This document shows positions 1 through 64,000 of a DNA stretch of 64,000 bases, in pieces. Made by a program: the position numbers and the translations under genes. Position 1 is the first letter of the stretch, and each line of letters begins with the position of its first letter. Source of the DNA: the human T2T-CHM13v2.0 reference genome, Homo sapiens; NCBI RefSeq assembly GCF_009914755.1, contig NC_060925.1, one strand, 5' to 3'. The notes under the pieces were generated by a model. That model ran no database searches. It saw nothing but the letters and a program-made list of their open reading frames with translations, and was not told the DNA's origin.

Positions 1-270
1 AATGTCTATAGCTGTTATCCTATGCCTGTCCAATCACCATAATTGGAGTGTGTGGGGGGAAGGTAACTTGTCTGTTTGGTTTTGCAGATCCATGCATCAA
101 GAAGAGCTACATCCAAGGAAACTCATCCATGCCTGGACTTAATTTATATAATGAAATTCTGAACTTTCAATAGATGCTGTAATAGGATGAGAGTTTTGGA
201 GATCTTGGGAGGGAATGAATGTGTTTTGCATGGGGAAGGGACATGAATCACTGAAGCCCAGATGATGGAC
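1..270 (+). mobile_element. MLT1 (MaLR) internal region, 3' end
   Basis: Resembles the MLT1-int 3' end (cctatgcctgtc...ggatgagagttttgga...gtgttttgcatggggaagggacatgaat) and parallels the MLT1A-int end at ~10080-10338; directly abuts an LTR. Confidence 0.55.
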
Positions 271-795
271 AATGGCTGACAGACTCTAAAAATGGCCCCA
301 TGATCTCCACCTCCTGGTATCCATACCTCTACAATCCCTTCCCCTTATTCAATAGAGTACAAAAGAAGGATAGGATTTCACTTCTGTTATTACATTACAT
401 ACAACTGTAGTACCTGTCTTGCTGGAAGACTTCCCCTTTCCTGGCTTTAAAGAAAAAAGTTACAAATTGTGAACAGCTGTCCCCTGTAGAAGCCATGTTA
501 CAATGAACTGAGGAAAGCCACCGGCCAACATCCAGCAAGAATCTGAGGCCCTCAGTCCGCATTCCTCAAGAAACTGAATGCTGCTGACAAAAATACAAGA
601 GGAAGTGGATCCATCCCCAATCAAGCCTCCAGAAAAGAACACGGTCTTGGCCAAAACCTTGATGGTAACCTTGGAGAAGACTCAGCTAAGCTGTGCCTGG
701 ATTTCTGACTCACTGAAACTGTGGGATAATAAATGTGTGTTATTTTCAGCCAATAAATTTGCAGTAATGTTATTATGCAGCAAAAGTTAACTAAT
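271..795 (+). mobile_element. MLT1 (MLT1E/F/G-like) LTR
   Basis: Starts aaaaatggccccatgatctccacctcctggtat; typical MLT1 3' end (gaaactgtgggataataaatgtgtgttattttcagcc...gttattatgcagcaaaagttaactaat). Confidence 0.7.
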
Positions 796-1554
796 TTATT
801 ATCTTTCAGTACCTTATCCTTGATTGATGTTTGTTCTGTATAAAATTGCATACTTAAAATATATAATTTTTACTCAAAATTTTGAAAAATAATAGTATCT
901 TCTAACCCATAATGTTGATATTTAGAAATCTGATACATTATAATTTTTGAACCCTTGTATCTGGTCTCTCTCTTTTTTTCCTATTATAAGCCTCTAGGAT
1001 TTTTGCTTGATGCCAAATGTTTAAAAAGGTAATGTTCATTGATGCAGGTCATTTGGGTGGCCTCTGCCAATTTAGAAACAGATGTCCATCAGTTCTGAGA
1101 AATTTCTTTTTTTAAATGCTAATTTCATCTTTTTTTTCTAATTTTCTGTTTCCAGATATCCTGTTAACCACCTTCCTGAATCAATCTTCAGATTTTTGTA
1201 TTTTTTCTCTACTATTTTCCAAAGTTTTAATCTTTTTATTTTCTTGGAACTTAACTTTATCTGCCAACTCATTTGTGAAATGTCTTATTTCTGTTGTCAT
1301 GCCTTTAATTTCCAAGTATTCTTTTTATTTATTTATTTTTTTCATTTTATTCTAGGTGTCCTGCCTAGCTCACCAGGCAATGAAATAATGACTGGTCCAG
1401 TGGGGTTTGTACTTGAGCAATGCAAATTAAAAGATGGCCTATCACAGCACTACTCCTCAGAACTATAAAGTTCTCACATGCTTTATTATTTTTGACCTCA
1501 TTTGATCATAACACACCTTCTTCAAGGTCACCAAGGATAAAATTCCTGGTTACT

Positions 1555-2045
<491 letters not shown>

Positions 2046-2209
2046 TGTGTCTCTTGCTGTTGGTGGTGTTGCAGCCCTTCTTTAGAGTCAGCTGGGAAAA
2101 TACTTCACAAAGCTCTCCTTGACTGTCTTTATTACATATTTAGTTTCTGTTTCTCTATGTTTCTACTTCACTAGTTCATGCTTCCCTTATATGACCCTTT
2201 TTGTTTTCT

Positions 2210-2325
2210 AGTTTCATACTCTAAGCTCCTTGAAGGAAGGCCTTATGCTTTTTCATTCACATATTTCAATGCCTAATACAGTGTCAGCATCGCACTAATG
2301 CTCAGTAAATGATTTTTGAATGAAT
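2210..2325 (+). mobile_element. L2 3'-end relic
   Basis: taagctccttgaagg...ctcagtaaatgatttttgaatgaat, the L2 tail pattern. Confidence 0.55.
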
Positions 2326-3851
2326 CCTCAAATGAATTTTACATTTTGTGCAGTGAAATTTGTTCTTAGTCAATTTTTTCTCTGTATCTGCATCCACACT
2401 TGCATCTGAGGCTGTAGAGGCATTGTTGATATAAATAGCTTTTAGCAGCTTAATATGCCATAAGCCGCAAGGGAGATAACTCTGAAGCAGAATTGCCTAC
2501 AAGCACAAATTTCACTAAAAAATTTGTTCAACTCAAGGACATAATTTATTTCTATTCTTTGTATATACAAAGATGTAAATGAAGCACCAGACTAACCCTT
2601 TGTATTAAAAAAAATCATTTTTTAGACCTAACTGAAGACCCACCTCTCCCAAAATGACTTTCTGGGCAAAGCAGACCCAACCAGATTTTCTTTCCTCCTT
2701 CTCTTCCCTGTCTATGTTCTTCCTTTCTCATATACTTATTGTGCCATTACACACAGCATCCCAGGTATTATGGCAGGTGCTAAATATTAAGTCATAAACT
2801 CAATAGACATAATGTCTGCCTCTGCAGAGCTCACTTTATAGTGAGGGACTCAGGCAATTGTCCACATGTGGGTCAGATTGGACTTTGATAGACAGACCTG
2901 TGAGTAAACTATCATACCCGCTAGGGTCTTGAGTGTGCTCTGGTAACCAGCCTTCCAACAGTCAGAGAAAATTTGCAGATACTGAGAAAGATGCCCATCT
3001 TTGGGGTTCACATGGGACTCCAAAGACGTGACAGAATGTGACTCTGGCCAGCAATGGGGTTCAGGCATATAGAGAAAGAGATAATGATGAAGGAAAATCA
3101 TATGAAGGAAAATAACTGTTAGAGCTTTCCCTGTCCCCTTGCAATCTCTCCCTGCCAGAATCCATGAAACTCAAGGCCTTGATGCAGCTGTGTGAAGCTG
3201 ATGGTCCTCTGAAACTCAAGGATAGACTAAGACAGTACAATTATATGCAATTTACTCACTGTCCAAGTGTCCTATGAAGGAGACGACAGTGGTACAAGAC
3301 AAACATCATCATTAGGTTAGATTAGATTCTTGCCCAAATAATCTGCTCCTCTCCAGAAGCAGAAGACTTGTTGCTTTCTGGAGAGGGAGAAGAGCACCAA
3401 GGTCAGCAGTCCAGACAAGGTCTTCAAGGGAACCAGCAGTGGCCTCTTTTCTTCAGCAAGCAGAGGAACCTCCGAAGGAGCAGTCATCAGAGCAGAAGGG
3501 TCACAGAACTGCAAGCAGCAGAGGAGGTTCTTTGTGAGGGTCACATTTCTCCCCATGCCCAAGGACTCTTGGTGAGTAGAATTGGGGAGAAAGACAATAT
3601 TTCCTATTAGTCAAGAGTATAAAATATTGGACCATTGCACTTTGGGATATTTTTGTAATTTTCACATAGTTATACTTACTGGCAGGTGAGACATGGGGAT
3701 ATATGGGTTACATTATTAAATACACAATTGCAATACAATGTTAATGTAGTAATACCTAATATCTGCTGAATGCTTACCATATGGTAACATTCTAAGCATG
3801 GCATGTGGATTATCTCATTTAATACTCATAACAAACATATGAAATAAGAAC

Positions 3852-4220
3852 TTGCTATGGTTTGAATGTATGAGTCCTTCCAAATTTTATTGTTGAAACT
3901 TAAACTTCAAGGTGATGGTATTCAGAGGTAGGGCCTGTGGGAGGTAATTAGGCCATGAGAGCTTGAAAAGGGATGAGATTAATGCCCTTATAAAAGGGTT
4001 TGAGGGAGGATTCATCACTTTTTTGCCCTTCTGTCATGTGAGAACACAGCAAGAAGATGCCATCCTGAAAGCAGAAAGTGAGCCCTTACCAGACAGAGAA
4101 TTGTCTGGTGCCTTGATCTTGGTGTTTCCAACCTCCAGAACTGTGAGAAATATATTTCTATTACTTACACATTATCCAGCTGAAGGTATTAGGTTACAGC
4201 AGCAGGGATAGACTAAGACA
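3852..4220 (+). mobile_element. MLT1A/MSTD-like MaLR solo LTR inserted in a MIR
   Basis: tgctatggtttgaatgt...gactaagaca termini; MIR sequence on both sides (~3750-3850 and 4221-4300). Confidence 0.8.
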
Positions 4221-5149
4221 GTACAATTATATTTAATTTACACATGAGGAAGTCTCACTTTAATCAATGAGATTAAATTACTTGCCCAAGGTCACACAGA
4301 GATTCACCACTTCTCTGATTATCATGTCAATGAAACCTTGTCTTCTAACTAGATATAAGCTTTTCAAGGGCTGAGACTCTGTCTTGTGTCTATTTAAAGC
4401 AACTCCACAGGTATATAACAGAATCCTGGGCATGGGGCCCCCTTGTAGGCAAGGCTTCCAACAGGTAACCTGTACTCTATTAGCCCAATGTTCTACCTGC
4501 TGTGTTCCGTCTTCACCCCCCATTTACACCCATCCATGCACCTCAGATATCTGGCACGTTACATTGCTAAGTACTTTTCCAAACTACCTGTCCTGGGTAG
4601 TCTTCCACCTAGCCTGGTCATAATTGTCTGACATTATAACTTGCTCCTTCTTCCTTCAGTAGGAGACTCCTTTACTTTAACATAACAGATCTTGGTCAGG
4701 TGAATCGAGGAAAGCAGTTCAATTAGGATAACTCAAGTAAGCCTGAAGTCATTTGGTCATCATTTATTGAATGTTTTTATTGTTCCAAGCACTACGATGA
4801 ATAATGTACTCCAGGAGATGTAGTGTTTGCAATAAGAGCTATAAAATTAGGTGAAATGAATTAAGTATCCAATTTGTGGTATGACAGGAGAATTTGGAAA
4901 AGGGAGAAATCACTTTGGACTTGAGATGCCAACGCTTCCTGAAAGTGGCATTTGAGCTAGTCCTTGCAGTGTTGACATAGATAAGAAAAAATGTTTATTT
5001 TCAGGAGGCAGCAGAGGACACTCCAATAAGGGAGCCCTTTATCCCTCCAAGGATTATTTGAATTTTTAAAATAAATGTCAAGTCAAATGAATCTCTAATG
5101 AGTGAAACTGCTGCCTGTGGGAAAAGGGAATGGAAAGATAACTGTCACT

Positions 5150-5360
5150 AATGGGGTTCTTATTCAGCACCTTGTCCTATGCTAGTCGCTTTGCCTATTT
5201 TACTGCATTTAAGTTCACAGCTCAAAGGACTGACCATTATTATCTGCATTTATAGAAGAGGATATTGAGACTTAGAAGTTAAGGAACTTACCTACATTCC
5301 AAGTTAATAGATGGCTGAGATGGAAGGAAGATTCGATTCAATTCTGCCTGGATACACAAC
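5150..5360 (-). mobile_element. MIR relic
   Basis: attattatctgcatttatagaagaggatattgagacttagaagttaaggaacttacc. Confidence 0.55.
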
Positions 5361-6629
5361 TGGACTTCCCCCTGCCTAGCTGTTTTGAAGTGCATACTAT
5401 GGTACATTACCTAGAAATAAGAAAAGGGAAAAATAAGGGGGAAGGAAGAGTTCTACAGGAAAATAAAATGGAAAACTACACTAAAGTTAAACAGATCCCA
5501 TTATTTCAGGCATTCTGGGAGTCTTACCGTTAGTAAACATAAGAATCTTCAAGAGTAGGTATAGGCTGCATTATTTCCCAAACTGGACCATGAAAGTGAA
5601 ATTTTTAGAGCATCTCTGAGATCTGTTTATCAAATACATCTTTGAAAATGCTGCTTTATAGCCAGAAAGACAGAGAAGAGTGGTAGGTGATATTGGTCAA
5701 GAGGAGAATGGGGTGGTGACTATTTAGGACACAGAAACTTTCCTATTTCTAGTTGAAGCATAGCAATTAGCTTCCCTAGCTTCAAGATAGGTCAGCCTTG
5801 GCTGAGCACATCTTAGGAGCTCAATCAATACTTAGAGAATTGAACTGAATTAGGGAATGCAGCATACCTTCTCATTTCACCAGAGTTGTTAGCAACAGCA
5901 GAACTATTTAGAGAGCGTAGCTGTGTGAGGGACTGCTCTGGCAACGCTTTGACATGGCTGCTCTGGAGGCAGCAGCAGGTCATTTTGTGGGGGTCCTCCC
6001 TCTCTGCACAAGCCAATAGGAAATTCCGGAGTTTCTCCTCCTACTCAGGATCAGCTTCTGTCTTTATCCCTAGCCTCAAAGTGTGACCTAAAGTCCTAGG
6101 GTGTGTGTTTTTAATGTGTGTGCGTTCTTAAAGTTTCAAAGGGAGACTAGTTTGCAGTTCTCTTTTCATCAAACGTTTACATGGTGGTTCATTTTGATGA
6201 AAAAATACTGTACTTTGTGCTCACTGAGAAATAATTGCAGCATTGTAATCTTTATCTGAGCTATGAAACTCCAGAAATGAGTCCACATACTTTCTTGAAT
6301 TTTCAGGTAGATGGAAAATATGATTTTGAAAATAAAAAGGGAAGAAGTCTGACCCACATGACTTCAAATTTTATTCGATTGCCTTTTCAGTTTTAAAAAA
6401 ACAGTGTTTGTGTTTTCTTCTTAGAGTGTGGTAGAGAAGAACAGTGATATCTCCATTTATGTGGTACTTTTAGCTACTCAGAAGATTTTTAATATTCATT
6501 TTATTACTAACCTTGATTGTTACTACAATACTTGAAGGCAAAAAGGTCAATTATTGAATGATCTCCATATAATAGAAGAGAAAACTGAGATCTGAGAGGA
6601 TAGCAACTATTAATGGCCACAAATCTATT

Positions 6630-6850
6630 TAATTTATTCAAACATATCTATTAAGTAGAAATATATGCTAAGCACTGTGCTGGGACCTGGGAATATGGGG
6701 ATGAAGGTAAATAAGATACTGTCAGAATCCAGGAAGAAAGACCAAATGTAAATGGAAAACTCAAATCTGTGTTGATAAGCACATGACAAGGTCAGCTCAC
6801 AGCGCTGAGGGAGCATCTCTTTCTTAGTGAGATATGACAGACATGTGCCG
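6630..6850 (-). mobile_element. L2 relic
   Basis: atttattcaaacatatctattaagt...tgctaagcactgtgctgggacctgggaatat. Confidence 0.55.
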
Positions 6851-6864
6851 AGAGTGATTTGGGG

Positions 6865-7031
6865 CAGTGGTACTCAAACTTCAGTGCACACCAGAATCCC
6901 CACAGAGTGGGGAATTGTGAAGCCCCCTCACCAGACTTCTGACTCACTAGGTCTGGGGTAAAGCCTGAGGATGCTTTTGAAGACATAATGTTGATGCTGC
7001 TGATCTGGGGATCACACTTCAAGAGCCACTG
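6865..7031. mobile_element. MER5A-like hAT-Charlie MITE
   Basis: Terminal inverted repeats cagtggtactcaaact ... cacttcaagagccactg; internal ttctgactcactaggtctggggt. Confidence 0.75.
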
Positions 7032-8073
7032 ACTTGGAGGACTTGTTAATGCAGGGCCTTGGAAGTATGACAAAAGTTGGATTCATCATTAAAGGGACAA
7101 GAAAAGGGTATTAATTAAGGCTCAGGGGGAAGGTTGCAAATTGTCCTGAAAGCCCAGAGATATGGGAAGTTATAAATTTTTAATGGGATAAAATTAATAC
7201 CTCTGCACAATGTTGCTACCAAGGCTTGGAAACATGAGAAGAAAAGTGGATAAATAGGATGTATCAATGTATCCTTGCTTAAGACTGTCGCAGAATCAGA
7301 AGATAATGGATGCTGGTGACAATGTTGTTGGACATGTGGTTTTATTTTTGTAGGAAAGAAGTAAAGACAGGTTGAGACTGATGGGCCCACGACAGTTGTT
7401 TCTATACTGTGAAATAATGGAAAAAATTATCATGGCTGTATATCTGTGGAGGTGCCTTGAGGGGAAAAGGCAGGCTTTTTGCCCCCGACTCATTGCTGCA
7501 AGTAGAGCAGCTATGCTTTTATTTTGTATCTGCTGGGAAACCTTGTGATAATCCATTTCAGAAAAGGTTCTGCAGCAAAATGGAATTTGACCACAATGAA
7601 ATTAGTGTAAAAGAAGAGGTTAAGGATTTGAGGGATTTTATGGGATTTTCTGAAATGGGGGTTCTTTGTAGTTCCATCATAGCTCGTGCTCCTTCTGGTT
7701 GCCAAGGTGAAAAATCCTTTGTGTAGCAGTGACTCTGGAATAATGTTTTCATGGAGAAAACCCAAGCGAGAGATAAACAGCTGTCTGCTAGTGAAAAGGT
7801 TATATACAATTACTCCTAAGGGCTTTGGGGAAGACAAGCAATGTGTAGCCCTTTTAGCTAGATACTGCGTCCAGGGGTCATTTGTTTATTGGAAACATTG
7901 GGTAATTAGTAGATTTGCTGGTCCAGTTGGCATTTGTCTTATTGATCCCCTGATATTTTGTAAATGCTTTCATTCATGTAATGCTATTTGCTCTCCTTAT
8001 ACAGACTTTCTAGTGTGTTTCTAGAGAAAGTGTTGGACAAAAATAAGAGAATGATATATAAAGACATACATAC

Positions 8074-8095
8074 TATATATATATATATATATATA
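8074..8095. repeat. (TA)n microsatellite
   Basis: 11 perfect TA units. Confidence 0.95.
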
Positions 8096-8664
8096 AATGC
8101 ACCCACCAGAACAAGGATGAAGTGGGGGCAAAATAAAAGCAATGTCATAATTTAAGCCATTATTTCCAAAGTATGTTTGGATAATAAATCATATAAAATG
8201 CTTCTCAATAGTAAGATGTCTAAATATAGAACTACTAAATCAAAATTTCAGTGGGATACCTAGAATTTGTACCTTCACAAGTTCCTAGGTGATTCTTTGC
8301 AGTCAACTCATTGTCAGGCATTTAAAAAATATGGATTTAGGCCACCAAGACACCTACATATGCCCCTATTTGATGTATTCAACCAGGGTCAGTTGGCAAT
8401 GCACAAAGCTATGGACAACCAGGGGGGGTAGCCTATCCTTAGCACCCACTACTCATTCATCATCACCATTTTTATTTGTCTGATTGTTCAAAATAAACGT
8501 ATGTACCCCACAAAAAAATATATTCAAAATAAACACTAATGATCCTCTAACAAACTGGCAGCAAAAACTGTAAAAAATTTAGTTGACTGAACTACCCTCA
8601 GGGAGAAATGCAAACTAATTCCAGGATTGAAAAAGCTATTTGATCCTTAAATGTCTGAGAAAAG

Positions 8665-10666
8665 TACTATGGTCTGGATGTTTGTATCCCCCCTAAATTT
8701 CTACACTGAAACCTAGATTCCAGTGTTATACTATTAAGAAGTGAGGTTTTACAGGAGATGATTAGGTCATAAAGTTGGAGCCCTCATGAATGGGATTAGT
8801 GCCCTTATAAGAACTATGCACTAACCGATTGTGCTACTGGAGCTACAGTTAGTGCCCTTATAAAATAGGTTCAAGGGGGCTCATTTGCCTCTTCCACAAT
8901 GTGAGGATACAGTGAGAAGTCAATAGTCTGCAACCTAGAAAATGGCCTTCACAAGAACCTGGCCATGTTGGCACACTGACATTGGGTTTCCCAGTCTTTA
9001 GAACTGTGAAAACAAATTTTTATTGTTTATAAGCTACAAAGTTTGTGGTATTTTGTTATATCAGCCTGAGTGCACTAAAATAGGAATTGATATCAAGAAA
9101 CAGGGTGTTCCTATAAAATGTGGAAATGGCTTTGAAATTGTGTAATGGGTAGAGGCTGAAAGAGTTTTTAAGTGCTTTCTAGAAGAAGTCTACATTGTTG
9201 TCAATAGACCAAAAGGAGTCACTCTGGTGAGGGTTAGAAGAAAAAGAGAGCTGTAGAGAAAAAGCATCAACCTGCTTCGGGATTACCTACCTGGTCATGA
9301 ACAGAATGTTGATAGAAATATGGATGATAAAGGCCATTCTGATGAAATCTCAGATGGAAATTAGAAATATTACTGGAGACTGGAAAAAAGTGATCCTTGT
9401 TATAAGGAAGCAAAGAATTTGGGTGAATTCAGTTTGTATCCTAGTGTTTTGTAAAGATGGAACTTGTGAGCCATAAAACATGATATTTGGTAGAAGAAAT
9501 TTCTAAGAAAAGTGTTGAAGGTGCCATTCAGCCTCTATCCAATGTTTATGGTAAAATACAATAAGAGAGAAATGATTTAGAGATGGTATTTTTAATCAAA
9601 AGAGAAATGCAACTTAGAAAAATTTGGAAAATTCTTAGCCTATTAATATTGAAGGAAATAAGAAAATGTGCTTAGAAGAGAAGACAAAAGGTGTCCAAGC
9701 AACTGTTTGACAAGGAGATTTGTATGATTCAGAGGAACGCACTTGCTTTTCCTTGGGACAATGGAAGAATGGTTCCAAAGGCTTTTTGGAGATAGTTGGA
9801 GCTAACCCCTCCCATCACAAACCCAGAGTATAAAGATCTTGAGAGCAATTTCAAGGCTTCTCTCCCTGTATTTCAGCTCATCAATCCTCAGCAGTGGGCT
9901 CAGAGTCTTGGGGGCCCAACCCCCACCCCAATGTGTCCAGAAGGTGAAATATTGAGTCAAAAAACATTATTTTTGAGCCTTAAGATTTAATTGTGTTTGC
10001 TGTGTTGGGTTTTGGACTTAGCTGTGACCTGTTACTTCTTTCTTCTTTACAATCTCTCTGTTCCAGAATAGAAATGTCTGTCCTATGCCTGTCTCACTAT
10101 TGTATTTTTGAAGTGCATAATTTGTATGATTTCACAGGCTCACAATGGAGATAAATTTGCCTCAGAATGAATTGTACCTTGAATCTCAACCATAACTGAT
10201 ATAGAAGATATTTAGATGAGTCTGTTGACTTCAGAATTTTGAGTCAACCCTGGACAGAGTTAAGACTTTCGGGTCTAATGAGATAGAATGAACATAATTT
10301 TCATGTGAGAAGGATATAAAATTTGGGCCAAGGTAGATTGTTTCAGTCTGAATATTTCTGTCCCCCCAAACCTCCTATGTTGAAACCTAGTTTTTAATGT
10401 GATTGATAGTATTAGGAGGTGGAGTCTTTTGGGAGGTGATTAGGTCATGATGGTAGAGCCCTTGTGAATGGAATCAGTGACCTTATAAAATAGTCCCAAG
10501 GGAGCTCATTTGACTGTTTCATTACGTAAGGACAACCCTTAGAAGAGCCTGACCCTGCTGGCACCCGACTCTTGGACTTCTCGGTTTCCAGAACTGTAAA
10601 AAATAAATTTCTGTTGTTTATAAGTCATCCAGTCTATGGTATGTAACAGCTTGAACACACAAAGGC
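8665..10666 (+). mobile_element. MLT1A-type MaLR provirus: 5' LTR 8665-9082, internal region 9083-10338, 3' LTR 10339-10666
   Basis: Two similar co-oriented LTRs (both contain gaaacctag...tattaRgaRgtg...gatgattaggtcat-like...ccttataaaatag) flanking an MLT1-int-like segment (aatgtggaaatggctttgaaattgtgtaatgggtagaggctg). Confidence 0.8.
8805..8843 (-). pseudogene. Tailless retropseudogene of the tRNA-Ile(TAT) 5' half
   Basis: Minus strand gctccagtagcacaatcggttagtgcatagttcttataa matches 32/39 nt of tRNA-Ile-TAT 5' sequence GCTCCAGTGGCGCAATCGGTTAGCGCGCGGTACTTATAA, mostly CpG transitions; perfect 15-bp TSD ttagtgcccttataa at 8796-8810 and 8849-8863. Confidence 0.85.
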
Positions 10667-10759
10667 AAATGGTTTCCATATTTTGGTGCTGCTGAAATAA
10701 TGCAGTGGCTATAGCACTTGCGGAGAACATGGGAAGAGAGAATACTTTAATTGTATCAC

Positions 10760-10930
10760 CTTTTTAGACCCTCAAAATAATTCTGCATTGTAACATCATT
10801 ATCCCTTGTGTCTAGATGGGGGAACTGAGGCCCAGCATAAATGTCTACCTCATTGTCATATAGCTAATGGCAGCATCAGGGCTCAAACCCAAATCCTTCT
10901 GATTCCAAAGGCTCTGCTTTTTCACTATGT
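10760..10930 (-). mobile_element. MIR relic
   Basis: catcattatccc...agatgggggaactgaggcccag...gtcatatagctaatggcag. Confidence 0.55.
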
Positions 10931-11084
10931 CATGTAATGTCTATGCAGCTTATCACGTTTCCTGCCAACATTAGCACTGATGAATGCCAAGATGCATTCT
11001 AAGGAAATAGTGTATCTGGGATTGCTTAACTAAGGCTGCTCAGAGGGAGGGTGATTGTGTGTGTGGAACTGTACAGAACACAGA

Positions 11085-11300
11085 GGATGGGAGCAGGCAC
11101 TGTGGATTCAGGATGTGAGCAGGCACTGTGGATTCAGGCTTAAAATTCAATACACCCAATAAATTTGTGTGACCTTGAGCAAATTATTTTAGGACCACTA
11201 AGTCTCAGTTTTCTTATCAGCAAAATGGATGTAATTATAATGCCTACTTATAGGGTTGTTAAAAAAATTGCTTTCTATAAAGGGTGTACTCAGCACAGGG
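11085..11300 (+). mobile_element. MIR relic with a 26-bp tandem duplication at its start
   Basis: tgtgtgaccttgagcaaattattt...ctcagttttcttatcagcaaaatgg. Confidence 0.6.
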
Positions 11301-11857
11301 CTGATAGAATTAAAATTATACAATACATTGATCAAGTTGGAGTCATTATTACCCCCAACTAGTCATGTAGGTCCAAATCACCCAAGTCCAGCACATTGTT
11401 GGGAGTCATATTCTGGATTCTTTTTATTAAATTATTTTATTTTTCTGTGAAGCAAGAGCTTTTCTTTATCATATTAATGAAATCATATATTTTTCAGGAT
11501 AATTCTGGTTCCATAAAATTTAAGGATTCATGACATGTGTAATTTATAACTATATAATTGAAACTAGTTTGACTTTACTGTCATAAAACAGAATCTTAGA
11601 ATGGAAAGGGCTTGGATTTTGAATTCATACAATGAAGATTGGGTTCAAATGTCTCTACCATCATTCTCTAGTTGTTTAAACTTGGGCAGTTTCTTCAAAA
11701 CTCATTTTCAATCTGTAAAATAAAGATAATGGTTATTGTGAGGATTAAATGTTGAAAGGATCTAATAACATGTAACATAGCTGGCAATTAGTAGAAGTGC
11801 CATTTAAAAATGTTTTCAGCAGCAAATAACAGGAAACCAGGTGGCTTAAACAAATAG

Positions 11858-12229
11858 TGTCTTAGTTTGTTCAGGCTACAATAACAAAATACTATAGACT
11901 GGGTAATTTATAGCTTATAAACAACAGAAATTTATTTCTTACAGTTCTAAAGCCTGGAAAGTCCAAGACTAAGTCACTGGCAGATTCAATGTCTGGTGAG
12001 AACCCATTTCTTGGCTCACAGGTGGCACCTCCTGCTGTGTCCTTACATGGTAGAAGAAGCAAGGCAACTCTCCAGGGCCTCTTTTTATAAGGGACTAATC
12101 CCATTCATGAGGGCTCTCTGCCCATGTCATAATCATCTCCCAGAAGACCCCACCTCCTAATGCCATTACATTGAGGGGTAGGATTTCAATGTACAAATTA
12201 AGGGAGACACAAACATTCAGGCCATAGCA
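11858..12229 (-). mobile_element. MLT1A0-like solo LTR nested in an older MLT1-like LTR
   Basis: tgtcttagtttgttcaggct...aacattcaggccatagca termini. Confidence 0.85.
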
Positions 12230-14873
12230 AATGAGGCTCTGATAATAAAATTTCCAGGGAAGATAGTTGTTGGCATGGGATCAGCTACACAGTAATAACG
12301 ACAGAAACTTAAACTCTTTTATTTCTACCAGCCTGGAACATTATCTTTCATCCTAATGTTATATCATGATCACAAGATGACTTGAACAACATCACACTTC
12401 AGTTCCAAGAAGGTGAAGCAAAAAGAGAATTAAAAAGTCCTCTCTTCAGGAGACTTGTGCTTTGCATTCATAAGTAGAATTCTTCTTCAGCAGAGTACTC
12501 TTGTACAGATCATCATTAGCCACAACTGGGTCACATGATCCCTGTAAATCAGTCAATGGCCAAGGGTAATAAAATTACCATGATTCATCACTTGGGCTGG
12601 AACAAGGAAGGATCTGGCCTATATGCAAAAAGGGAATCTTGACCAGATTTCTAAAGCAATTAGGGTTCTATCAGATAAGACGAAGGAGGCGGTACAGTGA
12701 GGAAGATCTTGGGGAGCCCACAGACAGTATCTGCCATGATGGTCATTCAACAAAAGCTACTTTTTCTCTCCCCTTAACTGAAAAAATTAGCAAATATATA
12801 AATAAATCAATCTTGTGCCAGTTTATGAGTCCTGATATTTAGCTCGCAAAAAAATTTTAACCCTAAGTATACTATAGGATCTAGACAATTGGCCTTTAAA
12901 GGTGGCAGATTTTCAAGAAATCAACTTATTAATTTTGATCATGTTTTTTGCCTGGATTCAAAAGAATGGATTTTAATTTAAATATTGGAAAAGATTAATA
13001 GCAACCCATATGCCACTTTCAAAGAATGCTGGTGTTGGCTAAAGGCTTAAATAATAGAACTGTCTGGGACGGTGAGATTTGCCTTGGACCTTTTCCCAGG
13101 ACTGCATTAGTCAGGCGCTGTAAGTGGAGGACAAAAGAGCTGGAGACATAGCTAAGTGTCAAGGACTGCCTCTTCTCATGTGGGAAGGTCTGGATTATAA
13201 AATCGGGACATCATTTCATTACGGGTCTTGCCCAAGCCACGATCTGACTTATGCACACTTCCAGCCTCAAAGCTACCCTAGCACCTCTCCATGTGCACCA
13301 CAGCTTCTTGCCTTCCCTGAGACCCTTACCTAGGATAGATTTCCCTGTTACAAACTGCCTGAGCACCTGGTACTTTCTTCTGTTGCACATACCCACTTGT
13401 AATTAATTGATTGATTACTTGTACAATTACAGTTTACTGTCTCTTCCCCAGTAGAATATAAGCTCCTTGAGGTGCCATATGCTCGGCACTAACAAATGCT
13501 TGATACATGTTAAGCAATCTATAAATGTTTATTTTTAAACATGTATATTTAGAACACATCAATGAAGAAATTTATCTGAAAATCCAAATATACTGACAGA
13601 TTGGGAAGGAGGGAGTGAATTTTCACTTCACAAAATAAGTTCCCAGAGGAATTTTTTAAACATGGACCTTCTTTAGGCATTTAAAATAGGATTTTATTTA
13701 CCAGAATTTGATGCACATTACTTTTCAAGAACACAGACACACACACCTAATTCAAAGCCGTACGCTATAAACACACACTCTAAATTTTTCCTTTCCAGGT
13801 GTAATTCCAAGCCAATTATAAAGAAATGAAAAGAGGGGTGAAAAACCAAGCCTGTTCTAGAATACCAGAACAAAGATCAACAGAATAGCATATCCATAAG
13901 AAAGCTCCAATGTCCCCTAAGGAAATTAGGATAGGAGTGTGTGGCCTTAAAATAATCACCTCCTACCCTTGCTTCTAATTGCAGGTTTGGTTTTGAGGCA
14001 ATTCTGGGCCATGAGTCTGTTCTGTGGAGGACTGGAATAGTCGTTCCTTCTTAAACAAGCCAGGTGGGGTGCTGACTGACTGTGTTAGTATCAGTGTGTG
14101 TGTGTTGAAGGGGAGAGAATTGTGGAATACTAAGACCTGAGTAATGATGATAGTGACAGCTAACAGTCCCTGAGCACTTGTGTGTACCACACATAGTGAT
14201 ATGCACTGTACTAGGATCATTCCTTTTAAACTTTGAACTCCTGTGTGCCACTTACTTCCTTCATAATTTTTGAAAAGTCATTTGATCACTTACCATTCAG
14301 GAACATCTCAACAAATGGTCTCACTCATTACTACATCACAAAATATTTTGAGGCTCAAAGGAGATGATGGATATGAATGTTCTTTCTCACCTGTAAAACC
14401 CTACAGAAATATTATATTTAACAGAGCTTTAAATTTACTTATATTTTACATATATAGTTTTATGTATGTATGTTACATATTTATGTATTTTATATGTATA
14501 TTTGCATTTATTTTGTTTCAGCAAACATTAAGTTAGATTTATGCTCAGTATATAACAGTAGTTGAGGAGCCATCTGTCTCATCTGTGTCACCAAGACATG
14601 AGGTTATGAAAAGACGAATTGGATAAAGAAAGTCCAAAGTTGCTTTTTGAAAGATGGGGAGGAGTTAGTTGCCTAAGGAAAGTGGAATGAGGGAGTCAAA
14701 TTACAGCAGGTAGAGGCAAGAGAATGAGCAAAACTGTAACAGCATCCAACAGTATGGTTTTTACTGGGGAGCAAAAAGCAGTTCAGTATTGGTAAATATA
14801 GGACATGTCAGGTAGGGTCAAACAATGAGGCTAGAAAATTAGACAAAGGCCAGGTTATGTTGAGTGTTCTGTG

Positions 14874-15242
14874 CGGCTATGGTCTGAATATTTATTTCCC
14901 TGCAAAATTCACATGTTAAAATATTAACTCCAAAGTGATGGTATTAGAAGGTAGAGAGCCTTTGAGAGGAGATTGGGTCATGAGGGCAGAACCTTCATAA
15001 ATGAGATTAGTGCCCCCATACAAGAGTCCTGAATGAGACCTCTCGCCCCTTCTGCCATGTGAGGACACAGTGAGAAGGCACTGTCTATGAACAAGGAAGT
15101 AGGCTGTCATCAGACACTGAGCCTGTTGGCAGCTTAATTTTGGACTTCTCAGCTTCTAGGATTGTGAGATATAAATTTCTGTTGTTTATAAACTACACAG
15201 TTTATGGTACTTTTGTTATAGCAGCCCAACAGACTTAGATGC
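14874..15242 (+). mobile_element. MLT1A0-like solo LTR within L2 sequence
   Basis: gctatggtctgaat...aaattcacatgtt...gttatagcagcccaacagacttag. Confidence 0.8.
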
Positions 15243-15607
15243 ATGCCCTACTACAGGCAGCATGTTTTTGATCTGTATTTATAGGTGATGGAAAACAAAT
15301 GAACAGGGAGATGACATGTTCATATTTATATTTTATTAGGGTCAATCTGGAGGCAGCATGAAAGATAAATTTGGGAAGAGCCAGACTGGAGAAGGAAAGT
15401 TAAGAGACTAATATGGTAATTGCAGCCTGATGACCAGATCTCAACTAGGATAATGGTAGGAGGGATGAAGAGGCAGGAATGGATTTCTTACATATACGTA
15501 TATGGAAGGAGAGGTTCATATTGGCATGATCTGGTTACTCATTAAATACAGCAATAGAAAAGGAAAAAAGCAAGTCTAAGGTGAATCCAAGATCAATAAA
15601 TACTTTT

Positions 15608-15705
15608 CTGGATGGATGATGGATAGATACATGGTTGGATGGAAGGATGGATGGATGGATGGATGGATGTTGAATGGTTGGATGAATGGATGGATGGGTA
15701 GATGA
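15608..15705. repeat. Degenerate (GGAT)n tetranucleotide repeat
   Basis: ggatggatggatggatggatg with variants. Confidence 0.85.
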
Positions 15706-18700
15706 ATATTTTGTGTATGTAAATGCTGAAAGAATTAGGTTTGGTTCTGGATCGCATAAGGTACCAGATATTTCATTTGGTTTTTACTCCTATAAGTCTG
15801 ATTACTCAGTGAAATTACTCAGTCACTCAAATACCAAAATCTCATGAATCTTGCCATGTACCAGTTATAGTACTAGGCTATGCTGGGATATTATTCAAAA
15901 GTGAATAATGCTGACCCCATCCTTTAAGAAGTTTTCACTCTTGGTAGGGGCACATGACTTAAAGGTAGTCGTCTAAGGTGGTCTGGGAGTAAATGAGAGG
16001 TCCATATTAGTGGTTTAAGTCCTCAGATGTGAGAGATGGGATAGGGTAGCCTGGATGGCTTCCTGTGGCATTTGCAATTTTAGTTGGGAAAAAGAAACAC
16101 AGATTGAAGGGGTAGGGAAGGAATTTGTGGCAGGGAGACTGGAAGGTGTTGAGCTGAGGGCATTGGCAGAGCTGGGATTGAGAACTGTAAGCAGGCTAGT
16201 GTGTTTGGAAATGCTGTCGCTCTTGTCTGGTCACATATGGAACATGCTAAGTGATCCAGCTTTTGCATGGACCTCTTTGATTTATCATAGCAGATCTCTT
16301 TAGGGACCCTTGTGACCTTCTAAATGTTTTAGCTGTCAAATTATTCCTCTGTCCTAGTTGAACACTGAACTCCAATATATAAAATAAATAAAAGGAGAAC
16401 TGAACTTATCACAATGGAGGGGAGGAGCTAGCCCCTGTTCATCCCACCACCTCAGAGATAAGGCACCTCACCCAAGATAGTTATGAGGAAATTTTAGCCT
16501 TCTAAAGACCTCACAGTTTGGAAACCATTGGTTTAGTCCAGTTCTTTCGTTTTACAGATAGTAAAACAGGGACACAGAGAGGTTATGAGACTTTCTCAAA
16601 GCCACATACACAAATATCCTCTCACTCAGCAGAGTTAAGCTATAAATAGGACTCATGTTTCCTGGAACAAGTCTAAACCAGAACAGTTTCTACATCCTTG
16701 GTTGGAGAGAGCATCTTATTAAATCATACGCTGTCCAGTTTTTGACTCTTTTCAGACACTTGCAAGTTGCCCTTGTCCTCGGGATATGCAGAGTCTGCAA
16801 ATGCCCTGCCTGGCTTCTAACTGAGGGTGGTTCAGAAGGCAGCTAGGAAGCTTCCCTTTTGTAAGAAATCACCAGGATAAGGAAGTATTTGCATTCAGCA
16901 GTGGGCACAGTTGTGATGTGCCTTGTACTAGAGCAGCATTAATTTCTCCTGCTCTGTGTTCTAAAGAAAATATTCCCATTTTTGACAGATGTTCTAATTC
17001 AACAATTAGCAGTGACTATGACATGCAGAAATTACCAGTTGCTAAAGCCCCACTTAGCCAAATGGGAGACATAGAGTATTTTTATACTCAGCAGCCTTGG
17101 GCTGTGTAGCTTGAAGCACACACTTGCCCAGCATTTCTCTGGCTTATGTGTTTTACCACTAACTGTAATTTATTTTTAAATATTCTAAAAATGTGCCCAT
17201 CGCAACAGCTTCTGGGTGGTGGGAGGAGAAGAGAAAAGCATAAGATGCTGTATGAAATGGCATCCACTAAAGGGCTCCCTTCCAAGCCCTTGATACCATT
17301 AGATCATGAGAAATGCCAGTAGCTCTTTAGCCAAGGGGCAGCTTTGCTAAGAAGATTCAGCTCCAGCAAATGAGTCATCCCACCCTTGCCACTTAGGGTT
17401 CTTGGTAAAATCAGGAAAGGAGATTTAGTTGGTTTCAATGCTCCCAGCCTCCCTCTGTGTATGTTTTCCTCCTCCTATTAATAATAAAAATATCCTCTTT
17501 CCATTTGTCCACTCCACCCAGGTCATTCCCATACCTCCATTTTTCACCCAAAAATGTCTTCCCTCCAGAAAATTCAATCTTAGTATTTTGAAATAGTTAC
17601 AGTGCCTCAGAGTTGTCAAATTATTGACAGCTATGATCTACACCTTTTTCCATAAAATAAATACACATGTACATATATATACATATATTTAGATCCATAT
17701 CCTCACATACATAAAAATGAGCAGGCACATACAATATAGGTGTACTTATAAAATACGTGCACAATGTACATCCAGGAAAATCATAATAGCTAATTACAGT
17801 GCATGCAAATAGTTTTCTTAATAATTTTAATAATTTTGACCAAATGGTTGTCAAATCTGATTTGAGTGTCAATTTTTAAATTTTGATGTGGTTAATGAAG
17901 GCTTCATACAAGGGATAGGAGGGAGAAGTCTTAGTTGTACCATTTTCTTGTAGTTGAATACTACATAAATTATTTATATGATCTTCACCTGTGCAATTCC
18001 TCAGTGAGTATCATATAAGCCAAACATGTATTCTTGTGAGGATTCCTTTGTTTAATACCAGATAGTCTACTCTGTACACCTACCTTGTGTAAAGGATAAT
18101 TTGTGGCAATATCCCAAAAGCAATCCTCAAGTGCAGGCACCATAGCCTACCTTTCCACCTATGAAGTCCTAATCTCCAGTATGTACTACTTTTAACAACA
18201 CACAGACTCGAGTCAAGAGGCTGGTCTCATTCTATTAGCATTTCTCTTATTCTCTTTTTATTTCTCTTATTATTAGCATCTCTTATTCTATTAGCATTTT
18301 TTCTCTTTAATTCTTTTTGCATTAAAAATTAAAAGTTTTAATATTTATTTCTCATTTTCTAGTTGCTTATCTTGAACATTCCACTTAGGAGGCTGTGAAT
18401 GAGACTTGGTGGGTGGGCCCTTCTGTCCTTTCTAGAGGGAGTAGTCTACACATTTGGATTGACTGAATGGTCTGTGTTGATTGTGAGGCCTTAGAGAGAA
18501 GTTATGTGTAACAGGGCAAATGCTCAGTGGTCCAAACCTGGCTTCTAGGAGATGTGGGTTGCACACAGTCAAATTCAACTTCTTCAAATCTGCATTTGCC
18601 AGTTAGCAATGCAAATTGCCCAGGAAGGTATAGCCAGAATGGCTATGAACAAGCCAGCCAAGGGAATAGCCTGACCTAGCCACAAAAGTGCTAAATTCTA

Positions 18701-18869
18701 AAGGTCAGTGGGGATCTCTTTCTGATTTTGTTACCAGTCTCCTCATAACAGTCTGTGCTCTCTTTCAATCTTTCCCCTCCTCCCCACCCCACCCCCCTCT
18801 CTCTCTCTCTGTGTGATTCTCTCACCACTTTCAGGCAATTAGGTTACTTGCTATTAACATATGAGGCAT

Positions 18870-19350
18870 TCATAGTACTCTCAAACAGAGCATGCCTGGC
18901 TCCCTATATCCGGCTCCTTACCAATTCCTGTGGGTTCCACTCCACAATGCCTCTTACATTGTCTACTTTCCTCTGTCCTCACTGTTAGCATCCTAATTCA
19001 GGCCTCATTATCTCTTGTCTCAACTGGGATAACAGCCCCCTACCAATATACCCACCTCTCATCTTCCTTCACACAAATCTCTCCTCCACGCCACTGACAA
19101 CTCCAAATATACTTCACTTTGCTTGGAAGTTTTCAATGGCTCCTCCACTCCCTGTGGCACTAAGTAATCAGCAAGTTGGATTGACATTCACGTTCATATT
19201 ACATGTGACCAATCTGTTTATTCTGACTTCCTGCACTTCTCTCTCAATTATTTTTTATTTTCTAGACAAACGAATCCTTTTTCTATTCCTTTATCAAATC
19301 TCACATTGTCATCTTGTGCCTTTGTTACTAGTTTCTTCTGCCTGAAATAC
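18870..19350 (+). mobile_element. L2 relic
   Basis: ctaattcaggcctcattatctcttgtctcaactgg...ttcaatggctcctccact. Confidence 0.5.
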
Positions 19351-20963
19351 AATCCCCAACCTTCATGCTTTGATCTATTTATTCATCTGCTAATTCGTAA
19401 GCATCTGCTATGATTTTCAAAATTTCTCACCTATAAAGTGTCTACTTGTCCTTCTATAACCTCTTCCATTAAGTCTTTCTTGCCTTTGCAAAGCAATGCC
19501 ATTTCGATGTCTTCTAAACTTCTTCAGCATCTTAATTTTGCTTTTCTTACATACCGCTTTCTGTTTGTTTGTTTGTTACGTCATACATTTTGGTAAAAAA
19601 CCATTTAAGAAATGTCTAGTTTGTGCTAAGCATTATAATATGCCATGTAGGATTATATTTAATACTTTCAATATCTTTGCTAGACCCATAAGCTTATTCC
19701 CATTTTAAAGATTAGAAAATGAAGCTCAGAAAAATTAAGATACTTGCTCAAGGCCAAATCTGTAAGGTTCAACGGTTAGGAAACACACCAAACTTGTTTT
19801 CTTTCCTGATTACATGATATACTGATTATAATCATCGTTGTACTTTTTCATACCCAATAATACATCACAATGTCCTTGAATACATGACTGAATTAATTGA
19901 GGTCAATTCAATCAAATTGTACCTGAGGGAATTTGCAGAAGGGAAGTCAAAGGGGTGGTCTCAATATGCCTTTAGATTGGCCAGTCACATAGTATGGGCC
20001 TTCCGCAGACCTGTTATAAGACAGCCTGAAATAGTTCAGTCAGGCTCGTTCTACATAGGTTTTAATTTTCTAGCTTTCCAGAAGTCACTGCTGCCTAACT
20101 CCTGGCTGCCGCACAATGTGTTGCAGCTTTAAATATTCTCCATGTTAATGCTGATTACTGAATAAAGTGGCAATTAAGTTTTCATGGCATAATTTCTATG
20201 TTCCTCTGAACAGTACTAATAGTACATTGTGTCTGTCCCTTCCAAGAACCCACCTGTTTTGCAAGGAGATGGCAGCAGGCTGGTGCTGCAGGCTGCTGAG
20301 CAAAGTGCTAGTGTTACTCAGGGATTTGATCACAGCATCAGCAGCCACAGAAGACCTGGGCTACATGAGAGCTAAAATCTGTGCACATTCCTTCACCTCT
20401 GCCCCTCCAGAGGTAAATTTGTCTTAGACTCGAAGAAAACCTCCTCTGTGGCCTTCGCCGCTTTGTATTTCTTGGTACTTGAAAAAGCAAATGGAGCCAT
20501 ATTTTACAGGCAACAGGAAAAACCACAAACCTTCTGTGAAATTGTACCCGTGCCACAAGAAATTTCTCTCTGTCTTGTCTACCTCTTTACATTTGCAGTC
20601 TCAACCTTCATTTTCCCACAGCAGTTCTCAGGCCTTCAACTCGTTTTTTCATCTCTGCTCCTCACGTTGGAGTCAGAGTCTTACTTCAGTCTGATTCTTC
20701 ATTTCCCCAGCCCACTGTCATTCAGGGAGCCATCTTCTGCTCCTCTTTGCTCTGGCTTTGGGTCCCACAGCCAAGTCCAAGTCTCAGTTCCTAGACTCCA
20801 GCCCCAGTTTAGAGTCATGAATATACCTTTCTTGGCAAGCCCTGCTGCCAGATATGCTGGGATCTTAGTAGCAGTCAGGATGGACAGAGCTAAGAATGGG
20901 AAGAGGAAAGACTGGAGCTGGAGGTACTGGCTCAGCTACAGGACTGACTACTAGAAAAAAGGG

Positions 20964-21680
<717 letters not shown>

Positions 21681-21884
21681 GGAGGTCATCAAGTAAAATT
21701 TCACTTCTACAGTGGCCTGGAGAATAGAACCAGTCTCAAGACTAAGATAGTTCTTTCTGGTGCACAGTGCATAGAAATTAAAATCCTAGTTACTGGCAAC
21801 ATGCAACATCAGACTGGTGGTAGCTTTGTTAATGTGAGCGGTTTGCATAATTTGGAGAAGTTTATCCTAGCCAAAGGTGAGTTA

Positions 21885-22090
21885 GGCATAATGGAAAGGG
21901 ATTTAGGCTTTGGAGTTAAAAAGACTTGGTTCCTAATTCCTGAGTATCTATAACTAGCACTGTGATTTTGGCAAGTTAATTAATCTCTGTGGACCTTAGT
22001 CTTCTCATATACAAATAGGAAAAAAAATAATTACCTCATAAGGCTTGTGGTGAGATTTGAAAATGGAAATAACAAATATTTCATGCAAGA
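21885..22090 (+). mobile_element. MIR relic
   Basis: ggctttggagttaaaagacttggttcctaattcctg...tgtgattttggcaagttaattaatctctgtggaccttagt. Confidence 0.6.
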
Positions 22091-23429
22091 CCTAACAATA
22101 AAAGACAGTTATTCGTATGGATGGTGGGGTTGAGAGCCCAGAAAAGATGAGGGGATACAGGCAGATAGTAAATAGTGGCTTGTGTTCAGGGTCTCAGCAG
22201 TGGAAATGAAGTGTGTATCAGGAAACAAGGTCTGAAGACCGGAAATACAGATGGAACACTGTGAATGCAATCCAGGGCAAAACAATGTCAGGGCTCCCTG
22301 ATCCATCTGGCTAAGACAAGACACATTTTAGACCTCACCAGCTGGTAGGTCAGAAGCTGTTAAGGTGCTTGCTCCCTGCCTTGGTCAGGTTTGGTCCAAA
22401 TTGGGCAGGGAGCCCTCAGAGGGCATAGAAGAGCAGGCTGGCTTCTTAGGTCAATAATGAGAGCAGCTGCTTGAGAAGTAACGGGAAAGGCACTGCCAGC
22501 ACTCCTGCCTGCCTCCACCTCTGCCAGGAGCTGAGGCCACCTGGAAGCCAGTCCTGGAAGCCCCAAACTCAGGCTGCAATAGCTCTGTACTTGCTCCTTG
22601 GGCTGGAGGACCTGAGTAGGGCAGGGCTAATTGGTGTTCACAAAACATCTTGGAACAGAGTAATGTCATCCTCTAAGGGGAGAAGCAGATCAGAAGTCAG
22701 GTGCCAAAATGTGTCCACTGACAAGTCCTCAGTGGTCTTTTCTGTTGCTTTTGCTGGTTCTTGGCTAATTTCTCTACATCTGGCCCCCTGAGCGTCTTTA
22801 ACAGCCATGATATATGTATGTGTATGTATGAATGCATGTATGTGTGTGTGCACTTACACATTTATGTAAAAACAAGACAAGAGTGAGTACTGGAAAATCA
22901 AGGGTATAGTAATCAAGTTGCCTAAATATTTCAAAGGTCCCATGATTCTAATCTTTCTTCCCATATTAATAATATAAGCATCCCTACCACAAACTTTAAA
23001 TTCCATGAGAACAGGGAGGATTTTCAGTGTCTGTCTAGCACAGAGTATGCACCTGGGAAATATTAATTGAATGAGTCATCTATATTTTAGGCCCATATGA
23101 GGCTTTCACTGTATTATTTCTAATCTCAGTCACAACCCTACAAAAAAAATCAATCTAATTTAATAAACAACAAAACTGACATTCACAGAAAGTTCATACA
23201 AAATTTGTAAGTGATAGAGTTTGGAAATAGCCTGTACTCTAGTTCTCGTATTATAATGTTTCCAGATTTGAGTTTTGGAAACACGGTTATTCATTACTAG
23301 CCCTAAAGTAGGAGGGAGACTCTCAGGAATTCTGGGGTTAAGTGGGTAAAATAAAATGTCACAGAGGGGAGGAATAAAAATCTGCTGTTTCCAGAATGAC
23401 ATAATTAACATTACTGCTTTTGCCTGATT

Positions 23430-23599
23430 TAGTATTGCCAGATTTAGCAAATAAAAATGCAGGACTCCAGGTACATTCTAATTTCAGATAATGATTTTTT
23501 AGTATATCTTGAACATTTCATGAGACATACTAAAAATTACTGAACATTTATCTAAAATTAAAATGTAACTGAGCATTTTTATTTTATCTGGCATCTCTA
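23430..23599. mobile_element. MER53-like palindromic hAT MITE
   Basis: ttgccagatttagcaaataaaaatgcagga...atttcagataa ... ttatctaaaattaaaatgtaactg...ttttatctggca. Confidence 0.7.
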
Positions 23600-24033
23600 T
23601 TTTGGTTTAAGATATGAGACAATACCTTGGTATTAAGAAATTGGTTAACATTGATGGGGATGGAGTTCTGGCTGAAAAAGTCATCTAGAGGTGGAACAAA
23701 GTTTGTCTGACGTGTATTCTTTCAGTCACTCAACAAACGTTTTTGGGCAATTGTTCCTTGCAAGGCATTGCAAAGAGAGAGAAGTGCCTTGGTCCCAGTT
23801 AATCCTTTTTTGGTACTTGGAGCTCAATAGAAGAGCAAAGTATATTACTTACTGTGATAATAGGCTATGGGAAGTACATGACACATCACTGGCAGAGATT
23901 TAATATTGCCTGGACACAGGAAAAGCTCCTTAGGGAAGCATTTACCCCAGCTAGGCATGACCCAAGTCTCATTTCCTTGCTCCCACTTCACAATCTAAGC
24001 GCCACACTCCTGCCAAAATGATCTTTCAAAATG

Positions 24034-26147
24034 CATAGCCAATATCCTACTGAATGGGCAAAAGCTGGAAGCATTCCCTTTGAGAACCAGCACAAGACAA
24101 GGTTGCCCTCTTTCTCCACTCCTATTTAACATATCATTGAAAGTTCTGACCAGGGCTATCAGGCAAGAGAAAGAAATAAAAGGTATTCAAATAGGAAGAG
24201 AGGAAATCAAATTGTCTCTGTTTGCAGATGACATGATTGTGTATTTAGAAAACTCCATCGTCTCAGCCCAAAAACTCCTTAAGCTGATATGCAATTTTGG
24301 CAAAGTCTCAGGATACAAAATCAATGTGCAAAAATCACAAGCATTCCTATACACCAATAAAAGATAAACAGAGAGCCAAATCATGAGTGAACTCCCATTC
24401 ACAAATGCTAAAAAGAGAATAAAATACCTAGGAATAAAACTTACGAGGGATGTGAAGGACCTCTTCAAGAAGAACTACAAACCACTACTCAAGGAAATAA
24501 GAGAGGACACAAACAAATGGAAAAAAGTTCCGTGCTCGTGGATAGGAAGAATCAATATCATGAACATGGCCATACTGCCCAAAGTAATTTACAGATTCAA
24601 TGTTATTTCCATGAAGCTACCATTGACTTTCTTTGCAAAATTAGAAAAAAACTACTTTAAATTTCATACGGAACCAAGAAAGAGCCCATATAGCCAAGAT
24701 AATCCTAAGCAAAAAGAATAAAGCTGGAGGCATCTTGCTACCTGACTTCAACTATACTAGAAGACTGCAGTAACCAAAACAGCATGGTACTGGTACCAGA
24801 ACTGAACAGAGACCTCAGAAATAACACCACACATCTACAACCATCTGATCTTCAACAAGCCTGACAAAAACAAGCAATGGGGAAAGGATTCCCTATTTAA
24901 TAAATGGTGCAGGGAAAACTAGCTAGCCATATGCAGAAAACAGAAACTGGACCCCTTCCTTACACCTTATACAAAAATTAACTCAAGATGGATTAAAGTC
25001 TTAAACATAAAACCCCAAACCATAAAAACCCTAGAGGAAAACCTAGGCCATACCATTCAGGACATAGCCATGGATAAAGACTTCATGATGAAAACACCAA
25101 AAGCAATTGCAACAAAAGCCAAAATTGACAAATGGGATATAATCAAACTAAGGAGCTTCTGCACAGCAAAAGAAACTATCATCAGAGTGAACAGGCAACC
25201 TAAAGAATAGGAGAAAATTTTTGCAATCTGTCCATCTGACAAAGGTCTAATATCTGAATCTACAAAGAGCTTAAATATACAAGAAAAAAACAAACAGTAC
25301 CATCAAAAAGTGGGTTAAAGATATGAATAGACACTTCTCAAAAGAAGAGATTTATGCAGCCAGCAAACATGTGAAAGAAAGTTCATCATCACTGGTCATT
25401 AGAGAAAAGCAAATCAAAACCACAATGAGATACCATCTCACACCAGTTATAGTAGCAATCATTAAAAAGTCAGGAAATGACAGATGCTAGTGAGGCTGTG
25501 GAGAAATAGGAAAGCTTTTACACTGTTGGTGGGAGTATAAATTAGTTCATTGTCATGGAAGACAGTGTGACAATTCCTCAAGATCTAGAACCAGAAATAC
25601 CATTTGACCCAGCAATCCCATTACTGGGATATATGCCTAAAGGATTATAAATCATTCTACTATAAAAACACATGCACACGTATATTTATTGCAACACTAT
25701 TCACAATAGCAAAGACTTGGAACCAACACAAATGATAGAATGGATAAAGAAAATGTGTCACATATACACCATGTAATACTATGCAGCTATGAAAAAGAAT
25801 GAGTTCATGTCCTGTCCAGGTACATGGACGAAGCTGGAAACGATCATTCTCAGCAAACTAACACAGGAACAGAGAACCAAACACTTCATGTTCTCACTCA
25901 TACGTGGAAGTTGCACAATGAGAACACATGGACACAGAGAGGGGAACGTCACATACTGGGGCCTGTTGGGGGTGGGGGGCAAGGGGAGGGAGAGTATTAA
26001 GACAAATACCTAATGCAAGCAAGACTTAAAACCTAGATGATGGGTTGATAGGTGTAGCAAACCACCATGGTACATGTATACCTATGTAACGAACCTGCAT
26101 GTTCTGCACATGTATCCCAGAACTTAAAGTAAAATTAAAAAAAAAAA
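24034..26147 (+). mobile_element. 5'-truncated L1 (L1PA7/8-like) inserted in an L2
   Basis: ORF2 RT fragments ([23 protein letters not shown]), 3' UTR with G-rich tract, A-tail; multiple stops. Confidence 0.95.
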
Positions 26148-26750
26148 GCAACTCTGTGTACATCCCTGCCCTTGCTTAAAACCCTCTAATGGTCTTACCA
26201 TCTTTTAGTTTAAACACCAAGCCCTTCTGCATGGGATAAAATTATCTATCTAATAGAGACCATATGAACTGCCCAACCTCATCTCCACTCTGTACTGGCT
26301 GTGAAGAAACGTGCTGCAGCTTCAGTCATGCACTCCTTGACCTCATGCTGCCCCTTAAGCTGGTTGTACCCCTGATGTGGCTTTAGCCTCTCCTCACAGT
26401 TGCCTAACTCCAGCTGTCTTTTCTACATTACCACTAGGTATAAAATATCTTCTATGTGGTCAACTCTCTACAAGATACTGAAATCACTTAATCCTCCAGG
26501 ATTCAGAGTCACACCTTCTTGAAGCCTACCCTTCCCTGTCTGTGACCTTGTGGACTCCTCCTGTTAGCTTTCCTTTACTAGAGTAACTGCAACCAGCTGA
26601 GGTCATTGTCAGTTGACTTTTCTGTCTTTACTACAAAGTGAGGTCTTTGAATAGAAAGGTAGTGTATTACCTTTGTCTGTATCTTCACAAACTAACACTG
26701 CACCAGGCATGTGGAAAGGATTCAGACAATTACATAAATGAATAAATATT
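26148..26750 (+). mobile_element. L2 relic continuing from ~23950-24033
   Basis: cttgcttaaaaccctctaatggtctt ... ataaatgaataaat tail. Confidence 0.5.
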
Positions 26751-26789
26751 GTTAAGAAAATTAGAACCCCCCATAATAACATTAGTACT

Positions 26790-27025
26790 AATAACTATTA
26801 TTTACTGAACCAGAAGCTGTGTTAAGTATTTTATATGCATGGCTTTACTTAATACTCTCAGTGACTACCTAAGGTAAAAATTTTTATTACCACCATTTCA
26901 GAAATGAGGAAACAGAGGTTAGAAATGGTAGGTAACTTGCCCAAGCTAGTGATGAGGCTAGCATTTACATTCAAACCTGGGTGAGTCTGACTGTAGAGTC
27001 CACGGTCTTAAACACTAGGCAGTCC
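26790..27025 (-). mobile_element. MIR
   Basis: ccatttcagaaatgaggaaacagaggttagaaatggtaggtaacttgcccaag. Confidence 0.75.
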
Positions 27026-28559
27026 TGCCTCTCAGATGTCCCCTAAGATTGTCATCATCTTCCCTAAGCTACACCTCCTAGTCTTTCCCTAGTGGGTTAA
27101 GCACACTTGTCACGTCTGGCTGCTCAGGAAAACTCAACAGGGCCAAAGAAAACATCTCTGTTGAGAGATTCAGGGCTTATGCAAATATCCAGACTGCGAG
27201 GAAGGCCTGTGGTTTTCTTTTGTGCCCTGTTTGTAATAAATAAGCCACAGCAATATGCTTAGGTCGTTAACAGAGATAGATGAAGCCAACCAAACCATCA
27301 CTCTGCACTTGCCCAAATGGAATTGCTGTTCTGTTCATGAGGCTGCTCCATTTGTGGAGCAGGGTTGTGAAGGGATTCCATGGCCATTATGTGCTTCAAG
27401 AGAATGACCACACAGGGGAGGAGAAATGGGGTGTAGGAGAAGCCTCCAAAGGAATTTTTGGGGAAAGCCCTTACCAAAGAAGGAAAATGAGGGACTGGCT
27501 GGTACAGAGTCAAGTGTGTGATCTGCCTGCAAGTCTTTGTACCCCTGAGATATCAGTGTCCTCCTCTGTAAAATGGTCTTGGGGTGTCCACAGTGTTTTC
27601 TGATACACACTAATTCTGTGGTATGTTAAAAGGCATTAAAGGGTGAAAATAACTTCCTTTTTAAAACAAATGGGGAAATGTCTGTTTAGACAAGGTTTGC
27701 TGTTTTTGTTTTTGTGTGTTTTTTACTGCAGGATTTTTCAGGGCCTTTAAAGGCTACTATAATTATTAATCTCCCAGAGATGATAAACTTGAAAGCATTT
27801 CCCAACTTGATCACCAAAAGACTTTTCAAAGAGTCTATTATGGGATACAGTTTCCCAGGAGAGAGCTCAGGAGAATGCTACGCTATTTGCTGTCTGGGTG
27901 TGATTTGTCTGAAGGAAAGCTTGGCTGCCACTTCTTTTTGTAAAGAGATCTTGGGATGGAGTGGCAAAGCTGATTCATCTTATTGGGGGTTATAGAGAAG
28001 GACACACACAGATGTGCTTTTTTGGTTAAAAGTTCTTTGCACATCTGTGTCCCCAAAACTTCTCCACTTACTTGTTAGTACCTAAAATCCTGTCAGAGAC
28101 AAATTGACTTTACATTGTGCTTTGAGAAATAGAGTTTTTGCCTACACTGAACACACATTGCACCACACGTTTTACATAAATTTTATATGAATTATCTCAT
28201 TTCATTTTCACGGGACTCCCACAACAATGGTTGTGCATACTGTGTAGTAGATGACATTCATATTCTTGCCTGAAATACACACATTGTTGTTCCTATTGAA
28301 ATGGTAAATTGAGGTCTAAGGAGCTTAAGTATCAGGAAAGGTAATAAGCATAGGAACTGGTATATAAACCTAAGTCTCTTTCTATTGAAGTACCAAGGAT
28401 AATTTTAATTCTTCTCCAGTCAATTTTTTACTTTTTAAAATCAGGCTGACCTCAATAAGTAGTAATTTACAAATTTGAACCTTAGTACAAATTCAGAATT
28501 CAACTTTATCTTGGCCATTCAAAGAAAAATGAAGGTTGTTGAAGTATATGATAATTTTG

Positions 28560-29030
28560 ATTAATTATCTATTTCTGCATAATAAACCACCTGAAAACTT
28601 AGAGGCTTGAAATGATTTATTTTCCCATAGTACTTCTAATAATCTCACTTGGGGTCGTTCATATGGCAGCAGTCACCTGATGGTTCAGTTGCAGCCAGGA
28701 GGCCTAGCACAGCCTTGCTCTCATAACTGATGATGGTTGCTGGCACACAACAGGAACCTCCCCCCATCCCTAGACCCCAGTACCCAGCAGACAACTGTGG
28801 GATTCTTCACATGATGATGACAACATGCTCGGGCTTCTTGAGACTTAGACTTATAGACTCTTACACCATCACTTCCCCTAAATTCTGTTACTAAAAGCAA
28901 GTCACAAATCCAGTTCAGATATAAGGGGCAGGAAATAGATTCTCATTCTTGATGGTAGGAACAACGAAATCATACTGCAGAGGGCCTACAGACATGAATT
29001 ATTGCTGTAATCTTTGCAAACACTTGACCA
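28560..29030 (-). mobile_element. Old MLT1 (I/J-like) LTR
   Basis: tatttctgcataataaaccacctgaaaacttagaggcttg ... aaagcaagtcacaaatccagttcagatataagggg. Confidence 0.55.
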
Positions 29031-31149
29031 CCATTTTAGCAGACACCTCGTAGAACATCCGTTTAGTCAATGTTCCATTTTCTGGGAATCTATCTTCCAT
29101 TTTCTGGGAGTCTACCTCCTTGTTAATGCAATAGAGTTAATCCTAGTCCCCTAGTAAGAGCTAATTAGACAAGAGATAGACCCCTACCTCAGAAGGGGTC
29201 AATGCATTGCCAGAATTGATTCAACCAGATTATTTCCTAAGAATTTTAAATTCTGAAGCAAAGAAATAAGTTAGCGAATCAATAGTACTGAAATCAAAAA
29301 CCATTAGATGCAGCCATTTTTTCTCCAAAAGATATCCAATTCATTTGTTCATTGAAAAATATTTAGCCATATCCATTATGTGCTTGGCACTGTAATAGGC
29401 ACTTGGCTCACTCAACTGAGAAAGAATAATAAAAGCATATGCACAAGGATAAGAGACTAAACTCCATACGTTTCCAAAGAGACAGAGGCTCTGGTTCCAG
29501 AACCTGATGATGTCTGGTTATTTATCCTTCCCTTGTTTGCTCCAAATTGCCTCTGGAACTGAACAATAAAAACGCTTATTTTCCTTAAGCTGGTAGAAAT
29601 GGCTTCTATTACTTGTATCTAAATGAGTCCGGATATAGTATTCTATTGAGAGAAACTGCCAATTACTTTCTGTATTGGCAGAGAGACTGTAACACTGAAC
29701 CTAACGGTCTGCTATACCTGGAACTTTTAAGAATTAGTACCTGGGTGGTATGGTCATTTGAATTTGTTGACAGCAGGACCTGAAACTGTCAGGCAGATTC
29801 TTCTTTATTTTTATACAGCAAGATGTTTCCAAATGTAGTAAATCTCTGACTTGCTTACTGGGCATAAAATGACTCAGGAGGAATAAGCCTATCTTTCTGA
29901 TAATACTTATTTATTCAGCTTTCCACTGATTATTCTTTGAGTGCTTATTGTGTGCCAGGCACCATTCTAGGCACTTAAAAAACATCAACAAACCAAATTG
30001 ACAAAAGTTCCTGTTCTTACAGAGCTTACAGGTTAGCACATTCTTCCCTAGTTATAAAGAAAATGAAAAAAATAAAAGCATAGATGTCATTTTTAATTCT
30101 CTTGGTCTGTTTAGAAAGAGATATTTTCTAAAATTAGTATTTTCTAGAATAGATATTTTCTTATTGAGAAATCCAATGGTCAATAACATTATCTAGTCCT
30201 TAAACATTGTAGAATGTACAAGTGCAGTAGAAAATGAAAAGGAGCAACAACAAAGATATTAAACAGGATCCAGTGATGTTGATATGCTAAATGTTTCTGT
30301 GAAATAATTCACTCATTCTCTTGCAAGATTGAGTGTATATTTCTGGCTGGAGAAATGCTGAGCTGCCCTCTGCATTGAGATAGAACTGGTGAGGTCAGGG
30401 GATAACAGATAATAGAGCAGAATTCAGAGCACTGTAATTCATCTATTGTATGAATGCTAAGAGCTTGATTTCATTCTCATTAGTCCTGGGTAGTCTATGT
30501 TTTTCCTCTGGCAAAGTATAATATTGTTAATACAGATTTCAATCAGTTGTTTCTTCTGTCTATTGGGAGAAAAAGTCTATTTAGCTTTTAAAGTATTTTT
30601 TAAAATTAAAACTCAAATATTTCTTGAGTTGCTTTTATACAGGAGAAGCTTTGACTTTTAAAAAAATGTGGCTTCTTTTATAATAGTCAAGCTGTTGCTT
30701 CTCAGATGGCTGGCTTTGAATTTCTACTCTAGGAGTTCAAACATTAATATATTTCCTAAATTATCTACATGCTAGCTAATATACTCACAAAATAATATTT
30801 ACTAAATCAATTTTCAAAACAAACTTTTACCCCAGAATGCTGCAAATGCCTCTACAACAGGGGAATATGGGAGAGGATAGATCTATGATACATAGGTAGA
30901 GATACAGAAATATATTGATAGAGATATAGCACTTTTGATACTCATACTGTATTTGCTATTGGAAATCATTATCCTCCTGGTGGACCCTGTGAAGGCTTAA
31001 TCAGAACAGTTGAAGTTGTGCCTATGTTTGATACCATTTCTTTTTGCTCAGCCCATAGAAACATGCCTGCACAGTTGGCCTGGTCCATTAAAGACATTAT
31101 ACAGAAAAAGGCTTCATGTACCAACTACTCTATAAAAAGAGAGGTGACC

Positions 31150-31290
31150 TAGCATAGAAACTGTGAATACAGGTCTTGAAGATAAACAGACAGGTTTCGA
31201 TTCAAGCTTGGTCACTTACTGGCCACGTGACCTTGAACAAATTGCTTAGCGTCTCTAAACCTTGAGCTTTCTCATCTATTATGAGGACAC
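31150..31290 (+). mobile_element. MIR relic
   Basis: ggtttcgattcaagcttggtcacttactggccacgtgaccttgaacaaattgctt. Confidence 0.6.
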
Positions 31291-31319
31291 CCTTATCCCA
31301 TCTAGTTCATATTCATATA

Positions 31320-31340
31320 TGTGTGTGTGTGTGTGTGTGT
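31320..31340. repeat. (GT)n microsatellite
   Basis: 10 GT units. Confidence 0.9.
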
Positions 31341-32208
31341 AAATAAAATAATACACAATGGCACCGAATAAGGCATTGTTATCACTACTGCAAGATGATA
31401 GAACAATAGTAGGGGTAAGGAAATATAAGCGAGTAGAACATAGATTTAGGGAATCTCAAAGCAGAAACAAACCTTACCAATAAGTAAGATCTTCTATGTT
31501 TTTCATTTTATAAACCCTGAGTCAGAGGCCCAGGGAAGTTAAGTGACTCACCGTGAGTGACCAAGCAAGCTGACAGAGCCAAGAGTTATACAATGAGAGG
31601 TAAGATGCTTTGTAACTGTTCTTTTCTTTCCTTTTCTCTCTCATAATAAGAAGGCAATGTCTGTGATCATTATAGTCATATTACCTGAGTAGCTTTAGCA
31701 GTAACTTCAATCCAAGGAGTTACCTGGGACTCCACCACTTAAATGTAGATTTTTCAAAAAGAGGAAACTTTTGTATCATCAGGATAAAAGGGAGCCCAGT
31801 GCTTGAAGAACAGATTGTATCCCTGAGTCTATTAACTCTCTTTGTATGCTTCAAAAGAAAATTCTTTTGGGCAGATTAGAAGTTGGTATTGTAAAAGGTA
31901 ATAAATACATAAATTTTCATGCTCAACAGTCAGGGCTTGAGCAGGCTTGTCTACAATGCAGCCCACACCATCCAGAGCTTTCCCCCAGCTTCCCAGCTCT
32001 TGTGCACTACTCATGGCTCTGAGCAACAGAGGAGGGCAGCGCTCATTGTTCAAGATACAAATTCGTCAGCTGAGGGGGCTGTTCTAAGTGGAAATGTACA
32101 CTCTTCCCTCCTACCATATATCTCCCCTCTGAAGATGCCACATAGGATGTGAGGAGCTTGGAGGGCGGTGGCGGAAGAAGCCACTTGCACTGCATTATGT
32201 GGGCACTT

Positions 32209-32227
32209 GACGCTCCCTGCTGGACCA
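32209..32227 (-). promoter_or_regulatory. Candidate CTCF motif
   Basis: Minus strand tggtccagcagggagcgtc resembles the CTCF core CCASYAGRKGGCRS; motif match only. Confidence 0.35.
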
Positions 32228-34099
32228 TGATGCTGAGCTCCCTGGGCTGAGGCATCTGTACCTTATAAATAGATCCTTTAAGAATCTGCATCTATAACTT
32301 TCCCAGGTGATGCTGCCCTGCTAACTTGGAAAGTAACAGTGATACAGAAATAATAATTGGAATAGCAGCTAGAAATGCCATAGTGATCAGCTATTTAGTT
32401 CCATGGGCATGTTCTTTCATGGCCTCTGACAGGGAAATGTTTATTTAGTTTCTTCTAGATTGCTAGGCCAGGTTATTTTCAGAGGGAATTCAAAAAAGAA
32501 AATATTTTTTTAGTAAGATAAAAGCTAATTGCTTATAATTAAGTTCAATAAAGACCTCCATAATTTATTAAAACTTATTTATTCTATTTAAGGTCTTTAA
32601 TGTTTTATACATGCCTGCTGAATGAAACAACAGAAGGCTATTTTACAAAGTAAGATTCAAATAACTAGGGAATGATTTGTGCTTTCTAAGCCCTAAGTTT
32701 TCAGTCTGGGTTCTTGGAAAAGGAAGAAAATGAATGTAGATTATTTGTTTCTGGAACAACACATTTTATTTGTCTTCATTCTTGCCTTGAAAAATATTCA
32801 TGAGTTTAAGTTGCAGAGGCCAAATGATGCTTCTTAAATATTATTCATAATATTCTGAGCTGAAACATAATGAGACAGGATATATTTGAATGTGTGCCCT
32901 GATCCCACCCACATTGACTAACATCATCTCCTGAAACGGAATAGCTGTGAATGGCCATAGACAGATTTCTTGTTGGTCCTATTCTCCCCTTTACTTTGTC
33001 CCTATGTTCCCCTTACCACTTAGAATACCTTAGCTAAAGCACTTTTATTTGCGGTCAGTTGAGCCTTTTGTGACTCAGTTTGTAGCCAGGGGCAGGTATA
33101 TTTTCTTACTGCCATTTCCTATTGATGTATAAAATTAAGGTAACTTGTTATCTTTAAATCTCAAGCCTGGATATTCTTGTTAGTGCTGTGGATCATGGAG
33201 TAGCTAAGGAGACAAAGCACTCCCACCCCTCTGGATAAGAATCAACAACCTCTTCTCCAATCTGTTTTGTTACATGCGTTGCCATGGTGTTGGAAGGCAG
33301 TGGCCTAGATAAAGCATTGCAGTACTGTGGTTCAGAGAAAAGCTTTGTGGAATATCTTCTCTCTCAGTCAGCCTTAGACTTAGCTAGAGTCTTCATCTAA
33401 CTTCTGTGATCTGATGGATGCAGTATCTACGTCATCAATAGAGTCTTCTACAATGATCTTTGCTTAAGTTCTTCTAAAAAGTTCTTATAATGATCTTCTA
33501 AAAAGATCATTAAGTCTCCTTAATGATCTTTGCTGTCTTTACATTTCCGAAGGTCCCCAAAGTGCCTTTATGCCTATCTTTCTGTTTCTCTCTTCTCTGT
33601 TTCTCCCCTCTTTCCCTCCTCTCTTTCTTTCTCTCTGTCTTTTACACTTATTTATTGAGTACCACGTACAGTACTGTGCGACAGGGGACTGCTTCCTCGT
33701 AACACGACCCTGTTACAAGATATTATTTTTCCCTTCTTAACACATATTGCCCCTGAAGCTTTGGGCAGTTGAGTGCTTTAGTGCTGTAATAGGGTTACAC
33801 TGCCTGGAAGTTTTGCAGAGCCAGGTTTCAAGTCAAGTTCTCTCTGACATCAGAGCCGCTGCACTTTTCATCATATCCAGAACTTTCAGGTCTAAAGTGA
33901 TCCGCTGGCTGCAGGTACCCCTAAGGCTCTCCAAGTAGCTGACTTGTTACTAATTTGTAGATCTCAGGATCTCCTTATTGGTGAGGGAATTAATAGTAAA
34001 ATCTAAAAAGAACAATTACCTGAGGTGGCTGAGGGGATCCTATAGGAATCGACTGCTTGCACCTAAAAGCAGAGTGTGTAATTCAACTCTGCAGCAAAT

Positions 34100-34460
34100 C
34101 ATCTTAATTTTATAAGACTTACTCAGAGAATGCTAATTAAAAATTCAGATTCTTGATCCTGTAGCCTGTCTTTATGATTTACTAGAACAGAAATGGAGCC
34201 CAGGAATCTGAATTTTTAGCAGTTTCCCTGGGTGATCCTATGCAAGTGTTCTGGGGACCATACTTTAGTATGCACTGCTGGAAGGCAGTGTTATCAAAGT
34301 GGAGAAGATTGAAATAGCCTGGGAAGCTTTCAAATAATATAGATTTCCAAGCCTTACCCCGCACCAATGGAATTAGAATCTTTGCAACAGGCAAAGATGG
34401 ACCCTGAGATTCTGTACTTTTTTAAAGTTCCCCAGGTGATTTTGAAATAACCAGTCTTAT
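34100..34460. mobile_element. Two adjacent MER5-family MITE relics
   Basis: gcccaggaatctgaatttttagcagtttccctgggtgatcct and aagttccccaggtgattttga. Confidence 0.55.
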
Positions 34461-34712
34461 CACTATCATTTGGTAAATGTTTTCAACTACTTTCCCATCC
34501 ATATGTCATTAGCGTCAGACTCTTGGTTCTATATCTGCAATCCTGATACCTCCTTCCAGGCCTTTGACTGTACCACCTCTTCCCCTTCTCCCCCGCTCCT
34601 CTTTCTAAGGGGTTAGAATACACTTAAAGCCAGACTGCCATTTTGAAAAAATATTCCCCTAGGAGACAAGCACATTTCAAGCACCATTCTGAGCTGAATT
34701 CTTGATTTCACC

Positions 34713-34740
34713 ATAATAATAATAATAATAATAATAATAA
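34713..34740. repeat. (AAT)n microsatellite
   Basis: ~9 perfect units. Confidence 0.9.
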
Positions 34741-35913
34741 GCTGTTTTAAAATGATGAAAAAACATGGTTTAGTGAAACTATTGAGAATTCCATAAAATT
34801 TATCCTACATGACTAAGCAGTAGCAGCCTTTTGTATTCAGTTTAACCCACATGGAAAATGTTAAATCACCATATTAACAACACAATCTAGCAGTTAAATA
34901 GCATGACAGTTACCATGGAAATGTGCCAAACACAGGTGGGCTGGCAATGTGTGTAGGGGGTTTTGGAGGGGGGATGCATTGTAGATTAGAACTGCTATGC
35001 CTGTTTTTATATTTAAATTACTTATACAGTCAACGGATTTTAAAGAAATGCAGCTGGACTTTCTAAATTATGATCTTCCGCCTCTTTACCTTGTCACACT
35101 GTTAGAGGGAATTATTTAATTGCTATAAACGCAAACTTTTTCTTTTGGTGAAAACGTGGTTATTTCTTCCTTCAGCTAGAATCTCTGATTCTCTTAATAC
35201 ACACACTTCTGGGTGTAGTAGTAATAATAATAATAATTATCAAAAATGTAAAATCCAAGTGCATTCTATATCCTGCAAGACACTAGATAAATGGAAGCTT
35301 ACCTACCTCTCTGATGTCGCCTTGTACAGCCACTTGTTTTATCCTTATCATAACCCTATGATATAGATCCTATTCTTATTTTTTCCTGTTTCATAGATAA
35401 ATAGAAAACTTAGTAGAATAAGAGCTAGAAAGCAAGCCTAGCCTTTTGGATGCCAAAGCCTATAACACTGTACTGCCTCATGACCAAAGATCTTACAGAT
35501 TTAAACAGCAACAATGAAACCGATTGTTAAACTTGTTAAAGGAGACTTGCTACCCACACATTTAGATTCTTTACCCACACTGGTTTGGCCAACTCCTGGT
35601 GGCACATTTGTGAGTCTGCATCATAATCACTCATGGAGATTATTAAAAATAACAGTGCCTGGCTCTACCCCAGACCCGTGGAATCAGATTTCCAGGGGTG
35701 AGTTGTGAGGAGATACAGAGCTCAAGTAAAGGTAGTCTTAAGGCATTCTAGGTTATTCTGATGCACATGGGTTGAGAATGACTGTTGAATTATAAAATAG
35801 CTTATTTTACACATGAGACATTTGTGATGTTTAGTGCTGTTATGGCAGGACTAAGAAAGAAGTTTCATAAAGTCACTTCCATGTTTAATTTGTCTTTTTA
35901 TCATCAGTGCCTA

Positions 35914-36278
<365 letters not shown>

Positions 36279-38059
36279 TCATATTAACAATTAATATTCA
36301 AAATAATGATAGTAAATACTGAGTTAAACTGATTTATCTGGATTAGACATTGTGAAAATTATGCATATTATCTTGTTTAATCTTGCAAGCAACCTATGGA
36401 GGTAGGTACCAAAATTACCTTGTGCATTTTTCAGATAAGGCAATTGAGGGTCACCCAGGCTAAGTTATTTGCACTCAGTCCCATATTAAATGTGTAAAGC
36501 AGATGTTCTTCTTATTTTAACTCTAGTCTTAACCTCTACACAGTATTTCTTCTCAAAGATATTTATCTAATGCTTTTGGAAGGAAGGAACTGGCAATAAG
36601 GAAAGAAAGAAGAAATAACAGATGAATGCAAGGAAGAAAGAGAGGAAGTGAGAGAGGGAGGTGAACCATAATGGAGGGAAAAGGAAGGGAAGGTGGAGGT
36701 AAGAAGAGTATTTGTGCTATGAAAAGAGAAATACAAGTCAACCCTGAAGTCAACTCACACCTGCTTTTCTTCAGAAACTGAGACTGTGTTGTCACTTGCC
36801 AGCAATACGTCTTATGTCTGTCACCTGTGGGGCTCCTGTCTTCCAGGAGTTATTGAAATGGCCATCTCTTCTCTCCCAAAGGAAAAGTGCCAATATGGGA
36901 CAGTGATATTCAAGTACATTCTTAGGTTATGGTGTTTGGGGGATAGAATTTTTGGTATACTGAACAAAGGGATTAAAAAGGTCAGTTTTATGTAGGGACT
37001 TTCTTTGCTGGGGAGGGAAGGTCTCATCCCCAAGAATTATTTCTTTATTTTCCCTTCCCAGAGTTTTTACATGGAAGTATGAAATATTACCTTCCTACTA
37101 TATAATTAATAGAAAAAATAAACAGAGCCCAGATTATACTATTATGATAAGGTGTAGGGGAATGGGAAAAGGATTCAGCCAAGTGCCCCAGATTTTAGGT
37201 TTTACTCTGAGTTTTCTTTCTCCGGTTTTATCTTCTATTGTCTCTTCTCATCACTGGAGTGATAATGTTTAGAGGCCCAAGATTAGGCTGTGTTTCTGGG
37301 GTAAGGTAGCAAGGGGCCACAGTCTTCCTTTGATCTGGGCCTCTCATATCTGCCCACTGTAAGCCAAAGTTGTTCCTGTTTAGCTCAACAGTGCTGTAGT
37401 TTTCATACAGGGTCAGAGACCAATGTCCCACAGGGTAATAAAATGCTTGCATTTGGTTGGAGTGTACCTTCTATGTATCTTATGCTGGGATCTGAATGAG
37501 CAACATATGGCTATTCAAAAAATTCATGGATCCTGGGTCCTAGTCAAATGTCACCTCTTCATGAATAACAGAGCCCTCCTTTCTCAGAGCCCGCAGTGAA
37601 GAGAGTACTACTTAACTTAGCAGTTCCTAACACCAGTGAATACCAAAGTCTCCTGTCACTAAAGAACAATTTCTTTTGTAAGGGTTGTAGCAGGTTTCCA
37701 GGCAGGGCTTCACCTGCTTGAATTGGGAAACCTTTTCCAAGCCCCAAGTCTCTCACATTGTGAAAAATGCTGCTTCTATTTTTCTTTAATTAAAAAAAAA
37801 AAAACAGAGCAGAAAAGTACATTGTATGAGAGCACAACCTTCAGTCAGACACACCCAGGTTTCATTCATGAAAATTACTCAATATGAATTTGGATTTTCT
37901 GTAAATCTATTTCCTTATCTCTATATCATGGATAATAACAATGACCATATAGGTATTTTGTTATGATTAAATGCAACACTCTTGCATTGGTCTTTGTTTA
38001 TTTTATATTGTGTTCTTTCCCCCAAGTCTCACATCTTTGGCCTCAAAGGTATTAAAATG

Positions 38060-38462
38060 ATGCAGGTCATGTTCTCTGGGAAGCCAACCCTGAGATGTAG
38101 TTTAGTGTGCAGTACGTTCAGATGGGAGAGTTCTTGGGACCAAGTCCCATGAAAGAAAAGGAAGGAAGTAGGACTGAGCAAAGGAGAAGGCTGAGCGGTC
38201 TTAGCTGATCCCACAGGAAGATCTGATCTGAATTGACTGTCAGAATTATCCTGTATTAGGCCAAAATGACTATGCATTTTTACCTGTGCCTCAACAGTCA
38301 TTGGATGTTGCTGCCTGAGGAGCCCATTACCTTAGATGAAGTGGCTCTCTGTAGCTGAGGCAACTGGCAGCTGGAATGTGCCTGGTGGCAGCACCCCCTA
38401 TAACTGAGCAACAAGTGCTCCTTGAAGAGGGTTTTGGGTGAGTCATCCCTGTGTCCCCCACA
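38060..38462 (-). mobile_element. Old ERVL-type LTR (LTR33-like)
   Basis: gttctctgggaagccaaccctgagatg...gaaggaagtaggactgagcaaaggagaaggctgag; similar sequence flanks the MLT1B at ~52160-52780. Confidence 0.45.
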
Positions 38463-38544
38463 CCATGCCCCTGACACATGATGCTTAATGATAACTAGCT
38501 TATGGTTTCCTATGTTCCAAGCAATGTGTCATAAATTTGGATAC

Positions 38545-38565
38545 ATCTATCTACCTATCTATCTG

Positions 38566-38615
<50 letters not shown>

Positions 38616-38634
38616 ATCTATCATCTATCCATCC
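38545..38634. repeat. Compound (TATC)n / GATA tetranucleotide STR
   Basis: Long run of tcta units with tacc/tgtc interruptions and a tcatcta tail. Confidence 0.95.
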
Positions 38635-38816
38635 TGAGCACGCATAACTAAATTGCCCAACATCAACCATCTGGTAAATGATAGTGTGGCCTTTAAAGCA
38701 ACACAATCTAGCTGCAGTGCTCCTACTCTTAAACTCTGCTCTACTCCATCTTGCAGTGACCTGGGTATTTAAAGAGATCTGCTGGTCCTATCAGACATAG
38801 CTGTGTGTTTCTAGTA

Positions 38817-39001
38817 CAGTGGTTCTCAAACTTTGATCCCCAGGTTAGCATCATCAGCATCAGCGGAAATTTGTTAGAAATGTGAATCTTCTGGCCTTAC
38901 CTAGACCCAGAATCAGATACTTTCAGAGCAAGACTCACAATCTATGTTTTGATAGGTCCTCTAAGGGAGTCTGCTGCACCCTCAACCTTGAGAAACATTG
39001 C
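38817..39001. mobile_element. MER5A-like MITE
   Basis: cagtggttctcaaactt ... ttgagaaacattg terminal inverted repeats. Confidence 0.75.
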
Positions 39002-39389
39002 AATAATATATAGGGACAACAACAGCAAAAATAACCTAGCACATTCTAAGGGTCTTTCTATTCAGTCTTCTTTTCAGCTACCCTCTCCCTTACCTCTCCC
39101 ATGGAACTCTGATCCTTCCTGGCCAATGGTTCCAGCTGCTGAAGTCTTCCCCTGCTGGATTTCACATTAGAAATGGACAACTCTTTATTCCATCATGTTG
39201 CCATCACTCCCTCTTAGCCTCAAGGATGGTGTTCCATTAGTTTTTTTATTTATAATTTGATGTTGCCCCAAGGCAAGAGTGGCAACCCAAACCATGTATG
39301 TTGGTTTTGTTGGCAGGCCAAAGAGCACTGAGTTGAAATCTCAGGCCCATGACTAACTAAAAGTATGTCCTTGACCAATCTCAAATTGA

Positions 39390-39700
<311 letters not shown>

Positions 39701-40087
39701 TTGTTTCAATGTTTTTATCTGCAAAACTGGGAGTAAAAATACCTGCCTCAGAGGGCTGCTTTGCATATTTAATTAGATCATTAATCTCTATATTCCCCGA
39801 GTTTCTAACACATAAAATATGCTCTATGAGAGACTTGTTTAAAACTTACATGGAAGACCCTTTCCCTCTTCCTGCTGAGATATCTTTGAAAAGCCAACTG
39901 GACTTAAGAATTAGCACCATTTAAATATATGATATATTCATTCTAAGTACAGCATTCTACTCATTTATCATTCTTAACCTCACCAAGAAAAGCATTTATT
40001 AAAATATTTTACATTTTTTCTAAAGAAAGTCCGAGTAAAATGCCAGAAACATACTCAAGTGGATTTGTTCAATCTGAATATATGTGT

Positions 40088-40089
<2 letters not shown>

Positions 40090-40126
<37 letters not shown>
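40090..40126. repeat. (CA)n microsatellite
   Basis: ~18 perfect CA units. Confidence 0.95.
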
Positions 40127-40127
<1 letters not shown>

Positions 40128-40170
40128 TTAAGCAGTTGTAAAAAACCTTCATATAATCATGTTATGAGTC

Positions 40171-40857
40171 TGTAGAAACAGAAAGGTATGATACTTTTCC
40201 TCATCTATCATAAGGGTCACAACTAACACTCCTATAACAAAAGACATGTTAACAAGAGAAAAGCATGACTAATTTATTTCATCAAAGTTCCATATGGCAT
40301 TAACGAAAAGCCAAAGACCCAGGGGAAAATGTCTATTTTTATGCTTTGATTCAATGAAGAATGGATAGCCATGTAGAAAGGTGACTGGACCAAAAGGGTA
40401 TGACCTAATGATAACAGACTGGGGTGGGGAACCCAGAAGACCTCTTCATTTATGTTCTCCTTGGCCTCTCTGTGCCACATTCCTTCCTCCTGGGTATAGG
40501 GTAGGAGCCCTCTGGAATGAAGGTCTTATGACCTATGGTCAGACAAGTTAGGTCAGAGAGTTTCTTTGTGGCCATCTACACAGAGAGATGGGGAAAGGTT
40601 AAAATTATATTTCTATGTTTTATGCCTTGCTTTAGGAGAAAGGGGTTCTAGTTTCTATGATCCACCTTGGAAAGGAGAAATTCTGGTTTCTATGACTTGC
40701 TTCTGGGGAGAAAAGGGGGCAGGAGACAGGAAGGCAGGAAAAGATCAGAGACACTTTGCTTCTGAGGCTGCTTCTGATACTTTCCAGCCTCCTTTAGTTC
40801 AAAGTACTCAGCATGCCAAAGCATCATACTTTAGGATGGTACTTTTTGACCCTAAAA
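40171..40857 (-). mobile_element. ERV1-class solo LTR (MER31/MER67-like)
   Basis: cataagggtcacaactaacactcctataacaaaagacatgttaacaagagaaaagc ... tttgcttctgaggctgcttctga...aaagtactcagcatgccaaagc. Confidence 0.65.
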
Positions 40858-41509
40858 AGTCCAATATCAATTATATGAGTTAAATATAGACTTTTCCATT
40901 TTAGTGATGACAAACCACCATTGATAGTGGTTTAACTATCTTCCCAATATTATGCAGTTAACAAAGGGCAGAACCAGAATTGGAGCTCAGAATCCCAGTA
41001 TAGTTTTCTTTCCATTATACATCGCTATCTCAAAGAATTCTGATTAGCTCTTAAATTAATTTTTTTTAAACTGAGAAAGATATCTAGGTGTTGATGATAG
41101 ATAAGGACAGTACCCAGATAATGACATTCACCTTTTCTAATCAGAGCATTACTGAAGATTTCTCTTTGGATAGATGTTGGGAACCTTGCAGAGGAAAATT
41201 TTGTGATCAGCAGGGCCCAAAAATCCTGTAATGTGAAAGAAGCTGGAAAGTTATTAAAATACCAAGGGATTATGATTTAAACCTAACCTAAGGAGCCTGT
41301 GAAAGGAGAGAAGAATGAATATCTCCTGGAGTGAGGCCCATTAACAACTTATGAAGCGCTAACTGTGGAATAGGACACAGTTAGGAACTAAGAGCTTTCT
41401 AGAGGTTGACCTTGAAAACCCAACCAGTCTCCACAGGGGTCTTGATCTACAGAAGTCCTGGCTGAGCTGCAGTTTCCTAGGCATTAACTCACATAAGAGT
41501 GACCAGAGC

Positions 41510-41690
41510 AGTAGTAGTTCTTAACCTTGGCTGCATGTTAGGATCATCTGGGGAGATTTTTAAAATTCTGATGCCCGGGCCACACCTAGACTAATTAAAT
41601 CAGGATTGCTAAAGGTGGGACGCAGTCATTAATATTTTTTAAAACTCCTTATGTGATGATAGTGCAAAACTCAAGTAGAGAACCACTCTT
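41510..41690. mobile_element. MER5-family MITE
   Basis: gtagttcttaaccttggctgcatgttaggatcatctgggga ... gagaaccact. Confidence 0.7.
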
Positions 41691-41857
41691 CTGGAAGCTA
41701 AAATGTTTTTCTCTTTTTTTTTCTTTTGTTCCTTTGTATTTTTTGCCTTCCTTTCTTCCTCTATTTCTCCTTCCTTCCCATCCTTCTTCCCATTCTTTCT
41801 TAAAAACAGGTTTGAGAATTTATTACACAGAAGCCATGACTATAAAGATATACAAGA

Positions 41858-42503
41858 TGTGATTTCTGTGCCTCTCTTATTTTTATGCAGCTTTGTAGCA
41901 AATCTATGCAAATTTAGAGATTTAAATTGCACTTATATATTAACTAATAGTTCTGTAGTTCAGAAGTCTGTCACAGCATGAGTGGGCTCCCTGCTCAGGA
42001 TATCGGAAGGCTGCAATGAAAGCGTCAGCCAGGCTCAGTTCTCATCTTGAGGTGCTAGGAAAAAAATCCACTTCCAGGCTCATTCAGGCTGTTGGCTGGA
42101 TTCAGTCTCTCAGGTTGAAGTATTGATCTTTTTGATCTCAGTTTTTTTGCTATCTGTCAGGAAGGGGCATACCTCAGCACCTAAATGCCACCCACATTTC
42201 TTGCTATTTGATATCCTCCATCTCCTAGCCAGCAATGGTGCAATGAATCCTTCATGCTTCAAATCTATGATTCCAACTTCTGTGACCAGCTGGGCAAAAG
42301 TCTTTGCTTTTAAAGAGTTGAAATGATTAGGTCAAATCCATTTAGATAATCTCGCTATCTAAAGGTCAGTTGATTTGGGACTTAATTACATCTTCAAAAC
42401 TGCCTTCACAGCTACACCTAGATTAGGATTTAAAGAACTGGGAGAAGGTTTGTGCACATACAGGACAAGAATCTTGGGGGCCATCTTAAAATTCTGCTAC
42501 CAC
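41858..42503 (-). mobile_element. MLT1E-like LTR
   Basis: aatccacttccaggctcattcaggctgttggc ... gaatcttgggggccatcttaaaattctgctaccaca. Confidence 0.7.
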
Positions 42504-42616
42504 AGCCTCCAAGGAGTTCACCAGTAGGGAAACAGGCTTGGGACTCAGTATAAAGCAATAAAGGACAGTCACAGTTACAAGAAATAGAAGTGGTATCATG
42601 TGATAATCTTGTTCTT

Positions 42617-49514
<6,898 letters not shown>

Positions 49515-49929
49515 AAAAAGAAGTGGTACTAATGAATTACTGAAAGACTAACTCCAGGAGATATGTGTAAATGGTCAAAGTAGGCTTCCTAGAGGAGTTG
49601 ACACCTTAGCACAATCATGCACTGGACAATTACTTATTAAGTAACTACTGTATATACCAGCCACTGAGCTGAATTTTGAGAGATAAATAGTTGTTTTCTA
49701 GGTGGACAGGAGAAAGGATGAGCTTTCTGGAGAGGAGTCATTCTATATGACAAAGCATGTGACCAACATGTGACAAAGAAGAGAAGTGTTTAAGGGATTA
49801 GCTGCAGTTCAGTCCTACTAGCAAAACATATGTAGAAAGTGGCTGGCAAGGAAGCCAAAGTGAGGTCAGATATCCTGTGACAGATTGTATCTTACTCTTT
49901 GATGATAAGGAAACACTGAGGGTTTCTCC

Positions 49930-50295
49930 CCGTACTTTACTGAGGCATAAAGTACAATCCATTGTACATATGTAAAATGTACAGTTTGATGCATTTTTAC
50001 ACATTTATAGACCCATGAAACTTTCACCACAATCAAGAAAACAAGTATTTTCTATCACTCCAAAAGTTTTCTTATGTCCTTTTGTAACCCAAAGCCACAG
50101 GTAACCACTGATTTGTCTTCTGTCTCTATACATTAGTTTCCATTATTTAGAATTTTATATAAATGGATTTATATGGGAGGCACTCATTTGTGCTTGGCTT
50201 CTTTTATTCAGCATAATTTTCAGGTTAATCTATGTTGTTGCAAGTATTGACAAGTCATTTTTTTTTATATTCCTGAGAGGCATTCCATTGTATTG
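49930..50295 (-). mobile_element. Old L1M (MC/ME-like) 3' fragment
   Basis: tgtacagtttgatgcattttt...caccacaatcaag...atcactccaaaagtttt...tagaattttatataaatgga. Confidence 0.6.
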
Positions 50296-50401
50296 TAGGA
50301 ACATAACAAAGTATGATGCCTGTGGAAAAAAGGGGTCAATGTGAAATAATTGTGATAATGTGAAAGCAACAAGGAGACTGGGTGAAGAAATTGGTATTTA
50401 A

Positions 50402-50846
<445 letters not shown>

Positions 50847-52197
50847 TCAAAGTCTTGTGTTGTGGATAAAACAGGGTAATGTGGGTAAGTGAAGAACTGA
50901 TGGGTTTAGTGAGATTTGAGGCTGGAAAGAAAGGTTTGGGCTACATGACATGTGATTTCAGGTACCTGGATATACAGCACTTTGTCAGGTCCCATGTTAG
51001 ATTAATCTGACATAGTAAGACATGGTCCCTGCCTCTGAGAAACTCATTACTCAGTGATTCAAATAATCCAGTAAGTAATTATAAAGAGGCTGAAACATGC
51101 AGTAAAATGGAAGGCACAAAGTAAGAAGTAACTTCTTCTGCCGGTGGAAATCAGAAACTCTTCACTCAGGAGAGTCTTACATGGCAAGTGGAGGTTTCTA
51201 GAGGCTGTAGGATGGAGCATTGTTTGAAGAAGGCTTTCCAGATAAAGAGAGCAATATGATCGGAAGTGTGCTCAGGCTCCATCAGATCTCTCTTATTTTT
51301 TTTTTCTCTTGCTTCTAACTAAAGGAAATAAAATGTAAAAATCTGTGTTTGGGTTTGGAATGGAGAAAGAGATACTGCTTCAGCTTCCAGTGTCAACTGA
51401 GTCAATTTAATCTACCAACACCAGAGAGTCCTTATTATGGTGTCAGGTGCTAGCCCAGCTTTAATGATGAAGTGGTACTTTATTTCTCTTTGTGATATTG
51501 GTCCTTGTGTAAATCTGCTTCAGAAATCTCAGTGAGGAAGTGGTGATTACAAGGCAAGGTTCAGGTTTTCTTATTTTCCCATAGACACCTTACCCATCCC
51601 TAATATTTTGGAGTGAAGGACAGTTCTCAGAGCAGACAAGGCTTTCACTGGAAATGCTAAATTTCCAGAGGCTTCTACAAAGCTACTTGTTGTTTTCTTG
51701 GCTCAGTGGGCTCTCCTTATTGCCTGTATCAGAGCTCTGCAGTTTCTTGCATTCTGATGGTGAGAAACCTTAGCGGAGACAATGCAGCTGTTTGGAATTT
51801 CAAGTGATTCAGCACCGCTGGGGACGTGACGTACTGGAAATGACACTCTCTCCATTTCCACCTGCCAGAAACTCAGGGACCAGCAGCACCATCTCTCCAT
51901 GTCATGAATATGATGAATAGCCTTGTGCTCACCAGGCAGTTATCTTGTTGGAGTAATTCAGGTTGAGAAGATGCTTTCTAAATAGAAAGCTCAAGTTTTA
52001 ACTCAGAAAGTACTTAAGCATATTGGAATCTCTCTATATATAATCCATTTGTTTCTTGGACTCATTGGAGTCCAAAAAATAACCCTAGTCATATAGGCAA
52101 TGGTGACTATATGTGACTGTATCCTAGTCTTATAGTCAGTGGTGACAGAGTGACTGCCTCATGTTGAGTTTCCTAGGAAGCAGATGCTGAGGTGAAG

Positions 52198-52374
52198 TGT
52201 ATTAGTCAGCTTGGGCTGCCATAGTTAAATACCATTGACTGGGTGGCTTAAACAACAAAAATTTATTTTCTCACAATTCTGGAGTCTTGAAGTCTCAGAT
52301 CAGGATGCTGGCGTGGCCAAGTTCTGATAACTCTTTTTCTGGCTTGCTCTTGTTGACTTTCATCTGGCTTTGCA

Positions 52375-52406
<32 letters not shown>

Positions 52407-52564
52407 ATCCTTTTCTTCCTCTTTTTATAAGCCCACTAGTCCTATCAGATTAGGATTTCACCTTTATAATCTCATTTAACTTTAATCTATCTCCAAATAC
52501 ACCCATGTTCAGAGTTAGTCCTTCAACATATGAATCTGGGGAAGACATATTTCAGTCTATAGCA
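52198..52564 (-). mobile_element. MLT1B-like solo LTR containing a (GA)n tract at 52379-52406
   Basis: tgtattagtcagcttgggctgccata ... atttcagtctatagca. Confidence 0.75.
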
Positions 52565-53940
52565 CAGAGATTACCTTGCAAGAGCTTGATTTAGCAGTGC
52601 TTAGATTCACCACTTCTGGAAGGGAAAAGAAGGAAACAGAATTGAACAGAAGTTGGGCTGTGAGGCAAACTCACTGAAGGTCTCAGTTAACCCTATAAGG
52701 AACTCTAAAATCCATTTAGAGTTGTCTCGACTTGAAGTCTTTTTATTACCATGTCAACCAGTCCTTGGACGTAGGCTGCCCTAGTAAAAGTTTTTAAATT
52801 CTCTTTGATGATGTGTATGCATTTTAAGGATATGTGGCTAGATTTCTGGGCAGTTGACATTATTCTATAGGAATGTGAAAAGCCTGTTTCAGATTCTTGT
52901 TATAGATGATGGTTTTGATAACTCATGTTCAAAAGGGGTGGGGGCACAATGGGGAGGGAGAATCCAGACAAAAGGATTATGCTTCTGAAGTCTATCAAGA
53001 AAATAGACACTCAAAATTTCCTAGTTGTGGGTGAAAATGAAGAAAATACCAGCATCAGAAATATATAGTTATCACTTTAAGTGATTCAATTTCTAAGTAA
53101 CGTATTTACCTGTCTATGTTTTTTATTTTTTTATTTATTTTTATTTTTTATTTTTTATTATTATTATTAGACTTTAAGTTTTAGGGTACATGTGCACAAT
53201 GTGCAGGTTAGTTACATATGTATACATGTGACATGCTGGTGTGCTGCACCCACTAACTCCTCATCTATCATTAGGTATATCTCCCAATGCTATCCCTCCC
53301 CCCTCACCCCACCCCACAACAGTCCCCAGAGTGTGATGTTTCCCTTCCTGTGTCCATGTGTTCTCATTGTTCAATTCACGCCTATAAGTGAGAATATGCG
53401 GTGTTTGGTTTTTTGTTCTTGCGATAGTTTACTGAGAATGATGATTTCCAACTTCATCCACATCCCTACGAAGGACATGAACTCATCATTTTTTATGGCT
53501 GCATAGTATTCCATGGTGTATATGTGCCACATTTTCTTAATCCAGTCTATCATTGTTGGACATTTGGGTTGTTTCCAAGTCTTTGCTATTGTGAATAGTG
53601 CCACAATAAACATACGTGTGCATGTGTCTTTATAGCAGCATGATTTATAGTCCTTTGGGTATATACCCAGTAATGGGATGGCTGGGTCAAATGGTATTTC
53701 TAGTTCTAGATCCCTGAGGAATCACCACACTGACTTCCACAATGGTTGAACTAGTTTACAGTCCCACCAACAGTGTAAAAGTGTTCCTATTTCTCCACAT
53801 CCTCTCCAGCATCTGTTGTTTCCTGACTTTTTAATGATTGCCATTCTAACTGGTGTGAGATGGTATCTCATTGTGGTTTTGATTTGCATTTCTCTGATGG
53901 CCAGTGATGATGAGCATTTTTTCATGTGTTTTTTGGCTGC

Positions 53941-55521
<1,581 letters not shown>

Positions 55522-55524
55522 TAA

Positions 55525-55734
<210 letters not shown>

Positions 55735-55737
55735 TGA

Positions 55738-56388
<651 letters not shown>

Positions 56389-56519
56389 TGATCTCTCATC
56401 TAGAAAATATTTCTATATTTCCACCCTGTTAGTCACTAGAAACTTTTAAGTTTTAGCTTCTCCTAATCTCACAGAATTAAGGTTTTCTGTTATGGTCTTC
56501 TTAGAATACAGTACTCTGT

Positions 56520-56710
56520 TCTTGGTAGCAGGTCCCTCATATGTGATTACCTGACTGATTGTTTCTCTATTAGGAGGTAAATCCCATAAAGATAAGGAAA
56601 CATGCTTGTCCTATTCACCCTTGTATTACCAGTATCCAGCACAATGCTTGGCACACAGTCAATGCTCAAATATTATCTGTTGAATAAATAAATGGATGAA
56701 TGAATAAATG
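56520..56710 (+). mobile_element. L2 3' end
   Basis: ccagcacaatgcttggcacacagtcaatgctcaaatattatctgttgaataaataaatggatgaatgaat. Confidence 0.65.
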
Positions 56711-57720
56711 TTTTCAAGGAAAATGTATCAACCATATCTTTTGGAGTCAGTCTATATCTATGAGGTAGAGTCCACAGTGTATGTGTCTATATATTAACAT
56801 GTACCACGTTTTAATAGCTCGTTTTAAGAGCTAATTGTCAAAACTGTATATACTTTTTCCTCAGATGATTACATTGACAGACAACACCTTGGGATTGATT
56901 TTCTTGACATACATTAACAATAATTTGAAATTGTAAAAAAAAAAAAAAAAAGCAGTGATATGAATATGTTCTCCATGGTCCCTGACAACACATTAGGGGG
57001 TTCTCACAGGGAGATGCACATATCTATTCATATCCCTTTACTAAAGGACTGTCCCTTATCATGGAAAGTTTCTGTCTTTGAGTGAAGCAAAATGGAGGAT
57101 GCTTACCTTGCAGGTCAGAGGACCCAAGTTCACCTTGCGTTTTAAAGCATCACAGCTAGATCACTGTAGTGTTCAACTTCCCTTTTCTATTCCAAAATTT
57201 AAAAATCGGCTTATTAAGTTCATACAAAAAGGTTGTATTATTAATTATCCTCAAAAAGACTGTCAGGTTTGTCTTGGCCAGGTGGTAGAGATTGGTACTA
57301 AGTCATGTAAATCTTTTATGTTTCTGTGTTAATGTTGGTCCTTAGCTGGCAAATCGTATCTAGACTTATTGGAATAACTGCCTCAACCTTTAAAGAGGCT
57401 ATTTCAAATGTGTGCTGTGGCTACTTGTATTTCTATATTGATCCTCATGGGAGATACCACTAGTTATTAACAATACTTATTCCTATTAAACCTAAAACTT
57501 CTTCAGAATCCTTCTAATGTAGTATGTTAGGCAGCCACTATCACCGTGTTGATATATGAGAGGAAATCTCTTTTCCATCCTTACTCTAAGAGAAGACATG
57601 ATTTAATTGGGCAAAACTCTAATTTAGGAACACATCAAAAATTGAGTGATGGATCAAGGGATAGTGTAAATACTCAAGTGGATGAATCAAACATGTTCCC
57701 ATTACCAGGAATTCTGTGCA

Positions 57721-58094
57721 TGTATTAGTCTGTTCTCACGTGCTAATAAAGACATATCCAAGACTGAGTAATTGATAAAGGAAAGAGGTTTAATTGACTC
57801 ACAGTTCAGCGTGCTGGGGAGGCCTGAGGAAACTTACAATCATGGCTGAAGGGGAAGCAAACGCATCCTTCTTCACATGGTGGCAGGAAGGAGAAGTGCA
57901 GAGGGAAGGGGATGGAAAAGCCCCTCATGCATCATGAGATCTTGTGAGAACTCACTCACTGTCATGAGAATAGCATGGAGGTAACCACCCCTATGATTCA
58001 GTTACCTCTCACCAGGTTCCTCCAAAGACACATGAGGATTATGGGAGCTAAAGTTCAAGATGAGATTTGGGTGCGACACAGCCAAACCATATCA
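57721..58094 (-). mobile_element. THE1 (THE1D-like)/MST solo LTR inserted in a MIR
   Basis: tgtattagtc...gccaaaccatatca termini; perfect 5-bp TSD gtgca at 57716-57720 and 58095-58099. Confidence 0.92.
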
Positions 58095-59046
58095 GTGCAC
58101 ATTCTTTCATTTGATATTCACAACATCCCTATGGAATAGGCAAATCAGGTATTTTCTTCCCATCTTACGGACTTAAAAAAGCAAGACAGAGAAGTTAAGG
58201 GGCTTGCAGACTTACTTGGGATCATAAAGCTAACAAATAGAAAACAATTGGTCTTCTGATCCCAAATTATTTATATTTTCTATAGAAACACAGTGGTTTT
58301 TAGTAATTTCTTTCTAATGACCTAATTAATTTTTATCTAAAGACTCTAAGCAAAACTTTCTGAAGTTAAAAAATATAATGTGTCAAGCTTTCTATTATCT
58401 GATAAGAAACCAATTAAAGGCATCAGGGATAAAACACGATCCTAATATGAACTTTATTCAAGACAATTGAAAAGGTCTTCTGACTCAGATAAAAACTGGT
58501 TGTTTTCCAGAGCTATTGTCAAAATATTGACTGATTATTATCTTTCGGGTAAACAAACTGCTCAAAAGTCATCCTGGGGTGCTCATGGTAAGCCCTATCA
58601 CTGAGCAAGAGAGCAAGAAACATTACTATGCTTGCTTAGCGTGGGCACAGTCACTCCAGGAAGGAAGACAATACTGAAACTCACAATCCTGGCTGCACTT
58701 CTGTTTTCCCAAATCTCTTCCCTCTCAGCACTCTCAGGCTCTTCTAGACAGGTTCAATACCAATGGATCTATCAGTTTTGATTTGTTTTGAATGGTCTGA
58801 TTTATTTTATCGTATAAAAAATAATTGTATGTGATGCCAGGGGCTGCAAAGTATGGGTCAAGTTATGAGGGTTTCTAAAATAAACGCATATGTCTGTATC
58901 TGTATCTGTGTGTGATTGGTTGGAAATAAATGACCTTAAGACAAGGCAAGAAGTTTGCTTAATTTAGAGAGCTTTCCAAATTTGTATGTAGCCAATTCAA
59001 GTAGTTGGTTTGAAAAAAGTAAAAATAAAATCCTTCAAGAATAACA

Positions 59047-59345
59047 GACTGGGCACTGTGACTCATGCCTGTAATCCCAGCATTTTGGGAGGCCAAGGTG
59101 GGCAGATTACTTGGGGCTAGGAGTTCGAGACCAGCCTGGCCAACATGGGGAAACCCCATCTCTACTAAAAATACAAAAATTAGCCAGGTGTGGTGGTGCA
59201 CGCCTGTAATTCCAGTGACACAGAGGGCTGAGGCACGAGAGTTACTTGAACCTGGGAGGCGAAGGTTGCAGTGAAACAAGATCTCACCACTGCACTCCAA
59301 ACTGGGCAACAGAGCAAGACTATTTTCCCCAAAAAAAGAATAATA
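59047..59345 (+). mobile_element. Old Alu (AluJb/Sz-like)
   Basis: Diverged full dimer; TSD-like aagaataa on both sides. Confidence 0.9.
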
Positions 59346-60919
59346 AAAATAATATTTATTTAACAATACAGAACTCTATGTATCCAATATTAAAACCAAC
59401 TATTTATTAAAGACAAAGTCATTATATTAAATACAATGAGCAACTGAAGAAATCAAGACCAATGGATGTGTGAAAAAAATGGTCCTATTTAAAAGCATAA
59501 GCAATGTAAAATACATACGGAGATCTTAATTTTAGTTGTACCTTAATTAATCAAGTTTTTATTCAGCTTTAGTTTTGTCACTGAGACTTGCTCTGAGTAG
59601 CCCCTCCTTCTGCTTCATAAAATTAATAACTTTAATTTGCAGGCTCAGTCCTGAGCCAATTCTGATGAAAAGCTTTACTGTATAATATCAGAATTCTGGT
59701 TACACTGATGGTAGGGTCTGGCTATGAAGCCTCGTGTTGACTTTGCCTAGGTTGAGCACTGAGCAAGATTGAAAAGAAATTATTGTTTCTTGTGTCTATT
59801 ACCTTTGATATAATAAAACCATAAATTAAGAAGTACCTAGGAGAATGCTTCATTTTCTGTGGCTGCTGTTACTGAAAGCAAATCAAGGATCTATCATAAA
59901 ATAGCCTACAAGAATACTTTATATGCAAGAAAAATATACTGTTGTTTATTTGACGTTATATTTCTTTCCTTTTTTATTTGTATGTGTTACACAGATATTT
60001 CTGGTTTCCTGGAATTTTGGCCACAGATCATACCATCAAGTATGTGGTACTATTTCAAAATGAGGAGCAAATGAAAACTGCCTAAATATGACTGAAGAGT
60101 TTGTGTGATAAAATGACATAAATTCTGAATTTTGACTCAGTGATTACATGCCAGGCATTACTGGACAGTAGAACATGTATGCACTTTGAAATCAAAAATA
60201 CCTATTGAGATTAAAAAGAATGGTTTGGCCTGTAAAATCTGACTTACCAGAATCAGATATTTTCTTCACTACTGAACTTTGCTAGTAATTAAAAAGATAT
60301 GGGTGATAGCAATTCATTGGCAATCTGTTTCATTGCCTTTGGAAAGATTTAAAACAATAGTACAGTTCCATTAGGAACTGCTCAGTTTTTTATTAAACAT
60401 GTTATGTTCTAGGCAATACATCCATAATATTGCTTGTTATAGAAGGAGCCATTCTGGTTATTGAACAGCTCCTTTTTATACTTCACTTATTATCTAGTTT
60501 ATGTGATATCGTCCAGTGATCTATGACCCATATATCTATGAATTCTTGGGGCATGTACAATTGCAACCTAGACATACCAGATGTACTCTGCTAAAAGTTT
60601 TTCATATGTAAGGACTTTCTGTATTATCTGCTAGTAATTTAGAAAGGACTTTGACCAGAACATCTTGTTCTTTCCTAGATGTCCCTGGTAAAGAAAGAAA
60701 ATATTTCATGGATATCATAAGGTTGCCACTAACATGTTCTTTCCCACATGAACTCAAATCCTTTCTTCATTGTTTGCTCACTAATTGTGATTATTCTGGG
60801 AGACCTTCATCAATTTCCTCTATATTAAGTCTTAAGGCCTCTGGTTTCCACCATACAGATTATTATTTTTATTTTTATCACTACAAATTATTTCTAACCC
60901 TGGATAAGTTATTTTTTTA

Positions 60920-63600
60920 AAGCCAGAATAGGCTTTACCCTAGAATGCAGAAAGCTGGAAAAAGCATTGCTTCCATGCTAAAAACAAGAAAAAGCAAGAG
61001 AAAAATTAAAAGTCACAACTTTTCTTGAACCCATCAGGTAGCTGAATTGTAAGAAAACCAAGTAGCCTGAAATCAAGGACAGATGGGACACTGGGCCTAG
61101 ATCATCAGTGGAAGACAACAGGAGACTTATATAGCAGCTATACAAGTAGTAGGAAGAAATCAGCCAGAAATTTTTTTAGCAATCTCCATAATTTTATTTA
61201 GAGTTGACTTAAATTATTTTACTTAGAGTGGAAAATGTAAAATAGTTAATCCATAGAAACTTATTTAAGCCTTTATTTTAGGTTCAGGGGTATATATGCA
61301 GGTTTGCTATACAGGTAAACTCTTGTCACTGGGGGTTGTTGTACAGATTATTTCATCACCCAGGTACTACCCAATAGTCATTTTTTTTTCTGCTCCTCTC
61401 CCTCATCCCACCCTCCACCCTCAAGTAGACCCCAGGGCTTATTGTTCCCTTCTTTATATCCATGAGTTCTCATAATTTAGCCCCACTTATAAGTGAGAAC
61501 ATGTAGTAATTGGTTTTCTGTTCCTGCATTAGTTTGCTAAGGATAATGGCCTCAATGTTCCCACAAATGACATTCTCTCATTCTTTTTTATGCCTGCATA
61601 GTATTCCATTGTGTATATATACCATATTTTCTTTATCTAATCTGTCAATGATGGGTGTTCAGGTTGATTCCACATCTTTGCTATTGTGAATGAACATATG
61701 CATGCATGTGTCTTTATGGTAGAGTGATATATATTCCTCTGGGTACGTACCTAGTAATGAGATTGCTGGGTCAAATGGAAGTTCTGTTTTTAGCTCTTTG
61801 AGGAATCGCCACACTGCTTTCCACAATGACTGAACTTATTTACACTCCTACCAACAGTGTATACGTGTTCCCTTTTCTGCATAATCTCTTCAGCATCTGT
61901 TATTTTTTAACTTTTTACTAATAGCCATTCTGACTGGTATGAAATGGTATTTCATTGTTTTGATTTGCATTTCTCTAATGATCGGTGATGTTTTCATATG
62001 CTTGTGGGCCACTTGTATGTTTTCTTTTGAAAAGTGTCTGTCGGGTACTTTGCCCACTTTTAAATAGGGTTTTTTTTTTCTGGTAAATTTGTTTAAGTTC
62101 CTTACAGATGCTGGGTATTAAATCTTTGTCAAATGCAGAGTTTAAAAAATCTTCTCCCATTCTCTAGGTTGTCTGTTTACTCTGTTGATAGTTTCTTTTG
62201 CCGTGCAGAAGCTCTTAAGCTTAATTAGATCCCATTTGTCAATTTTTGCTTTTGTTGGGATTGCTTTTGGCATGTTTGTCATGAAATCTTTGCTCATTCT
62301 TATGTCCAGAATGGTATTGCCTAGGTTGTCTTTCAGGGTTTTTATAGTTTTGATTTTTACTTTTAACTCTTTTCTCCATCTTGAGTTGATTTTTGTATAC
62401 GGTGTAAGAAAGGTGTTCAGTTTCAATCTTCCTCATATAGCTAGCCAGTTATCCCAGCACCATTTATTGAATAGTGAGTCCTTTCTGCATTACTCATTTT
62501 TGTCAGTTTTTTTGAAGATCAGATGGTTGTAGGTGTGCAGTCTGATTTCTGGCTCTCCATTATGTTCCTCTCTTCTATGTGTCTGTTTTTGTGCCAGTAC
62601 CATGCTGTTTTGGTTATTGTAGCTCTGTAGTATAGTTTCAAGTTGAGTAATGGAATGCCTCCGCTTTGTTCTTTTGGCTTGAATCAGCTAAAATTTGAAT
62701 GTATTGGTAAGTTAAATGTGGGCTAGCACTATAGTATAGAACACTGGGAAGCCTAGAGGCAAAAGAAGTTTGTATTCACTGTAGATTTGGAGCAGGTAGG
62801 TAGTCCAGAGAGAGCCACCTTCAGGGTGCAGGTGTTCAGAAGGGGATCTGCTGCCACAGCAGGAAAGGCATGAAGCCCCATCCCCTGCTTAGATTCCTCT
62901 CTCAATGGGAAAAAGCCTTAAATAAAGAAAGGGCAACAAACCCTGTCAACAGGAGTGAAGATTCATTGTTCCTGGAGGAAGTGTGGAAAGCACCCTCTAC
63001 TCATGGGGAAGCAGTAGGCAAGAGTCCTCTATCTAAAATCCTATAAAACAATTAGAGATCTCCTACCACTGGAGGAGGAGCAAAAAACTTCCTCCTGCTC
63101 GTGACCCATACAGAAAATAGGCAGATTTTGGCTGCCATGTGGAAGAGGGGCAAGAACACTGTGGAAATCCTACCACAAAGCCCAGGCACACAAAGCCTAC
63201 TTCCATTTAGCTGAACTAGACAGCATAGAACCTCCCTCTCATCAGCCCAGTAAGCGCCAAGTACCAAGCAACAGCAGTCTGATACTGAGAAATGACAAAA
63301 GTGTGACAAGAGACCCCCTGTAGAGTATAGGCAAATCAGGATGGCAGAAAGTTCAGCTTGGAGTATATACATTAAGGCAGAGCCTCAGAGGAATTTGAAT
63401 TTTATAGTACCCTGAGGGTAGCCATATTAAAAACAAAATCCAAATCCAGCTTAACTCTTGACTAGATCAACTCAATTTTCCAATAATAATGGCCTAGCTG
63501 AAGAAGAGGCATATGTACTTTCAAGCATGAATAGTATTGCCTCCATCTCTACTGTTCTACACAATGTGGCTGGCATTCTTCTGAACTCATCGTATTTACT
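60920..63600 (+). mobile_element. Old L1M 5'-region relic interrupted by a younger L1
   Basis: agaaagctggaaaaagcattgc...cacaactttttcttgaacccatcag; host sequence resumes after 62696. Confidence 0.4.
61270..62681 (-). mobile_element. 5'-truncated L1 (L1PA15/16-like)
   Basis: 3' UTR tttattttaggttcagggg...cccaccctccaccctcaagtagacccc; ORF2 C-terminal peptide ([29 protein letters not shown]). Confidence 0.9.
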
Positions 63601-63714
63601 AACATCCAAACATCCTCTCTATATCTTTCCTACTCTTCAAATTGTCCAGCCATTGAGCAAATAAGTAATAGATTTTACTTAGGACCAAAACACAGAGTGT
63701 TCAGCCAACCAACA

Positions 63715-63922
63715 AATTTGCCTTCTTGCTGTGTCCTCACATGGTGGAAGGAGAAAGGCAGCTCTCTGGGGTCTCTTTGATAAGGGCACTAATCCCACTC
63801 TGGAGACTCTGCCCTCATGACCTAGTCATCTCCCCAAGGCTTCACCTCTTAATATCATCACTTTGGTGATCAGGTTTTCAACATAGCAATTTGGGGGGAA
63901 CACAGTCATTCAGGCCACATTA
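63715..63922 (-). mobile_element. Partial MLT1A/B-like LTR
   Basis: tgtgtcctcacatggtggaagg...taagggcactaatcccac...cacagtcattcaggccaca. Confidence 0.75.
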
Positions 63923-64000
63923 TACGCCATCAAAAGAAATAAGTAATTCAGGATGCAAAGCAGTTTTAGAAGAAACATAAAAATTCAGTTGTGGCTCTCA

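What the first reader, a model, noticed from the sequence alone, without database searches (positions are those of the whole stretch)
8796..8863. Tailless tRNA-Ile(TAT) 5'-half retrocopy with a perfect TSD, and the empty site kept in the sister LTR
Seen: a 15-bp direct repeat ttagtgcccttataa (8796-8810, 8849-8863) brackets 38 bp that are absent from the 3' LTR of the same provirus, which has a single tcagtgaccttataa at 10474-10488. On the minus strand the insert reads ctgta-gctccagtagcacaatcggttagtgcatagttc-ttataa, 32/39 identical to the tRNA-Ile-TAT 5' half, ending just past the anticodon, with no polyA tail. The tRNA's last bases (TTATAA) are the first bases of the TSD. Established: tRNA-Ile-TAT is intron-containing and is cut after position 37 by the TSEN splicing endonuclease; tailless retropseudogenes are attributed to L1-mediated reverse transcription primed by microhomology. 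Inference: the template was a 5'-exon splicing intermediate or a 5' tRNA half, and the extra ctgta may be an unprocessed pre-tRNA leader that identifies the source gene.
Basis: partly seen in the sequence, partly recalled or inferred. Interest (0 to 1): 0.8.

Follow-up and report, generated by a model that had tools for sequence, protein, structure and literature searches.

The report
Known tailless pre-tRNA-Ile retrocopy in LTR
A 45-base copy of the front half of an unprocessed isoleucine tRNA precursor was pasted by the LINE-1 machinery into an old retrotransposon LTR; it is a real but ordinary member of a class described in 2004, and this very copy appears to be listed in a 2015 catalogue.

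Summary
A perfect 15-bp direct repeat (8796-8810 and 8849-8863) brackets 38 bp. That insert is absent from the second LTR (10474-10488) and from 9 of 9 other copies of the LTR family. On the minus strand the insert is a 5-nt leader plus tRNA-Ile-TAT exon 1, 31/38 identical, with 5 of the 7 differences at CpG.

It belongs to a known class, the tailless retropseudogenes of Schmitz 2004 and Noll 2015. Noll's Table S2 (hg19) lists a 40-nt chr1:69416979-69417018 copy assigned to chr6.trna63-IleTAT, almost certainly this locus.

CTGTA matches 4/5 of the leader of the chr6 gene whose intron begins AG, which extends the RNA/target match to TTATAAG.

The idea of a spliced-off 5' exon or tRNA half as template is not supported. 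In 29 sister copies the leader type predicts the first intron base (6/7 versus 0/22, p 1.5e-5), and 17 carry intron bases outside the duplication. The templates were therefore unprocessed pre-tRNAs, primed internally at the anticodon loop/intron start.

Verdict: real, ordinary, already known.

The parts
8796..8810 (.). Target-site duplication, copy next to the 3' end of the retrocopy (tRNA sense runs on the minus strand). This copy contains the DNA primer end used for reverse transcription.
   Evidence: 15/15 identical to 8849-8863. A single copy of the site is present in the second LTR.
8804..8810 (-). Microhomology TTATAAG. It equals pre-tRNA positions 34-40 (anticodon loop TTATA plus the first two intron bases AG of the chr6c gene) and is at the same time part of the target site, so its origin (RNA or target) cannot be assigned.
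   Evidence: alignment of the copy to L020 from -5 to +40 gives 37/45. The empty site in the second LTR already has cttataa.
8811..8843 (-). Positions 1-33 of tRNA-Ile-TAT exon 1 (acceptor arm, D arm, 5' side of the anticodon stem), the unambiguous RNA-derived part.
   Evidence: 7 differences from the genes' exon 1 (over all 38 positions), 5 of them at CpG sites and 6 of them transitions.
8844..8848 (-). 5' leader CTGTA of the primary Pol III transcript, lying between the TSD and tRNA position 1.
   Evidence: 4/5 to the leader CTGTG of gene L020. Sister copies with gtg-type leaders and copy L041 with an identical actgta appear.
8849..8863 (.). Target-site duplication, copy next to the 5' (leader) end of the retrocopy.
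10474..10488 (.). Empty (pre-insertion) site in the second LTR of the same family and orientation.
   Evidence: one copy of the site, 13/15 identical, with no insert.
8668..9080 (+). Host LTR carrying the insertion (approximate ends). The MaLR/MLT1 family name is recalled and was not tested.
   Evidence: 72-79% identical blocks with 10340-10667; many genomic copies of the segment next to the site.
10340..10667 (+). Second LTR (approximate ends), same orientation, about 1.26 kb downstream of the first. It is presumably the 3' LTR of one element; an element-level TSD could not be recognised.

Best explanation
This is a tailless retropseudogene of an unprocessed tRNA-Ile-TAT primary transcript. 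The source was the chr6 gene whose 5' flank ends CTGTG and whose intron begins AGACAG (locus L020; by its order on chr6 and by Noll's assignments it is hg19 chr6.trna63). The transcript still carried its 5' leader and its intron. An L1 ribonucleoprotein nicked the plus strand of an old MLT1-type LTR inside or just after CTTATAA. The exposed 3' end paired with 5-7 nt of the single-stranded anticodon-loop/intron-start sequence UUAUA(AG). Reverse transcription ran from there to the 5' end of the RNA, giving 33 unambiguous tRNA bases plus a 5-nt leader. A staggered second nick 15 bp away produced the TSD. Nothing 3' of the priming point was copied, so there is no intron body, no exon 2 and no A tail. 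The copy has since decayed, mostly at CpG sites, and has no evident function. Shown here: the anatomy, the empty site, the tRNA identity, the leader/intron concordance in the family, and the catalogue entry. Inferred: L1 as the enzyme, internal priming for this particular copy, and the exact nick position.
For: (1) Anatomy and empty site. (2) tRNA identity: one search gave 39 hits against 0 for the control. One search gave 31/38 identity, with 5 of 7 differences at the 10 CpG positions and only 2 at the 28 non-CpG positions. (3) Leader: one search shows 3-5 nt between TSD and position 1 in most copies, falling into classes that end like the flanks of living genes (gga/aga, gggt, gtg). Ours is 4/5 to L020. 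(4) Leader and intron come from one transcript: searches used 29 of the 34 non-gene hits. Five were dropped (L041, L044, L045, L048, L049) because the exon end could not be aligned or the copy ends in the D loop. The base after exon 1 is A, as in L020, in 6 of 7 gtg-class copies and in 0 of 22 others (Fisher p 1.5e-5; 6e-5 without this locus). Among the 12 copies where that base lies inside the TSD the split is 4/4 versus 0/8 (p 0.002; 0.006 without this locus), so target choice depended on intron bases. Seventeen of 29 have intron bases 5' of the TSD; L033, L040 and L042 carry 14-17 intron bases matching the chr2, chr19 and chr6a genes. Two further gtg-class copies (L050, L051) also continue with AGA. 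(5) None of the 34 non-gene hits contains exon 2, whereas 5 of 5 genes do. (6) Literature: the Introduction and Results of Noll et al. 2015 were read. They describe tRNA-derived, 3'-truncated, tail-less, TSD-flanked copies, 'processed or unprocessed', truncated in loops, with a target complementary to the terminal 2-18 nt of the RNA, and they favour internal priming. Their Table S2 (hg19 per Table S8) lists chr1:69416979-69417018 as chr6.trna63-IleTAT. That entry is 40 nt long, equal to positions 1-40 here. At least 20 of my other hits pair with Table S2 rows on the same chromosome with locally consistent offsets.
Against: For this single copy the last 7 bases are shared with the target, so the RNA's real 3' end at the time of priming cannot be read. 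It could lie anywhere from position 33 to beyond 40. The leader match is 4/5, not 5/5, and a random 5-mer would match at least 4/5 with one of five leaders about 8% of the time. The TSD calls are automatic, and three (L022, L034, L038) look misplaced by eye, although none changes the direction of the counts. Two dropped copies with a gta leader (L041, L048) could not be scored; L048 has C at the nominal position. The equivalence of the hg19 entry with this T2T locus rests on chromosome, a -588 kb offset, length and source assignment, not on a liftover. The target is only a loose fit to TT/WAAAAWW. L1 involvement is inferred from the TSD and the class, not shown. Schmitz et al. 2004 could not be read.
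Confidence: 0.85

Rival explanations
1. The template was a TSEN-cleaved 'leader-5'-exon' fragment, a splicing intermediate ending exactly after position 37/38, primed at its very 3' end.
For: The unambiguous RNA part stops before position 38 and the shared bases include the exact exon end. 5' leader-exon tRNA fragments exist, at least in CLP1-mutant cells: passages of the review PMC4052509 citing Hanada 2013 were read. Three of the 12 copies whose TSD covers position 39 match the intron by only one base (L016, L026, L032), so they are compatible with an exon-only template.
Against: The target bases after TTATA (AG) match the intron of the leader-assigned gene, about 1/16 by chance. Family-wide, the intron base inside the TSD follows the leader class (4/4 versus 0/8), and 17 of 29 copies contain intron bases outside the TSD. 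Noll et al. looked for truncated-RNA intermediates of 5S and U2 and found none. These fragments are reported as aberrant products. From general knowledge, not tested here: end-processing normally precedes splicing in vertebrates.
Confidence: 0.05
2. The template was a mature 5' tRNA half, produced by stress-induced (angiogenin-type) cleavage of spliced tRNA-Ile-TAT in the anticodon loop.
For: The copy ends in the anticodon loop.
Against: Five extra bases 5' of position 1 resemble a gene leader, and a mature tRNA has none. Nearly all sister copies carry leaders, and many carry intron bases.
Confidence: 0.02
3. The insertion was not made by L1. It could be a piece of tRNA gene DNA or cDNA captured as filler during double-strand-break repair, or a local duplication of the LTR.
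For: The target is a poor match to the classical TT/AAAA, and no A tail is present.
Against: A clean 15-bp TSD, a full-length 5' end at a transcript leader, and recurrence of the same architecture in some 30 copies and in a published catalogue of 51 Ile-TAT and 2,402 total cases (Noll abstract). The insert is unrelated to LTR sequence.
Confidence: 0.03

Closest known systems
Tailless retropseudogenes (Schmitz, Churakov, Zischler & Brosius 2004, not readable here; Noll et al. 2015, PMC5322556: Introduction, Results, and parts of Tables S2, S4 and S8 read)
   Same: tRNA-derived, with a full-length 5' end and precursor leader. Truncated at the 3' end in a loop or single-stranded region. No oligo(A). 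TSD of 15 bp. The target is complementary to the last 5-7 nt of the copied RNA. The unprocessed (nuclear) precursor served as template. An entry with the same chromosome, length and source gene is in their Table S2.
   Different: Nothing of substance. The only local extra is that the host is one of two LTRs of one element, so the empty site is preserved 1.7 kb away in the same genome.
Classical L1-mobilised retrocopies (Alu, processed pseudogenes)
   Same: Target-primed reverse transcription, staggered nicks, and a TSD of typical length.
   Different: No poly(A) tail. Priming was by internal complementarity rather than on an A tail. The target is AT-rich but not TT/AAAA.
5' leader-exon tRNA fragments (Hanada et al. 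2013, seen only as cited in the review PMC4052509)
   Same: Same nominal composition: leader plus 5' exon of an intron-containing pre-tRNA.
   Different: Those are RNAs reported for pre-tRNA-Tyr in CLP1-defective cells. Here the family evidence says the intron was still attached when the target was chosen.

Membership tests
Tailless retropseudogene (Schmitz 2004 / Noll 2015) | Derived from a small cellular RNA, with a full-length 5' end (precursor leader allowed, up to 20 nt in Noll's screen) | tested here: met
   tRNA-Ile-TAT exon 1 from position 1, preceded by a 5-nt leader-like CTGTA.
Tailless retropseudogene (Schmitz 2004 / Noll 2015) | 3' truncation at a loop or other single-stranded region of the source RNA | tested here: met
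   the end lies between positions 33 and 40, in the anticodon loop/intron start. Exon 2 is absent.
Tailless retropseudogene (Schmitz 2004 / Noll 2015) | No oligo(A) tail | tested here: met
   the tRNA part abuts the TSD directly.
Tailless retropseudogene (Schmitz 2004 / Noll 2015) | Flanking TSD (8-35 nt, at least 70% identity in Noll's script) | tested here: met
   15 nt, 100% identical. The empty site is in the second LTR.
Tailless retropseudogene (Schmitz 2004 / Noll 2015) | Target site complementary to the terminal 2-18 nt of the copied RNA | tested here: met
   TTATA (5 nt) is shared with exon 1, and TTATAAG (7 nt) with the chr6c pre-tRNA.
Tailless retropseudogene (Schmitz 2004 / Noll 2015) | L1-like consensus target TT/WAAAAWW | tested here: inconclusive
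   Sequence: depending on where the nick is placed within the shared bases, the tRNA-sense target reads TT/TTATAAG or TT/ATAAGGG. It is AT-rich and preceded by TT, but only a partial fit.
Tailless retropseudogene (Schmitz 2004 / Noll 2015) | Made by L1 reverse transcriptase/endonuclease | not testable with these tools
   Inferred from the TSD and the class.
Retrocopy of a TSEN 5'-exon intermediate or of a 5' tRNA half | RNA 3' end exactly at the splice or cleavage site, with no dependence on intron bases | tested here: inconclusive
   For this copy the end is hidden in the microhomology. The two bases beyond the exon match the intron of the assigned gene. In the family the criterion is not met (4/4 versus 0/8; 17 of 29 copies have intron bases outside the TSD).
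Retrocopy of a TSEN 5'-exon intermediate or of a 5' tRNA half | Mature 5' end (for a half of a mature tRNA) | tested here: not met
   a 5-nt leader is present.
MLT1A (MaLR) LTR as host, two LTRs of one provirus | Match to the subfamily consensus; a shared element-level TSD | not tested
No repeat library was available. The two LTRs are co-oriented, about 76% identical and 1.26 kb apart. No element TSD was recognisable by eye.

The most novel reading that the evidence does not exclude
A minority of tRNA-Ile-TAT tailless copies, possibly including this one, were copied from TSEN-generated leader-5'-exon fragments rather than from whole pre-tRNAs. These would be the copies that stop at or before position 38 with little or no intron match. 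If so, the genome would hold a fossil record of aberrant germline tRNA-splicing intermediates. A second possibility rests on the shared actgta leader of this copy and L041, which may mark a lost or since-mutated Ile-TAT source allele.
Probability: 0.05. Interest if true: 0.45.

Novelty: already known. Interest (0 to 1): 0.1.

Why it matters
It matters little beyond being a tidy textbook example. The insertion, its perfect TSD and its preserved empty site in the partner LTR can all be seen in 2 kb of one genome. The family comparison made here restates, for tRNA-Ile-TAT, what the Münster group concluded in general: L1 can pick up nuclear, unprocessed Pol III transcripts and prime on internal AU-rich single-stranded stretches. 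The supporting results are that leader type predicts the intron base, none of the 34 non-gene hits (this locus included) reaches exon 2, and most stop 0-5 nt into the intron. The locus can serve as a presence/absence marker for primate phylogeny, which is how the class was first found.

Tried and rejected
ARAGORN on the whole window found no tRNA.

Rfam on 8600-9100 at E<=10 gave no tRNA hit, only two chance matches. Both results are expected for a decayed half-molecule and are not evidence against the tRNA reading.

The automatic extension alignment of copies to the five pre-tRNAs over-extended by chance. It was replaced by the simpler position-39 test.

The MFE fold of the L020 pre-tRNA did not give a cloverleaf (z 0.22, ensemble frequency 0.005). 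It says nothing about accessibility of the priming site.

A BLAST-type search of the genome with the L020 leader, exon 1 and intron found 17 places but not this locus, which is too diverged. It therefore cannot exclude another diverged Ile-TAT copy near chr1:69 Mb, and the identity with the hg19 catalogue entry stays an inference.

Schmitz et al. 2004 is not held under its DOI or its PMC id. Its content is known to me only through Noll et al. and recall.

The reading 'the 38 bp are part of the LTR consensus' is rejected by the second LTR and 9 of 9 other copies.

Dating by divergence was considered. There are 2 changes at 28 non-CpG sites, 5 of 10 CpG positions changed (4 of the 5 CpG dinucleotides hit) and 0 of 15 TSD differences. 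This is too little for more than 'tens of millions of years'.

Per-locus presence/absence data were not found in the parts of Noll's supplement that I searched; Table S4 is a summary.

Full report
**Observation.** The plus strand carries ttagtgcccttataa at 8796-8810 and again at 8849-8863, 15/15 identical, with 38 bp between the copies. The region lies in an LTR-like repeat. A second copy of that repeat sits about 1.7 kb downstream in the same orientation, about 76% identical in alignment A1.
- The second copy has the site once (10474-10488, 13/15 identical).
- It shows a gap of exactly 53 columns where the first copy has the insert plus the second repeat.
- Nine other genomic copies of the family were chosen because they match the 31 bp to the left of the site with at most 2 mismatches. 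All nine continue from cttataa into family sequence; none has the insert.
- A perfect 15-mer repeat within 100 nt is expected about 0.006 times per 64 kb by chance.

So this is a real insertion with a target-site duplication.

**What the insert is.** Read on the minus strand it is CTGTA followed by 33 bases. Together with the TTATA that begins the downstream repeat, these give 31/38 identity to exon 1 of tRNA-Ile-TAT.
- Five of the seven differences fall on the 10 CpG positions of the exon, and six are transitions.
- Only 2 of the 28 non-CpG positions differ.

I did not type a tRNA from memory. I searched the window's own genome with the first 23 bases of the tRNA part, allowing 3 mismatches.
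- There were 39 matches, against 0 for the reversed control.
- Five of them (chr2, three on chr6, chr19) are complete genes with an identical 38-nt exon 1, an intron of about 20 nt directly after TTATA, and exon 2.
- The other 34, including this locus, lack exon 2 (best match at least 14 mismatches of 30).

ARAGORN and Rfam do not detect the fragment. That is expected for a decayed half-molecule.

**The family.** Most of the 34 non-gene hits have the same build: TSD, 3-5 extra bases, tRNA from position 1, an end in the anticodon loop or the first bases of the intron, then the TSD again. The extra bases fall into classes that end like the 5' flanks of the living genes:
- gga/aga (chr19 and chr2)
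- gggt (chr6a)
- gtg (chr6c, locus L020, flank ...ttctgtg)

This locus has ctgta, 4/5 to L020. Another copy, L041, has the same actgta.

Some copies carry long intron pieces that name their source. L040 has 15-17 nt of the chr19 intron, L033 has 14 nt of the chr2 intron, and L042 has 16 nt close to the chr6a intron. In each the leader fits that gene. L033 has cgga where the chr2 gene now has caga, a CpG change.

**Test of the template.** The five introns begin differently (AGACAG in chr6c; TGACAG, TGGCAG, CAGCAG and CAACAG in the others). The base after exon 1 can therefore be compared with the leader class.
- Of the 34 copies I dropped five. L044 has no homology past about 21 nt. L045 and L048 are rearranged. 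L041's exon end cannot be aligned. L049 ends in the D loop.
- In the remaining 29, the base is A in 6 of 7 gtg-class copies and in 0 of 22 others (Fisher p 1.5e-5; 6e-5 without this locus).
- In the 12 copies where that base lies inside the TSD, and so belonged to the target before insertion, the split is 4/4 versus 0/8 (p 0.002; 0.006 without this locus).
- Seventeen of the 29 have intron bases outside the TSD.
- Two further gtg-class copies found later (L050, L051) also continue with AGA.

Caveats:
- The TSD calls are automatic, and three (L022, L034, L038) look misplaced by eye.
- The classes were defined after seeing the data.
- The dropped L048 (gta leader) has C at the nominal position.

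The conclusion is that the RNAs copied still had both leader and intron. They were primary transcripts, and the target was chosen by pairing with the anticodon-loop/intron-start stretch.

**This locus.** The target bases after TTATA are AG, the intron start of the very gene indicated by the leader. The RNA/target match is therefore TTATAAG, 7 nt, and the homology to the L020 pre-tRNA runs from -5 to +40 (37/45).
- Because these bases are shared, the RNA's real end and the exact nick cannot be read.
- Among the allowed nick positions, one gives TTAT/AAAA on the nicked plus strand, one mismatch from the L1 endonuclease consensus as quoted by Noll et al. This is an inference from the sequence.
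- By analogy with its sisters, the copy most likely arose by internal priming on an unspliced, leader-bearing pre-tRNA.
- I put a TSEN-cut leader-5'-exon template at about 5%. Such fragments are known (review PMC4052509 citing Hanada 2013; passages read), but the AG match and the family pattern speak against it.
- A mature 5' tRNA half does not fit because of the leader.

**Comparison with what is known.** Noll et al. 2015 (PMC5322556) was read in part: abstract, Introduction, first part of Results, and passages of Methods.
- They describe 'tailless retropseudogenes', first reported by Schmitz et al. 2004.
- The insertion site is complementary to the terminal 2-18 nt of the RNA, with a consensus target of TT/WAAAAWW.
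- The authors argue for internal priming over truncated-RNA templates.

Their Table S2 covers 'all perfect human tailless retropseudogenes', in hg19 coordinates per Table S8, and holds 51 IleTAT rows.
- In the part I read there are 42 IleTAT rows. By my hand count their lengths are 38-66 nt, with 41 nt in 19 of 42.
- One row is chr1:69416979-69417018, chr6.trna63-IleTAT. It is 40 nt long, the same as positions 1-40 here, and is assigned to the gene that, by its order along chr6 (trna29 < trna55 < trna63 versus 26.9, 27.5 and 28.4 Mb) and by shared assignments (L016, L034, L035, L041), corresponds to L020.
- At least 20 of my other hits have a Table S2 partner on the same chromosome with locally consistent offsets. 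Examples are two chr3 copies both at -3.5 kb and four chr10 copies at -0.87 to -0.90 Mb.
- The offset for this locus is -588 kb.
- I could not run a liftover, so the identity is very probable but not proven.

**Age and function.** The TSD copies are still identical, the tRNA part has lost most CpGs, and the host LTR pair is about 24% diverged. The insertion is therefore much younger than the LTR but old, probably tens of millions of years. Orthologous loci could not be examined here. Nothing suggests a function: a tRNA half lacks the B box, and no gene is annotated in the window.

**Verdict.** The mechanism is partly right (L1-type, microhomology-primed, leader from a pre-tRNA) and partly not (no support for a splicing intermediate or tRNA half). 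The thing is an ordinary, already described and apparently already catalogued element.

Noticed in passing
window 8843-8849 (minus strand) and L041 (G000:C10:113,719,122 region): This copy and L041 both read actgta directly 5' of tRNA position 1, whereas the living chr6c gene has ctgtg. Noll's Table S2 assigns both copies to chr6.trna63. Possible explanations are an older allele of the gene flank, a lost source gene, or two parallel G>A changes.
   Followed up: partly
L033 (G000:C6:42,374,178 region) versus gene L015 (chr2): L033 carries 14 nt of the chr2 gene's intron but has the leader cgga, where the gene now has caga. The gene flank seems to have lost a CpG after that retroposition, so 'gga' leaders cannot separate chr2 from chr19 sources.
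   Followed up: partly
L042 (G000:C11:16,667,062 region) versus gene L018 (chr6a): The copy has the leader gggt and the intron body of L018, but its intron starts cag where the gene now has tgg. This may reflect change or gene conversion among the chr6 Ile-TAT introns since the copy was made.
   Followed up: no
all 34 non-gene hits: None contains exon 2. No full-length or spliced Ile-TAT retrocopy was found in this sample: every copy that could be placed stops in the D loop (L049), the anticodon loop or the intron.
   Followed up: yes
L021 (G000:C7:44,585,743), L024 (C12:119,594,754), L013 (C4:58,272,233), L040 (C10:74,392,714): These retrocopies keep most or all CpGs of exon 1 (0-2 changes in 38 nt), so they look much younger than the window's copy.
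   Followed up: no
window about 8917-8951 versus 10533: The second LTR lacks about 35 bp that the first LTR has (alignment A1, columns 278-312). This is an unrelated indel between the two LTRs.
   Followed up: no
window 8811-8814: The first four bases of the insert on the plus strand (gaac) resemble the family continuation after cttataa in other LTR copies (gaag...). This is judged a coincidence, since both the second LTR and the downstream repeat continue with aatag.
   Followed up: partly
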